Of a stretch of 64,000 nt of DNA, positions 1 through 64,000 are shown one piece after another. The translations under genes were made by a program, and so were the position numbers. How positions within the stretch are numbered: position 1 is the stretch's first letter; the number at the start of each line of letters is the position of its first letter. Origin of the DNA: a virus. The notes below the pieces were generated by a model. It searched no databases, was not told where the DNA came from, and worked only from the letters and a program-made list of their open reading frames with translations. Location of the stretch: IMG/VR virus record IMGVR_UViG_3300040801_004562, positions 1-64,000 of that record; one strand, 5' to 3'.

Positions 1-702
1 AAGACCTATCTCCTTCTGCAGAGCGCACTGGCTGCCCATGCCGCCGGTCACACGCCATTATTTCACACGATGGAAATGTCGCCGCTGCAGGTTGCCCGCC
101 GGATTCTTGCCATGCGCTCGGGGACCCCGGTCCACCTGATCAGAAAGGGTATGCTGTCCAATCAGATAGGCAGAAAAGGGATCACCAAAGACCTCGCCAC
201 CCTGAAAGCGCTGTCGGACAAAACCCCCTTCCACCTTATGAGGGGGTCGCTCGCCAGCACCGTGGACGATCTGGTCCTGCGGGTTCGGGAGCTGAAGCCC
301 TCTGTTCTATACGTGGACGGAGCGTATCTGCTGACCACCCGGAACAAGAATGCCGCCCGGTGGGAGCGTGTTACCGAGGCGGCTGAAATCCTGAAGCGAA
401 CCGGGGCGGAGTTCAATATTCCCGTCATTGCCTCCTACCAGTTCAACCGGAAGGGGCCGGGTAGCCTTGGGAATATTGCCTTTGCCGATGCCGTCGGTCA
501 GCTTGCCAGTATCGTTATTGGGATTGAAGACGAGCCGAACCGGCGCGAAGAGCTGACCACCAATGCAATCTCCAGAAAAATTCTCGAACTGATCAAAGGA
601 CGTGAGGGGGAGCGGGGGGCCATTCGCGTGATCTATGATCTTGACAGAATGCGGATCACCCAGGATGAGATCCTTGAGGGGTACGGTTCCCGTCAACTTT
701 AA
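1..702 (+). CDS. DnaB-like replicative helicase, C-terminal part (starts before the window)
   Basis: Frame 1 is open from base 1 (KT.. = end of Walker A), followed by TMEM, Walker B LYVDG, IASYQFNR and IKGREG motifs; next to primase. Confidence 0.85.
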   Translation, partial: KTYLLLQSALAAHAAGHTPLFHTMEMSPLQVARRILAMRSGTPVHLIRKGMLSNQIGRKGITKDLATLKALSDKTPFHLMRGSLASTVDDLVLRVRELKPSVLYVDGAYLLTTRNKNAARWERVTEAAEILKRTGAEFNIPVIASYQFNRKGPGSLGNIAFADAVGQLASIVIGIEDEPNRREELTTNAISRKILELIKGREGERGAIRVIYDLDRMRITQDEILEGYGSRQL

Positions 703-723
703 CCTTTTGCAAACGCGTGCAAA

Positions 724-1722
724 ATGCAACGAGACTCGGTAGTACGTTTTTTACGGATCGTTGGAGCCGAAGACATCCGGCACACGGAGCGGTGGGTGAA
801 TTGCAAATGCCCGCTTGCCCCCTGGACCCACGGGGCTGGAATAGACTCCCGCCCCAGCTTTGGGGTCTCGGTGAACGATGATGGGATTTCGTTCTATAAA
901 TGCTTCGGCTGCATGAACGACGCCCGTCCACTCTCGGCCCTCCTTCATACGATTTTTGTCCTCACCCTGCGATATCCGTTTGAGGCGGCAGACCTGCTGC
1001 TTGCTGAAGAGATCTGGAGCGGACTCGGCCAGGACGCCCCCGGAAGTGTCTGGGGGAATCCCCCGGATGAGTCTGCCCCGGTTGATCCCATCCCCTCTTG
1101 GGTGGTTGAAGCGTTCCCGCTGCTGCAGCACAACCGAAGCCCGATGGCTTGTGCCTTGAGGGAATGGATCGAGGTTGACCGGGGTGCCCCGGAATTTTAC
1201 CAGAACATGTTCCGCCTCCGGATCGACCACGGCAACAGTGCCGTTGTCTTCCCCATGACCGATCTTGCCGGGAGAATCTTTACCCTACGGAAGCGGGTTC
1301 TCAGGACCAAGCACATTTGGACGGTCTCCCCCAAGGAGTTCGGTCGGGAGGATGTAGCATTCCCGAGCCTACGCCAATCGGGCGCATGGTTCGGCCTGCA
1401 TCTTGTTGACTGGTCCAGGCCGGTGATGTTGGTGGAGGGTGAGTTTGACGCCCTCCGGGTTGCCGCCCTCGGCTTCCTCAATGTAATTGCCTCCGCTACC
1501 AGCAACGTCACCCATGCCCAGATCGCCTCGCTGATGGCCGGAGATAATTTCCTCCACGGATACGATGCTGACGACGCCGGGCGCAAGGCCCACGCGTTCC
1601 TGCGGAAACAGTTGCCTGCTGCCACCCATAGAACGATCGACTGGAGCGCTGTCGGGCGGAAAGATGGCGGGGAGCTTCAGAGCCGGGAGGAACTGGAAGA
1701 GGTGATCCGTCTCGCGAAATAA
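724..1722 (+). CDS. DNA primase (Zn-binding + TOPRIM)
   Basis: CPLAPWTH...CFGC zinc ribbon; LVEGEFDAL and YDADDAG TOPRIM motifs. Confidence 0.9.
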   Translation: MQRDSVVRFLRIVGAEDIRHTERWVNCKCPLAPWTHGAGIDSRPSFGVSVNDDGISFYKCFGCMNDARPLSALLHTIFVLTLRYPFEAADLLLAEEIWSGLGQDAPGSVWGNPPDESAPVDPIPSWVVEAFPLLQHNRSPMACALREWIEVDRGAPEFYQNMFRLRIDHGNSAVVFPMTDLAGRIFTLRKRVLRTKHIWTVSPKEFGREDVAFPSLRQSGAWFGLHLVDWSRPVMLVEGEFDALRVAALGFLNVIASATSNVTHAQIASLMAGDNFLHGYDADDAGRKAHAFLRKQLPAATHRTIDWSAVGRKDGGELQSREELEEVIRLAK

Positions 1723-1726
1723 CCTA

Positions 1727-1756
1727 TTGACAAAAGTCATATACCTATGTTATAAC
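1727..1756 (+). promoter_or_regulatory. sigma70-like promoter with extended -10
   Basis: TTGACA-18 nt-TATAAC with TG upstream of -10, intergenic before SSB. Confidence 0.65.
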
Positions 1757-1791
1757 AAGCCAATAGACAACCATCATCGAAAGGATGAATT

Positions 1792-2259
1792 ATGGCTCAA
1801 AAATGGTTCCAGCGTGGTCGTGAGGGGATAGAGAAGTCGAAACAGATTGACGCTGCCGTCAAGGCGCGGCGGGAGCAGTCCGGCGCCATCCGTTTCTGGC
1901 TCAAAGCCGATGAGTCTGCAAAATTCACTTTTTTGGACTCCCCGGACTTTTTCCTCCACGAGCACAATCTGAAGTTGGGCGGGAAGTTCTTCAACTTCTT
2001 CACCTGTATCCAAGAGGCCGATACGTGCCCGCTTTGTGAGAGCGGCGACAACCCCAGCTATGTGCTGGTGGCCACCATTATTAACCACCGAGAGTTTGTC
2101 GACAAGGAAGGGAAGAAGCACAAAAACCAGAAGCAGCTTATGGTGCTCAAAGGACGGGCCAAGGATAAGATGATTCGCCAGATTGAAAAAAGACAGGACT
2201 TGAAATTTTGCACCTATGAATCGCATCGCGGTTCCGGCCCCACGGAATGCTCAACCGGT
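1792..2259 (+). CDS. ssDNA-binding protein (gp32-like), exon 1 of join(1792..2259,2940..3221), 249 aa spliced
   Basis: RFWLK, HEH, C..CPLC zinc motif; splicing gives ...ECSTG|EDFEYLG... in frame. Confidence 0.75.
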
Positions 2260-2939
2260 AAGCTCTTTGCCGCTTAGTGGTGGAAACCATTATGAAAAAC
2301 CTCGTGAATTCAGGGAAACCCGAAACAGGTGAGGCTGTCGGCAATCCTGAGCCAAGCCCAGAAAATTCTGGGAAGGTGCAGAGACTATCCCGAGAGGGAG
2401 TAGGGCCAAGCGGCCCGAAGCGCGAGGCACCCAGAACGGGTGAAAAGATAGTCCGATCCTTGCCGAAAGGTAAGGCAGTTCATGTTTGCAATGCCTGTGG
2501 GATCCCAAAGATTATCCCGGACGATTATTACGGGAGCAGCCGTGTCTGTAGGGAGTGCATCAAGACGCGTGTTGCCGCGTACCAGAAAACTGCTGCCGGT
2601 AGGGAATCCCACCGCAAGGCCCAGAGGCGGTGGAATGCAAAAGCATCGTCTCAACTACTCAAGGCCGATTGGAAAAAATCGGATAAGGGGATCGAGGCTG
2701 AAAGACGGTACTATGCCTCAAAAATGGATCGGATCCCTGAAAAACTTAGGGCGAGAGCATTGGTCAACACGCATGTCCGCCGGGGGAAGATACGAAAGCC
2801 TGCGAACTGCGAGTCATGCGGAAAGACCTGTGCGGTAGAAGCACACCATGAAGACTACACTCGTCCCCTTGACGTACAATGGCTTTGTCGAGATTGCCAT
2901 GAGCGGGTTGGGATCAGCGACCCCAACTGAACTTAAATG
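2260..2939 (+). ncRNA. Group I self-splicing intron (P7.1/P7.2 type) with internal endonuclease ORF
   Basis: P AATTCAGGGAAA 2307, Q AATCCTGAGC 2343, R GTGCAGAGACTA 2376, S AAGATAGTCC 2445; exon ends in U pairing with IGS GCCG; P10 UCUUU:GAGGA; terminal G at 2939. Confidence 0.93.
2277..2930 (+). CDS. Intron-encoded HNH-like (homing) endonuclease; start uncertain (GTG 2277 or ATG 2292)
   Basis: CNAC..CREC, CESC..EAHHEDYTRPLDVQWLCRDCH beta-beta-alpha-Me/Zn motif. Confidence 0.75.
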   Translation: MVETIMKNLVNSGKPETGEAVGNPEPSPENSGKVQRLSREGVGPSGPKREAPRTGEKIVRSLPKGKAVHVCNACGIPKIIPDDYYGSSRVCRECIKTRVAAYQKTAAGRESHRKAQRRWNAKASSQLLKADWKKSDKGIEAERRYYASKMDRIPEKLRARALVNTHVRRGKIRKPANCESCGKTCAVEAHHEDYTRPLDVQWLCRDCHERVGISDPN

Positions 2940-3221
2940 GAGGACTTCGAGTACCTCGGAAAGCTGACTGCTGAGAAACTTTCCAAACTGGCCCCTGAAG
3001 GGGAGGCCGCTGAATGGCTGAAGCCTTTTGATTACGAGAAGATCTTTGCTCCCAAAAGTTCGGAGGAGCTTAGAAGGGTTGTCGGGGGTGAAGTCCCGGT
3101 CGGGTCCTCGGAGGCTGATGATGCTTTCATGGACAACCTTCGCGGGAAGGAAACCGAAATCTCCCCTGCTCAAGTTGCCGGGGTCTCCTCGGACGATCTC
3201 AGCATTGACGATCTAATTTAA
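2940..3221 (+). CDS. ssDNA-binding protein, exon 2
   Basis: In frame after the omega-G; PFDYEKIF and acidic tail DDLSIDDLI typical of SSBs. Confidence 0.75.
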   Translation, partial: EDFEYLGKLTAEKLSKLAPEGEAAEWLKPFDYEKIFAPKSSEELRRVVGGEVPVGSSEADDAFMDNLRGKETEISPAQVAGVSSDDLSIDDLI

Positions 3222-3251
3222 TTTGCAAACGTTTGCAAATAGAGACGGCTC

Positions 3252-4637
3252 ATGTACAGCAGGGTAGTTTTAAGTTCTCATCTCTGGATTCCGAAAGATG
3301 AGATGCCGGATTTGAGAAAGGCCCGCAACCTTTTCACTGTCGTTCCGAAGTATTCGGAGACGGAGATCTGTTTGTACGATCAACGCGGTGAGTGGTTCGG
3401 GGTTCCCCTTTATCATTTCCGGGACCCCTCAAAGATTGCCCAGTCTGTACTCGACCGTCGGGTGCTGGGGTTCCCAGCAGAGTTGAAGTTCAAATCCCCC
3501 TTCCGTCCGGGGCAGGATATTTTGATTTCCACCTTTGACGGTCTGGTCAAACGGGGGAGAACCGGGTTTATCCTGCAGGCCCCTCCGGGATTCGGGAAGA
3601 CCGTTGTTACCGTAGCGATGCTGGCAAGGCTCGGGAGGACCGCGCTTGTCGTTGTGCCTCGCTCCAATCTGGTGGAGCAGTGGAGGGACCGAATCCTTGA
3701 ACACACCAACCTCCGTCCCTCTGATATAGGGGTGGCCACCGGAGGAAAGGGGGAGTGGGAAGGCAAGAAGATTGTGGTTGCCCTTGTCCACACGCTTGCA
3801 CTTGACCGCTTCGGAGCGGAGTTCCGGAAGTATTTCGGTGTTGTGGCCTATGACGAGGTTGACCGCTCGGTCCCCCCGCAGACCTTTTCCCCGGTTGTCC
3901 AAATGTTCCCGTCCCTTTACCGGATAGGGGTGTCCGCGACCCTGAAGCGCCAGGACGGGATGGAGGTCGTATTCGAGAAGCACATTGGGCAGTGCTTCCT
4001 GCGGGGGGCCGACAAAAACCGGATGGCCCCTAAAGTTCTGATCCATCATTACTGGGGGTTTTCCGGAAACCTGTATGGCAAGACCCCCATTAACCGCCGA
4101 GGGCAGTTGATCTCCCGGCTGGCAGACAACCAGGAGAGAAATTCCATCATTGCCCATTACGTTAAACTGATCACCACTTCTGGAAGGAGAGTGTGCGTTC
4201 TGTCGGATAGAATCAGTCAGTTGATTGAAGTCAGTGAAATTCTGTTATCGAACCAGTGGGTCGGGAAAGAGGATGTTGGCTTTTACGTCCGTCGGATGCC
4301 CCGACCCACGGGGACTCTACGAGGAAAGACAAGTTTTAAAGAGACCAGCAGTGCTTATCGAGAGCGTGTTGCAAACGGTTGCAAAGTCATTCTGGCGACA
4401 TACGGTATGTTTTCAATCGGGACCGACATTAAGGATCTCGCCGGGTTGATTTACGCCACCCCCCAATCTGAAACTGAACAATCCAAGGGAAGGATTGAAC
4501 GTGAACTCGACGGGAAGCTGCAGCCGGTAGTTGTTGATATCGTAGACGTCCGGTACACGATGGCTCGGCGGTGGGCGGACAAGCGGGAACGTCAGTACAA
4601 CGCATCCGGTCTGACCATTAAGAAAATAAGGAGCTGA
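3252..4637 (+). CDS. Superfamily 2 DNA helicase (UvsW/XPB-like)
   Basis: APPGFGKT, YDEVD, SAT, QSKGRIER motifs. Confidence 0.9.
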   Translation: MYSRVVLSSHLWIPKDEMPDLRKARNLFTVVPKYSETEICLYDQRGEWFGVPLYHFRDPSKIAQSVLDRRVLGFPAELKFKSPFRPGQDILISTFDGLVKRGRTGFILQAPPGFGKTVVTVAMLARLGRTALVVVPRSNLVEQWRDRILEHTNLRPSDIGVATGGKGEWEGKKIVVALVHTLALDRFGAEFRKYFGVVAYDEVDRSVPPQTFSPVVQMFPSLYRIGVSATLKRQDGMEVVFEKHIGQCFLRGADKNRMAPKVLIHHYWGFSGNLYGKTPINRRGQLISRLADNQERNSIIAHYVKLITTSGRRVCVLSDRISQLIEVSEILLSNQWVGKEDVGFYVRRMPRPTGTLRGKTSFKETSSAYRERVANGCKVILATYGMFSIGTDIKDLAGLIYATPQSETEQSKGRIERELDGKLQPVVVDIVDVRYTMARRWADKRERQYNASGLTIKKIRS

Positions 4638-4639
4638 TC

Positions 4640-5092
4640 ATGTCAGGACATTATTTCAAAGATTGGTATGAGAGAAACAAGGAGGATCTGAACCGGAGGA
4701 GACGGGAAAAGTATCACACCAACCCCGATTACCGGAAGACGCAGATTCAGAATGCAAAGAAGCGGTACAGTGAAGACCAAAGCCGATCCGTTGTTGCTGA
4801 TCGGCGGGTCCTGCGTAATGATGACGGCCAGCGGTTCTGGTCAATTGGAGTCTTGTCTGAAACCATCAACCGGACCATTCAGACTATTCGGGGATACCAT
4901 CGTAACGACTTCATTCCGTCCCCGACCCATTACGACTCTCGTGGGTGGCGTCTTTACACCTCCCACCAGATCAATCTTTTGCAGAGGGTATTCCGTGATT
5001 TTGACGAAAGACGCCTAAAAAATTTATCGGACGTGCGGAGGGAGCTTTATGCCAACTGGAACGGAAACGACGGAGCAGGCAGAGATAACTGA
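4640..5092 (+). CDS. MerR-type HTH DNA-binding protein
   Basis: WSIGVLSETINRTIQTIRGY...GWRLYT MerR HTH-wing pattern. Confidence 0.7.
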   Translation: MSGHYFKDWYERNKEDLNRRRREKYHTNPDYRKTQIQNAKKRYSEDQSRSVVADRRVLRNDDGQRFWSIGVLSETINRTIQTIRGYHRNDFIPSPTHYDSRGWRLYTSHQINLLQRVFRDFDERRLKNLSDVRRELYANWNGNDGAGRDN

Positions 5093-5381
5093 ACGGGAAG
5101 GAACCCTCCTTGTTCAGCGGACAGTTCTCGGGAAGCGTGATGACGACCCCCCGAAGAAAATAAGAATCCGGCCCTTCGTGACTGCCACTGCCAACGTGTC
5201 GGTTAAGTTCGGGGCCACTATCCCCACCGTGGAGTATGGGAATGTGCGTGTCGATGTAATGCTGTCGGTCCCCTGCTACAAGGAAGAGATCTTGACAGTC
5301 TACAAGCAGACCCGCGACATTGTTGACAAACTCATCGACGCTGAGACTGCACGCCTGACTGGAGAGGGTATAGATGGCTGA
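5049..5381 (+). CDS. hypothetical protein
   Basis: Packed in operon, overlaps neighbours. Confidence 0.65.
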   Translation: MPTGTETTEQAEITEREGTLLVQRTVLGKRDDDPPKKIRIRPFVTATANVSVKFGATIPTVEYGNVRVDVMLSVPCYKEEILTVYKQTRDIVDKLIDAETARLTGEGIDG

Positions 5382-6480
5382 CTTTTCCCTGAACAACCTT
5401 ATGGAAGACGCCAATTCCCGGTTGGGGAAGGGAACAGTTATCGTCGGAAGCGATCTGAAGCGCGACCCGCCGAGATTGCCTTTCGGCGTTTTTGCCGTTG
5501 ATTACGCTACTGGCGGTGGTGCCCCAATCTGGGGGTCAACCTGCCTGTGGGGTGTGGATGCTGGAGGGAAGACCTCGCTTGCCATCAATGCTGTTGCCTC
5601 CGTTGCCAGGATATGCTGGAGATGCTTCAAGTACCTGGACTTTTGCGAGTGCAGTACAAGCCCCTTGAGGCTGAAAGCGTTCTGGGGAGACGCGGAGGGA
5701 ACTTTTGACCGGGACTGGGCGCTTTCAATCGGAGCCTCCCCGGATGACTATTATTATGCCCTTGCAGACTACGGGGAGATGTATATCAACCTGATGGAGA
5801 AGGCGCTCCAGGCTGATGACTGCGGACTTGTGGTGGCCGATAGCCTTGCTGCACTGACCCCGGTTGCCGAGTTTGAGGCGGCCAGTGAGGATCAGCAGAT
5901 TGGGATGCAAGCCCGTATGATCTCCAAGGCGGTGCGAACCCTGAAGCAGCGGATCATTCGGGAGCGGAAGCGGGAGCACCCTGTCTGTGTTATTTTCACG
6001 AATCAAATGCGGACAAAGATTGGGACCATGTATGGTGATCCTTCCACCATGCCGGGAGGACATGCCCTGCGCCATGAGTTCAGCCTGCTGCTGAGGATTG
6101 TCCAGAAGTCATTAACGGATTCCGACAAGAAACGGTATGTCGGTCGATTCAAAGACAAGCCCCCGGCCCTGCGCCATTCGTTCGCCATCAAAAAGGAAAA
6201 GGTCCTGACCCTATCCAGTATGGGGGAGTTTGTCCGTGTCAGGGAGGAAGTCGCCGGGCTGCATGCCGGTGAGGTTGATGATTATACGGTGGTTGCCAAT
6301 TACGCCAAGACCCTTGAATTGCTGCACCAGACAAAAGAAGGGTGGACGTGCCTCGGAGTCCATGGTAAGCGGTTGGTGGACCTCCAGGAAACCTGGAGGA
6401 ATACCCCGGATGAATACCTGAAATTGAAGCAGGAAATTATCATCAGAGCAAAAAGGAGGCTTGCCGATGCCCGCTCGTAA
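5374..6480 (+). CDS. recA: RecA/UvsX-like recombinase
   Basis: GVDAGGKT Walker A, DAEG, VADSLAAL, QARM, FTNQMR, PGGHAL motifs. Confidence 0.9.
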   Translation: MADFSLNNLMEDANSRLGKGTVIVGSDLKRDPPRLPFGVFAVDYATGGGAPIWGSTCLWGVDAGGKTSLAINAVASVARICWRCFKYLDFCECSTSPLRLKAFWGDAEGTFDRDWALSIGASPDDYYYALADYGEMYINLMEKALQADDCGLVVADSLAALTPVAEFEAASEDQQIGMQARMISKAVRTLKQRIIRERKREHPVCVIFTNQMRTKIGTMYGDPSTMPGGHALRHEFSLLLRIVQKSLTDSDKKRYVGRFKDKPPALRHSFAIKKEKVLTLSSMGEFVRVREEVAGLHAGEVDDYTVVANYAKTLELLHQTKEGWTCLGVHGKRLVDLQETWRNTPDEYLKLKQEIIIRAKRRLADARS

Positions 6481-6952
6481 GTGCAGCGTTTGCGATCGTT
6501 TCCAGCCTATTTCGACGAAGGACTGGAAGTACGCTTCGTGCCTTCCAGACCATTTCTGCTCCTGCGTCTGTCTTCTGGAGTGGATCCGTGAACAAAAACC
6601 CAACCCCGATGCTGAGTGGGGTGACTGGGCAGTTCCGAATCCCACCTACAGAACATCCCCAAACTTCCGGTCTGATTACGAAGCCCACTTTTCCGAGTGG
6701 CTGAACCAGAATGGGATCGGATGGGTTTATGAGCCGTTTACTTTTGCCGTCGGTGCGGGAACTTACACCCCGGACTTTTTCCTGCCCCGTCAAGGCGTTT
6801 TCCTGGAGACCAAGGGGGCGTGGGGGATCGGACAGAAGAAGAAGCTGGTCGATGTTACGGAGCAGTATTCTGATCTCCCCCTTGCCGTAGTCCCCTGGCT
6901 CCTTGCTGAGGAGATTTACAATGGGACTCAATGTGGATGTATTGTTCGGTAG
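6467..6952 (+). CDS. PD-(D/E)XK endonuclease (T7 endonuclease I-like) with N-terminal Zn finger
   Basis: FRSDYE...YEP...YTPDFFLP..FLETKG. Confidence 0.75.
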   Translation: MPARKCSVCDRFQPISTKDWKYASCLPDHFCSCVCLLEWIREQKPNPDAEWGDWAVPNPTYRTSPNFRSDYEAHFSEWLNQNGIGWVYEPFTFAVGAGTYTPDFFLPRQGVFLETKGAWGIGQKKKLVDVTEQYSDLPLAVVPWLLAEEIYNGTQCGCIVR

Positions 6953-7196
6953 GGTAGAAAGCGATCGTTGCCAATGTACCACCTGTGCCAGTGTTATGGG
7001 CAGCCATGAAGTTATCCCGCTTTCGGATGCTGAGAAAGCGGCCGCTCGGAAGACAAACCCGGTAGGCCATTGCCCCCTTTGTAAGCAGTTCGATGCTGAC
7101 GGTCTCGTTTACCTGCAGAAAGATTTAGATGAGCTTCGCAAAACGCGTGATAAGGATGAGGGAACGAGCGGGGCGGCTGACCCCGGTAACCTCTGA
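6921..7196 (+). CDS. small Cys-rich hypothetical protein
   Basis: RBS GAGGAG; CTTC/CPLC pairs. Confidence 0.55.
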   Translation: MGLNVDVLFGRVESDRCQCTTCASVMGSHEVIPLSDAEKAAARKTNPVGHCPLCKQFDADGLVYLQKDLDELRKTRDKDEGTSGAADPGNL

Positions 7197-8043
7197 ACTA
7201 TCCGCCGTTGAACGATCGGGTGACCCTTACGCTGTGGCGTCTGAACACGTGAGGGTCACCTCTGATTTTGAGACCTCCATCATCGGACCTCCGCGAGCCT
7301 CCAGCCTCTACGACGCCTGCATCAGAATGCACGTCCTCGGAACCATCCACCAAAAAAGAAAAAATTCCAGGGTGACTTTGGCCGGGCGAGTGACATTTGG
7401 GATCGGCCGGGCCCTCCACTACTGGGTCCAAAACTCCCCGGATATTTTTGGGGATAAGCGTCGCGGCTGGTGGCGCTGCCGTGCCTGCAACCGCGTTGTT
7501 GGCTGGGGCGGACCCCCTACTGTCCCGTGCCGATTCTGCGGGGCCAAGCCGGACGCGATGGTCTACCACGAGCATTTCATGCGCCTGACGGGCGCAACTC
7601 CCGTCACCGGGCACCCTGATCTTTTTATTCAGCACCGTGAGAACCTCCGCGTGGTGGAAATGAAAACCATCGACGGAGACAAGTTTGCTGTGCTTCCGGC
7701 CCCACTTGCCGAGCATGAGCTGCAGCTTCAAACCTATATGTGGGGCCTACAGTCTGACAAGAGAATGCCGGTCAAGATTGATCCAGACTTCGGGTATCTG
7801 CTGTATCTTTCGAAGAAGCACGCGAGCGGAAAGCTGCCGTTGAAAATGTTCCCGATTCGACGAAACCCGGAACTGATCGAGGGAATTCAGTCCAGGCTTT
7901 CGGGATACCGGGCAGGACTCGACGATCCTGATTCCTGCCTCCCCGAGCCTCTGACGATCTGCCAGCGTTCCAGCTTCGAGAATTACCGTGCGCGGACTTG
8001 CCCATGCCTTGAGGAGTGTCGAAATGCGAATAGTGGGGATTGA
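7129..8043 (+). CDS. Cas4-like PD-(D/E)XK exonuclease
   Basis: RASSL..C, GHPD, VEMKT, QLQTY, C-terminal Cys cluster. Confidence 0.75.
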   Translation: MSFAKRVIRMRERAGRLTPVTSELSAVERSGDPYAVASEHVRVTSDFETSIIGPPRASSLYDACIRMHVLGTIHQKRKNSRVTLAGRVTFGIGRALHYWVQNSPDIFGDKRRGWWRCRACNRVVGWGGPPTVPCRFCGAKPDAMVYHEHFMRLTGATPVTGHPDLFIQHRENLRVVEMKTIDGDKFAVLPAPLAEHELQLQTYMWGLQSDKRMPVKIDPDFGYLLYLSKKHASGKLPLKMFPIRRNPELIEGIQSRLSGYRAGLDDPDSCLPEPLTICQRSSFENYRARTCPCLEECRNANSGD

Positions 8044-8632
8044 TCCCAGTGTGACGAGCGCCGGAGTGGTCGCCGTCGACCCGCTGTCTGACAACCTGAT
8101 CCACCTTGCCATAGGTACCAAGCCCGTCTTTGGCACGGTGTGGGAGCGGTATTCCCATTCCATCAGGACCCTACGAGACCAGTTGCGGCCGGGGGATGCG
8201 GTTTTCATGGAGGACTACGCGTTTGGGATTCGGGGGAAGCAGTCCCAACTCGCAACGATGGGGGAGATCGGCGGGCTGTTCAAAATGACCTGCCTCCAGA
8301 TAGCAGGATGTTGGCCGTTCCCGGTGTCTACCACCTCAGTGAAGAAGTTTATCTGCGGGGTGGGGACTGGGGTCAAAATGGAGGACTTGAAACTCGCGCT
8401 GTACAAAAAGAGCGGGCTGGAGTTTGGCACTGGCGATGAGGTCATTGCCTTTGGTGTTGCGGAGATCGGCCTCTGTGCTTTGGGTTGGGATCCTCGTGGG
8501 AGGGCCTCCGGTTGGTTTGGGTATGAGCTGGATGTGGTGGAGAAACTCCGGAAGGGGTGGGCGTTATTGGGGAGACTTGAGGATTTGCAAACGTTTGCAA
8601 AAAATTTTAAAAAAACACGCGAAAATGTTTGA
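8024..8632 (+). CDS. RuvC-like Holliday junction resolvase
   Basis: IVGIDPS..SAG, FMEDY, SVKKFICG, DE motifs. Confidence 0.8.
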   Translation: MRIVGIDPSVTSAGVVAVDPLSDNLIHLAIGTKPVFGTVWERYSHSIRTLRDQLRPGDAVFMEDYAFGIRGKQSQLATMGEIGGLFKMTCLQIAGCWPFPVSTTSVKKFICGVGTGVKMEDLKLALYKKSGLEFGTGDEVIAFGVAEIGLCALGWDPRGRASGWFGYELDVVEKLRKGWALLGRLEDLQTFAKNFKKTRENV

Positions 8633-8657
8633 CTAAAAAACTGACCTTTGTTAAACT
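8629..8657 (+). promoter_or_regulatory. sigma70-like promoter
   Basis: TTGACT-17 nt-TAAACT with extended TG. Confidence 0.6.
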
Positions 8658-8747
8658 CTCTCCAGTGATGATGTTCACCATTTAAAAAAGGAGACCACCT
8701 ATGCCCAAACCTTCCTTTAAACCCTTGACCACGAAAGGAGGTCACCC

Positions 8748-10337
8748 ATGGCCGTGACTGAGGGACCCGGAATCCGGGAGTACCTCCAGGCCGGGTATCC
8801 CTGCCTTTTCCTGCCTACGGTTGAGCCTGAAGTGGCAGAGGGCCGGGTACGTGACGCCCTGAAGTCCCTTGATCTCGGGTCCATCGATTTTGGCGTGTGG
8901 AAGATCACCAACGGGTTTATGGTCGGGACTGTTGATGAAACGGTCCCCCCGATGCGTAAAGCGGAGGATCTGTATGAAGTCCTCGCCAACATTGAAGTTG
9001 CCCAGGCGCCAATCTGCGCGATCATCCACAATATGCGGCACTTCATTTCAAACCCGCAGATTCAGCAGGCGTTGATTGACGCCATTTATGCGGCCCGTCT
9101 GAAGGGGAGCCACATAATTCTGGTCGGGGCTTTCCTTGAACTCCCGCCGGAGCTTCGATCGCTGGTCACCTTTGTGGAGTGCCCCTTGCCCACACGGTCC
9201 CAGATCAGCCTGAAGTTCCTTGAAATTGTTGACGCCTACCGTGACGAAATCAAGAATCTCCCTTCTGAAAAAGACCTGGAGAAGCTGATTGATGACGCTG
9301 CCACTGCTGCGGTGGGGCTTGATCTGATGGGGGCGGAAAATGCCATCGCTCTAAGCCTTGCCACCCGCGATGAGATCGATATCCGGATTATCCAGGCCCA
9401 AAAAGAACAGGAGGTCAGAAAGTCTGACGTCCTTGAGTTTGTCCGGGTTGATGAGAGCATGTCCAACGTCGGCGGATTCGGACGGTTCAAGGAGTGGCTG
9501 AAGCGCAGGGAGCGTGTCTTCACGGATGAGGCCCGCGCTTACCGGCTCCCCTACCCAAAAGGCATGCTGATTGTCGGCCCTGCTGGTACGGGGAAATCGC
9601 TGGTTGCGAAAGCGGTGGGGAGCTACCTTCGCCTGCCCCTGCTTCGGCTTGACATGGGGAAGGTGTTCAGATCCCTGGTAGGCGAGTCTGAGGCTGCTAT
9701 CCGCACGGCCCTCAGTGTTGCTGAGGCGGTGTCTCCCTGTGTAATGTGGATGGACGAAATTGACAAGGGCCTCGCCGGAATGCGGGGGTCCGGTGAGCTT
9801 GATTCTGGCGTGACCGCCCGTGTGGTCAGCACCATCTTGACCTGGAGACAGGAAACCACCTACCCGGTTGTCCTGCTGGCGACTGCGAACGATGTTGCCG
9901 CCATCCCTTCAATGGTCTACCGGAAAGGCAGACTGGATGAAGTATGGGCAACCGACCTTCCCACCCATGAAGAACGTATAGAAATTTTTGCAATTCACCT
10001 GAAGAAGAGGGGGCGTGACCCAAAAAAGTTCAGCCTTGATCTGCTTTCCCAAAAGGCTGAACGGATGGTTGGTGCCGAAATTGAGGGCGTAATTGAAGAC
10101 GCGATGTTCTCTGCTTTTGACCAGGGAGAGGAAGTTGCTACCTCTCATATCCTCCAATCCATAGAGGACACGGTTCCACAAGCCGAGCGGGATGCGGAGG
10201 AGCTGCACGCGATTCGTGAATGGGTAAAAACAAGAGCCCGGATGGTTGGCGGAGAAGACAGACCTGAACCATCCCACAGCAAAGTCCGAAAACTGCGGAA
10301 AACCAAAAAGGAGGCCAACGATGGCAAAAAAGACTGA
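8748..10337 (+). CDS. AAA+ ATPase (Ycf46-like)
   Basis: GPAGTGKS, LVGESE, WMDEIDK, ATAN, RKGRLDE. Confidence 0.9.
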   Translation: MAVTEGPGIREYLQAGYPCLFLPTVEPEVAEGRVRDALKSLDLGSIDFGVWKITNGFMVGTVDETVPPMRKAEDLYEVLANIEVAQAPICAIIHNMRHFISNPQIQQALIDAIYAARLKGSHIILVGAFLELPPELRSLVTFVECPLPTRSQISLKFLEIVDAYRDEIKNLPSEKDLEKLIDDAATAAVGLDLMGAENAIALSLATRDEIDIRIIQAQKEQEVRKSDVLEFVRVDESMSNVGGFGRFKEWLKRRERVFTDEARAYRLPYPKGMLIVGPAGTGKSLVAKAVGSYLRLPLLRLDMGKVFRSLVGESEAAIRTALSVAEAVSPCVMWMDEIDKGLAGMRGSGELDSGVTARVVSTILTWRQETTYPVVLLATANDVAAIPSMVYRKGRLDEVWATDLPTHEERIEIFAIHLKKRGRDPKKFSLDLLSQKAERMVGAEIEGVIEDAMFSAFDQGEEVATSHILQSIEDTVPQAERDAEELHAIREWVKTRARMVGGEDRPEPSHSKVRKLRKTKKEANDGKKD

Positions 10338-11247
10338 ACAAAAACAGACCACCAAGGAAGCCACTGCTGTTACCACCAAAACGAAAGTCGCGGCCGCTAA
10401 GATGAAACGCTCCGAGCTGGTTCGCAAACAGATCAAAGACTGCTTCGAGAAAATCGACGAGTCGTACATTACCGCAGCCAAACTGCTGAACGAAGCGTAC
10501 CACAAAGAGTTCTTCTTGGAGTGGGGCTACGAGAAGTTTGATGAATACTGCGGGGCTGAGCTGGAGATCCATTACAGGAAGGCCATGTATTTCGTTGACA
10601 TTATCGACACGGTGAAGAAATTCGACCTTGACCTCAAGGAAGTGGAGGCGATGGGGTGGTCGAAAATGAAGGAAATCTGCACTGTGATCAATGAAAAGAA
10701 CGCGGCCACCTGGATGAAAAAAGCGAAGGACATGAGCGCCCGTGAACTGACGGAAGCGGTCAAGATGGTCCGTCGGAAGGACACCAGCCAGACTGACGTC
10801 CCCAGCATCACCACCATGACGCTTCGCATGTCTGAAGCCGAGGCTTCCATCATTATGGATGCTTTGACCGAGGCCAAGAAGATCTGCAACTCCGAGAACA
10901 CGGTTGTGGCTCTCGGAATGATCTGCCAGGACTGGATGGAGGCGCAGGGAACCACCCCGAATCTGGCCACCCTGGAGTCTCATGTCTCCCTGCTGGAGAA
11001 GGTCTACGGTGTCAAACTGACTCCGGTCTCCCAGGATGAGGCCAAGAAAGCGGCTGCCAAAAAGAAGGAAAAGAAAGAGGTCCTCAAAGAGGCGGCCAAG
11101 CGGGATGAGGCCAAGAAAGAGGCTGCTGAGGAATCCGGTGACCTCGGGATTGAAGACCTGCTTGACGATATCGGCCCCGAAGCCGAAGGCAGTGGGGAGG
11201 TCCTTGAAGACCCTGACGATATCAATGCGGCCCTCGGTCTTGACTGA
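10321..11247 (+). CDS. hypothetical protein, Lys-rich with acidic tail
   Basis: RBS AGGAGG, long ORF. Confidence 0.75.
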   Translation: MAKKTEQKQTTKEATAVTTKTKVAAAKMKRSELVRKQIKDCFEKIDESYITAAKLLNEAYHKEFFLEWGYEKFDEYCGAELEIHYRKAMYFVDIIDTVKKFDLDLKEVEAMGWSKMKEICTVINEKNAATWMKKAKDMSARELTEAVKMVRRKDTSQTDVPSITTMTLRMSEAEASIIMDALTEAKKICNSENTVVALGMICQDWMEAQGTTPNLATLESHVSLLEKVYGVKLTPVSQDEAKKAAAKKKEKKEVLKEAAKRDEAKKEAAEESGDLGIEDLLDDIGPEAEGSGEVLEDPDDINAALGLD

Positions 11248-11260
11248 TCCTTGACTGGGT

Positions 11261-11290
11261 GGGGAGTTTGCAAACGTGTGCAGACTCCCC
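11261..11290 (+). terminator. hairpin (GGGGAGTTTGCA/TGCAGACTCCCC) built around a palindrome variant
   Basis: Inverted repeat just after stop codon. Confidence 0.5.
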
Positions 11291-11311
11291 TCCCTATTCC
11301 GACGTCTTTCC

Positions 11312-11340
11312 TTGACAAATGATCTTACCTCTGATAAATT
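11312..11340 (+). promoter_or_regulatory. sigma70-like promoter
   Basis: TTGACA-17 nt-TAAATT with extended TG. Confidence 0.65.
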
Positions 11341-11370
11341 CCCACCAAAACATAGAAAAGGAGGGTTGCC

Positions 11371-12366
11371 ATGCGTCCGGATGACGCCCGTTATGGCGCT
11401 CACAGCGCAATTCAGAAAGCGGTTCGGAGGGGGGATCTTGATCTGGGGAAAACGTCTTTTGACCTCATGTGGCCTGCAAAGCCTCACCGGAACTGGCTGA
11501 AGTGGAGACTGACCTCTATCATCCAAGAAGACGTCTGGCCGCTGATCGGCGAGCTGCCGGACTTCTTCTCTGCTGCTCGTGATCTGACCGGTGCGGCTGA
11601 GGAAGAGCACTGGCGGAAAATGGTTTACCGCATGATCATTGCCCCTGCCAACAAAGACGCCGGTGCCTTGTCCAATCTTGCCCGGAGAACTGAGCCGGAA
11701 GAAAATGAACACCCGGAGCTTGCCCTGACCAGAAAGTGGTTTGCTCTGATGAAAGAGCGCGGGGACGATCCAGGAAAAGTTGCTGATGATCTTTTCGAGT
11801 CCCTGCTTGCTGAATATCCTGTTACCGATTACCAGAAAGCGGCCCTGCGGATTCTGGTCAAGCGAACGCAGATGGGCGGCATGCTCGGGGATCGTCAGTT
11901 GTCCCTGCCTGCCATGATTCTTGTTGTCCTTCGGAAGCTTGACCCCGAGGCAGTCCGAGAGGGGGTCAAGAAGGGAGCCGCTGACTGGGCCCAGCAGTCA
12001 GGACGGAGGAATCCCGTTACCGTTCCACTCCCCTGGTATTCCTTTGACATGCACACGCAAGTCGGAAAAATTGCCTTGTCCTCTTATTCCCGCCGATCAA
12101 AGATTGACCGCGACCAGCTTTTCAACTTGTGGTTCCTTGCTGAAAGCGCTTTCATTCCCCGATGGCACTGCCAGTTTTCCAGAATCGTTGATCACCCCAC
12201 CGTCTTTGATTCCATGTGGTGGCCCGTTGCCTTCAAGGAGCGGCTCGGCCCGAGCCTCAACGGCTCCACTGCAAAACAAAACCTCCAATGGTGGCGTGAA
12301 GAATTGAGAGAGGACGTGAAGGGACTCATTGAATGGCTGCTGACCAAACGCGAGAGCGAAGACTGA
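11371..12366 (+). CDS. helical protein resembling the RarA/MgsA C-terminal region
   Basis: SAIQKAVRRGD and FDMHT..G motifs; no Walker motifs. Confidence 0.45.
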   Translation: MRPDDARYGAHSAIQKAVRRGDLDLGKTSFDLMWPAKPHRNWLKWRLTSIIQEDVWPLIGELPDFFSAARDLTGAAEEEHWRKMVYRMIIAPANKDAGALSNLARRTEPEENEHPELALTRKWFALMKERGDDPGKVADDLFESLLAEYPVTDYQKAALRILVKRTQMGGMLGDRQLSLPAMILVVLRKLDPEAVREGVKKGAADWAQQSGRRNPVTVPLPWYSFDMHTQVGKIALSSYSRRSKIDRDQLFNLWFLAESAFIPRWHCQFSRIVDHPTVFDSMWWPVAFKERLGPSLNGSTAKQNLQWWREELREDVKGLIEWLLTKRESED

Positions 12367-13046
12367 CCGAAACGTGGCGAGGGCGGGTCCGCCCGATCTC
12401 CTATTCAGCTTTCCCTACCATTCCCGATCCCGATATGACCAAACCCTGGTCATCCTGGAAGCGCAAAAAGACTGTAGAAAACGGGGTTGTCAAACTGCTG
12501 AAGGTAGATGGGGAAAAAGCCGTATTTCAGTTTGCGGTGAATGAGATCAAGCTCCTGTTCGGTGCCCGCCCCCTGAAGGTTGAAGTTGTCTTCGAGACTG
12601 AAGAGGAGATGCTGGCCCAGTTCATTGATTGGATTCCCGCCTTTACCAATATAGGTAAGATGGGCGCGTGGATGCGTGACACCCAAAACATGAAGGAGAT
12701 TGTCCGTCTGTTGCTGTTTGACGCGGTTGTCGCCAATAACGATCGGATGGTCTGCAATGTTCTGGTCGGGAAGGACTTCCGAATTTTTGGGATAGATGAA
12801 GCTGACTGCTTCCGGTTCAATTCCCCGGTTAAAATCAAATTCCGGAAGAGCTACCGAGATCGGATTGTCGGCTTTGCCAATCTGGAAAAGCCCTGGCTTG
12901 ACGAGCTTGTTGACTGTGCCTCATCCAAAACTGACGTTGTGCGGGACATTCTGGAGCGCTGCAGCCTGCCTGATGAACTCGTCTCCCCCATTGTTGACCG
13001 GATGCAAAACCTCGGAGATCTGGCCGTCCGTCTCTTTAAGGAGTAG
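12333..13046 (+). CDS. HipA/PI3-PI4-kinase-like protein (start uncertain)
   Basis: FDAVVANNDR..CNVL...FGIDE catalytic loop pattern. Confidence 0.6.
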   Translation: MAADQTRERRLTETWRGRVRPISYSAFPTIPDPDMTKPWSSWKRKKTVENGVVKLLKVDGEKAVFQFAVNEIKLLFGARPLKVEVVFETEEEMLAQFIDWIPAFTNIGKMGAWMRDTQNMKEIVRLLLFDAVVANNDRMVCNVLVGKDFRIFGIDEADCFRFNSPVKIKFRKSYRDRIVGFANLEKPWLDELVDCASSKTDVVRDILERCSLPDELVSPIVDRMQNLGDLAVRLFKE

Positions 13047-13048
13047 CC

Positions 13049-13750
13049 ATGAAATTGTACGAGCGCGACAAGATTCCTGAACACAACCGGGTTGATCCGG
13101 TTGTCATCCCCCGTGCCGAGCTGATCGCCTGGATTGGGAAGGAAAAGTGGTATCAAACGATCAGCTTTTCCGAGGATATTTCCACCCCCGGCTCTTTCGA
13201 CTCAGAGGCCCAGATTGACAGCGTACTCCTGCACAAAGACATGTCTGGTATGCGTTATCTCGACATTGGGAGTAACCAGGGATTCCAGGTCATGTCTGCT
13301 GCGATGCGCGGTGCTGAGGCTTTCGGTATCGACAATAAGAAGAATCAGGTCTTGAAAGCCCGACGGATTGCTGCCCATTTCGGCATTCGCGCCGACTTCA
13401 CCCACTGCGATATTTTTGACACTCCCGAGCGCTATGCTGAGTACAGGACCGGGTTCGATTATATGACGATGATGTCAGTTTTCCACCATTTCAGAAAGCC
13501 TTTGCTCGCCTTGGATATTGTCCGTGGAATGTGTCGTGGCCAAATGCTTGGGGAGTTCTGCTGCTGGATAAAAGGTGAGAAGCGTTGGCTGATGGCCAGA
13601 AAGTTTCCGAGCGACTGGGGAGACTACTACCACAAAGCGTACCCGACGCTTGACTGCTGCGTGGCTGCGCTGGAAGAGAGGTTTTCACGTGTGACCGTTC
13701 TCGGTCCCGTTAAAACGAAATGGCGGATTGCCATCCTGAGCGAGGTATAG
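13049..13750 (+). CDS. class I SAM-dependent methyltransferase (CmoB/DUF1698-like)
   Basis: YLDIGSNQG, FGID, SVFHH. Confidence 0.8.
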   Translation: MKLYERDKIPEHNRVDPVVIPRAELIAWIGKEKWYQTISFSEDISTPGSFDSEAQIDSVLLHKDMSGMRYLDIGSNQGFQVMSAAMRGAEAFGIDNKKNQVLKARRIAAHFGIRADFTHCDIFDTPERYAEYRTGFDYMTMMSVFHHFRKPLLALDIVRGMCRGQMLGEFCCWIKGEKRWLMARKFPSDWGDYYHKAYPTLDCCVAALEERFSRVTVLGPVKTKWRIAILSEV

Positions 13751-13751
13751 C

Positions 13752-14843
13752 GTGAGAATTCTCGTTGTCGCGGGAGCAAGACCGAACTTTATGAAAGTGG
13801 CCCCGATTGTCCGGAACCTCACCGGCAGGGCCACTTTTTGCCTTGTCCATACCCAGCAGCACTGGGGGGACATGTCGGATGGGTTTCTGGAGTCACTCCG
13901 GATTGATCCCTCCATTATCAAAAGACTGCCGTTTGACGGTGGAGGTATGAGCCTTTTGCACACGTTTGCAAGAGTCTCAACCCAACTGGAGCCGGTTCTG
14001 GAGGACTTCCGTCCCGATTGGTGCGTCGTAGTCGGGGACGTGACCTCAACTGCTGCTGCCGCCCTGGCTGCAAAATATCATGGAATCCGTGTTGCCCACG
14101 TCGAGGCCGGGCTGAGGAGCTTTGATCAGTCCATGCCGGAAGAGATCAACCGGATGGTGACTGACAGTATTTCTGACCTTCTTTTGTGCTCCGAGGATAG
14201 CGGTGTTACGAACCTTCTCGCTGAGGGAAAACCGAGCCACTCTGTTCTGCTTGTCGGGAACGTGATGATCGACAGTCTGAAGTACGCGATAGAGTCCCTA
14301 CAGCCGTCTGAGATGGCCGTGGAGACGCGTTCTCTGCTCGGTGAGAGGTTTGGGTTCTGTACCCTTCACAGACCCTCCAATGTGGACCGTGTGGAGGATC
14401 TGAGGCGGCTCCTGGACACCATTTCAACCTGTTCTGCAATTATCGGCGGTAAGATCGTTATGCCGATCCACCCGAGAACTGAGAACCGGATCAAGGAGTT
14501 TGGGCTGCAACTCGGCCCAGGAATCCACCGGCTGCCCGCCCTGCGGTATGAGGACGCTCTATTTTTGATGCGAGGTGCCTGCGTGGTATTGACCGATAGT
14601 GGTGGTATCCAGGAGGAAACGACGTGGCTTGGGATTCCTTGTGTAACCCTGCGGGAGAACACGGAACGTCCGGCCACCTGCACCTACGGGACCAACCGGA
14701 TCGCTGGGGTCTCACGCGATGGGATCATGCTTGCTACCCGGCAGGCGCTTTCCGGCTCTGCAGAATACGTTGTGCCTCCCTTCTGGGATGGCAACGCTGC
14801 TGAAAGAATCGTCAACATTTTACTTGAGGAGGGGAATAGATGA
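13752..14843 (+). CDS. wecB: UDP-N-acetylglucosamine 2-epimerase
   Basis: GARPNFMK, VVGDV, HVEAGLRS, PEEINR, TLHRPSN, TDSGGIQEE, TERP. Confidence 0.95.
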   Translation: MRILVVAGARPNFMKVAPIVRNLTGRATFCLVHTQQHWGDMSDGFLESLRIDPSIIKRLPFDGGGMSLLHTFARVSTQLEPVLEDFRPDWCVVVGDVTSTAAAALAAKYHGIRVAHVEAGLRSFDQSMPEEINRMVTDSISDLLLCSEDSGVTNLLAEGKPSHSVLLVGNVMIDSLKYAIESLQPSEMAVETRSLLGERFGFCTLHRPSNVDRVEDLRRLLDTISTCSAIIGGKIVMPIHPRTENRIKEFGLQLGPGIHRLPALRYEDALFLMRGACVVLTDSGGIQEETTWLGIPCVTLRENTERPATCTYGTNRIAGVSRDGIMLATRQALSGSAEYVVPPFWDGNAAERIVNILLEEGNR

Positions 14844-15790
14844 AAGCATTGGTGACAGGAGGCATGGGGTTTATTGGTGGAGCCGTCGTGAACAAGCTTC
14901 TACGTGATGGGAATCGGGTGGTGGTCGTCGACAACATGTTCGATCCTGTTTTTCGGACGATGGCGGACCAGCGAAACCGTAAACTCACCCTGCATACCTT
15001 GGACTGCCGCAACCTGGACGGGCTGCTTAAGCTCGACGACGATATAGACGTTGTTTTCCACTTTGCGGCCCACTACGCAAATGAGCGGTCCCTGCAGGAG
15101 CCTCTGGCCTCTGTTTCAATTAACATGCTCGGCACCATGGCCGTCCTGGAGTTCTGCCGTATCCGTGGGGTCAAGCGGCTCGTCTACGCCTCAAGCAGTG
15201 GCGTTTACGGATCGATGGATATCGTTGCCTACAGCGAGAACCAGCCCCCTGCACCCTCCACCCCCTATGAGGTCACCAAGTACTCGGGAGAGCTGCTCTG
15301 TTCGGGGTACTGCGAGATCTACGGGATATCGCTGGTTGCCCCCCGGTATTTCAACGTCTACGGCCCTGGAGACGTTGCTGGTGAGTGGCGGGCGGTTATC
15401 CCGAAGTTCTTCGCGCTGGCAAAGAGAGGCGAGCCCCTCGTCATAACTGGGGAGAACGCGTCTCGGGACTTCACCTATATCGATGATGTCGTGGAGGGGA
15501 CGCTTGCTGGCCTGACCCGGGTCGATGAGGCCCCCTCAAGAATCACTTTGATCTATAATATCGGGACTGGTCGTGAAGTCTTCGTGAAGCACCTTGCCGG
15601 ACTTGTGGTCAAGGTTTCCGGCAGTAAGTCCGAAGTCATTACCAAACCCAAGAGGAATTGGGACAACGCACCACGTCGCGTTGCAGACTGCCATAAATAT
15701 CAGGCCCTTTTCCCTGATATCGCTAACCGGATGCGCTCTATCGACACCGGACTCCAGGATGCGTGCGAGTGGTATATGGACGTGTGCTGA
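14840..15790 (+). CDS. NAD-dependent nucleotide-sugar epimerase/dehydratase
   Basis: TGGMGFIG, ASSSGVYG, YEVTK, RYFNVYGP, RDFTYIDD. Confidence 0.92.
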   Translation: MKALVTGGMGFIGGAVVNKLLRDGNRVVVVDNMFDPVFRTMADQRNRKLTLHTLDCRNLDGLLKLDDDIDVVFHFAAHYANERSLQEPLASVSINMLGTMAVLEFCRIRGVKRLVYASSSGVYGSMDIVAYSENQPPAPSTPYEVTKYSGELLCSGYCEIYGISLVAPRYFNVYGPGDVAGEWRAVIPKFFALAKRGEPLVITGENASRDFTYIDDVVEGTLAGLTRVDEAPSRITLIYNIGTGREVFVKHLAGLVVKVSGSKSEVITKPKRNWDNAPRRVADCHKYQALFPDIANRMRSIDTGLQDACEWYMDVC

Positions 15791-15800
15791 GGAGCTTTGG

Positions 15801-16454
15801 ATGAGAGATCTCGATTCAATCAGAAGCTGGTACGAGGAAAAGATCAGACGAGGGGAATTGGATCTGAGTGGATGGAGGCTGAGCCTGAGCCGTGAGCTGA
15901 GGTGGGACGCAACGTTCAGTCAGATCCACAACCTTTATGGCCCTTGCCATCTGTTGGCCGAAAAGCTGAAGGTTGTGGACTTCGGCTGCGGAACTGCCGG
16001 AATGTACTTTTCAATGTCATCCTGGATCTCGGAATATATCGGGATTGAAATCAGGGACGACGCTTACCGGGAGGCGCTCAGATGGGCTGGGCTGGACCCC
16101 CACATCGAAGTTCTACGCGATATCCCGGACTATTTTTACAGAAAGATGGATGTGGTGGTGAGCAATGCTGTTCACGGGCTGCCGGGACAAGACCCCATCG
16201 CCGACTTCAAGGCGCTCGATCGTGCTTTCAGGCCGAGGATGATTGTTGCTGATTTTTATTGCTCCAGGCATCCGCCGTCTTTGGGGTTTGAGGGAGGAAA
16301 GGCGTACGATCCCTTCGAAATGACCGAGAATATGGTGACGAATCTTGGGTTCAACAGTTTTTCGCTTGACCACACAAGAATGCCGCATGTCTTCACGGTT
16401 GCGGTTGTTCGCGGACGAACCGCTTGGGAAAGGATGAACGAGAATGCTCTTTGA
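15801..16454 (+). CDS. class I SAM-dependent methyltransferase
   Basis: VVDFGCGTA, YIGIE. Confidence 0.7.
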   Translation: MRDLDSIRSWYEEKIRRGELDLSGWRLSLSRELRWDATFSQIHNLYGPCHLLAEKLKVVDFGCGTAGMYFSMSSWISEYIGIEIRDDAYREALRWAGLDPHIEVLRDIPDYFYRKMDVVVSNAVHGLPGQDPIADFKALDRAFRPRMIVADFYCSRHPPSLGFEGGKAYDPFEMTENMVTNLGFNSFSLDHTRMPHVFTVAVVRGRTAWERMNENAL

Positions 16455-17070
16455 TCGGGTGCTTGTTGTCGGGGCTCATGTAGACGACGCTGAACTGTTC
16501 GCTGGCGGGACGATTGCCAGATTTGCATCCACAACCCGAATCATGGTCTTTTCGCGACATTGGGGAATACTCCCCTCCCCGGAGGAAGAGTTCCGGCGGA
16601 GCTGCGAGGTCCTTGGGGTGGAATACGGCCACTGTATCAGCCGGGACCTGCCAGCCTGCCAGCCTGCCGGGGCCTCATTTCACGCAAACCGGCATGGAAT
16701 CTATAGAGAGCTTGAATCATTAAGAAATTCGTACAAGCCCACCCTTGTTATCACCCATCAGTCGACGGATACGAACCAGGACCACCGCCAAGTCCACGAA
16801 GAGGTCCTGCGGGTATTCCGAAAAACGTCCATTCTCTGTGGAACGTTCCTGCTGAATGATCTCCCCTCTGCCGACCGCCGTTTTTTTGTCGCGGTGGACA
16901 GCCTCCATCTGCAGAAGAAGATTGACGCCCTATCCTGCTATGAATCCCAGATCCGCGAGCATCGGACGTACTTTGATCCTGCACTTATCACCTGCGAGGC
17001 GCGGGTTTATGGTGAGATGGTAGGTGAGAAGTACGCAGAGGCATTCGAAGTTATCCGGCTGCACGTATGA
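16444..17070 (+). CDS. PIG-L/LmbE family N-deacetylase
   Basis: GAHVDDAE, DTNQDH, KKIDALSCYESQ, YAEAFE. Confidence 0.88.
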   Translation: MLFDRVLVVGAHVDDAELFAGGTIARFASTTRIMVFSRHWGILPSPEEEFRRSCEVLGVEYGHCISRDLPACQPAGASFHANRHGIYRELESLRNSYKPTLVITHQSTDTNQDHRQVHEEVLRVFRKTSILCGTFLLNDLPSADRRFFVAVDSLHLQKKIDALSCYESQIREHRTYFDPALITCEARVYGEMVGEKYAEAFEVIRLHV

Positions 17071-17079
17071 GGACGCCCC

Positions 17080-18591
17080 ATGGCCTGCAAATTTTTATGT
17101 GATCCAATCTACACGCTCAAGGATACGAGACGGTGCATCGCCCATTATTCAGTTGACGAGTGCGCCCGGCATGTCTTAAACAAGTACCCGGATTCTTTCG
17201 TGTATTACATCCGACCGGCGGAGCCTGGAGACGATCATTTCATTTTCGAGGAGGATCTGGCCGCAGACTTTCCCGGACGGGTCAAGTACTGGAACGGCTT
17301 CCATATCCCCCACAACCGAGTTTTTCAGTTCATTTGGAGGCATGAGTGGTTTTCCGATCTGATTGCCGGTACAGGCTACGCATGGGACTGGGACGTTTTG
17401 CTGACCATGCGCGGGCCTGTCATGCAACACGTGAAGTGGCTGAACTGGGGAGGGACCCATCAGGCCAAGAAGATCCTGATCCAGGACCATTTCCCGATTC
17501 TTGACTTCAAGGTTGCCGCCAAGTTCTATTTCAGAGGGGACAAGATGACCCAGCTTACCACGCTTGGATCCTACGCCTGCGCGGACAAGGTTGTGGTTGG
17601 TGCGGACTACGAGGCCAAGCGCATTATGAAGACAGCCCGCCAGTATCTCTCCCCCTCAATTTGCAAACGTTTGCAAAACAAGTTGGAATCCGGTTTTGTG
17701 ATCCCACGTGGACTCGACCTGGAGTATCCGTTCAAGAAGACAGCACCGAAGAAAGGGCGTCCCATTGTCGGTATCTTTACCCAGCGGATCGGGCTGGCCG
17801 GGAGACACCCGTTTGCCGCCCTCGACGCCTTCTTCTACAGCTTCGTTCAGCGGGACTCTGAGAGGGTCAAGTTCCATATCTCCACCAACTCTATGACGTC
17901 GTTTTCTGACGATGCCCTGAACAAATACTCGTTTGTGGAGTTCTACCAGTCAGATCGGTCTCAGTTCTACGAGAAACTCCGTCAATCCGACTTCTGCATC
18001 AGCTTCAGCACGACCGAGGGAATGCCAACGTCCATCCTGGAGGCGGTCTGTTGGGGCTGCATCCCGGTGCTGGTCAGGTATGACTGGTCGGTGGATATGG
18101 TCGGAGAGGATTACCCGCTTCTTTTCCGATCGCAGACGGAGGCTGTTGCCATGGTAGGGAAGATCCTGGACAACCCGGCTGAGATGTTTGCCCGCTACCA
18201 GGAGTGGTATCGTTCTTATTTCCTCCCTTACCTTGACCGCTGTGGGAGCCTTCTGCGAGCCTGTGAGGAGATGGTGGAGCGAAACGCCGTTGAAGTTGAC
18301 GAGTTTGCTTCAAAACGCCAGGACAACCCGCTTTATGGGGAGATCCAGAAGTATGTGGAAAGAAAGAAGATCCGTCGGGTTGTCCTGTATGACCTCCTTA
18401 AAAAGCTGAAGGAGGAGGGGATTATCCGTGTTGATCCTGATATTATGGGAGTTGGGAAGCGACCGCAGCGGGCGATGGGGCGGGCGGTTCCTGCCCGGCT
18501 GCCGAACTATTATACCATCCTGCATACCCTGCTGAAGAAGACCGGGTGGCAGAGAGGACTTGAGGTTGGCGAAATTGTTACCGATCTTTAA
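17080..18591 (+). CDS. GT-B fold glycosyltransferase
   Basis: EGMPTSILEAVCWG (E-x7-E) motif; sugar-gene context. Confidence 0.75.
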   Translation: MACKFLCDPIYTLKDTRRCIAHYSVDECARHVLNKYPDSFVYYIRPAEPGDDHFIFEEDLAADFPGRVKYWNGFHIPHNRVFQFIWRHEWFSDLIAGTGYAWDWDVLLTMRGPVMQHVKWLNWGGTHQAKKILIQDHFPILDFKVAAKFYFRGDKMTQLTTLGSYACADKVVVGADYEAKRIMKTARQYLSPSICKRLQNKLESGFVIPRGLDLEYPFKKTAPKKGRPIVGIFTQRIGLAGRHPFAALDAFFYSFVQRDSERVKFHISTNSMTSFSDDALNKYSFVEFYQSDRSQFYEKLRQSDFCISFSTTEGMPTSILEAVCWGCIPVLVRYDWSVDMVGEDYPLLFRSQTEAVAMVGKILDNPAEMFARYQEWYRSYFLPYLDRCGSLLRACEEMVERNAVEVDEFASKRQDNPLYGEIQKYVERKKIRRVVLYDLLKKLKEEGIIRVDPDIMGVGKRPQRAMGRAVPARLPNYYTILHTLLKKTGWQRGLEVGEIVTDL

Positions 18592-18607
18592 AGGAGGGGA
18601 GAACTGA

Positions 18608-19513
18608 ATGGCTACCAAGTATCCGACTTTCATGGAAGAGGCCGAGATCGCAGCACTGCTTGAGGGGAAACTTGACCTTGAGCACGGGGACGTTATCGAT
18701 GTTTCAATGAAGCTTGTCATGCCAAACGAGTGGAACCCGAACGAGATGTCGCTCGACGAGTTCAACATGCTGTCTGACAACATACACGAAGTTGGGTTCC
18801 TCGACCCGGTGCTGGTAGTCCCGGTATTCCAGGACGATCGATATCGCTTCCGCGTCGTAGACGGCGAACACCGGTACGAGGCCCAGAGGCTTCGGGATGC
18901 CGTGGTCCTGAGAGCGGTGTACACCTCTCCTGACCGGTTTGACGAAAACACCCAAAAGTTCCAGACTGTCCGTATGAACAAGATCCGGGGGAAGATGAAC
19001 CAGAAAAAGTTCTCGAATCTGGTCTCCGATCTCATGCAAAGCGGTGCCTACACCTACGACCAGTTGGCTCATAACTTTGGCTTCGTTGACGAGGATGAGT
19101 TTGAACACCTGATTGAACGGACTCGGGAATCGCTGCCGACGGAGGATATGAAGAAGGAGTTCGATAAGGCGAAGGACGACATCAAGACCGTGGATGACCT
19201 AAGCCTCGTCCTGAACCGCCTGTTCACTCGTTACGGTGATTCGCTGCCGTATCATTTCATGGTCCTGGACTTCGGAGGAAAGGACCACCTATGGGTCCGA
19301 ATGAAGCATTCGTCTTACCGGCAGGTCGTTGCCCAGGCCCGAAACGCGATGGAGGCTGGTGTAACGTTCGATTCGGTGCTTGCAACTGTCCTGTCGGTGA
19401 TGAATATGCCGAAGTTTGTTGACAAGTGGCGGGATCGCCTTGACGCTCCTGACCCAAAACAAGATGAAACCAGCATCGACGACCTGATCGAGTCTGATGA
19501 GGACGCCGCCTGA
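18608..19513 (+). CDS. ParB/Srx N-terminal domain protein
   Basis: PNEWNPN, GFLDPVLV, VVDGEHRY. Confidence 0.85.
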   Translation: MATKYPTFMEEAEIAALLEGKLDLEHGDVIDVSMKLVMPNEWNPNEMSLDEFNMLSDNIHEVGFLDPVLVVPVFQDDRYRFRVVDGEHRYEAQRLRDAVVLRAVYTSPDRFDENTQKFQTVRMNKIRGKMNQKKFSNLVSDLMQSGAYTYDQLAHNFGFVDEDEFEHLIERTRESLPTEDMKKEFDKAKDDIKTVDDLSLVLNRLFTRYGDSLPYHFMVLDFGGKDHLWVRMKHSSYRQVVAQARNAMEAGVTFDSVLATVLSVMNMPKFVDKWRDRLDAPDPKQDETSIDDLIESDEDAA

Positions 19514-19544
19514 TTTTGCAAACGTTTGCAAAAAAGGAAAGCCG

Positions 19545-20321
19545 ATGGAAGTGAATAGGGAATTCCCTCCTGATCTGAAGGGAAAGGTTGAGCTGACCGG
19601 GCAGTCGCTTATCGATAAGATGCGGGAGGCTGTAGCCCCGCCCGGTAAGAAAGGAACGTGGCTGCGGAAGCTGAACAATCACCAACTCGCCGAGGTTTAC
19701 CACCGGCTGAAACTCGGCCAACCGGCGTACAAGATCGCGCAGATAGCCCAGGTAGAGTGGGGATACCACAAGAAGTCCGCTATCAAATCCCTTGCCCGGG
19801 CTGTCCGTAAATTCAAAGAGGACATGCTCGGTGACCTCACCCTTGAAAAGACGAGTCCGTTCCCAAGTAGGGCAGAGGAGGGAAAGAAGCTCTCGAAACG
19901 TGCCCAGAATATAGTCAAGATGCTCGATTCGATGGGGAGGTACCGCTGGGCGATTGAGTGCCAGACTGAACGTGTTGCCATCCTGCGGGAACGAGAGAAG
20001 AATGCCATCCCCTTCAAGGCGACGGAGGATGCAATCCGGACACTCTCCGACATGCTTGACCGGTACACCCATCTGGAGATCAAACTCGGTACGCTCGACA
20101 GCAAGCCGTCAGAGATCAACCTGAATATCAAAGGAAGGTTTGACGGCCTGCTGCAGCACACGGTGCAGCCCGGCACTGCGGTTGTGGAGGCCACGGATAA
20201 GTGGCTCTCGCTTTGCGAGAAGAACGCCCTTACGCTGAAGCTCGGTGAGGATGGTGCCTACCGGCTTGAGGCCCCGGAGGAAGAGTTTGATGCTTGCTCA
20301 CCAAAAAGTCCTCCCGATTGA
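19545..20321 (+). CDS. probable terminase small subunit
   Basis: HTH-like helical protein directly upstream of TerL. Confidence 0.55.
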   Translation: MEVNREFPPDLKGKVELTGQSLIDKMREAVAPPGKKGTWLRKLNNHQLAEVYHRLKLGQPAYKIAQIAQVEWGYHKKSAIKSLARAVRKFKEDMLGDLTLEKTSPFPSRAEEGKKLSKRAQNIVKMLDSMGRYRWAIECQTERVAILREREKNAIPFKATEDAIRTLSDMLDRYTHLEIKLGTLDSKPSEINLNIKGRFDGLLQHTVQPGTAVVEATDKWLSLCEKNALTLKLGEDGAYRLEAPEEEFDACSPKSPPD

Positions 20322-22332
20322 TGCTGCGGTGGCACTTGCGATGGAGGTTGGGCAGAGCATGGATGCCCGCCTCACCCCGCAAGAGTCCCAGATGATTCAG
20401 CTCATTGCCCAGAGCTGCAAGACTCTCGACGTCGACGGGACGCCCTTTGTCTACCTTGAGGAGCTGCGCGGTTTTGTAACCAACCTCCAGAAGGCGATCG
20501 TTGAGAAGGACAGCAGCTTCCTGATGCAACGTCGTGGCCTGCGAGTGGATCGCGTGGTGGACGTTCAGGAATTCGTCGAGTCCAGAGAGTTCATGGGACA
20601 GGCCGGATACATCCGGCCCAAGGTCCTGGAAGGTTTGATCGAGCTTTTCGGGAACGAGCGCTACATCGAATGCGTCTTGTCCGGCTCGATCGGGTGGGGT
20701 AAGACGTACTTCGGGTATATGGCAATCGGATATATGATTTATCTGCTATCCTGCTACCACAACCCGCAGGCTGAGTTCGACCTCGCCCCCGGAACGACGA
20801 TTGTCTTTATCCAGCAGTCGAAGACCTACCAGCTCGCCAAAAAGGTCGTATTCGAGCAATTCAGCGAGCTTTTGCGACAGAGCCCGTATTTCAAGAACTC
20901 ATTCCCCTATGATCCTGGGGTGAAGTCCGAGCTGCGGTTCCCAAAGAACATCCTGGTCCTGCCTGTCGGCGGTTCCGATACTGCCGCCCTCGGCATGAAC
21001 GTCTTTGGGGGGATCATCGATGAAATGAACTTCATGCAGCGCACGCGGGACAGTGTGAACGTACAGCACACGAACGAGGAGGAATACGATCAGGCAGAGA
21101 GGCTCTACACGACGATCCGACGTCGTATGACCTCCCGCTTCATGCAACGTGGAAGACTCCCCGGAAAGCTGCTGCTTGTGTCCTCTGTGAACTACCCGGA
21201 CGACTTTACCAGCAGGAAGATGGAGGAGGCCCGAACAGACCCCACCATTCTTGCCATCACCCATAGCCAGTGGGCGGTTCTGCCTGCTGACCGCTTCTGC
21301 GGAGACACGTTCCTCGTAGAAGTCGGCAACGAGTTCAAACAGAGTCGTATCTTACGGTCCATAGAGGAGGCAGTGGACGTCAGCGACGTACTGAACGTCC
21401 CGGTCGAGTACCGTACGGAGTTCGAACGCGATCTGGAATCCGCCCTTCGCGATCTGGCTGGGGTGACCAGTGGGACCCGAAACCCCTTCATTCCCTACCG
21501 GCAGGAGATTATCCAGGCTGCGGAGGAATTCGGCAAGGCCACGGATGGTCGGCAGCTGTTCAGAATGCCTGAGATCAACATTAACGAGATAGCAGACGCC
21601 AGTGCGCCGGATTGGAGCCGTATCGTGGACGTCAGCTATATTGATGAGTGCCTGCTTGACCGGTCCCAGCCCTTTGCTGTTCACCTTGACGTTGCTCTGT
21701 CCGAGGACTGCTGCGGGTTGGCGGTGGGCCACATAGCGGGGTACAAGATGCTGCCCAGCACGAAGTTTTACAGCGAGCGGCGAAGGGAGTTCGTTGAGAT
21801 CCGTGACATACGCGCCCCAATTTACCAAATAGATGGTGTGCTGCGCGTAGTGCCGCCGCGTGGAGGAGGTGAGATCGACCTGCAGCTTTTGCGGGACCTC
21901 GTATTGTGGCTTCGAGGCGAGCTGTTTATCAAGTGGGGGACGTGCGACAGTTACCAATCTGCCATGATGATTCAGGCGTTTAGAAAAGCGCGGGTGAGAT
22001 CCGGTGTCCTGTCTGTTGATCAGTCCATAGCACCGTACACGGAGCTGAAACTGGCCACGAAAGATGGTAGGCTGCTGATCCCATACCACGAGATGTTGAT
22101 GAAAGAGATGCGCGAGGTCGAGAAATGCCCGGATAAAGACAAGGTTGACCACCCACCCGGCGGGAGCAAGGACTGTGCTGACGCAGTTGCCGGTGTTGTC
22201 TTCATGCTGCAGACCAAGGAGGCCAGCTACGGCCGACCCGTGGCATCGAGGAGGACCGTCGACGGCCAGTCGGTGGCCAGAGGCGGCGGGAGAGTCCGTA
22301 AAGTGAGGATGGGGAATTCCAGACGACGGTAG
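20290..22332 (+). CDS. terL: terminase large subunit
   Basis: GSIGWGKT, GIIDEMN, HLDVA, DSYQS, DHPPGGSKDCADA. Confidence 0.9.
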   Translation: MLAHQKVLPIDAAVALAMEVGQSMDARLTPQESQMIQLIAQSCKTLDVDGTPFVYLEELRGFVTNLQKAIVEKDSSFLMQRRGLRVDRVVDVQEFVESREFMGQAGYIRPKVLEGLIELFGNERYIECVLSGSIGWGKTYFGYMAIGYMIYLLSCYHNPQAEFDLAPGTTIVFIQQSKTYQLAKKVVFEQFSELLRQSPYFKNSFPYDPGVKSELRFPKNILVLPVGGSDTAALGMNVFGGIIDEMNFMQRTRDSVNVQHTNEEEYDQAERLYTTIRRRMTSRFMQRGRLPGKLLLVSSVNYPDDFTSRKMEEARTDPTILAITHSQWAVLPADRFCGDTFLVEVGNEFKQSRILRSIEEAVDVSDVLNVPVEYRTEFERDLESALRDLAGVTSGTRNPFIPYRQEIIQAAEEFGKATDGRQLFRMPEININEIADASAPDWSRIVDVSYIDECLLDRSQPFAVHLDVALSEDCCGLAVGHIAGYKMLPSTKFYSERRREFVEIRDIRAPIYQIDGVLRVVPPRGGGEIDLQLLRDLVLWLRGELFIKWGTCDSYQSAMMIQAFRKARVRSGVLSVDQSIAPYTELKLATKDGRLLIPYHEMLMKEMREVEKCPDKDKVDHPPGGSKDCADAVAGVVFMLQTKEASYGRPVASRRTVDGQSVARGGGRVRKVRMGNSRRR

Positions 22333-22362
22333 AGAGCCGTAACGAAGACGAAAGGAGGAGGC

Positions 22363-22674
22363 ATGATACGAGACGACGTGAGACCCCCGAAGATCATCCA
22401 CAGCAAGGCGCCGATGTACCGGAGGAAATTCGGTGCCATTATGAACACCTTCAAGACCCGGGTGATGGCTGGGGCGGACCAATTTCTGGGGCCGCAAGCC
22501 TTTGAACCCACAACAGACAACCTGCTGAACTATCGGACCCAGCTCGTGAAGACGATCAAGGCGGGAATGCTGGAGAAAAAGGACATGGAGGTGGAGATCG
22601 CCACGCTGGCGGCCATAGTCTGGTTCCTTCGCCTGTCGGCAGATGAGCGGTCGTCCATCACTGGCCTATGGTAG
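22363..22674 (+). CDS. hypothetical protein
   Basis: RBS AGGAGG. Confidence 0.7.
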   Translation: MIRDDVRPPKIIHSKAPMYRRKFGAIMNTFKTRVMAGADQFLGPQAFEPTTDNLLNYRTQLVKTIKAGMLEKKDMEVEIATLAAIVWFLRLSADERSSITGLW

Positions 22675-22764
22675 GCCGGGAGGAGGCCAGACGGAGGACA
22701 GCGGTAGGCCAGTAGGAGGCCCGACGTTTTTGCAAACGTTTGCAAAATGACCGCAGCGCTCAAC

Positions 22765-23335
22765 CCTACCCCCCACCCCTACGGCGGGGGAACTGATCAC
22801 AACGTACCGGGGAGGCGTAATCCCTCCCCCTGCCACCAATCGGGGGGCGAACCCATAAGTTCCCCCCACAACCAAGCACCCCTACCCTATACGACCCGGC
22901 GGGGAAACCATGACGCATCCCACCCCAAACAGTCCCCCTCATAGGGAGGCTTCCCACGCTCCTGAAACGCCCCCACCGGGAGGTCTTGTTCAATGATTCC
23001 AGGTACTTAAGTATATCGCCCCCTCGCCACCGCCCCACCCCGTGAGGCCAACGGCGGGGGAATAGGTAGATCCCCCCACGCTACCCCCCACCCTGCGGGG
23101 AATGGGACCCCAGGTGTAGGAACCTGACTGATGACCCGACCCCAAGACTATGGTGTGCCATCCATAAGACCCAACGAACGGCGGGGGAGGTAAGCAGGAG
23201 GCCCAATAGAGGTATAAGAAGCGGCCCGAAGACGTATCCTGTCCATCCTGCCCATGCCCAGGAAGGAGGGCGGGGGGAGTGAGCGCTGAAACCCTTCTCC
23301 TGCCTACCCGTAAGGAGGGCGGGGGAGTGAGTAAG
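22765..23335. repeat. C-rich/G-tract non-coding region with CGGCGGGG(G)A and GGAGGGCGGGGG(G)AGTGAG repeats
   Basis: Copies near 22782, 22897, 23052, 23179; 23264, 23314. Confidence 0.7.
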
Positions 23336-23352
23336 GACCAGCAGAGAAGGAG

Positions 23353-23500
23353 ACCGTAGCGTCCGAACCAGAGCGTAAGCAGCAGAGAGGCACCGGAGCT
23401 TCCGAGGTACCATAGAGCGTCACCGTAGCTTCCGGTTCACCGTAGAGTTACCATAGAGTTACCAGAGAGGAACCGTAGAGTCACCATAGCTTCCGAACCA
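23353..23500 (+). repeat. ACCRTAG-type short repeats, five in exact 11-bp register
   Basis: Starts 23353, 23392, 23409, 23422, 23439, 23450, 23461, 23472, 23483. Confidence 0.85.
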
Positions 23501-23759
23501 CCGGCGACCGAGATCAGGCTCGCCCAGAGCGCCCAAGTGGAACAGATGCCCACGTGCCCGCTGCCTTCCTTGTCGATATGCCCGGAATCGACGCCGCGCG
23601 CCCGCGTATTCGTGCGAAACAGAAGGCCCGCGACACGAAGACAACCCTAAAATCTGGACCCGGCGAGGTGGCCGGTGCCGCTTTTACAACCTGAAAAATC
23701 GGGCGGGGTGGTGGTAGTTGACGAAAAATGTGACCTTTTGAGTGGGGAGGCGTTATTTC

Positions 23760-23788
23760 TTGACAAAATGCGTTACCTTTGATAATGT
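23760..23788 (+). promoter_or_regulatory. sigma70-like promoter
   Basis: TTGACAaaatgcgttacctttgaTAATGT. Confidence 0.55.
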
Positions 23789-23809
23789 GGGGGATGATGG
23801 GGAGGAGCG

Positions 23810-24256
23810 ATGCGGGGTTTGAGCGGAGCGATGCGGGTATGCCTGCGTGGGCTGGGGAGGGAGGTGAGGAAGGTGTGGATTTGGAGCGATGGGATCGAGG
23901 ATCGGGTGCGGGAGAGGATAGCGGACGGGGTGTGGAAACAGCGGAGCCTGCGGTCGATGGAGCTTGTGCTGTATGCCCGGATGGGCGGGGCTGAGGTGGG
24001 CGGGGAGTATGATCCTTTGATGCGGCGGTATGAGCTGCGGTGCAAGCGCTGTGGTGGGCTGGTGGCCTGGATTGATGCGGATCTGGCTGAAGAGGCGGGG
24101 ATGGAGATTGAGCTGGAGGCTGCGAAGCATGCGTGCGGGGAGCAGGGTGGTGCGGTTGGTGAGGTGGAGAGGGTGAGGTTTTGCAAACGTTTGCAAAAAC
24201 GGACGCGGGTGATCCGGATGGGGAAGGGAGGGGGTAGGGGTGACGAGAGCGATTAG
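23810..24256 (+). CDS. hypothetical protein with CxxC
   Basis: RBS GGAGGAG; first gene after promoter. Confidence 0.65.
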   Translation: MRGLSGAMRVCLRGLGREVRKVWIWSDGIEDRVRERIADGVWKQRSLRSMELVLYARMGGAEVGGEYDPLMRRYELRCKRCGGLVAWIDADLAEEAGMEIELEAAKHACGEQGGAVGEVERVRFCKRLQKRTRVIRMGKGGGRGDESD

Positions 24257-24605
24257 GTTCAATGTGGAGGAGGAGCAACGGCCGAGGGTGAAGCGGGTGC
24301 TGCTGAATAAAATTGTCGGGTACTCGCCGGAGATGGGGGTGATGGTGTATGAGGATCCGAGGGATGGCTGCCGGTATGGGGTTTACTTGCGGACGGGGGC
24401 GAAGAAGAGGTTGGATCTGTTCGATGTGAGGGTATGGACGGTGGGGCCGGATGGGCGGCAGCGGGAGGTGGTGACGGAGGTGTGCCAGTTTGTTGATCCG
24501 CCTGAACCGGCACTGTCGCATGCACCAGAGTGTGAATGTATTGATTGTCGGAAGAGGCAAAAGGCGTTGGAATTCGTTGATGACTTTGGACAGCCGGGAG
24601 ACTGA
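24240..24605 (+). CDS. hypothetical protein
   Basis: Operon packing; C-terminal HxxxCxCxxC. Confidence 0.6.
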   Translation: MTRAIRFNVEEEQRPRVKRVLLNKIVGYSPEMGVMVYEDPRDGCRYGVYLRTGAKKRLDLFDVRVWTVGPDGRQREVVTEVCQFVDPPEPALSHAPECECIDCRKRQKALEFVDDFGQPGD

Positions 24606-24829
24606 TGATGATTAGAGAGATGAGCGATGGGATGGCGAGGAGTATCCGGATCAGTGTGTACCTGAAGGATGGGAGGAGCTTCCGGCAGAGGAATGTGCCG
24701 CCGAACTTCTTCGGGGACCATGAGCGGGTGGTGTCGTTTTGGGAGGGGGACGTCCTGATGGTGTATCCGATGCGGGATGTGGAGCATGTGGAGTACCACT
24801 TTGAAACTACCACCACGGTGACGGTGTAG
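24605..24829 (+). CDS. hypothetical protein (ends TTTTVTV)
   Basis: TGATG overlap. Confidence 0.6.
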   Translation: MMIREMSDGMARSIRISVYLKDGRSFRQRNVPPNFFGDHERVVSFWEGDVLMVYPMRDVEHVEYHFETTTTVTV

Positions 24830-24838
24830 GGGGGGGGT

Positions 24839-25312
24839 ATGAGTCGGGCGTATGTGAATGTGGTGGGGACGCTGGCGATAGCGACGGCGGTGGTGGATCA
24901 TATCCAGAGGGAGCAGATGGGGAGGGGGTTGATTGAGACGGGGGAGTTTTGCCGGGAGCTGCTGGAGAAGATCGTGTCAACCTGCTGCAACTGGCCCGGT
25001 GGGTATGATCGGGAGAAGGTGTTTTGGGAGGTGCATGCGAAGCTGGACAAGTGGGAACGGGAGAATATAGGGTCGGTGGTGAATGTGCCTGCGTTGGTGT
25101 CGGCTGTGATCCTGTTGCTGTCGGAATTGTCGGTTGCGCTGGGGAAGTCGCCCAGGAGGAAGGTGATCGATGAGATTACGGAGGGGATGGCGGTGCTGTA
25201 TGATGCCTACGAACGGCATGCGAGCGAGATCGGGGAGGATATTGAGCCAGAGGTTGCCCGGTCGTTGGATGTGGCCGGGGTGTATGCCAAACTGTTGGAG
25301 AAGAGGAGATAG
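24839..25312 (+). CDS. hypothetical protein
   Basis: Operon packing. Confidence 0.65.
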   Translation: MSRAYVNVVGTLAIATAVVDHIQREQMGRGLIETGEFCRELLEKIVSTCCNWPGGYDREKVFWEVHAKLDKWERENIGSVVNVPALVSAVILLLSELSVALGKSPRRKVIDEITEGMAVLYDAYERHASEIGEDIEPEVARSLDVAGVYAKLLEKRR

Positions 25313-25314
25313 GG

Positions 25315-25596
25315 ATGAGTGGGTGGGTGTCCATTGGGGATCAACGTGATGATCAACTGCCGGAGATGGATGAGCCGGTGTGGCTGTTCCTGCCTGCCCG
25401 GGCGTCGTGGAGGCCGTCGATGGTGATCGGTTGCCGGGCTGATAACCAGAATGGGCACTGGTACTGGTGCCGGTGCTATGATGATGTCTGGTATGATGAC
25501 CGGGACGGGCGGTGGAAGACCTGCACGGCTGAGCCGGAGGACTACCGGCCGACGCACTGGATGGCGCTGCCGATGCCGCCGGAAAAGGAGCGCTGA
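25315..25596 (+). CDS. DUF551-like protein
   Basis: WVSI..QLPE...THWMALPMPP. Confidence 0.75.
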   Translation: MSGWVSIGDQRDDQLPEMDEPVWLFLPARASWRPSMVIGCRADNQNGHWYWCRCYDDVWYDDRDGRWKTCTAEPEDYRPTHWMALPMPPEKER

Positions 25597-25597
25597 G

Positions 25598-25822
25598 ATG
25601 GAGGATCAGCAGATGTCCTTCTGCTTTGTGCTGTCACTCGTTGCGGCGGGGGGATTCCTGGCGTTTTGGGTGTGGGCGGGGAAGGCGATATGGTTTGCCT
25701 GCAGGACTGGCTGGGGAAGGACTGCCGGGATGGTAATGATGGCAGTTGGAATCCTGCTGACTGGGGTTTCTTTGGGAGTGGTCGTAATGATGATTGTCAT
25801 GCTCGTACAGGGAAGCGATTAA
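25598..25822 (+). CDS. small two-TM membrane protein
   Basis: RBS AAGGAG; two hydrophobic helices. Confidence 0.55.
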   Translation: MEDQQMSFCFVLSLVAAGGFLAFWVWAGKAIWFACRTGWGRTAGMVMMAVGILLTGVSLGVVVMMIVMLVQGSD

Positions 25823-25962
25823 ACCGATATGGGGGCCAAGACCGGCGAAATTGAAAACATCAAATAGGATAAGTCAGTATCGAACGTGGGACGCCTTGGA
25901 TGGACGTCGACACCTTGACACTATGCCGGTGGCCCCCACCACCACAATGAGAGGAGAAGAGG

Positions 25963-26370
25963 ATGAGATGGAAACCGGACCGACCGTTGTCGGAAGCGCT
26001 GATGAAGAAAGCCGGGTTTGTGGAGGAGACAGAGATCGAACCTGTGAACCGGGGGTTTGACCGGCTGGGGGACTGGCGGAAGTTCAGCCAGCGGATGGAA
26101 GAATATCTGCAAGGGCCGATTTCCAAGTACGGGGGAAAGCGGAAGTTCAATGATCTGCTGCACTATACAGGACTGCGGGTGATGTGCTGGAATCTGCTGA
26201 AGTATTCGCTCAGAATCTGGCTGGGTCAGGGGAAGCGGCATGATTTCGAAAAGCTGGCCCATTACGCGCAGATGGCGTGGACGAGGGCGAGGGCGGAGGG
26301 GCGGCAGGCGCCGTTCTTTGTAGAGGATGAGGTGCAGGAGCGAGAGTTTATCGTTCCGGAGGGAGACTGA
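25963..26370 (+). CDS. hypothetical protein, DUF3310-like C-terminus
   Basis: NLLKYSLR..G.G..HDFEKLAHY. Confidence 0.5.
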   Translation: MRWKPDRPLSEALMKKAGFVEETEIEPVNRGFDRLGDWRKFSQRMEEYLQGPISKYGGKRKFNDLLHYTGLRVMCWNLLKYSLRIWLGQGKRHDFEKLAHYAQMAWTRARAEGRQAPFFVEDEVQEREFIVPEGD

Positions 26371-26372
26371 AA

Positions 26373-26651
26373 ATGACCGAGCATGTGATTGTTCCGGTGT
26401 GCGCGTGCCCGAGGTGCAAGGCGAAGATGGATGCGGTAACCCCAATGTCGGGGAAGCGGCTGCAGATGCCGAAGCCGGGGGACTTTACGTTGTGCTCCCG
26501 GTGCTTCGCCCTGCTGAGGTTTAATGCGGAGTTGGGGCTGGCTGCGGCGACGACGGCTGACCTTGACCTGTTGACCAAGGAGCAGAGGGAGACACTGGGG
26601 AATGCGGCCCGGATGCTGTGGGCACAACGGGTGGCGACGAATATGAACTGA
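26373..26651 (+). CDS. Zn-ribbon hypothetical protein
   Basis: CPRC...PKPGD.TLCSRC. Confidence 0.65.
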   Translation: MTEHVIVPVCACPRCKAKMDAVTPMSGKRLQMPKPGDFTLCSRCFALLRFNAELGLAAATTADLDLLTKEQRETLGNAARMLWAQRVATNMN

Positions 26652-26662
26652 GGCGTTTTTAC

Positions 26663-26691
26663 TTGACGAAAACATTTATCTTTGATACAAT
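26663..26691 (+). promoter_or_regulatory. sigma70-like promoter
   Basis: TTGACG-17 nt-TACAAT with extended TG. Confidence 0.7.
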
Positions 26692-26732
26692 GGCCCAAAC
26701 CTGAAGCCTTAACCCAAGGAGGTGATGCGGGA

Positions 26733-26948
26733 ATGGCGTTCAATCTGTACAATCGGAACGGAGGACCGGCGCTGAAGCAGTGGATGTACGATGCTTTGAA
26801 CAAAAGCGACCTCACCAAGGAAGAGTACGAGCTGCTGGCGCGGGAGGGCTTGCTGGTGATTGAGGATGGCGGCTGGAGGGGGAACGTGTGCGACCGGTGG
26901 CGGAGTCTTGGCTTCAACTCGGCCAAGATACATGACTTTTACCCCTGA
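26733..26948 (+). CDS. hypothetical protein
   Basis: RBS AAGGAGGT. Confidence 0.6.
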   Translation: MAFNLYNRNGGPALKQWMYDALNKSDLTKEEYELLAREGLLVIEDGGWRGNVCDRWRSLGFNSAKIHDFYP

Positions 26949-26966
26949 ACAAAAAGGCGGTGGGAG

Positions 26967-27452
26967 ATGGATTGGAAAGAGGAGGCGGAAAAGCTGGCGG
27001 ATAAGGCCAGATTGTGGAACGAGGAGCAGTTCCGGGATCATGGGGAAGTTATGCCCATGGTGGTTATCCAGAAGGGGGAAGATACGGCGATGATTCCGCT
27101 GCCCTGGAATAGCGAGCGGATGAAGGTTGCGGTGACTCGTGCAATGAACGACACGCTCAAGAAGATGCAGCCCGACATCGCGCTCTTTTCGTCGGAGTGT
27201 TGGATGGCGGCGATGAGGAAGGACGAGTATGCCCCTGGTGTTCGTCCGAGCGAGCATCCGGAACGAATCGAAGCCGTGATGATCCTGGTGCAGTGGAAGG
27301 GGGGAGCGATCCTGCGGAGCTACCCGATTCTGGAGTCGGCGGGGATGCGGTATCTCGGGGACCTGATCCGTGACTTGAGTGATGACGGCAGTAAGATGCA
27401 GCTCACGTCGCAGATGTTCAAGGGGGTCTTTGAAGAGGTGGGGCATTCCTGA
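26967..27452 (+). CDS. hypothetical protein
   Basis: RPSEHPERIEA motif; operon packing. Confidence 0.65.
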   Translation: MDWKEEAEKLADKARLWNEEQFRDHGEVMPMVVIQKGEDTAMIPLPWNSERMKVAVTRAMNDTLKKMQPDIALFSSECWMAAMRKDEYAPGVRPSEHPERIEAVMILVQWKGGAILRSYPILESAGMRYLGDLIRDLSDDGSKMQLTSQMFKGVFEEVGHS

Positions 27453-27485
27453 TGCTGAAAACGTTTTGCGGAAACGGAGGAAGCC

Positions 27486-27929
27486 ATGCGGATTTTGGTC
27501 TGTGGGGACAGGGACTGGGAGGATGCGGTGCTGATCCACCGGGCGTTGAAGAGCCTGCTGCCGGGGTTGAAGGCGGTTGTGCACGGGGACTGCAAGGGGG
27601 CGGACAGGCTCGCGGGGGAGGCGGCTTCCCGGCTTGGGCTTGAGGTCTCACCTGTGCCTGCACAATGGGGGAAGTTTGGGCGGGCGGCGGGTCCCATCCG
27701 AAATTCGGTGATGCTTAAAGAGAATCCAGAAATTCGACTGGTGCTTGCTTTCCACGACAATTTGGAGGCGTCGCGGGGGACAGCGGATATGATCAAAAAG
27801 GCGCTGCGAGCGGGGAAGCTGGTACGGCACTGGTTCCACGGGGAGAATGGGAGGTCCTGTGTCCGGTTTATATTTCCGAGGGAGTCTGCGAGAGAGGCTG
27901 CGAATGTTAAAAATGCTGACCCTTGTTAA
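27486..27929 (+). CDS. SLOG family (DUF2493/YspA-like) protein
   Basis: LVCGDRDW, VHGDCKGAD, AGPIRN, SRGTADM. Confidence 0.85.
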   Translation: MRILVCGDRDWEDAVLIHRALKSLLPGLKAVVHGDCKGADRLAGEAASRLGLEVSPVPAQWGKFGRAAGPIRNSVMLKENPEIRLVLAFHDNLEASRGTADMIKKALRAGKLVRHWFHGENGRSCVRFIFPRESAREAANVKNADPC

Positions 27930-28647
27930 GGAGGAGCCGGTTGCGTTCCGGCCGCTGCCGTGGACGGAGGTGACCGTGCCGTGGATTGAGGAGCAGAGCT
28001 TTGGGGAGTGGCAGATCGACACGATGCGGTTGCCACTCCTGCGGGGGTACTTCCGGGGACTGCGGTCGCTGCAAGCCCCCATCATTCGGTTGAAGAGGGG
28101 GGACACCCTCTGGATGAGCACCACGCCGATGGAGCTGGAGAGCATGCAGCCTGCACTGCATGAAATGTCTGGACATGTGGTGATAGCGGGCGGGGGACTG
28201 GGGGTCTCGGTTTATAATGCGCTGCGGAAACGAATGGTTTCCAAGGTCACGATGGTGGAGATTGATCCGGGGGTTGCCAACCTGATCCGGCACCTCTCGG
28301 AGGGGTGGCCCAACAAGAGGAAGCTTGAGATTGTGGTGGCTGATGCGCTCGACCCAGGACCCATCCCGGATGTGGACTTTTTGTGGGCGGATATCTGGAT
28401 GGAACTCGGATCCTCGGCGGCCCTGCAGGATGTGCTCAAGATTTACCGGGCGATCCCGGCGGGGGTGGTTGCGTGGTGGGGGATGGAGCTTGATTTCCTC
28501 GTCTGGATGGAGGGAGTGGGGTCCACCCGGCCACCGACGGAGGAGGACTGGGACGAGTTTGCCGCCTCCACCGGACTGCCGATAATGAAGGCGGAGCGGC
28601 AGTGGCGGTATGCGGTCGATGCCGGGAGGAACGTCCTTCTGTCCTGA
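27904..28647 (+). CDS. spermidine-synthase-like SAM-binding protein
   Basis: VIAGGGLG, VEID, VADA, ADIW. Confidence 0.7.
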   Translation: MLKMLTLVKEEPVAFRPLPWTEVTVPWIEEQSFGEWQIDTMRLPLLRGYFRGLRSLQAPIIRLKRGDTLWMSTTPMELESMQPALHEMSGHVVIAGGGLGVSVYNALRKRMVSKVTMVEIDPGVANLIRHLSEGWPNKRKLEIVVADALDPGPIPDVDFLWADIWMELGSSAALQDVLKIYRAIPAGVVAWWGMELDFLVWMEGVGSTRPPTEEDWDEFAASTGLPIMKAERQWRYAVDAGRNVLLS

Positions 28648-28675
28648 TCCAAAAACGGTTTACACCTTATTATAT

Positions 28676-28706
28676 AGGGGGGTCCAAATGGGCCCCCTTT
28701 TCTTTT
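28676..28706 (+). terminator. intrinsic terminator
   Basis: GGGGGTCC-aaat-GGGCCCCC followed by T tract. Confidence 0.65.
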
Positions 28707-28730
28707 GCGAAAAAACTGCGGAACGACGAT

Positions 28731-28784
28731 TTTTTGCTTTAGTGCGCGAAACTTCTTGACGATAAGAATAACATAGGGTAAACT
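28731..28784 (+). promoter_or_regulatory. repeated early promoter element, copy 1
   Basis: GCTTTAGT..CGAAACTTC-TTGACG-17-TAAACT. Confidence 0.85.
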
Positions 28785-28838
28785 GTCCTTGAAAATTGAA
28801 AACAACTGACCCAAGCCAAACGGCAGAAAGGTGTCACC

Positions 28839-29021
28839 ATGAAAAAACCCACCCAGAAAAAAACGGATCTGATCTACTCCAGCCTGAGCGGCCTTATCTG
28901 GTTCGATCGCCTCTCCCTTGATCGGCAGGGTGAAATTTGCATCGCGATTGCGGAGCGCCTGACCCTGGCAGAGTGCAATGATCGCCTTGTAGTATGGGAA
29001 GAGGCAAAATACGTTTCCTGA
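28839..29021 (+). CDS. hypothetical protein
   Basis: RBS AAAGG, directly after promoter. Confidence 0.55.
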   Translation: MKKPTQKKTDLIYSSLSGLIWFDRLSLDRQGEICIAIAERLTLAECNDRLVVWEEAKYVS

Positions 29022-29056
29022 AGACCCAAGCCTTTAATGGCAGAAAGGAGTCTGAA

Positions 29057-30544
29057 ATGTCCGAGATCAAAGGCCAAGTTTCCATCCCCCGCGAGTACTT
29101 CTTCAAAATGGCTTGTGCAGACTATGAGTCCTGGCAAGCTGCCCTGCCCCGCGAGTTCTTCCAGAATTCCATTGATGCTGGGGCCTCTAAGATAGAGGTC
29201 ACCTTTGATGACGCTGCCCGTCTGGTCACTGTCGTTGATAACGGCAGCGGGATGAGCCTGCAGACCCTGACTGAAAAACTGCTGGTCCTGGGCGGGTCCT
29301 TGAAAGACAGCGCCAGTGCGGTTGGGGCCTTTGGCAAGGCGAAAGAGCTGCTGTTCTTCTCCTGGGATCGGTATGAAATCTTGACCAAGGATCTGCGGGT
29401 TGTGGGGGTTGGTGCCGAGTACACCATCACCCATACTGCCACCCAGGTGGGAGGGACCACTTGCAAAATTTGGCTTCCGGACGGAAGTCCGCTCGATTAC
29501 CTCAAGAATTCCTTCACCACGGTGGCGGGGCGGATGCAAACTGCTGCCAAAATTTATGTGGACGGGGAGCGGTGTGACGGAACCCTTCGCCGGGGGACCC
29601 CTGTCAGAACCATTGAGAATATCGGCCAGATTTACCAGACCAAGTGCCGCCAGAATTCCTACATGGCGGTTCGGATCAACGGAATTTGGATGTTTGCCCT
29701 TTATGTTGGGGACGGCAAGGGGGAGTTGGTCCTTGAACTTGAGCGGTCCAGCCTTGAACTGCTGACCAGCAACCGGGACGGCTTCAAGTGGCCCCACGGT
29801 AGAGATATCAGCAAGGTGGTTGCTGACTTGTTGATCAATCCTGATTCGGCCCTGTCCAAAAAGAAGAACATTGTCAAGGAGCGCATCCGGGGCACCGGGA
29901 AAGTCCGGGTTGCTGCTGAGGCGGTTGATCGCGCAAGGGGTGTCATGGAGACCGGATCCATCAATGATTTCCGGGATGCTGTGAAGGCCATGCTGCTGGA
30001 CCTTGGGCAGCTCCAGGGTTTGGCGAAGGCGCGTGCCAACGACCTGAAGCAGCTCGCCAAGACGGATAACCGTGAGGCCCTGAGCCTGCTGTCCCTTGCC
30101 GGTTACCAGCCGGATTTTGTCCTGAAGTATGAGGACGGCCAGCGGAAAACGGTGGCTTCCTTCATGTCCAAGCCTCGGGCCTCTATGCTGAGCAAGATTT
30201 GGACGGAGACCATCCGGCAGGTGTTGCTGGATAACCGGATTTCCCTGGAGTTCTCTGCCGGGTTCGTCTTTGATGATGATGTGGAAGCCTGCATAGAGCG
30301 GGTTGACGGTGACGTTACCATCTACGTGAATCCCCTGAAGATCGGGAAGATCTCACCTCGGAGAATCCTGATGGGCGATTTGACCATGAAGGCGGCCCAT
30401 GAGCTTTCCCACCTGAAAGTCAGCGAGCACAATGAAGCGTTCGTGAATGAACTCCACCGGATGATGGGGGAGACCTACAAGAGCGATTACTGTTACATCA
30501 AGATCGGAAAGATCAAAGCTTCCGATGAATACCGGGGGAGGTAA
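29057..30544 (+). CDS. GHKL (Hsp90/MORC-like) ATPase fused to C-terminal HEXXH zincin-like domain
   Basis: REFFQNSIDA, DNGSGM, GAFG, GT; AAHELSH..EHNEAF. Confidence 0.8.
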   Translation: MSEIKGQVSIPREYFFKMACADYESWQAALPREFFQNSIDAGASKIEVTFDDAARLVTVVDNGSGMSLQTLTEKLLVLGGSLKDSASAVGAFGKAKELLFFSWDRYEILTKDLRVVGVGAEYTITHTATQVGGTTCKIWLPDGSPLDYLKNSFTTVAGRMQTAAKIYVDGERCDGTLRRGTPVRTIENIGQIYQTKCRQNSYMAVRINGIWMFALYVGDGKGELVLELERSSLELLTSNRDGFKWPHGRDISKVVADLLINPDSALSKKKNIVKERIRGTGKVRVAAEAVDRARGVMETGSINDFRDAVKAMLLDLGQLQGLAKARANDLKQLAKTDNREALSLLSLAGYQPDFVLKYEDGQRKTVASFMSKPRASMLSKIWTETIRQVLLDNRISLEFSAGFVFDDDVEACIERVDGDVTIYVNPLKIGKISPRRILMGDLTMKAAHELSHLKVSEHNEAFVNELHRMMGETYKSDYCYIKIGKIKASDEYRGR

Positions 30545-30547
30545 GAA

Positions 30548-30895
30548 ATGAAAGCTGCTGCCAAAACCCCTGGAGATCGGGTGCTCGAAGCGCTCAGGAT
30601 TGTAAACCGGCTGCGGAGGGTCACGAGGGGGCGTGACCCATCCCTTTATCGGGAATTGCAGAAGGTCCGGAATCAGCTTGTTGAAGCCCGCCGGGACCTG
30701 CGGACTGAGGAGAATCCTGAAATTGCAAACGTTTGCAAAGATATGAAACCGGCGGACCAGATGACAGACAAGGAGATCAAGGACGTGCTGTTCCGGCATT
30801 ACCAGTGGCCGCCGAGCTGCCTTCCCAAAGATGGGGATAAGCTCCGGCAGTTGTTGCTTGATTGCCGAAAGCGCCATCCGCAGATCAGACAGTAG
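30548..30895 (+). CDS. hypothetical protein
   Basis: RBS GGAGGT. Confidence 0.6.
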   Translation: MKAAAKTPGDRVLEALRIVNRLRRVTRGRDPSLYRELQKVRNQLVEARRDLRTEENPEIANVCKDMKPADQMTDKEIKDVLFRHYQWPPSCLPKDGDKLRQLLLDCRKRHPQIRQ

Positions 30896-30920
30896 AGACT
30901 GCTGTTTGCAAAGAAAGGAG

Positions 30921-30980
30921 GTATAACTGTACGAAACCGTATTCTATGATACTCCACCGTATTGTATCTAACAGTGTCCA
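30921..30980 (+). repeat. 5-nt periodic array 1 (AY-NNN x10, flanked by GT-NNN)
   Basis: actgt acgaa accgt attct atgat actcc accgt attgt atcta acagt. Confidence 0.9.
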
Positions 30981-31003
30981 TTAGAGGAGGTAGAACCGTC
31001 CGA

Positions 31004-31078
31004 ACCCCACGGTACCGAATCTTATTGGATAGAACAGCACCGCATCCTATTGAATTGTATAGAACTGGACGGTATCAC
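31004..31078 (+). repeat. 5-nt periodic array 2 (AY-NNN x15)
   Basis: acccc acggt accga atctt attgg ataga acagc accgc atcct attga attgt ataga actgg acggt atcac. Confidence 0.95.
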
Positions 31079-31093
31079 CTCAGAGGAATTAAA

Positions 31094-31732
31094 ATGGAGA
31101 TCACAAAAAAAGCGCGGTTTGTAACGAAGTTTTACGGGGGGCGTCCATATTGCCAGGGAGAGGAGATCGTAGAGCAGTGGCTGGCGGATCAGACCGATAA
31201 GCTGGCTCACCCAAGATATGCGGAGTTGAACAAAGCGATCAAGAGCCCTGACAAGCTGGAGCGCATCCTGTCTGTGTTCAATGTCAATGATGATGGGCAC
31301 CCGATCATCGGAAACTGGATGCTGCTTCGCTGTTCGATCAATGCCCAGAAACTGTCGGGGACGTGGAAAAAATACAAGGTGTCGGCGGACCGGTGGAGAT
31401 CGATGGTGCAGTTCACGCCCCCGTTCTGCCCGCTGGTCAACGGATCTCGGCTTGTTCAACCTGATGGGGTGGACGTTTATACGGTGACCACCCCGAAGAA
31501 CAGCTTCTTCACTGCATACCAGCTTGTGAATTCTGGGACGAAATTCAAGTTTACGATCCACGTGCCGGACGATCTATGTGAGATCGCAGTAAAAGACGCC
31601 GATGGAAATGTCACCACTGAAGCCGATGAGGAGCAGACGTTAGCCTGCGTGACAGACATTCTGGACAAGATGCAGATTATCGGTCTCGGTGCCTTCCGTG
31701 AACGGTATGGGAAGTTCGAGTACTTTGAATAG
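31094..31732 (+). CDS. solitary Cas7/RAMP-like protein (212 aa)
   Basis: N-terminal strand ending FYGGRP, F..NDDGHPII..W.L, C-terminal Gly-rich loop IGLGAFRERYGKF; RBS AGAGGA before ATG 31094. Confidence 0.7.
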   Translation: MEITKKARFVTKFYGGRPYCQGEEIVEQWLADQTDKLAHPRYAELNKAIKSPDKLERILSVFNVNDDGHPIIGNWMLLRCSINAQKLSGTWKKYKVSADRWRSMVQFTPPFCPLVNGSRLVQPDGVDVYTVTTPKNSFFTAYQLVNSGTKFKFTIHVPDDLCEIAVKDADGNVTTEADEEQTLACVTDILDKMQIIGLGAFRERYGKFEYFE

Positions 31733-31803
31733 CATAATACCGAATAACCTCCCATCCGATGGTGTGCGATAGGATCTTATGGCATGCTATTTTATGTGAT
31801 TTG
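31729..31803 (+). repeat. 5-nt periodic array 3 (13 of 15 pentamers AY-NNN)
   Basis: atagc ataat accga ataac ctccc atccg atggt gtgcg atagg atctt atggc atgct atttt atgtg atttg. Confidence 0.9.
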
Positions 31804-31836
31804 AACAAACCCCCGAGGGGGTATCTGAGACCGCCC

Positions 31837-31901
31837 ATCCTACTCAATGTGATGCTATTTTATGGGATTCAATCAAATAGTAACTGATGGCATGTTATTA
31901 A
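31837..31901 (+). repeat. 5-nt periodic array 4 (12 of 13 pentamers AY-NNN)
   Basis: atcct actca atgtg atgct atttt atggg attca atcaa atagt aactg atggc atgtt attaa. Confidence 0.9.
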
Positions 31902-31967
31902 CCGACCGGATCGGCCGAATCGAATTGATCGACCGGCTGACTGGTCAACCAAGAAAGGAGACAGAAA

Positions 31968-32270
31968 ATGGGAGAGAACTTGAAGCCGTTGGTAGATGAG
32001 AAAATCGTTGGTAAGTTCATCGACAAGGCCCTGACGCTTGGGGCCGGACTACTGGAAAAGGCGGAGACTGACAATGCTGCCCACATTCTGAGGATCCTGA
32101 AGGACCTTAGTCCGTATGTGGGAAATGGGGTCGGGATGGTCTCCCAGGCCACGGCACGGGAGCGGAACACGATTGTCGAAAAGAAGATGGCACAGTTGGG
32201 GTATAAGAAACGGGAAGAGGAAGATAAAAGAACAGGCCAAGTTGATCAGAAAGGAGACCCGGCACAATGA
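31968..32270 (+). CDS. hypothetical protein
   Basis: RBS AAGGAG. Confidence 0.65.
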   Translation: MGENLKPLVDEKIVGKFIDKALTLGAGLLEKAETDNAAHILRILKDLSPYVGNGVGMVSQATARERNTIVEKKMAQLGYKKREEEDKRTGQVDQKGDPAQ

Positions 32271-33430
32271 ACTTTGCCAACCTGGATCGTCAGGCTGCGA
32301 TGTACTTCCGCGAGCTGAACGCTGCTGTGGCGGACGTCTGCAGCCACGCCAAGTTTATCCTGGGACCGGAGGTAGAGCACTTCGAGTCCCTCATGGCCGA
32401 GCGCTGCAAGAGGAAGCACGCCATCGGCTGCGCCTCCGGGACTGATGCACTGACCATGGCCCTGATGGTTGCCCGTTCCTGGAAGAAGACCGGGGGAACT
32501 GTCCTGACTTCTCCCTTCTGCTTCGTTGCGACGGCGGAGGCTGCTGCCCTTCTCGGGATGGAGGTCCTCTTTTCGGACATCGAAGTCGAGACCTTCTCCC
32601 TTGACCCGGAATATGTCTGGGCGGAGGTGAACCGGCAGGCCCCCTGGTGGCGTCCTACCGACGGTCGACTCCGGACCCTGGATGCGGTTGTGATCCCCAA
32701 TATGTTTGGGAGGATGGCCCAGTGGGAGCGGTTCGAGAAACTCCAAGCGCGGGGGATCATCCTTATTGAGGACGCTGCCCAGTCCTTCGGTGCCTCACGG
32801 GGTGGTAGGCCCTCCGGGTGCTTCGGTGATATGTCTATTCTCTCGTTTTTCCCCACCAAGCCTCTGGGATGTTATGGGGACGGTGGGATGGTCCTGACCG
32901 ACTCTGATGAATACGCCGACATGTTGCGATCGATCCGGTCCCACGGCTGCGGGAATTCCAAGTATGATCACCGGATGGTCGGGATGAATTCCAGGCTGGA
33001 CACGATCCAGGCTGCTGTCCTGCTGACCAAGATTGAATGGGTAGAGAAGGAGCGGTCCCGGCGGATAATGACCGCCCAGCACTACTGTTCCGAGTTTGAC
33101 GGGCTCGACTGGCTGTACGTCCCTGAACATGGGGAGGACTCAGCCGTTGCCCAGTTCTCCCTTCTCCTTCCGAACAAGCGGATTCGGTACGCGTTCCAGG
33201 AATACATGAAATCCCAGGGAATCCCGACCATGGTGCACTACCCGAAACCGTTGAATTTACAGGTCCCCTACCTCGACGGGAAGGTTTACGAGCAGGCCCA
33301 GGAAACGTGTGGGAGAATAGTCCAGATCCCCTGCGATGCTTACATGACAGATGAGGAAGTTCTTCAAGTGGTGACGGCGGTGAAGATGTTCGATTCCGCC
33401 CCAATGTTCGGATTGACAAGCGAAGGATAG
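32267..33430 (+). CDS. DegT/DnrJ/EryC1/StrS PLP-dependent sugar aminotransferase
   Basis: SGTDAL, IEDAAQS, SFFPTKPLGCYGDGG, NSRLDTIQAA. Confidence 0.95.
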   Translation: MNFANLDRQAAMYFRELNAAVADVCSHAKFILGPEVEHFESLMAERCKRKHAIGCASGTDALTMALMVARSWKKTGGTVLTSPFCFVATAEAAALLGMEVLFSDIEVETFSLDPEYVWAEVNRQAPWWRPTDGRLRTLDAVVIPNMFGRMAQWERFEKLQARGIILIEDAAQSFGASRGGRPSGCFGDMSILSFFPTKPLGCYGDGGMVLTDSDEYADMLRSIRSHGCGNSKYDHRMVGMNSRLDTIQAAVLLTKIEWVEKERSRRIMTAQHYCSEFDGLDWLYVPEHGEDSAVAQFSLLLPNKRIRYAFQEYMKSQGIPTMVHYPKPLNLQVPYLDGKVYEQAQETCGRIVQIPCDAYMTDEEVLQVVTAVKMFDSAPMFGLTSEG

Positions 33431-33480
33431 GAATAGCCGAACGGGACTGTGGCGGTCCCCAAACTGAGAGGAGATTGACA

Positions 33481-34965
33481 ATGGCTGCAAAGAAGACGGA
33501 GGTTGTGAAGGCACCCAAGAAGAAGACCGAGATTGAGGTGCTGAGCAAGAAGCTGCAGATTGCCCTGCAACGGCACGGTGAAATGCAGAACAGTATTTCG
33601 CGGGATGGGAACCAGCTTGTGGTGCCCTCCTTTATGAAGCTGCAGGATGCAGCGGATGCGATCATGGCCTGGGAGACGGCGATGGAGGATGACGCCACCC
33701 AGATCCTGGAGTGGAAAGGACACCGGACGGAGATCCTGGTTGCCATTGAAAGCGGGCTGAGGAAATGCTTCGGGCAGTTCTTCGGAACCTCGTCTGAAGT
33801 GCAGACGTTCTTTGGGGCCTTCAAGCAGAGCGGACGTCAGATCACCCTGTCTGTTGGTCCAGGAAAAACGAAGACTGTTCCGATCGGTCGGGTGACCATC
33901 CCTGGCCTGCCGATTACGATGGATGTTGGGGCCGGGAATAAGTCGTCGGACAACCCGATGGAGGATGTTGCCGGGATCAGGCTCAACTACAAGAAAAAGT
34001 TCGAGCCCCTTGTTGCCATGATCAAGACGGCAGTGGACGAAGAGTTGAAGAAGAACAGCGTCTTCAAGGGGCAGGCGGTTGATAGCGACTTCAACTTCCT
34101 GGACCTGAACGCGTTCCCGACAGACAAGATCGTCTACTCTGAGCGAATCCGGCAGCAGCTTGACGGCAACGTCTTCGGGCCTGTCCGAAACTGGAAGCGG
34201 CTGATTGAACTCGGCCTGTCGGTGAGACGCTCGATCCTGCTGCACGGCCAGTATGGGACCGGCAAGACCCTGACGGCCCTGCTTGCTGCCAAGTGCTGCC
34301 TGGAGAATGGCTGGACGTTTATGAACGTTCTGCCCGGCGGGTCGATTACGCACGCCATTGATTTTGCGAATCGCTACCAGCCCGCGCTGGTGTTCTTCGA
34401 AGACATCGATATGGTGGCGGGGCACGGCAGAACCAGCGGGGTGAATGAAATCCTGAATGTGGTGGACGGGTTCCTGTCGAAGCAGTCCAAGGTGATGATT
34501 GTTCTCACGACGAACCACACCGACAAGATTGAGAAAGCCATGCTCCGGCCGGGACGGATCGATGCCGTTATCAAGATGGGGGATGTAGACGCCAATGTCC
34601 TGCTGAAAATGATCCAGTCGTACTGCCCGAATATGACGAACGGACTGGATATTGGCTCGCTGGTCAAGGCGTCTGAGGGATTCACCCCGTCCTTTGTTGC
34701 GGAAGCCTGCCAGCGCTCGGTGCTCTATGCTCTGGAGCGGTCACGCGGGAACGGCGGGGAGCTGAAGATTGCCTCCGAAGACATCGAAGCCTCGCTGATC
34801 GGACTGCGCGACCAGTTTGAACTGATGACTGCGAAGGCGAATATCCCGCCGACCCCGATGGATGCGGTCTTTGCCGGGATGCTGGAGCACCACCTTGCCG
34901 GGCTGCGGAACCAGATATCGACGATGCTGGAGAAGGAGTTCGGTATGGAGAGGGAGGACCGATGA
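33481..34965 (+). CDS. AAA+ ATPase
   Basis: GQYGTGKT, FFEDID, TTN, LRPGRID. Confidence 0.9.
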   Translation: MAAKKTEVVKAPKKKTEIEVLSKKLQIALQRHGEMQNSISRDGNQLVVPSFMKLQDAADAIMAWETAMEDDATQILEWKGHRTEILVAIESGLRKCFGQFFGTSSEVQTFFGAFKQSGRQITLSVGPGKTKTVPIGRVTIPGLPITMDVGAGNKSSDNPMEDVAGIRLNYKKKFEPLVAMIKTAVDEELKKNSVFKGQAVDSDFNFLDLNAFPTDKIVYSERIRQQLDGNVFGPVRNWKRLIELGLSVRRSILLHGQYGTGKTLTALLAAKCCLENGWTFMNVLPGGSITHAIDFANRYQPALVFFEDIDMVAGHGRTSGVNEILNVVDGFLSKQSKVMIVLTTNHTDKIEKAMLRPGRIDAVIKMGDVDANVLLKMIQSYCPNMTNGLDIGSLVKASEGFTPSFVAEACQRSVLYALERSRGNGGELKIASEDIEASLIGLRDQFELMTAKANIPPTPMDAVFAGMLEHHLAGLRNQISTMLEKEFGMEREDR

Positions 34966-35159
34966 CCGCTGCCTGGACCTTGGAGGTTTGCATCCACGGG
35001 GTGCGAGAGGAGCCGGACGGCCACCCTTGCCCAGAATGCCAGAAAATTGCAGCGTCGCTGGGATGGGAGGTGGTGCCCGGAATTGCCACCTATATTTTCA
35101 CGGAGGATTGGGTACGGAGGAACAAGAAAAAATTTCCAGAATTACTACCGAATGAGTAA
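34962..35159 (+). CDS. small Zn-finger hypothetical protein
   Basis: ATGA overlap; CIH...CPEC. Confidence 0.5.
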   Translation: MTAAWTLEVCIHGVREEPDGHPCPECQKIAASLGWEVVPGIATYIFTEDWVRRNKKKFPELLPNE

Positions 35160-35250
35160 TCTTACGGGAGAGCACAGCCTGAATGTCTACCGCTGAGCAA
35201 TTCTACGGGAGAGCACAGCCGGTATTACTACCGAGTGAGTAATACCGGCT
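35141..35250 (+). repeat. ~41-bp tandem repeat (2.5 units) ending in a 13-bp perfect hairpin
   Basis: TACGGGAGAGCACAGCC at 35163 and 35204; CTACCG..TGAGYAAT x3; AGCCGGTATTACT/AGTAATACCGGCT. Confidence 0.8.
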
Positions 35251-35745
35251 TCTCCGTTTCTTCTTTCCTCAGTTTACTCCGATACCGTAGAGCATGTAGT
35301 AAATCACCGCCGTTTTCCCTCGCGACGAAATTTTTGACGAAAAATCCAGGCATTGCTTTTGCTTTCAGGTTTTCCGTTCAGAAGTCGTCGCAAATCCACT
35401 AATACCAACGCTTTCCCGAACGACGCCGCATTTGACCAGCAAGGAACTTTCGACCCGACCGCCTTCCCCTTATATTGACCTCCGCGATACCGTATATAAC
35501 GAATCTTTGTCAAGATCTTCGAACTTTAGAGCGGCGATGCTCGGCGAGAAGTGGCGACGGGACATTCAAAACCCAGGCCACCAGTTTACGTCAAAAAAAC
35601 CCGAAAATTTTTTTGGGTCCCACCTTTTGCCCCCTTTGAGCCGTTGAGCAATTCATTTTGCAAACGTTTGCAAATTCCAGAAGACCACAGACCCGACACC
35701 TTTATATAGGCGCTCCCGCCAGACGAAAATTGCCGAAAGACGCTT

Positions 35746-35802
35746 TTTTTGCTTTAGTCGTCGAAACTTCTTGACGAAAAGAATAACATAGGGTAAATTG
35801 AA
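35746..35802 (+). promoter_or_regulatory. repeated early promoter element, copy 2
   Basis: TTGACG 35771, TAAATT 35794. Confidence 0.88.
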
Positions 35803-35841
35803 ACCATGATCACAAACCCCAACAGCATAGGAGGCGCCACC

Positions 35842-36162
35842 ATGTCAGACTTCCAAGTTGTCGGTGTCAAAGTCCAAAAAGCGGAGAAGGCCAGTCAGAA
35901 ATGTCGGATTTACATCCATCCGGAGAGCTTCTCGGTTGCCCAGAATTTTATTGATCGGGCCTACCGGGGCGGGGCTGTCGAGCCCCACAAGATCTACAGA
36001 AAACTGGTCCTGCCGGAGGTTCTTGAGAAACTCGGCCTGCCTGCGGATGGTGTGAAGTTTGGGTGGAGCCGCAAGGCCGGTTGCTCCTGCGGCTGCAGCC
36101 CCGGCTTTGTCTGCAACAGCGGGCATCTGTTCGGCAAGGATGTCTTTGTCACCATCAAATAA
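35842..36162 (+). CDS. hypothetical protein, WSxxAGCxCGCSPGF family (paralog A)
   Basis: RBS GGAGG; motif shared with 36962 ORF. Confidence 0.75.
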   Translation: MSDFQVVGVKVQKAEKASQKCRIYIHPESFSVAQNFIDRAYRGGAVEPHKIYRKLVLPEVLEKLGLPADGVKFGWSRKAGCSCGCSPGFVCNSGHLFGKDVFVTIK

Positions 36163-36203
36163 TTCAGCCGGGGGGCTTCGGCCCCCCTGAAAGGAGATCA
36201 AAA

Positions 36204-36446
36204 ATGTTCGTGACCCAGCCTGCAAAGAGACAGCCCGTTTCCCGGAAACTCTATTATGCCATCTACAAAACCCAGGACGGCCTGGAGTTTCATGTCGGCC
36301 GTAAGATCCTGGAGGTTGCCCGCAGAGAGTCCCTGTCCCAGTCGATCCCTTCTGCTTCCCCTCTCAGAGAGATGGTTCTCAGTGACTGGAGACGTCAGGT
36401 TAGGATTTACCGCATGGCCAAGGTTGCTGATGAGAGCGAGTCCTGA
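36204..36446 (+). CDS. hypothetical protein
   Basis: RBS AAGGAG after GC hairpin. Confidence 0.6.
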   Translation: MFVTQPAKRQPVSRKLYYAIYKTQDGLEFHVGRKILEVARRESLSQSIPSASPLREMVLSDWRRQVRIYRMAKVADESES

Positions 36447-36465
36447 TCAATCCCGCTGCTGATCC

Positions 36466-36492
36466 GGGGGGCTTCGGCCCCCCTCTTTTTTT
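36466..36492 (+). terminator. intrinsic terminator GGGGGGC-TTCG-GCCCCCC + T tract
   Basis: cUUCGg hairpin followed by T run. Confidence 0.8.
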
Positions 36493-36506
36493 GCCGAAAG
36501 ACGATT

Positions 36507-36587
36507 TTTTTGCTTTAGTCGACGAAACTTCTTGACGAAAAGAATAATATAGGGTAAATTGAATCAAAACTTGAAACAAACAAGGAG
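36507..36587 (+). promoter_or_regulatory. repeated early promoter element, copy 3 (with leader and RBS)
   Basis: TTGACG 36532, TAAATT 36555, GAATCAAAACTTGAAACAAACAAGGAG. Confidence 0.88.
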
Positions 36588-36594
36588 ACCACCC

Positions 36595-36894
36595 ATGAAA
36601 AAAATCAGCAAGAAAGACCTTTTCACTCCCGGAATGAAAGTGACGGAGACCAAGGAGATGGGCGGGACCATGTACGGATGGCGGATGATCGGCGGCCACA
36701 TGGGGGCGCGCATCATTGACACCATGCTGAACAAAGCCCGAGCCCTTGGTCTGGAGTGCTTCCTGCCTCCTGCCTATGAGGGGCCTGTTACCTATCGTTC
36801 GGAAGACCACAGTGTGGTCCTGACTGTCCGGAAGCACTATGCCCGGACGGCCAGCAAGAACATGTTCACTGCGGCCCTGTGGATTAGGGACTGA
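36595..36894 (+). CDS. hypothetical protein
   Basis: RBS AAGGAG. Confidence 0.65.
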   Translation: MKKISKKDLFTPGMKVTETKEMGGTMYGWRMIGGHMGARIIDTMLNKARALGLECFLPPAYEGPVTYRSEDHSVVLTVRKHYARTASKNMFTAALWIRD

Positions 36895-36961
36895 TGGAGC
36901 CGGGGGGCTTCGGCCCCCTTCATTTATAACCTGCACCCCAACGCTCAAGGAGACAGCCAAC

Positions 36962-37267
36962 ATGCTTAAAGTCACCGGAATCAGCGTACGCAAGTATTAC
37001 AACATTGATCGGGTCGGGAGAGTCTACTGCCAGCCCCCTGCTGGAATCATCGCTGCCCAGATTTCAGAGTCTTCGGCCACCCTCCAGCGCCTCTACCGCG
37101 AGCAGCTCCTGCCGGTCCTGTGCGAGAAATTCAAGCTCCCGGCTGATGAGGTTAAGTTCTCGTGGAGCAAGGTTGCGGGTTGCAAGTGCGGGTGCAGTCC
37201 CGGTTTCATCTGCAAGAGCAACCACCTGAAGGGAGTGGACGTCACTGTTCATTACGCGGTTGAGTAG
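36962..37267 (+). CDS. hypothetical protein, WSxxAGCxCGCSPGF family (paralog B)
   Basis: RBS AAGGAG; motif shared with 35842 ORF. Confidence 0.75.
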   Translation: MLKVTGISVRKYYNIDRVGRVYCQPPAGIIAAQISESSATLQRLYREQLLPVLCEKFKLPADEVKFSWSKVAGCKCGCSPGFICKSNHLKGVDVTVHYAVE

Positions 37268-37309
37268 AACTTTGGGGGGCTCCGGCCCCCTCCAAAAGGA
37301 GACAGTCAA

Positions 37310-37714
37310 ATGTACGCATTGATCCACCAAGAAAAGACGGAGAGCCAGAAGGAGAGCCTCGGTGGGTACAACTCCCTTCCTCCCAACTGGGCGGAGATCA
37401 CAGAGAAGGAGTTTTCCCAGTCGAACTTCTTCTCCTACACCCCGGAGTTTGTGGAGTTCCGGCAGGCCCCTCTGGATGGGACGTTTACTGGAATCCATCT
37501 TTTCCACTTCTTTGATGGGACCGGGGTGGCGCTGACGCGGGACTACTGGAAGGGGACGGTTCGTTACTTCAAGTTTGCGGCCTGTGAACACTCCCTTGTT
37601 GAGCTTTCCGGGGAGGATTGTCGGGCTGCTGGGATTCACCACGCGGGAAACTGTTACCATGTTTACCGCTGCACGAAATGCGGTTTTGTCCAGTCGATGG
37701 ACAGCTCGGGCTGA
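37310..37714 (+). CDS. hypothetical protein with C-terminal Zn ribbon
   Basis: CEH...CYHVYRCTKCG..DSS. Confidence 0.7.
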   Translation: MYALIHQEKTESQKESLGGYNSLPPNWAEITEKEFSQSNFFSYTPEFVEFRQAPLDGTFTGIHLFHFFDGTGVALTRDYWKGTVRYFKFAACEHSLVELSGEDCRAAGIHHAGNCYHVYRCTKCGFVQSMDSSG

Positions 37715-37764
37715 TCACTCCAAACCGGCCACCATCAGCAGGGGCCAAATAGAAGGGAGACGGT

Positions 37765-37935
37765 ATGAAACGCGAAGTGTGGTCTGTCTGGAAAGAGGAA
37801 GACGGCTGGTGGAGGGTCCAGCTCCCCAACGGGCGGTTGGAATACAAGACCAAGCGTCAGGCGCGGCTGGTTGCTGACGCGATGAAATCCATGCACGACT
37901 CATTCAAAAAGGAGGCGACTGGGGAGCACGCCTGA
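37765..37935 (+). CDS. 56-aa hypothetical protein (not in ORF track)
   Basis: RBS AGGGAG; MKREVWSVWKEEDGWWRVQLP... Confidence 0.55.
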   Translation: MKREVWSVWKEEDGWWRVQLPNGRLEYKTKRQARLVADAMKSMHDSFKKEATGEHA

Positions 37936-37991
37936 TCCATTTTGCAAACGTTTGCAAAACGCGGGAGGATTTTTTTATTCCCCCCGCGTTT

Positions 37992-38045
37992 TTTTTGCTT
38001 TAGTCGCCGAAACTTATTGACGAAAAGAATAACATAGGGTAAAAT
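37992..38045 (+). promoter_or_regulatory. repeated early promoter element, copy 4
   Basis: TTGACG 38017, TAAAAT 38040. Confidence 0.85.
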
Positions 38046-38241
38046 GAAGCCATGAAAATGAGGAAACCCCACAGACCACAAAAAGCAGAGTCAGAATAGG
38101 GGGAGCAGGGATGGTTGGAGTGATCACAAAAAAACATTGGTTGATGGTCGGAAAGACATTTGGATGGCGGAAAGCGGTCCGGCTGCTGCTGAGCCGCAAG
38201 CCCGTGGCACTCTCAATTCTTATGGCATAAGGAGAACGGAC

Positions 38242-38892
38242 ATGACGCACAAAGACCACATTGAAAAACTTGATGGATTGCTGGGGAAGCTCGCTCCGAG
38301 AGACAAAGTTTTTGCCTCCAGCCTTTCACAACAGTTCAAGAGTCGCGGGAAGCTGTCTTCAAAACAGTGGGCGTGGGTTGCAAAACTGATCGAGCGTGCT
38401 GAGGCGCCGCCTCCACCGCCACCCAAAAAAATGGAGGTTGGAGATCTGCAGGCCCTTTATCGGATGTTCGGGTTTGCCAAACAGCACCTCAAGTACCCGA
38501 AGATCCACCTGCAGGCCGGTGACCAGCCGGTGATGCTTGCGGTTGCCGGGGAGCGGTCAAAATACAATGGCAAGATCATGGTGACGGACGGACAACCCTA
38601 CGGCCGCAACAAATGGTGGGGAGCCATTGACGCCTCCGGTTGCTGGGAACACCCGAGAGCCGGTGTCCCCGATGCGGTTGTCGACCTGATCCGCCGGATG
38701 GCTGCTGATCCTTCCGGGACGGCCACCGCGCACGGTTCCCTCACTGGTCACTGCTGCTTTTGCAATTCCAAGTTGACCGACGGCCGGAGCAAGGTGGTTG
38801 GGTACGGCCCCACTTGCGCGAAAAATTTCAACCTTGCCTGGGGGACGGCGAAACAAGCCAGGGAGATGGAGCGAGAGTGGGCCACTGCCTGA
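38242..38892 (+). CDS. DUF6011-like Zn-finger protein
   Basis: LSSKQW; CCFCNSKLTD..S...GYGPTCA. Confidence 0.75.
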   Translation: MTHKDHIEKLDGLLGKLAPRDKVFASSLSQQFKSRGKLSSKQWAWVAKLIERAEAPPPPPPKKMEVGDLQALYRMFGFAKQHLKYPKIHLQAGDQPVMLAVAGERSKYNGKIMVTDGQPYGRNKWWGAIDASGCWEHPRAGVPDAVVDLIRRMAADPSGTATAHGSLTGHCCFCNSKLTDGRSKVVGYGPTCAKNFNLAWGTAKQAREMEREWATA

Positions 38893-38904
38893 TCTGCTGA
38901 CCAC

Positions 38905-38934
38905 GGGGGGCTTCGGCCCCCCACAGTTTTTTTT
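38905..38934 (+). terminator. intrinsic terminator (cUUCGg hairpin + T tract)
   Basis: GGGGGC-TTCG-GCCCCC..TTTTTTTT. Confidence 0.75.
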
Positions 38935-38954
38935 CGAAATGTCGATAAAAAACA

Positions 38955-39029
38955 CTTTAGTCGACGAAACTTCTTGACGAAAAGAATAACATAGGGTAAA
39001 TTGAATCAAAACTTGAAACAAACAAGGAG
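38955..39029 (+). promoter_or_regulatory. repeated early promoter element, copy 5
   Basis: TTGACG 38974, TAAATT 38997; near-identical to copy 3. Confidence 0.88.
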
Positions 39030-39035
39030 AGCAAA

Positions 39036-39236
39036 ATGAAGAAAGACTGCCGGTACACCTTCTGCCACAAGAATGACGGAACCCTGATGGAAGTTGCTTG
39101 GAACCAGGGCGCGAAAGAATGGTACGGTGAAAACGGGCGGTTTGACTTCAGCAGAAAGTCAGCCAAGGAAGCCAAGGCGATGCTGGATCGCTGGGGGTAT
39201 GACCTGAAACCCATTGCGGTGTCAAAACTTCGGTAG
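39036..39236 (+). CDS. hypothetical protein
   Basis: RBS AAGGAG. Confidence 0.6.
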   Translation: MKKDCRYTFCHKNDGTLMEVAWNQGAKEWYGENGRFDFSRKSAKEAKAMLDRWGYDLKPIAVSKLR

Positions 39237-39284
39237 ACCTCAACCTGAACGGGGGGCACAGCCCCCCAAAAAAGGAGGCCCCAC

Positions 39285-39596
39285 ATGACCAGACAGACCA
39301 TGAAAAACCGGATCAACAAGGTTCTTCACAGCAGCACCAAAGGAATCCACCGGGATGATTCTTGGATTCCGGTGCATGATGCCTTCAGAGCCCTGGAGTC
39401 CAGCGGGTACCCAGTCATCATCGTTGGAACCTCGTACCGCACGGACGAGAACGGAAACCCCTGCCAGAAGCGCTGGAACTTCACGGTTCCCCATCCTGAC
39501 GGTGGAAAGCCCTTTTCCGGGATTGTGGTCGCCTCCGGGTGCGGCACTGTCGCAGATCCCCTGTCCCAGTATGATGTTGTAGCGTATGTCTCTTAA
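39285..39596 (+). CDS. hypothetical protein
   Basis: RBS AGGAGG; G.V.DPL..YD motif. Confidence 0.65.
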   Translation: MTRQTMKNRINKVLHSSTKGIHRDDSWIPVHDAFRALESSGYPVIIVGTSYRTDENGNPCQKRWNFTVPHPDGGKPFSGIVVASGCGTVADPLSQYDVVAYVS

Positions 39597-39642
39597 CCTG
39601 CTTTGTGAACGGGGGGCTCCGGCCCCCCAGAAAGGCGGATCG

Positions 39643-39870
39643 ATGAAAACGGACAAAACCTTGATGGCCGGAAAAATTGACGTGGTTGTCGCTGGTAGAC
39701 TCTTGGAGGCGGAGTATGTGCTGTACACTCCCCACCGTTACTCGACGGTGGAGCACCTGGATATCCTGGGTGCCTGGGAAAAGAATGGCGTGAGACTCGG
39801 GGAGGATGAGCTTGACGCCCTGGACTTTGATCTTGCGGTAGAGGTGGAGCGCGCTCTCGGACTGACGTGA
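39643..39870 (+). CDS. hypothetical protein
   Basis: RBS after GC hairpin. Confidence 0.55.
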   Translation: MKTDKTLMAGKIDVVVAGRLLEAEYVLYTPHRYSTVEHLDILGAWEKNGVRLGEDELDALDFDLAVEVERALGLT

Positions 39871-40004
39871 TCCACCCTGCCTGGAGAGGGGGTGAGTTCG
39901 ATGATGTCGGCGATTTTTTGGAACCCTTGGGTGTGGGCGATTATCAACCTGCTGATTTGGCAGCGGGTTATCGCGGCGATCCTGAACTTCTGATGGAGGA
40001 ATAG

Positions 40005-40223
40005 ATGAAGAGTTACACGGTTACGTTATCTGGGCCTGAGATGGACCGGCTGCTGTCGGTTGTCCAATACCACAACGCGAAGCGGTTCCTGGATGCCCAG
40101 GATGCCCCGAGCCTTTGGCCGAAGGAGGACAGAGCCCTTGACGAGTCGATTGCCGGGAAACTGGCCACTGTTGAATTCGAAATTTGGATGGAGAGGAGGA
40201 AGAACCCGATCCTGCCCTGGTGA
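40005..40223 (+). CDS. hypothetical protein
   Basis: RBS GGAGG. Confidence 0.6.
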   Translation: MKSYTVTLSGPEMDRLLSVVQYHNAKRFLDAQDAPSLWPKEDRALDESIAGKLATVEFEIWMERRKNPILPW

Positions 40224-40277
40224 TTTTGCAAACGTTTGCAAATTTTGGAGCGCACGAAATTTACGTTTCGTGCGCTT

Positions 40278-40352
40278 TTTTTGCTTTAGTCGACGAAACT
40301 TCTTGACGAAAAGAATAACATAGGGTAAATTGAATCAAAACCTGAAACAAAC
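40278..40352 (+). promoter_or_regulatory. repeated early promoter element, copy 6
   Basis: TTGACG 40303, TAAATT 40326; preceded by hairpin AGCGCACGAAA/TTTCGTGCGCT. Confidence 0.88.
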
Positions 40353-40372
40353 CTTTAACCAAGGAGCCGAAA

Positions 40373-41050
40373 ATGAGGAAAGAGCGAGTAGAAGACAATT
40401 TCCGGGGAATCGGGGATTGCAAGCTTGCCCGTGGCCATTACTCCTACGGTGTGATTCTGGAGAGCGAGCGTGAAGCGCAAGAGATCGCGGATCGCATCTG
40501 TGATGAATTCGGAGAGAAGCGGTGGAATGTCTTTTTCCATTCCTCCAATGCCCGGCGTTTGATGGGGACGGCGAACCGGAGCTACCGGAGAATTCGCCTC
40601 TACCCAGCCGGACGGAATGCCGGAGTCCTCCTGCACGAGTTGGCGCATGAATACGGTCGGCACCATGATTCGGAGTTTAAGGCGTATCAATCCCATATTT
40701 TGCGCGCCTTTGAAAAACTTTACCCCTATTCCTCCATCCAGTCCCTGCGGACCCCACGGGCCGACTGGAGTGACGTGCCCATTGTCACCTTCACCTTTCC
40801 CGCACAGCCCGCGATCCCTGCTGCTCCTGCTCCTGCCGCGCCTGCTCCTGCCCCGTATGTCCCTGATGAGGGGGAGACGGATGACATTTTGGAGACGGTT
40901 GTTGACATGGCGATAGAGAGCGCAAGTGGCGGGATCGTGAGTGCTCTGTTCATTCACCGCATGCTGAAGGAGTGGGGAGTCAGCAACGGTGCCAATTACA
41001 ATCTGGTCCGTGAGCTGGTAGAGACTGCCGGTGTCCGGGTTGCTGTCTGA
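40373..41050 (+). CDS. SprT/zincin-like metalloprotease domain protein with Pro/Ala linker
   Basis: LLHELAHE..HHDSEF; PAAPAPAAPAP. Confidence 0.7.
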   Translation: MRKERVEDNFRGIGDCKLARGHYSYGVILESEREAQEIADRICDEFGEKRWNVFFHSSNARRLMGTANRSYRRIRLYPAGRNAGVLLHELAHEYGRHHDSEFKAYQSHILRAFEKLYPYSSIQSLRTPRADWSDVPIVTFTFPAQPAIPAAPAPAAPAPAPYVPDEGETDDILETVVDMAIESASGGIVSALFIHRMLKEWGVSNGANYNLVRELVETAGVRVAV

Positions 41051-41076
41051 AAACCCTTCAAAACAGGGGACGGAAA

Positions 41077-41262
41077 ATGGAAAAACAGTGGAAAAAAGAC
41101 TGCATCAAAAAGGGCAAGTTTGACTATTACCCAATCAAAGAAAAAGAGTTTTTCGCCCGCTACCGGTCCTACCTCCGGGGAGCCACGGTGAGCGAGACAA
41201 TGGGGCCAAACTGGAAACCAATCGTTTGGCTCGGTGGCCGCCCGCTGACCTGGGAAAAATAA
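41077..41262 (+). CDS. hypothetical protein
   Basis: Operon packing. Confidence 0.5.
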   Translation: MEKQWKKDCIKKGKFDYYPIKEKEFFARYRSYLRGATVSETMGPNWKPIVWLGGRPLTWEK

Positions 41263-41295
41263 ATCTTGCAAACCCTTCAATCAAGGAGTCGAAAA

Positions 41296-41592
41296 ATGGA
41301 GAAAAGAACTGAATCCAAACTTCACAGATTTGCGGCTGCAGTGCAGGCGATGAATGACAGCGAGCTTGATGAGGCCGTCCGCTGGTTTAACGCCCACATG
41401 AGAGAGCGCTCTTCTGCCCGTGCCCGGATTGCCAGCCGTAAGTTCGAACGGGGACAGCGGGTTATCTGGGATTACCGTGACCGGCTTTACCACGGAACCA
41501 TTTTGAACCTGAACACCAAAACCGCGAGCGTTCGTGCTGAGGACGGAACCAAGTGGCGTATCGCCTACTCCAATCTGGCTGCCGCGATCTGA
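41296..41592 (+). CDS. small SH3-like beta-barrel protein
   Basis: GQRVIW...GTI..LNTKTASV....KWRI. Confidence 0.6.
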   Translation: MEKRTESKLHRFAAAVQAMNDSELDEAVRWFNAHMRERSSARARIASRKFERGQRVIWDYRDRLYHGTILNLNTKTASVRAEDGTKWRIAYSNLAAAI

Positions 41593-41605
41593 CAGGCGAA
41601 TCTGC

Positions 41606-41634
41606 TTGACAAAAACCATTACCTTTGATAACTA
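41606..41634 (+). promoter_or_regulatory. sigma70-like promoter
   Basis: TTGACAaaaaccattacctttgaTAACTA. Confidence 0.55.
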
Positions 41635-41652
41635 CAATCCAGGAGGCAACAA

Positions 41653-42633
41653 ATGCGCGATCTCAGAAACGAGTTTTCAATCGATGCTCCCAGATGTCGC
41701 GGCGGGTACCTTGAAACCTTACCCGAGGGGATTCTGGGAAATCCGGACTATGCCCTTGAAATCAAGGAGGACGGTACCCGGATCACCATGCAGATCGGAG
41801 CCGAGCGCTCCCTGCTGGTCGGACGGAACCGACAGGATTTCCTGAAGGGTGTCCAGAATGCCGGTCCCTTCCGGGACCTGTCCCATGAGAACCAAGTCCT
41901 TTCAGCCTTTGCGGTCCCTGAACTTGACGGCACCGTCCTGGATGGCGAGCTGACTGAATCCTACAATCAAGATGGCTTTATGACCAAAAGTACCCGTCGG
42001 CGGAGAGACAACGGCGAGTATGTCGGATACACCGTTTGGGGCGTCCTGTTCTACAAGTACCGCGATGTCCGGTCCCTGCCTGATGATGACCGATTTCGGC
42101 TTGCTTCCCAGATCGTCTATGGCCTCGTTGGAGACCACAAGTCCCCCATGATTCGCATGGTCAAGCGATTTCCCTGCACCGAGCAAAACCTTGAAAAAAT
42201 CTTCATGGCCGGGTTCGAGGGTGGGATAGCCAAGCATCGTAAGATGCCCATCCCCGCCAATCAGCGGACCAACTCCTGGTGGTGGAAACTGAAGGGCAAC
42301 GACAAGCGGACTGTTGATGCTTTCGTGGTTGGCGCGAGCGAAGCCAGCTCCGGGGGATCCGGTCTGACCGGGATCAAACCCACGAAAAACGGCAAGGCTG
42401 CCACCTTCACCATTGCAATGGTTCGCGATGGGCAAGTTGTCGAGGTAGGGAAAATGACCAACCTGCCGAAAGATGCCCGCGCCAACGGACTTTCCGATTT
42501 CGGCAAGTATAAATTCCGGGTTGCTGAACTGGTCGTCAGCGGGTGGGATGGGGAGCGATTCCGGTGGCCACGCTTCAAGAAATGGCGTGAGGATAAATCC
42601 CCTTCTGACTGCATCTTTACGGAGCAAGTATGA
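41653..42633 (+). CDS. ATP-dependent DNA ligase
   Basis: EIKEDGTR (KxDG), LDGEL, EGGIAK, WKLK, RWPRF..WREDK. Confidence 0.88.
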   Translation: MRDLRNEFSIDAPRCRGGYLETLPEGILGNPDYALEIKEDGTRITMQIGAERSLLVGRNRQDFLKGVQNAGPFRDLSHENQVLSAFAVPELDGTVLDGELTESYNQDGFMTKSTRRRRDNGEYVGYTVWGVLFYKYRDVRSLPDDDRFRLASQIVYGLVGDHKSPMIRMVKRFPCTEQNLEKIFMAGFEGGIAKHRKMPIPANQRTNSWWWKLKGNDKRTVDAFVVGASEASSGGSGLTGIKPTKNGKAATFTIAMVRDGQVVEVGKMTNLPKDARANGLSDFGKYKFRVAELVVSGWDGERFRWPRFKKWREDKSPSDCIFTEQV

Positions 42634-43367
42634 CGGGAAAAGACGAAAAATCACCGCTGGACGGTGTAACCGTTGACGGTGTTTCCGTTGAAGAGTGGCT
42701 TGGGAAGAAACGGGTCTCTGAGAAAACCCTTGAAATAGAACGGGAGCGCCGAGCTGCGGAGAGAATGTCGCGGGGACGGCACCGCCCGTACATGCCCAAA
42801 ACCAAAGAAGGCGGGCCTCGGGTTGCCCGGAGGGTTGTCCACCTAACCGACAGACAGATCAGAAAGGAGTATGGCATCATGCAAAAACCGTTTGAAACGA
42901 AGGCGGAAAATACGTTGTGGTTGATCTTTGAGCAGGGGCCGGTCACGAGCCGGGATATCATGGCAGCGCTGCCTTCCCCGACCCAACTGAACTCTTTGAC
43001 CGCGCTGCTCGCGTCGCTGTGGAAGACTTTGGGGGATTCCGGTGCCAGGATCATTGACCGTGAGCGCAGGAATGGGGTGTATTTCTACAGCAAGAAGCCC
43101 GGTGTTGACGTGTCCGTAGAATCTGCTGCTGAGAAATACCGAGCGGCCTTGCGTAGGGAGCGCATTGAACTGAAAGCCTCCCAGGAAATTGACGCGTTGC
43201 CTTCTCAGGATCGTCCGGAACCCGATCAGATTGAAGAGCCGCGCCCTGAGCCCCCCACCGGAAAACCCGTTGCTGATCTGCTGTCCACCGCCTGCCGAAA
43301 CTACGGTTTGAACGTTACCTTTGGCGGCCGGGTCGAGATCGTCTTCCGTTTTAAGATTGGAGATTGA
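42630..43367 (+). CDS. putative winged-helix DNA-binding protein
   Basis: IFEQGPVTSRDIM...L..L....IIDRER.NGVYFY. Confidence 0.55.
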   Translation: MTGKDEKSPLDGVTVDGVSVEEWLGKKRVSEKTLEIERERRAAERMSRGRHRPYMPKTKEGGPRVARRVVHLTDRQIRKEYGIMQKPFETKAENTLWLIFEQGPVTSRDIMAALPSPTQLNSLTALLASLWKTLGDSGARIIDRERRNGVYFYSKKPGVDVSVESAAEKYRAALRRERIELKASQEIDALPSQDRPEPDQIEEPRPEPPTGKPVADLLSTACRNYGLNVTFGGRVEIVFRFKIGD

Positions 43368-43368
43368 T

Positions 43369-43626
43369 ATGCTCTTGAAAACCTCGTTTTTCCTGCTGCT
43401 TGCTGCTGGGGTTGCGGTTGCCGGGGACATTCGGCCTGATCCCCTCTTGAAAGATCGACAGTACCAAGTGCGGGATGACCAGGGAAGGACTGTCCAGACG
43501 ATTCGGAAAGACCCTGTGGTCGATGGGCAGTTCCGAGTTTATGATAAAGACGGTCGGCTGACCGGGACCATACGGCGGGACGTGCTCTTCCCGGAAAGGA
43601 TGGTGCAGCGAAATGATCCCAAGTGA
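43369..43626 (+). CDS. small secreted protein with internal repeat
   Basis: Signal peptide MLLKTSFFLLLAAGVAVA; repeated V.D..GR...TIR.D. Confidence 0.65.
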   Translation: MLLKTSFFLLLAAGVAVAGDIRPDPLLKDRQYQVRDDQGRTVQTIRKDPVVDGQFRVYDKDGRLTGTIRRDVLFPERMVQRNDPK

Positions 43627-44110
43627 GACTACAATGATAACCTCCATAGTTGGGGATGAGGAGACGGTTATGACCGGGACCGAGACCTACCGGATCTTTG
43701 GATCCAAGCTCACCCGTGATCAACTGCGCTGCATTTACGAGGGGTGCGCCGGTCTGAATCTGTACTGGGACTGCCTCCGAAAAGCGTTTATCGTCAAACA
43801 GTATCTTGGATTTGGGGTGGTTGTCGCCGGGCGCTGCATGATTCTTAGCGCTGACGGCTCGTCCTCGTATGGACATTACTGGAACCCACCCTATGAATTC
43901 CACGCATGGTGGCAGCCATGGTTCAAACGAGGAATTTCCACGGACATCATTGACGTCGCCCTCCCCGGACTGATCCTGAAGGGGAGCAGCAGCCAGGATA
44001 AAATTGGCTTCATGCTGACCGGGCGGTCTCCCGTTGTCCTGGCCGGGCCCCATGCGGATTGGATGGCCTATGACGGCGCGATCGAGGTTGCGGACGTGGA
44101 CATCATCTGA
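43613..44110 (+). CDS. hypothetical protein
   Basis: Operon packing. Confidence 0.6.
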   Translation: MIPSETTMITSIVGDEETVMTGTETYRIFGSKLTRDQLRCIYEGCAGLNLYWDCLRKAFIVKQYLGFGVVVAGRCMILSADGSSSYGHYWNPPYEFHAWWQPWFKRGISTDIIDVALPGLILKGSSSQDKIGFMLTGRSPVVLAGPHADWMAYDGAIEVADVDII

Positions 44111-44282
44111 AAGAGGACAGCCATGGACGAGAGAATTGAAAAAGCGAAACGCATTCTGAACCAGGGGCTGCGGTCCCAGTTGCTGCGTGGGGATAGGACC
44201 CTTCAGCAGTGCTGGCTGATCAGCCTGAACTGCATTGAACGGGCGCTTGAAGAGCTGAACCAGATTGAAGAGGAGGTGGCGG

Positions 44283-44708
44283 ATGCTGGTGATTGATAAC
44301 AAGACGGCGGCGGAGATTGAACGACTGTCGGACAAGATGAGCCACATTCTGGAGCGTGTGGTCTCTCTCGGCCAACTCGACCCGATGGCGAGCGATGGAT
44401 CTGCCGAGACGGCCATGATGACCTTCGCGGCAGAAATGTACGAGCTTGGAGGACAGTCGGATGTACGTCGCGCCTATGAGCTGTTTAAGAACATCGCGAA
44501 TATGAGAACCGACATCCACATGCTGCGGATTTATCCTGAACTGGTGAAGCTGCGTAGAATGCTGGACATGTCGGTGCGGAATGAGTTTGGCCCGTATGAC
44601 GACCCACCTTCTGATGAATGGGTGGGGAAGCGGATCGATGAGTATGAATCCGCTGTGAAGGAAATCCTAAGAGAGGAAGACATGCTGAAAGGAGAATCGA
44701 ATGGCTGA
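44283..44708 (+). CDS. hypothetical protein
   Basis: RBS GAGGAGGT. Confidence 0.6.
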   Translation: MLVIDNKTAAEIERLSDKMSHILERVVSLGQLDPMASDGSAETAMMTFAAEMYELGGQSDVRRAYELFKNIANMRTDIHMLRIYPELVKLRRMLDMSVRNEFGPYDDPPSDEWVGKRIDEYESAVKEILREEDMLKGESNG

Positions 44709-45207
44709 AGAACGGTATTCACACGCTGGAAAACTGACGGAGATGCAGCGGAAGATCCAGAAGGAGAAGGAGGATTTGCTCAAAGGAACGCTGATTGAGG
44801 AGACGGTCAACTCGGCTGAATCTGAACCCACTGCAAAGATCGATTCAGAGGAGACAGTGGTCGGAGAAATGACGAACTGGGAGGTCAGGCTTTACACTGC
44901 TTCCACCAGATATCGCAAAATTTCTGACATGATCCAGGTCAAGGTTCGGTGGGATCCTATCACGGCGGAGGAGAAGGACAAGCTTATGTCGGATGTTTCC
45001 ATAGCGAACGAAACCGGCAGGACGCTTATGAAGCTCTTGTGGGCAGAGATCAGACACCGGCTCGACATTGGGGATGTCAATCTCGGGGTCCGTTCCGGGC
45101 GTAAGATTGTAACGTTTGAGCGAGATTCCGACGCCACGGAAATTACCGGCAACATGAAGGATAAGATGCTCCAGGCGTTATACGAGGCACTCAGACCGAA
45201 ATCCTGA
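44701..45207 (+). CDS. hypothetical protein
   Basis: RBS AAGGAG. Confidence 0.65.
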   Translation: MAEERYSHAGKLTEMQRKIQKEKEDLLKGTLIEETVNSAESEPTAKIDSEETVVGEMTNWEVRLYTASTRYRKISDMIQVKVRWDPITAEEKDKLMSDVSIANETGRTLMKLLWAEIRHRLDIGDVNLGVRSGRKIVTFERDSDATEITGNMKDKMLQALYEALRPKS

Positions 45208-45230
45208 TCATCCTATTGCGGAGGCGGAGA

Positions 45231-45719
45231 ATGAAGTTTTCAGTGGAGATCAATGTGGACAAAATGAGTTCCGGGATGACTGCTGGAGTGGTTGACCGGC
45301 TGCGGTGGCTGGCGGACAGGATTGAATCCACCCTCGATCTGTCTGGGCTGGTCATTGATCCTGAGCGTGGTGATGAGATTGGAGTGTACGGTGTTGACCG
45401 GGCCTGGGCCTGGGGAGGGGACGGGGCCATTGCCATCGAACAGGAGATGCTGCCTGGGATATTCCGGGGGAGTCTCGGGGTTTCTATCGCCGGGAAGCAG
45501 GCGTGGATCTGCATCGACGGTGCCGCAGCCATTCGGTTTTCTTCCCGGCTGCTCGTCAGCCAAATGATGAAACCAAGACCCCTTAGGACGAACCAACTGC
45601 AGGAGCTTTGCTGTGAACTGCTGTCCCTGGTTGACGATGCCGGGCTGAGAGCCAAAGCTATGGCGGTTCTCGGCCCGACTGCTATGGAGAAGATCAATGC
45701 TGCGGTGCCCGAGAAGTGA
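45231..45719 (+). CDS. hypothetical protein
   Basis: RBS GGAGG. Confidence 0.55.
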   Translation: MKFSVEINVDKMSSGMTAGVVDRLRWLADRIESTLDLSGLVIDPERGDEIGVYGVDRAWAWGGDGAIAIEQEMLPGIFRGSLGVSIAGKQAWICIDGAAAIRFSSRLLVSQMMKPRPLRTNQLQELCCELLSLVDDAGLRAKAMAVLGPTAMEKINAAVPEK

Positions 45720-45936
45720 GTTTCTGCTGCTCGCGCAAGGAATCCTGTTGGAGCGTGGCCCTGACCGGAAGGTGTATGTTGGCGATACGCCGGAGGCCAG
45801 GGCTGCACTTGAAGCCCACGACCGTGGAGAGACCGTCGCACTGACGGCCGGTCGATATGGGCGGGTGGTCTCCTATGTCTGCAACGGTGTTGAAACCTAC
45901 GAGAACCAGAAAGGCGGTGACGATTGGGAGACTTGA
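45697..45936 (+). CDS. hypothetical protein
   Basis: Fills gap, overlaps neighbours. Confidence 0.5.
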   Translation: MLRCPRSEFLLLAQGILLERGPDRKVYVGDTPEARAALEAHDRGETVALTAGRYGRVVSYVCNGVETYENQKGGDDWET

Positions 45937-46388
45937 GGCTGCATCCAAAACTCGGCGTAAATCCGAAACTGACTTATTGCCCCCGGTGTGGTGGTGAGTC
46001 GCGTGAACTGCTTCTGATCGGAATCCACACTGGAATGTACGAGTGCCGGACATGCGGAAAGAAATGTCTCGGGTACCCGATGGGAGGACTTTGCCAGGAT
46101 CCCTCCTGCCGGGCGCATGTCGTGAAGGTTGGGGAGATCGGGGAGAATGACCGGCTGCCTGCCTCTGAACCTTGTGATGCGTGCAAGGCGGAGATTGCTG
46201 AGCACAAGCGGCTGGTTGCGGAAGGAGGGGTTTACTGGCGCTGTCTGAAATGCGGTAGCGAGGGCGTCATCAAGGACAGTGAGTTTGCTCAGAATATCCG
46301 CAAGATGTCGAATCATCCGGCCCCGGAACCTGTCGGGATCGAGTTTAATGGGCCGCCTCAGTGCCCGACGTGCGTGAAAAACGCTTGA
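45924..46388 (+). CDS. multi-Zn-finger protein
   Basis: HPKLGVNP..CPRC and several further CxxC. Confidence 0.7.
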   Translation: MGDLRLHPKLGVNPKLTYCPRCGGESRELLLIGIHTGMYECRTCGKKCLGYPMGGLCQDPSCRAHVVKVGEIGENDRLPASEPCDACKAEIAEHKRLVAEGGVYWRCLKCGSEGVIKDSEFAQNIRKMSNHPAPEPVGIEFNGPPQCPTCVKNA

Positions 46389-46413
46389 CAAAAAATCTTA
46401 TCTTTGCTAATTA
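46385..46413 (+). promoter_or_regulatory. sigma70-like promoter
   Basis: TTGACA-17 nt-TAATTA with extended TG. Confidence 0.55.
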
Positions 46414-46433
46414 AAAGATAGGAGGATTTTGTT

Positions 46434-46961
46434 ATGCCGAGCTTTAAAGTGAAAATGCCGAGAAATGAGGCCCTTCCGATTGCCCGTGACCTGCTCGCGG
46501 CCCTTGACAGTAAAGGATTTACCCCCCATCTGTGCGGTTCCCTTCGGAGGAACTGCCCAGTCATCGGGGATATCGACATCGCGTGTGCCGGTCCCATCTC
46601 GGCTGCTGTCTCTTCAATCGTGGAGGGGGTTGACCGGGAGGTTACGGTTTTGACCAATATGGATCGGGCACAGAAGGCGGCCACCCTTATTATTGACGGT
46701 ACCCAGCTCAATCTCTACGTGGCTGAGTATGGGGCGTTCGGCGCCATGATCCTTTTCCTGACCGGAAACCAGATTTTTAACGTTGTGATCAGAAAACTCG
46801 CCAAGAACCAGGGGTACAAATTGAACCAATACGGCCTTTGGCATGGTGTGGAGCTTTTGGCTGCAAAGACGGAGCGACAGATATTTGATGCACTCGGGAT
46901 TAAATATCTGGAGCCGGAAGAGCGAACCCTCAATTACGGTGCCCGCCTCGCTGTGCTATGA
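46434..46961 (+). CDS. minimal DNA polymerase X family protein (palm+thumb)
   Basis: GSLRR....GDIDI, FLTG...FN, LNQYGL, TERQIF..LG..Y.EPEER. Confidence 0.85.
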   Translation: MPSFKVKMPRNEALPIARDLLAALDSKGFTPHLCGSLRRNCPVIGDIDIACAGPISAAVSSIVEGVDREVTVLTNMDRAQKAATLIIDGTQLNLYVAEYGAFGAMILFLTGNQIFNVVIRKLAKNQGYKLNQYGLWHGVELLAAKTERQIFDALGIKYLEPEERTLNYGARLAVL

Positions 46962-46993
46962 AACCAATCAGAATTATAAGGCTTGGAGGAGAG

Positions 46994-47473
46994 ATGAAAA
47001 AACAGATTCGAAAGATGAGACTTGGGGAGGAATCGGTCCCCTTGAGAGTACGGGACTTGTCCACCCTACTGAACCCCCACGCAGACCAGGAGGCGATGGT
47101 GAAGAGCCTGAAGGATTCCGAGGTCTCTCTCCTGATCGATGCAGGGGCTGAGGCCGACGCCATCAGGAAAGAAAAAGATGCCATCGCCAAGGCGGCCAAA
47201 GCTCTTTTGAGGGAGCACGCCCGGCTTCATTCCTGGAAGACGCGTGCCGGGAACACCGCCACCTGTTCAATCAAACCGTCCACCTCCACGAAAATCGATC
47301 CTGTCGCCCTGCTGACCGAAATGAAGCGACAGAATAAGCAGACGCTTTTCGGAACTGTCTTCTCCGTGCTTGTCGGGAAGGCGAAAGAATACCTCGGACG
47401 CGATCTTGTCGATCAGGTTGCTGAAGAGGTGACTGAAGAATACGGATCCGTATCTCTCAAGCAGTTGAAGTGA
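46994..47473 (+). CDS. hypothetical protein
   Basis: RBS GGAGGAG. Confidence 0.65.
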   Translation: MKKQIRKMRLGEESVPLRVRDLSTLLNPHADQEAMVKSLKDSEVSLLIDAGAEADAIRKEKDAIAKAAKALLREHARLHSWKTRAGNTATCSIKPSTSTKIDPVALLTEMKRQNKQTLFGTVFSVLVGKAKEYLGRDLVDQVAEEVTEEYGSVSLKQLK

Positions 47474-47487
47474 CCCATTCCCCCAAA

Positions 47488-47524
47488 AGGGCCACGGTTT
47501 AAAGTGGCCCTCTCTCCCTCTTTT
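47488..47524 (+). terminator. hairpin terminator
   Basis: AGGGCCAC/GTGGCCCT followed by pyrimidine tract. Confidence 0.55.
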
Positions 47525-47825
47525 GCGTTAAGAAGTCTTAAGTTCCGCCCTTCTGCTGCCGATCTCTCTGCTTATATGGGGTTGCCCGGTGGTGGGAACA
47601 GATTGGTCTCTTAAGACTCATTTTGCAAACGTTTGCAAAGATAGACCCCCGAAAATTCTCGCCCCGGGTTCCCCGAAGAAGGTAGAGCTTTCCTTTTATC
47701 CGTATCCAGGGTCCCCACCTCAAGACTTTGAATTGACTCCGGAATCCAACAAATAGCTTGACAACTACTCCCAGGTCGTAGGAGTATCTGACCACCTGAA
47801 ATCTCAACGTTTTGGAGGAGGGTGC

Positions 47826-48428
47826 GTGGAGGAGAAAAAAGCTCGAATCGTCGTCAAATCCCATGAGAGGCGTCTTGTTTACGGGGAGGTTTATGCCCCA
47901 CTTCGCGTGGATACCGACGCTGAGGCCATGACTGCTGATGAGATCGAGAAAATGGCGCACAACTTCTTGGCGAGTGGACGAACCGATAAGATTGACGTTC
48001 AACACGGTTTTAAAGAATCGGGTTGTATGGTGGTGGAATCCTTCATTGCGCGAAAGGACGACCCTGACGGTTTTGTGGAGGGAGCGTGGGTTTTGGGCGT
48101 GAAGGTACTTCCAGATGCCTTGTGGGAAGCCGTTAAGTCCGGGGAGCTTAACGGCTTTTCTTTTGCCGGAAATCTGGGGAACAGAATAGAGACCCGATCG
48201 GTGGTTATGATGACCCGACGTCTTGAGGGTGAAACGGAAAAGTCTGCCGACTCCGGTCCCCTCCCTCCCCACGAGCACCACCTTTCCCTTGCCCTTGATC
48301 ATAACGGCAGAATAATTCCCACGGAGAGTGGGGAGACCCTCGGACACCGGCACAATATACGGAAGGCAACTGCGACCGAGCCCGAGTTCGACCATGCCCA
48401 CCGAATGATTCTGATCCAAAACGAATAG
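47826..48428 (+). CDS. XkdF-like prohead protease
   Basis: RLVYGEVYAP...D...IEKMAHNF..IDVQH..VESFI...GELNGFS. Confidence 0.8.
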   Translation: MEEKKARIVVKSHERRLVYGEVYAPLRVDTDAEAMTADEIEKMAHNFLASGRTDKIDVQHGFKESGCMVVESFIARKDDPDGFVEGAWVLGVKVLPDALWEAVKSGELNGFSFAGNLGNRIETRSVVMMTRRLEGETEKSADSGPLPPHEHHLSLALDHNGRIIPTESGETLGHRHNIRKATATEPEFDHAHRMILIQNE

Positions 48429-48437
48429 GAGGACCCA

Positions 48438-49550
48438 ATGCCGGTACGAGTGATTGAGGAGACCGTTGAAAAGGACGTCGCCTTCCTGGAGGACGTTGAC
48501 GTCAAGTTTGTGTCTCTCGTACGTCACGGCGCCAACCAAATGCCTTTTCGGGTTTTGAAATCCGAAAAGACGGAAGGAGGTGATCAAGACATGATGGTGG
48601 TTCAAAGTATTTTGGTTTCGAAGCATGTTGACCCTTCTGCCTTGCCGGAAACGGAAGGGCTGGAATGGTTGTCCGAGGCCAAGATGGATCGAGGACGTGA
48701 GTACGAGAGTTACCGGAAGTTTGACCAGACGGACCTGGACGCCTTTGATGATTCCACCCTGAAAATGGTGAAGCTGCACGATGACGGGGTTTGGGCGCTC
48801 GCCGGGGTTTTGAAGGAGGCCGCCAAGACGGAGAGGGTTCTTACCCTCAACTCGGCCCAGGCGGTCGCTGCGAACAAGATGCCCGTTCCCCCTCTGGATG
48901 AACCGGTACCCCCCACCACTGCTGCGGCGGTGACGTCTTTTCGTGATCTATTCTATTCGGAGCTGGACAGCATGATTGCGGTCCTCACCGGTGCATTGAA
49001 CCAGAGCGGTGGGGATATGAAGAAACGCAAGTCCACCGTCCTCAACGCGCTTGATGCTTTCAGAGCTTTCCTGTCCTTTGGTCTGGATGCTCTGGGCAGC
49101 GAGTCAGCAAAAATGGAGGCCCGAGATCCCGTGGCCAAAGAACCCAAGGAGGTAGAAAAAATGGAATTGTTTAAGACGAAGGAAGAGTTTGCGGAGTCTG
49201 TCACTGCCATCCTGACGGAGACGCTCCCCGGACTCATCGACGAGAAGGTAAGCGAGAAGGTCGAGGCCCTGAAAGCCGCTCTCCAGGAAGAGAAGGCAGC
49301 CAAGACCGAGCCTGCCCCTGCTGCGGAACCCACTGCAGCCAAGTCGGATGACGACCCGATGGAGAAAATTACCGCTGCGGTCGCCAAACTGACAGAGCGT
49401 GTGGACGAGATCGCCCTGAAATGGGACAACGGTCTTGCCACCCAGCCTGCAGGAAACCGGACTGATGAGGCCGCGACAAGCAAATCCGACAAGACTGAGA
49501 CGAAGAGGTCTGTCTTTTCCGGACTTCTTGTTCCCGCGCCCCAGGAATGA
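48438..49550 (+). CDS. scaffold/head assembly protein
   Basis: FVSLVRHGAN N-terminus, coiled-coil C-terminus, directly before capsid gene. Confidence 0.65.
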   Translation: MPVRVIEETVEKDVAFLEDVDVKFVSLVRHGANQMPFRVLKSEKTEGGDQDMMVVQSILVSKHVDPSALPETEGLEWLSEAKMDRGREYESYRKFDQTDLDAFDDSTLKMVKLHDDGVWALAGVLKEAAKTERVLTLNSAQAVAANKMPVPPLDEPVPPTTAAAVTSFRDLFYSELDSMIAVLTGALNQSGGDMKKRKSTVLNALDAFRAFLSFGLDALGSESAKMEARDPVAKEPKEVEKMELFKTKEEFAESVTAILTETLPGLIDEKVSEKVEALKAALQEEKAAKTEPAPAAEPTAAKSDDDPMEKITAAVAKLTERVDEIALKWDNGLATQPAGNRTDEAATSKSDKTETKRSVFSGLLVPAPQE

Positions 49551-49588
49551 TCACCCACAACTGATAATTTTTTAGGAGGTAAAAGGCG

Positions 49589-50530
49589 ATGAGCCCGAGT
49601 ACAAAGACTATCCTGGAGAAGGCCGATATGGCGGTTGCCGATCTGGTTTCCAACGGCGGCTACCTGAACCCGATGCAGGCGAACACGTTCATTCGGATGA
49701 TGATTGAACAGCCCACCCTGCTGAATGAAATCCGCGTGGTTCCTATGAACGCGCCGACGATGGAGATCAACAAGATCGGCTTTGCCGACCGGATCCTTCG
49801 TCGCGCTCCTGCCAGCGGCACCGCCCTTTCTGCAAGTGACCGCAGCAAGCCCTCCACCGACAAGGTGGAACTCGCGACGAAAGAGATCATCGCCGAGGTG
49901 CACATTCCGTACGACGTCCTGGAGGATAACATCGAGACCGGGCGCCTGGAAGACACCATCATGGCGCTGATTGCCGAGCGTTCTTCGCTGGACCTGGAAG
50001 AGCTGCTTCTTCAAGGCGACCTCGGCTCAGGGGACAGTTACCTTTCCCTGATGAACGGGATGCTGAATCAGGCGCAGTCCCACGTTGTCGATTTTGTCTC
50101 TGTCCAGCCTACGATCACCAAAGCGGTTTTCAAGGCCGGGCTGAAAACCATGCCCAACAAGTACCTCCGCAATCGGTCCGCGATGCGTTTCTACGTGTCC
50201 CCCCATGCGGAGATTGAGTATGCCGACAGCCTCGCCAACCGTGAAACTCCGTTCGGCGATACCAAGATCACCGGGTGGACCCCGAACTTTGCGTATGGAG
50301 TGCCTGTCAAGGCGGCTGCTTTGATGCCGAATGACAAGTACCTGTTCACATGGCCGAAGAATTTCATTCTGGGTATCCAGCGGAAGATTATGATCGAGAC
50401 CGATCGCGACATCCGTGCCCGAGTGCTGATTGTCGTCCTGACCATGCGGATCGACATCAAGTACGAGGAGGAAGATGCCGTTGTGAAGTGCCTCGGCCTG
50501 AATGTTGGTAACGTTTCCACCACAACGTAA
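49589..50530 (+). CDS. major capsid protein (HK97 fold, XkdG-like)
   Basis: GGYLNPMQANTF, LEDNIE, DLEELLLQGD, PKN.I.G. Confidence 0.88.
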   Translation: MSPSTKTILEKADMAVADLVSNGGYLNPMQANTFIRMMIEQPTLLNEIRVVPMNAPTMEINKIGFADRILRRAPASGTALSASDRSKPSTDKVELATKEIIAEVHIPYDVLEDNIETGRLEDTIMALIAERSSLDLEELLLQGDLGSGDSYLSLMNGMLNQAQSHVVDFVSVQPTITKAVFKAGLKTMPNKYLRNRSAMRFYVSPHAEIEYADSLANRETPFGDTKITGWTPNFAYGVPVKAAALMPNDKYLFTWPKNFILGIQRKIMIETDRDIRARVLIVVLTMRIDIKYEEEDAVVKCLGLNVGNVSTTT

Positions 50531-50553
50531 TTCGCAGTAGCGGAGGTGAATAG

Positions 50554-50853
50554 ATGTCTTTGCCGAAAGTGACACTGCTCGGAGCCCCTGGAAATACGTA
50601 CACGATCGCCTACGGTACCGGTACCTATGAGTTCACCGCAGGGGTCACCCGGAAGGTTCCAGTACCGATCGCCCTCGAAGCGAGAAAACGGAAGACACGG
50701 GACGGTCGGCCTATGTTCGACATTTCCATGCCTGCCACCATTCTTGACGAGGCTCGGGCTGAAACCAAGGTACGGATTCCCAAGAAGGCGAAAGCCGCCA
50801 GTGAAAAGCAGACTGCACCGGCAGCGCCTCAACAGACCAAGTTAGAGTTGTAG
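50554..50853 (+). CDS. hypothetical head-associated protein
   Basis: Position after MCP; RBS GGAGGT. Confidence 0.6.
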   Translation: MSLPKVTLLGAPGNTYTIAYGTGTYEFTAGVTRKVPVPIALEARKRKTRDGRPMFDISMPATILDEARAETKVRIPKKAKAASEKQTAPAAPQQTKLEL

Positions 50854-50855
50854 CC

Positions 50856-51443
50856 ATGGCTCTTACCACCCATATCGGCGGGGGCGAATCCGACAGCTTC
50901 GTTACAGTTGAAGAGGCTGACGGCATCGTTGATTCCCTCTTTACTGACGCCAGTTTCTGGGAGGATTTATCGGAAACCCAGAAGGAGCTGCGGCTGCAGT
51001 TGGGAGCCCAGTTGCTGGGACATTTCCCGTTGCGGGGGCGTCCGGTATTCAGGAATCAGCGTCTGTGCTTTCCCCGTGATTGCGTGCCCTACGGACAACG
51101 GTTCTCAATCCCTGCTGACGTCAAAAAGGCCCAGGTCTGGCTCGCGGCCGATGCTGTTCACCGCGCCCTTTCCTCCCTGCCTGATGCTGAAGCCGGGCTT
51201 CCGTCGTTGTACGGCAGGCCGTCGCAGATCTCCCTCGGTGGCCTCCTGTCGGTTTCTTTTTCCGGGGACTCCACGGCTGGGGGATCTCTCGTCGAGCGGA
51301 TCGCTGCCTCCCTTCCCTTCACAATCCAGATGCAGATGAAAAAGTATATGGCCCAGATCCGTGGGGGATCTGTTGGAGAGGAGCGAACTTTGTCCACTAC
51401 CACAACGGTTTTGGTGACCCCAACGACCACCACGACGATTTAG
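50856..51443 (+). CDS. head-tail adaptor (DnaT-like family)
   Basis: DSFVTVEEAD..W..QRLCFPR..IPADVKKAQ.WLA. Confidence 0.75.
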   Translation: MALTTHIGGGESDSFVTVEEADGIVDSLFTDASFWEDLSETQKELRLQLGAQLLGHFPLRGRPVFRNQRLCFPRDCVPYGQRFSIPADVKKAQVWLAADAVHRALSSLPDAEAGLPSLYGRPSQISLGGLLSVSFSGDSTAGGSLVERIAASLPFTIQMQMKKYMAQIRGGSVGEERTLSTTTTVLVTPTTTTTI

Positions 51444-51458
51444 TATGGAGGTGCTGAA

Positions 51459-51623
51459 ATGACCATTGGAAAAGGTACCGGACGATCCGGCCCCACGATC
51501 GGTTCCGGGAAGAGCGCTGGACCGATCGGTTCGAGTAAATCGATACACGGCTCAGCCCTGACACTCGATCAGGACAAAACAAAAGTCGGGTATCCTCTGA
51601 CCACCACCACAACCGCCGGTTAA
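51459..51623 (+). CDS. 54-aa Gly/Ser/Thr-rich protein ending LTTTTTAG (not in ORF track)
   Basis: RBS GGAGGT, fills the gap exactly. Confidence 0.7.
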   Translation: MTIGKGTGRSGPTIGSGKSAGPIGSSKSIHGSALTLDQDKTKVGYPLTTTTTAG

Positions 51624-51636
51624 CCTGGAGCCTGAC

Positions 51637-52017
51637 GTGTCCCTGTTTTCCCAGATCATCCCCCCGACGAAGTGGGTGGTTTCTCAGCTTCTGTTTGATC
51701 AGAACTTTGCAGAAGACGTGACGCTGAGAATCCGTACTGGGCAGGCGTTCGACCCGACGGATGGGTTCGTGGTTGATCAATACACGGATTATCCTCTCCG
51801 GGCTGTTCGGATGCGGCACACCCAGGAGAGTGTTGGTGTTTCCTCTTCTGACGTCGAGATCGGAGACACTCTGTTCTTTTTCGGGATTGATGGTTTCCCT
51901 GTGGAGTGCTCAACCAAAGACGTCATCATTGATAGCGACGGTGTTGAATTTGGGATCAAAGGAATAGATCACATCTTTGCAGTTGCCGTGGCCATTACGG
52001 TAGTTGGTGCCCAATGA
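51637..52017 (+). CDS. head closure/head-tail joining protein
   Basis: Synteny; FDPTDG, GD, D.I pattern. Confidence 0.6.
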   Translation: MSLFSQIIPPTKWVVSQLLFDQNFAEDVTLRIRTGQAFDPTDGFVVDQYTDYPLRAVRMRHTQESVGVSSSDVEIGDTLFFFGIDGFPVECSTKDVIIDSDGVEFGIKGIDHIFAVAVAITVVGAQ

Positions 52018-52424
52018 TCGAGACGTCGGTAGAAATAGATGGGTTGGCTGTTGTACTCAGAGCACTGGAGTCCATCCCTGATGCTTTTGCCGCTGGGGTT
52101 TTCGACTCGGCCAAGACGTTGCGACTCCTTGCCCAGGGGAGAACCCCATACAAGACTGGTCACGCGAAGCGAAGCTGGGGAGCGGTAGAGACCGCTGCAG
52201 GCGGGTACTCCTTCAAAAACCCTGTTGATTACACGGTGACCCTTGAAGAAGGTGGCTACCCGAGAGCAGGGCCGAGAACCATTGAAGTTGACGGACAGGT
52301 TTACAGCCGACAAGCAGTACGGGGAATTCTGACCCCCCTTGTCAGCCAAGACAGAACGTTGACCAGGATTGCCCAACTCATAGCCGACGAGATCGAGCGG
52401 GGAATAAACCGTGCAGGAACGTGA
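52014..52424 (+). CDS. HK97 gp10-like neck protein
   Basis: RTPYKTGHAKRSW...NPVDY..LEEG. Confidence 0.75.
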   Translation: MIETSVEIDGLAVVLRALESIPDAFAAGVFDSAKTLRLLAQGRTPYKTGHAKRSWGAVETAAGGYSFKNPVDYTVTLEEGGYPRAGPRTIEVDGQVYSRQAVRGILTPLVSQDRTLTRIAQLIADEIERGINRAGT

Positions 52425-52857
52425 GAAGATCGTTGTTCGACTCTGGCAGTTGCTGAGTGGCGTTTCTGGGGTCCGTATGACCTCCAGGAATCCCATCAAC
52501 CCGCCAAGAGAATCGGATCTACCTTGCATCAATTTCTTCGAGATGGCCGATACCGTCAAGGATGTACAGAAAAGAGGGGCCTCCCAATTCCCCGCCTACA
52601 AGCGTGAGCTGTCCGTTGTAATAGAAGCGTTCCAGGTTGGAGAATCGGAGCATGCGGCCTCCAGTGCAGTCGTTGACTTCATGTCCGAAATAAAAAAGAG
52701 CATTTATTCCAGCGGGGTCACTCTCGGGCTTCCTGGAGTTGAGATCGTTGAGAAAGACGCCGGAAGGATACTGAGGCCCCCCGGACTCGAAAAGGTTGCC
52801 GGTTTGGGGATCTCGGTTGGAATCCGTTATATCGAAGATGTCTCGAAACTGTTTTAA
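52411..52857 (+). CDS. tail terminator
   Basis: Synteny; LPCI motif. Confidence 0.6.
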   Translation: MQEREKIVVRLWQLLSGVSGVRMTSRNPINPPRESDLPCINFFEMADTVKDVQKRGASQFPAYKRELSVVIEAFQVGESEHAASSAVVDFMSEIKKSIYSSGVTLGLPGVEIVEKDAGRILRPPGLEKVAGLGISVGIRYIEDVSKLF

Positions 52858-52892
52858 AATTGCAAACGTTTGCAAAATGGAGGACTTAAATC

Positions 52893-53435
52893 ATGCCTGC
52901 TAACCCGCACAGTACGACCCTCTACCAGCTCGGGAAGGGCATTCTGTACATTGCAGAATGGAATGGATCGACTCCGCCCGATGTTGGTGCCTTCTCAGAC
53001 GTCGGCAACTGCCCCCGTTTTGAGGTGGAGGTCTCCGAGGAGAAGCTGGACCACTACAGCTCCCGGTCCGGAGTCAAGCAGAAGGACAAGACCGTTACCC
53101 TGGAGATTGGGTACACGGTGAACTTTGATCTGGATGAGGTTTCTATCGGCAACCTCGCCCGGTACCTGCGCGGCACCCTTACCGGGAGCAAGATCAATGC
53201 GCTGACGGCCCTGGACAAGGAGTACGCTCTGAAGTTTGTCTCCGACAACCCGGTCGGGGAGAACGAGAAATGGGAGATGTGGCGCGTCCGACTGACCCCT
53301 GGAGGACCCTTCAACCTGATTTCTGACGAGTGGAACGTGATGTCCTTCTCCGGTGAAGGTCTTGCCGACACCACGAATCACGCTATCAGCCCGTACTTTG
53401 ACGTGAGCTGGTTCACCACCACTACCACAGTATAA
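52893..53435 (+). CDS. major tail tube protein
   Basis: LGKG.LY...VGNCP....HYSSRSG...DE...NLA...FVSDNPVG. Confidence 0.8.
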   Translation: MPANPHSTTLYQLGKGILYIAEWNGSTPPDVGAFSDVGNCPRFEVEVSEEKLDHYSSRSGVKQKDKTVTLEIGYTVNFDLDEVSIGNLARYLRGTLTGSKINALTALDKEYALKFVSDNPVGENEKWEMWRVRLTPGGPFNLISDEWNVMSFSGEGLADTTNHAISPYFDVSWFTTTTTV

Positions 53436-53568
53436 GTCGAGACCGCTCAACGTCCGCACTTCCCGGTGCAAGGCGGAGCACCCTCGGCACCCACCTGATT
53501 CAGTTTAATGGCGCAGACCTTCTGGCCGCAAGCCCACGAAGCTGCGTAACATTATGAATGGAGGCAAC

Positions 53569-53961
53569 ATGACGGACCCCACACCCACGAGGGACCCCCT
53601 CGAAGTTTTATTCCCTGAAAAAACTCTGACCGCCAGCGGTCTTACCATCAAAATTACCCCCCTGAGTTTGCAGAATCTGCCCAAGGTTGTGGAGGCATTC
53701 GGTGTCCTTATGCGACTTGCCGAGGCCAATATGCCGCCCTCTCAGATTGCAACGGCGGCGATGAAAGAGCTGCTCGAAATCTTACCCTATTGCCTTGACG
53801 TTCCGATTGAGAAAATTCCCGCTTCTTTGGCCCCCGAGATAATTGATATCGTTCTTGATCAAAACTTGACCGAGGCCGTCGTGGGAAAGTGGACAGCTCT
53901 GATCCAAAGAATCGCAAAGTCCGTCACGCAGGGTCAGAGCCAAATAGTGACAGAACACTAA
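53569..53961 (+). CDS. tail assembly chaperone (G-like)
   Basis: Between tube and TMP; contains G GGA AAG slippery site. Confidence 0.75.
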   Translation: MTDPTPTRDPLEVLFPEKTLTASGLTIKITPLSLQNLPKVVEAFGVLMRLAEANMPPSQIATAAMKELLEILPYCLDVPIEKIPASLAPEIIDIVLDQNLTEAVVGKWTALIQRIAKSVTQGQSQIVTEH

Positions 53962-54236
53962 GCGAACTTGTTGCCCTGCACGTGGAGTTGCTCATCAGTG
54001 AGGGGCACAGCTTCTCTGAGATCAAAGGATACTCGTTTCCGCAACTCCTGCTTTTTGTCAGCCTGATCCATGACAGATGGCGGAGGGAGGCCGAGGCCAT
54101 CCGATCCCAGGACGGGAAAAAGACCGATGGCGACGAAGGACGTACAATTAAGACTAGTTATCTCGGCCGTAAACGAGGCCGGGGCGAAGCTGAAGGAAAT
54201 CGGAAACCAGCTAAGCTCCGTCAGCAAAAACGCTGA
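53889..54236 (+). CDS. tail assembly chaperone T-like part, reached by -1 frameshift at 53883-53889
   Basis: -1 frame open right after GGGAAAG; GHSFSEIKGYSFPQL. Confidence 0.7.
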   Translation: MDSSDPKNRKVRHAGSEPNSDRTLSELVALHVELLISEGHSFSEIKGYSFPQLLLFVSLIHDRWRREAEAIRSQDGKKTDGDEGRTIKTSYLGRKRGRGEAEGNRKPAKLRQQKR

Positions 54237-57200
54237 AGAGGTTACCAAAGCGTCCAAAAAAATCGGCGATGCAGGTGCTGCAAGCGTTGATAAATTCGGG
54301 AAGGCCCTCGACGACCTGAAGACCAAGATGGAGGGGGTCAAAAAGGTCGGGGACAAGATGGTGAGCTTCGGCACCCAGCTCTCCCTTGTGGGAGCCGGGA
54401 TGCTGAGCACCCTTGTCTTTCCTGTCACCAACGCCGCCAAGTTTGAGAAGCAGATGTCTGGGGTCCGTGCGGTAACTGAGGGGACCGCAGAGCAGTTTGT
54501 GACCCTTGCGAACAAGGCCAAGAAACTCGGTGCGGAGACCAAGTTTACTGCTGTCCAGGCTGCTGAAGGTCTGAAACTCCTGGGGCAGGGCGGTCTCAAT
54601 GCCGAGCAGGCTCTGATTGCTTTGGAGCCCGTTCTGAACCTTGCCGCTGCCGGTGAGCTGGAACTGGCGGAGGCAGCCTCTGTTGCCATGAGCGTCATGC
54701 AGGGGCTGGAGATGCCGGTCACGGAACTCGGTCGGATCACCGACGTCCTCGCCAAAGCCGCCGCAGTATCCACCACTGAAGTCTCCGATATGGGTGAGGC
54801 GTTCTCCTATGTTGCCGGGGACATTGCCACTGTCCGTATGCCACTTGAGCAGGCCGGTGCTTTTCTTGCCGTCCTGGCTGATGGTGCCCAGAAGGGCACC
54901 CGTGGCGGTACGGCCCTTCGAGGTGTCCTGTCTGGTCTTGCCGGGCGGATCGTCCCCCGGGCGGCTGAGGCTTTTGATCGTCTCGGTGTCTCCGTCTCCC
55001 GGAACGCGGACGGTACGGTTGACTTCATAAAAACCCTGGAGGACCTGCACAAAGCCGGGGCCGGACTACCGGAATGGCAGGTGATCTTTGGGGAAAGCTA
55101 CGGCGCGTACGCTGCCGGGCTTGCCCGGAATGTGGACAAACTCAGGAAGAACGAACAGGTACTCAAGGATGCGACCGGGGCCGGGAAGGAGATGGCCCAT
55201 ATTCTTGAGGACAATTTGGTCGGTGCGTTTACCCGCCTGAAATCTGCTGCAGAAGGGGCTTCCATTGCAATCGGTGACCCGCTTCTGAAGCCCCTCAAAG
55301 AGATTACGGATGCGGTCGCTGGGGTGATGGGGGCCATTACCAAGTGGATGAACTTGAACCCAATCTTTGCCTCCACCATGGCCACCGTGATCGGCGGGAT
55401 TGGAGGGATAGCCCTTGCCATCGGAGCGGTTCTGATCCCCCTCGGCCTGCTTGTCCGTTTGGTCGCCACTGCTTTGGGGGGTCTCGGGGTTTTGCGTACG
55501 GCCTCCATTGCGGCCGCTGCCGGTCTCCGGAACTTTGCCGCCGCGACCTACGCGGCAGCCACGGCAGGAACCGCCCTTTCCACTGCCTTTGTCGCCCTCG
55601 CTGCTGCCTGGGGCGCCTTCCAGATTTATAAAGCGGTCGAAGCCTTTATCCAGTGGCGGCAGGCCGCAGCCATGGCGGCCGAGTCCACCCGCCGACTTGT
55701 TGAACAATCTGAAGCCCTCCTTTCCAAGCATGCCGGTTTGAAGGATTTCAAGCTCCCGGCTGATTTTGCATCCAAATCAAACGAGGAGTTGAAGGACTTC
55801 CGGTCAAAACTCTGGGCTGCGACCACGTACGCCATGAGCCTGAAAAATCTCCTTGAGGAGAAAGCCAAGGAGACGAACTGGCTCGGGATGGTGACCGACG
55901 AGGCCAAAGCCGCAGAGGCGGAGCTGGTCGTTGTAAAGAAGCGCCTGGAGGAGCTGCAGGGTGCCCGGGCCGCCCTCGCTGCTGAACAACAGAAACGCGC
56001 TCCGGCGGCGGCTGTTCCAGAAGCCGAGCCCATAGATCCCAGAGCTGCGGCTGAGAAAAGAGCGGATGCTATCAAGGCAACCGAGAAGCTGCGTGTCTCC
56101 TTGATGGAGGAGGGCATCGCGAAGGTCAACGCCCTCCGGAAACTTGAACTTGCAGAGTTTGAGGCTTCCGAGGAAAAGAGGGTTTTGACCGCCCAGGAAG
56201 CACAGGATCGAATTAACCTGATCAACCAGTCTTTTGACAAGAAGATCGATGAGACCAAGAAGGCGCTTGCGGAAAAATCGATCAACGTCACCAGACAGAT
56301 TCGGGAAAAGGAGATCCAGGTTGCCCGTGAGATGTCGGAAACTGAACTTCGGGCGCTCGAAGATGGGTACCAGCGGGGCAATGTCTCCCTTGCCGCCTTC
56401 CTTGAAGAGCGGCGCGAAATCAAGCTTTCGAGTTACGACGCGGACATAGCAGAGATCAACAAGAAGATCGAAGAGGAACTCGACCCGGACAAGAAGCGGG
56501 TTATCCAATTTGAACTCCAGGTTGCAGAGGCAAAACGCGCCTCGGCCTCTACGGAACTCGATATTCAGGACCGGCAAGCCTATGAATCCAAACTCCAGCA
56601 GGAGAGGGATTTCCAGACTGAACTGAACCAAATCAAGCAGGAGGTTGCCGGGGCCTTTGACGTTGAAGCGGCCTTTGAACTTGAAAAACAGGCCATTATC
56701 AAACAGAACGAGTGGAGGCTTGCTGAATACGAGAGGATGGGGATCGAGAAGGGGCAGCTCCTGGAGATGGCGGCGGCCCAGGAGGAACAGCTCCAACTTC
56801 GGGTGGCCGAGCACGAGAAGCAGGTTCTGACGGCGCGGCTTGATGCTGCGTCAGAGATCGCCGGTAACATAGAGTCCACCTTTGCTGACCTGTACTCGGC
56901 CTCTGATGAGCAGGTCAAGGCGTTCTTTTACATCCAGAAGGCTGCCGCCTTTGCCGAAGCCCTGATCAGCGCGTACTCTGCGGCGAATAAGGCCCTGAAC
57001 TCCCCTCTTGCCTCCGTATCCCCGACCATGGCACAGGCCATGTCTGCCACCATCCTTGCTGCTGGTATGGCACGGGCTGCGATGATTGCGGCCACCACGA
57101 TCAAAGCGGCTGAGGGCGGGCTGATCAAAGTCGACCGTCCAAATGGGCCCCCCATCCTGGTGCGGAGATTTGCGGACGGAGGCTCAACTTCTGGAAGGAA

Positions 57201-64000: not shown

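What the first reader, a model, noticed from the sequence alone, without database searches (positions are those of the whole stretch)
30911..31950. Solitary Cas7/RAMP-like gene flanked by four 5-nt-periodic AY-NNN arrays: candidate non-CRISPR RNA-guided system
Seen: the non-coding DNA on both sides of 31094-31732 consists of pentamers with a fixed A-(C/T) and three variable bases. There are 10 in a row at 30926-30975, 15 in a row at 31004-31078, 13/15 at 31729-31803 and 12/13 at 31837-31901. Fifteen consecutive AY at period 5 has odds of about (1/8)^15 under uniform composition. The triplets nearly all differ, so this is not a microsatellite, and I saw the pattern nowhere else in the window. 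The protein has RAMP/Cas7 hallmarks (first strand ending in GG-x-P, DG-x-P-hydrophobic motif, C-terminal G-loop GLGAFRERYGKF). No cas1/2/5/6 or repeat-spacer array is present. Known: Cas7 proteins polymerise along RNA with a fixed nucleotide step per subunit. Inference: each array is a 50-75-nt guide RNA; one subunit grips each AY and the NNN triplets together spell a discontinuous target, for example in a competing phage or a host promoter. From memory and unverified, phage RAMP systems with GGY-NN pentamer guides have been reported (VIPR); a 2-fixed/3-variable AY-NNN code would be a different variant.
Basis: partly seen in the sequence, partly recalled or inferred. Interest (0 to 1): 0.96.

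Follow-up and report, generated by a model that had tools for sequence, protein, structure and literature searches.

The report
Phage VIPR system with A-Y guides
An uncultured 98-kb phage carries a VIPR system, a CRISPR-related RNA-guided DNA silencer first described in 2026. Its guide arrays are written in five-base units with a fixed A-pyrimidine and three free letters instead of the published GGY-NN, so it is a variant of a known kind and not a new kind of system.

Summary
Period-5 A-Y runs of 10, 15, 13/15 and 12/13 units flank ORF 31094-31732 and occur nowhere else in the 98-kb phage genome.

All 33 homologous loci I could fetch carry the same A-Y-N-N-N arrays on the gene strand. About 1,970 units were pooled: A 96%, T/C 99%, and the other three letters free. 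Most loci also carry a conserved ~88-aa helical accessory gene and a covarying hairpin.

This is therefore a VIPR system (bioRxiv 2026.04.26.720920, .720927). The A-Y core is not among the consensus forms named in that paper. A later preprint lists non-canonical cores such as GAC/NN and CAC/NN.

Residues that contact G1 and G2 in SUSP1 Vipr are replaced here (D177 to Ala, R138 to Gln, W178 to Phe/Tyr).

Codon statistics on 121 arrays suggest that the letters on either side of A-Y are neighbours in the target and that the middle N faces the codon's third base. That differs from the published register.

No natural target was found, so the reading rule stays an inference.

This scan has reported many VIPR loci on other DNA. 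A word search found none with an A-Y core.

The parts
30917..30921 (+). GGAGG-like leader 4 nt before array 1
   Evidence: Read. A GGRGG-like motif lies within 20 nt before 23 of 39 upstream arrays in the family. The figures are 5 of 99 for downstream arrays and 11.5% for random windows.
30926..30975 (+). Candidate vrRNA array 1: 10 A-Y-N-N-N units
30986..30990 (+). Second GGAGG-like leader, before array 2. One stray ACCGT unit at 30995-30999 and a 4-nt phase slip follow it.
31004..31078 (+). Candidate vrRNA array 2: 15 perfect units. The middle N is 87% G+C.
   Evidence: Read as a reverse complement across the A-Y, it gives the open frame DPIYIKGGFSKVDR.
31094..31732 (+). vipr gene: a 212-aa RAMP (Cas7-like) protein, P0001
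31729..31803 (+). Candidate vrRNA array 3: 13 of 15 units. It starts inside the stop codon of vipr.
31809..31822 (+). Short GC hairpin (stem of 5 pairs, CCCCC/GGGGG) between arrays 3 and 4
   Evidence: -9.1 kcal/mol, no better than shuffles. The scan does not call it a terminator.
31837..31901 (+). Candidate vrRNA array 4: 12 of 13 units. It shares a 5-unit block with array 3.
31904..31946 (+). Strong stem-loop after the last array and before the accessory gene's ribosome site
   Evidence: -25.6 kcal/mol, z -4.8, 0 of 200 shuffles as good, and weaker on the minus strand. At the same place, 17 relatives have a conserved hairpin with compensatory changes: 11 pairs, 80% paired, 21 double changes against 8.3 in shuffles, 0/500.
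31968..32270 (+). Conserved accessory gene (100 aa here, about 88 aa in relatives), predicted helical hairpin
   Evidence: Found downstream of vipr in nearly all loci long enough to show it (alignment A3). Model pLDDT 73.8, two long helices. No family or fold match. No similarity to SUSP1 vap1.

Best explanation
This is a VIPR (Viral Interference Programmable Repeat) locus of a tailed phage. Its order is two guide arrays, the vipr gene (a minimal Cas7-like RAMP), two more guide arrays, a hairpin, and a small helical accessory gene.

Inferred by homology with the SUSP1 system: the arrays are transcribed on the gene strand into guides of about 50-75 nt. Vipr subunits polymerise along each RNA, one per five-base unit, holding the fixed A-pyrimidine pair. 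The exposed variable letters pair with double-stranded DNA at three target bases per unit. The bound filament blocks transcription of a rival mobile element or host gene.

Specific to this clade: the fixed part is A-Y, not GGY, and three letters per unit are free.

Statistics on the family's guides indicate that the last free letter of one unit and the first of the next are neighbours in the target, although A-Y separates them. They also indicate that the middle free letter faces the third base of target codons.

Shown here: the fold, the homology to Vipr, the family-wide arrays, the accessory gene and the hairpin. Inferred: transcription, filament formation, DNA binding, silencing and the reading rule. 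The confidence given is for 'a VIPR-type system with an A-Y repeat core'; for the particular reading rule I would give about 0.4.
For: The arrays are real and unique to the locus.

Profile comparison with SUSP1 Vipr gives 93.9%, E 1.6e-7. The G-loop aligns as G-x-G-[D/A]-[W/F/Y]-R-x-R-[F/Y]-G-[K/R]-F.

All 33 fetched loci of the family have A-Y arrays next to the gene. In C-rich loci (L004, L006) the arrays appear only on the gene strand. About 1,970 pooled units give A 96% and Y 99%, with the other three positions near background.

The phage context is clear: the record is an IMG/VR virus record with a tape-measure gene.

The layout matches published VIPR loci, which have arrays upstream and downstream of a two-gene operon.

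G-U pairs in the conserved hairpin lie on the + strand.

Residues that contact G1 and G2 in SUSP1 are changed throughout the family: D177 to A200, R138 to Q143 (Q/E), W178 to F/Y. R179 and M72 are kept.

Reading rule: the frame reading codon = c(N3 next) c(N5) c(N4) is codon-like at z 4.4 against unit-order shuffles. Arrays free of stops in that frame number 83 of 121 against 64 expected (z 4.1). G+C of N4 is over-dispersed (chi2 185 on 120 df, against 113 and 135 for N3 and N5). The signal replicates in halves of the data. Simulated rival rules do not reproduce it.
Against: There is no RNA or binding data.

No natural target was found for any guide, in 8 IMG/VR scans, 2 scans of 185,579 species genomes and a local all-against-all search. 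The reading rule therefore rests on statistics alone.

The inferred register (read, wobble-facing, read after the fixed pair) differs from the published geometry, in which the skipped base lies opposite Y3. It is also not the register that the simplest residue mapping predicts (A = G2, Y = Y3).

No promoter or terminator is predicted.

There is no conserved tail after each individual array, unlike SUSP1.

The accessory protein resembles no described vap.
Confidence: 0.85

Rival explanations
1. It is the same VIPR machinery with the published code unchanged. Only two adjacent free letters per unit are read (N3N4 after Y, or N4N5 before A) and one target base is skipped. The third free letter is a spacer that carries no information.
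For: This is the simplest transfer from SUSP1. YNNNG repeats, which also have three N, are already placed in VIPR without a new rule. Frames +2 and -1, predicted if N4N5 are read, show some signal against within-column shuffles (z 3.2 and 2.6). In the window's own arrays frame +2 is open in 3 of 4.
Against: A simulated rule with only an intra-unit dinucleotide derived from the target gives z about 0 against unit-order shuffles in every frame. The real arrays give 4.4 in frame -3. N5 and the next N3 are as strongly correlated (X2 36) as adjacent letters (34 and 69), and all exceed 300 of 300 shuffles. N3 shows no G+C over-dispersion, and frames +1 and -2 show no signal. Scans with both two-letter rules for array 2 gave nothing beyond chance.
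Confidence: 0.3
2. The complex targets RNA (messenger RNA) rather than DNA, like type III and type VII Cas7 filaments.
For: The nearest solved folds are RNA-targeting Csm3 and type VII Cas7. The codon signal is mainly in the antisense frame. Its ranking (-3 far above +3, then +2) matches a simulation in which all coding-directed guides are antisense.
Against: Sequence homology is to Vipr, which binds double-stranded DNA. The strand bias is modest in best-frame counts (36 against 26). It could equally reflect a polarity of transcription blocking. No nuclease partner is present.
Confidence: 0.1
3. The periodic tracts act as DNA, for example as phased protein-binding or bending sites that regulate the operon, and are not guide RNAs.
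For: A period of 5 is half a helical turn. AT steps are flexible. No transcript evidence exists here. No promoter is predicted.
Against: The free letters are hypervariable between close relatives while A-Y is fixed. The arrays follow the gene strand where C makes strand visible. They always accompany an RNA-binding RAMP homologous to Vipr, whose arrays are proven RNAs that co-purify with it. The free letters carry a codon-like signal that a bending site would not have.
Confidence: 0.04

Closest known systems
Type II VIPR of Escherichia phage SUSP1 (Vipr ALH47069.1, vap1, four vrRNAs; bioRxiv 10.64898/2026.04.26.720920 and .720927)
   Same: A solitary minimal RAMP with the same G-loop motif. 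Period-5 guide arrays lie on the gene strand both upstream and downstream. It is a two-gene operon, phage-borne, with 9-16 units per guide as against 10-15 here.
   Different: The fixed part is A-Y instead of G-G-Y, and three letters are free instead of two. The G1 and G2 contact residues are replaced. The accessory gene is unrelated to vap1. No conserved pseudoknot tail follows each guide. The inferred reading register differs.
Non-canonical VIPR arrays: YNNNG, NNNGG and NNNNG; GAC/NN, CAC/NN, WGT/NN and TGH/NN clusters (bioRxiv 10.64898/2026.10.21.760802)
   Same: Five-base units beside a Vipr-like fold, with a core other than GGY. The GAC and CAC cores contain A-C, as do 19% of units here. 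YNNNG has the same 2-fixed/3-free shape.
   Different: Those are described with G, or as a fixed trinucleotide plus NN. Here the base before A is free (A26 C15 G26 T33) and T is the usual pyrimidine (80%). I could not see the figures of either paper, so I cannot say whether this clade is among the 21 clusters.
Cas7 backbone subunits of class 1 CRISPR effectors (Csm3, type III-A; type VII Cas7)
   Different: About 10-16% identity. No cas neighbours and no CRISPR array. The expected guide step is 5 nt rather than 6. No second RRM.

Membership tests
VIPR system | Sequence homology to known Vipr proteins | tested here: met
   hhalign of the 28-sequence family profile against SUSP1 Vipr: probability 93.9%, E 1.6e-7, 124 columns. 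With the 15-sequence profile the probability is 70%. Only one known Vipr was available for comparison.
VIPR system | Non-CRISPR context: no CRISPR array and no other cas genes | tested here: met
   No repeat-spacer array in the 64-kb window. The neighbours are a GHKL ATPase, a DegT aminotransferase and an AAA ATPase. Not every ORF of the window was scanned for cas families.
VIPR system | Flanking tandem five-base repeats with fixed and hypervariable positions | tested here: met
   Four arrays here. The same is seen in all 33 family loci.
VIPR system | Repeat consensus GGY/NN, or a named related form (NNNGG, YNNNG, NNNNG) | tested here: not met
   The consensus is A(96%)-Y(99%)-N-N-N, with G at 2% or less at both fixed positions. 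The paper allows 'a related consensus', so this argues for a variant rather than for exclusion.
VIPR system | Accessory vap gene in an operon with vipr | tested here: inconclusive
   A conserved accessory gene is present (A3). It has no similarity to SUSP1 vap1 and no recognisable DNA-binding fold. Sequences of vap2-6 were not available.
VIPR system | Viral or proviral host element | tested here: met
   The record is an IMG/VR virus record of 98 kb, about 80% complete, with a tape-measure gene. The relatives L001-L004 are viral contigs, and one is complete with terminal repeats.
VIPR system | Arrays are expressed as about 100-nt RNAs that co-purify with Vipr | not testable with these tools
   Needs RNA sequencing and pull-down.
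VIPR system | Gapped recognition of double-stranded DNA, at three target bases per five guide bases | tested here: inconclusive
   A codon-like signal with one codon per unit supports the 5:3 step. No target was found and the register differs from the published one.
VIPR system | Structured invariable 3' tail after the repeat tract | tested here: inconclusive
   One covarying hairpin follows the downstream array cluster in 17 relatives, and a strong hairpin sits at 31904-31946 here. No shared tail follows each array. There is no Rfam match, so no hammerhead.
Class 1 CRISPR-Cas effector (Cas7 subunit) | Encoded with other cas genes and a CRISPR array | tested here: not met
   No PADLOC or NCBIfam Cas model hit for the protein.

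The most novel reading that the evidence does not exclude
This Vipr clade uses a different written code from the published VIPR systems. The fixed A-Y pair is a two-base bulge placed inside the informative dinucleotide. All three free letters follow a contiguous stretch of the target, so no target base goes unmatched. The middle letter faces codon third positions. Guides are preferentially antisense to coding strands. It would be a natural 3-of-5 code with higher information per subunit than GGY/NN, with matching changes in the base-holding residues (Asp to Ala, Arg to Gln, Trp to Phe/Tyr).
Probability: 0.35. Interest if true: 0.75.

Novelty: new variant of a known kind. Interest (0 to 1): 0.5.

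Why it matters
VIPR was published only in 2026 and its rule (GGY held, NN read, one target base skipped) rests on one clade. A clade that holds A-Y instead of GGY, and leaves three letters free, is a natural experiment on two questions: how the protein chooses its fixed bases, and how many letters per subunit can be read.

The replaced contact residues give testable predictions for re-engineering repeat specificity.

If the three-letter contiguous reading holds, guides of the same length would carry 50% more information. The published geometry would then be one of several.

If the published rule holds instead, this is simply a further member with a relaxed consensus.

Tried and rejected
Flanks of homologues came from the search for related loci instead.
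2. The wide alignment A2 was too diverse for the search for related loci. A1 was used. The genome collection gave no relative, and the phage collection gave none by tblastn.
3. P0029 (945 aa) and P0034 (656 aa) from the representative search looked like fused multi-Vipr proteins. They are unrelated low-complexity repeat proteins.
4. Rfam search of the locus found nothing.
5. Target searches:
   - A local all-against-all of about 140 guides under 13 rules against 318 kb of the five phage genomes and loci gave only trivial self hits.
   - IMG/VR exact-seed scans of array 2 under both two-letter rules gave one independent hit, in a glucosaminidase gene. It matched 24/30, its extension was at chance (4/10), and the skipped base fell at codon position 2, so I rejected it as chance.
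   - Contiguous 20-mers of arrays 1 and 2 gave none.
   - The split-pair rule for array 2 in IMG/VR and GTDB gave one Scytonema hit whose extension fails.
   - A 32-unit guide of relative L026 gave none.
   - Array 4 gave two hits with extension at chance.
6. A peptide-level search for the phage's own diverged copy of a target found nothing above shuffles.
8. A fold search of the accessory protein gave only generic helical hairpins.
9. I first mapped A to G2 and Y to Y3. I dropped this as a claim because the codon statistics do not support reading the two letters after Y.

Full report
**1. Observation**

On the + strand, pentamers beginning A-(C/T) run as follows:
- 30926-30975: 10 of 10.
- 31004-31078: 15 of 15.
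- 31729-31803: 13 of 15.
- 31837-31901: 12 of 13.

The three following letters differ from unit to unit. The window is the first 64 kb of a 98,252-base IMG/VR virus record. In the whole record, runs of five or more such units occur only here, on either strand. In 200 shuffles of the genome the longest run was 4-6 in 195, 7 in four and 8 in one.

**2. The protein**

ORF 31094-31732 (212 aa, P0001) has no hit in Pfam, PHROGs, NCBIfam, PADLOC or PDB sequences.

It belongs to a small family:
- 15 proteins turned up in the 5.8-billion-protein index.
- 21 representatives turned up in an exhaustive HMMER pass.
- Two long 'hits' among those are unrelated repeat proteins.

An AlphaFold2 model built on the family alignment has pLDDT 81.8. 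Its best matches are:
- Foldseek: Csm3 (the Cas7 of type III-A) and type VII Cas7, probability 1.0.
- The viral structure library: phage RAMP proteins.

**3. The known system**

VIPR systems were described in 2026 (bioRxiv 10.64898/2026.04.26.720920; structures in 10.64898/2026.04.26.720927). Their features are:
- A solitary RAMP, Vipr, usually with one accessory gene (vap).
- Flanking RNAs made of GGY/NN pentamers.
- One protomer per repeat.
- The NN letters pair with double-stranded DNA while every third target base is skipped, and binding represses transcription.
- Targets are rival phages, satellites and prophages.

I located the reference locus in Escherichia phage SUSP1 (KT454805). The arrays lie at 27.6-28.0 and 29.17-29.23 kb on the gene strand. 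Vipr is ALH47069.1 and vap1 is ALH47068.1.

A profile of the present family aligns with SUSP1 Vipr at 93.9% probability, E 1.6e-7. The G-loop motif G-x-G-x-x-R-x-R-[FY]-G-[KR]-F lies in register.

**4. The arrays belong to the family**

I fetched 4 viral and 29 metagenomic loci that encode relatives with 28-57% identity. Every one has A-Y period-5 arrays directly beside the gene.
- Loci rich in A-C units (L004, L006) show arrays only on the gene strand. L009, also rich in A-C units, shows nine on the gene strand and one on the other.
- Pooled over about 1,970 units: position 1 is A in 96%, and position 2 is T in 80% and C in 19%. Positions 3-5 are close to background, with only C at position 5 somewhat low at 15%.
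- Guides are not shared except between near-identical loci.
- A typical locus has arrays, then vipr, then arrays, then a small gene, then more arrays. The window lacks the last cluster.

**5. Other conserved parts**

- *Accessory gene.* A gene of about 88 aa follows in nearly all loci long enough to show it. Here it is 31968-32270. It is predicted as a helical hairpin. It has no family or fold match and no similarity to vap1.
- *Hairpin.* Between the downstream arrays and this gene, 17 relatives share a hairpin with compensatory changes. It has 11 pairs and 80% of cells paired, with 21 double changes against 8.3 +/- 2.2 in shuffles (0/500), and it beats every slid control. Its G-U pairs lie on the + strand. 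The window has a different but very stable stem-loop at the same place: 31904-31946, -25.6 kcal/mol, z -4.8.
- *Leader motif.* Upstream arrays are preceded by a GGRGG-like motif in 23 of 39 cases, against 5 of 99 for downstream arrays and 11.5% of random windows. Its role is unknown.
- *Transcription signals.* No promoter or terminator is predicted.

**6. What differs from published VIPR**

The paper names GGY/NN plus NNNGG, YNNNG and NNNNG. None of these has A.

A later preprint (10.64898/2026.10.21.760802) reports 21 clusters with non-canonical cores such as GAC/NN and CAC/NN beside Vipr-like folds. A-containing cores are therefore not unheard of. I could not see its figures to tell whether this clade is included.

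The only NCBI members of the family lie on contigs of 1.8-4.2 kb. The VIPR paper discarded contigs under 20 kb, so the clade was probably outside its classification.

The SUSP1 contact residues compare as follows:
- Asp177, which bonds G1, aligns with an invariant Ala200.
- Arg138, which bonds G2, aligns with Gln143 (Gln or Glu in the family).
- Trp178, which stacks on G2, aligns with Phe or Tyr.
- Arg179 and Met72 of the pyrimidine pocket are kept.

This fits a changed fixed dinucleotide. Which pocket holds A and which holds Y cannot be told from sequence.

**7. Reading rule (inference)**

*Pair correlations.* Shuffling within columns of each array served as the null.
- N3-N4 gives X2 34, N4-N5 gives 69, and N5 with the next unit's N3 gives 36, although A-Y lies between that last pair. 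In each case 0 of 300 shuffles reach the observed value.
- Pairs two or more steps apart are weaker.

*Codon-like signal.* This was tested on 121 non-redundant arrays from 30 loci.
- The reverse complement of the joined N letters is codon-like only in the register codon = c(N3 next) c(N5) c(N4).
- That frame gives z 4.4 against unit-order shuffles.
- 83 arrays are stop-free against 64 expected (z 4.1).
- 62 of 121 arrays have their best frame in the two frames that put N4 at the third codon base.
- G+C of N4 is over-dispersed between arrays (chi2 185 on 120 df), as codon third positions are. N3 (113) and N5 (135) are not.
- The signal replicates in halves of the data.

*Simulations*.
- Guides in which only an intra-unit dinucleotide derives from the target give no signal.
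- Contiguous copies in any phase give flat best-frame counts.
- Contiguous antisense copies with N4 at the third base give the observed ranking.

*The window's own arrays.* In array 2, N4 is 87% G+C. The decoded frame reads DPIYIKGGFSKVDR.

*What this suggests.* A 5:3 step as in VIPR, with the A-Y bulge splitting the two informative letters, and mostly antisense guides. It is not confirmed. All eight IMG/VR scans, both genome scans and the local searches found no target better than chance.

**8. Verdict**

This is a genuine VIPR system in a phage, of a clade whose guide alphabet (A-Y plus three free letters) is not described in the text of the papers I could read. Matching changes occur in the base-holding residues, the accessory gene is unassigned, and statistics hint at a different register. 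It is a new variant of a known kind.

Earlier notes of this scan report many VIPR loci elsewhere. A word search found none with an A-Y core. One note on this same stretch mentions the leader and hairpin.

Noticed in passing
window 28994-30544: A 516-aa ORF just upstream has an N-terminal GHKL (HATPase_c_3) ATPase domain (E 1e-7). It also has a weak C-terminal zinc-metallopeptidase-like motif (YgjP/WLM, below cut-off). Whether it belongs with the VIPR locus is unknown. It is not seen next to vipr in the relatives I looked at.
   Followed up: no
window 32267-33430 and 17080-18591: The phage encodes a DegT/DnrJ/EryC1 sugar aminotransferase (E 1e-82) directly after the accessory gene. Further upstream there is a glycosyltransferase-like protein. 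These may serve sugar modification of DNA or of the host surface.
   Followed up: no
L002-L030, between the downstream arrays and the accessory gene (alignment A4): A conserved hairpin, TTTCTGT-stem-TGTCTTTC-loop-GAAAGA-CA-stem-(G)TAATTTCC, has compensatory changes in its outer stem. It has no Rfam family. The window has a stem-loop of unrelated sequence at the same place.
   Followed up: partly
L030:512-671 and L029:3270-3369: Some guides of relatives contain internal repeats of three units, for example ATCCG ATTAC ATCTT three times. These would spell a 9-base tandem repeat in the target, perhaps iterons or operator repeats rather than coding DNA.
   Followed up: no
window 35139-35243: A 41-base tandem repeat, 2.5 copies, 78% matches, found by Tandem Repeats Finder. 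It is unrelated to the finding.
   Followed up: no
L014:671-988 (minus strand): A relative's locus has a long run of short minus-strand A-Y blocks of 6-7 units each, spaced about 36 nt apart, upstream of its vipr gene. This is a more regular, punctuated array architecture than elsewhere in the family.
   Followed up: no
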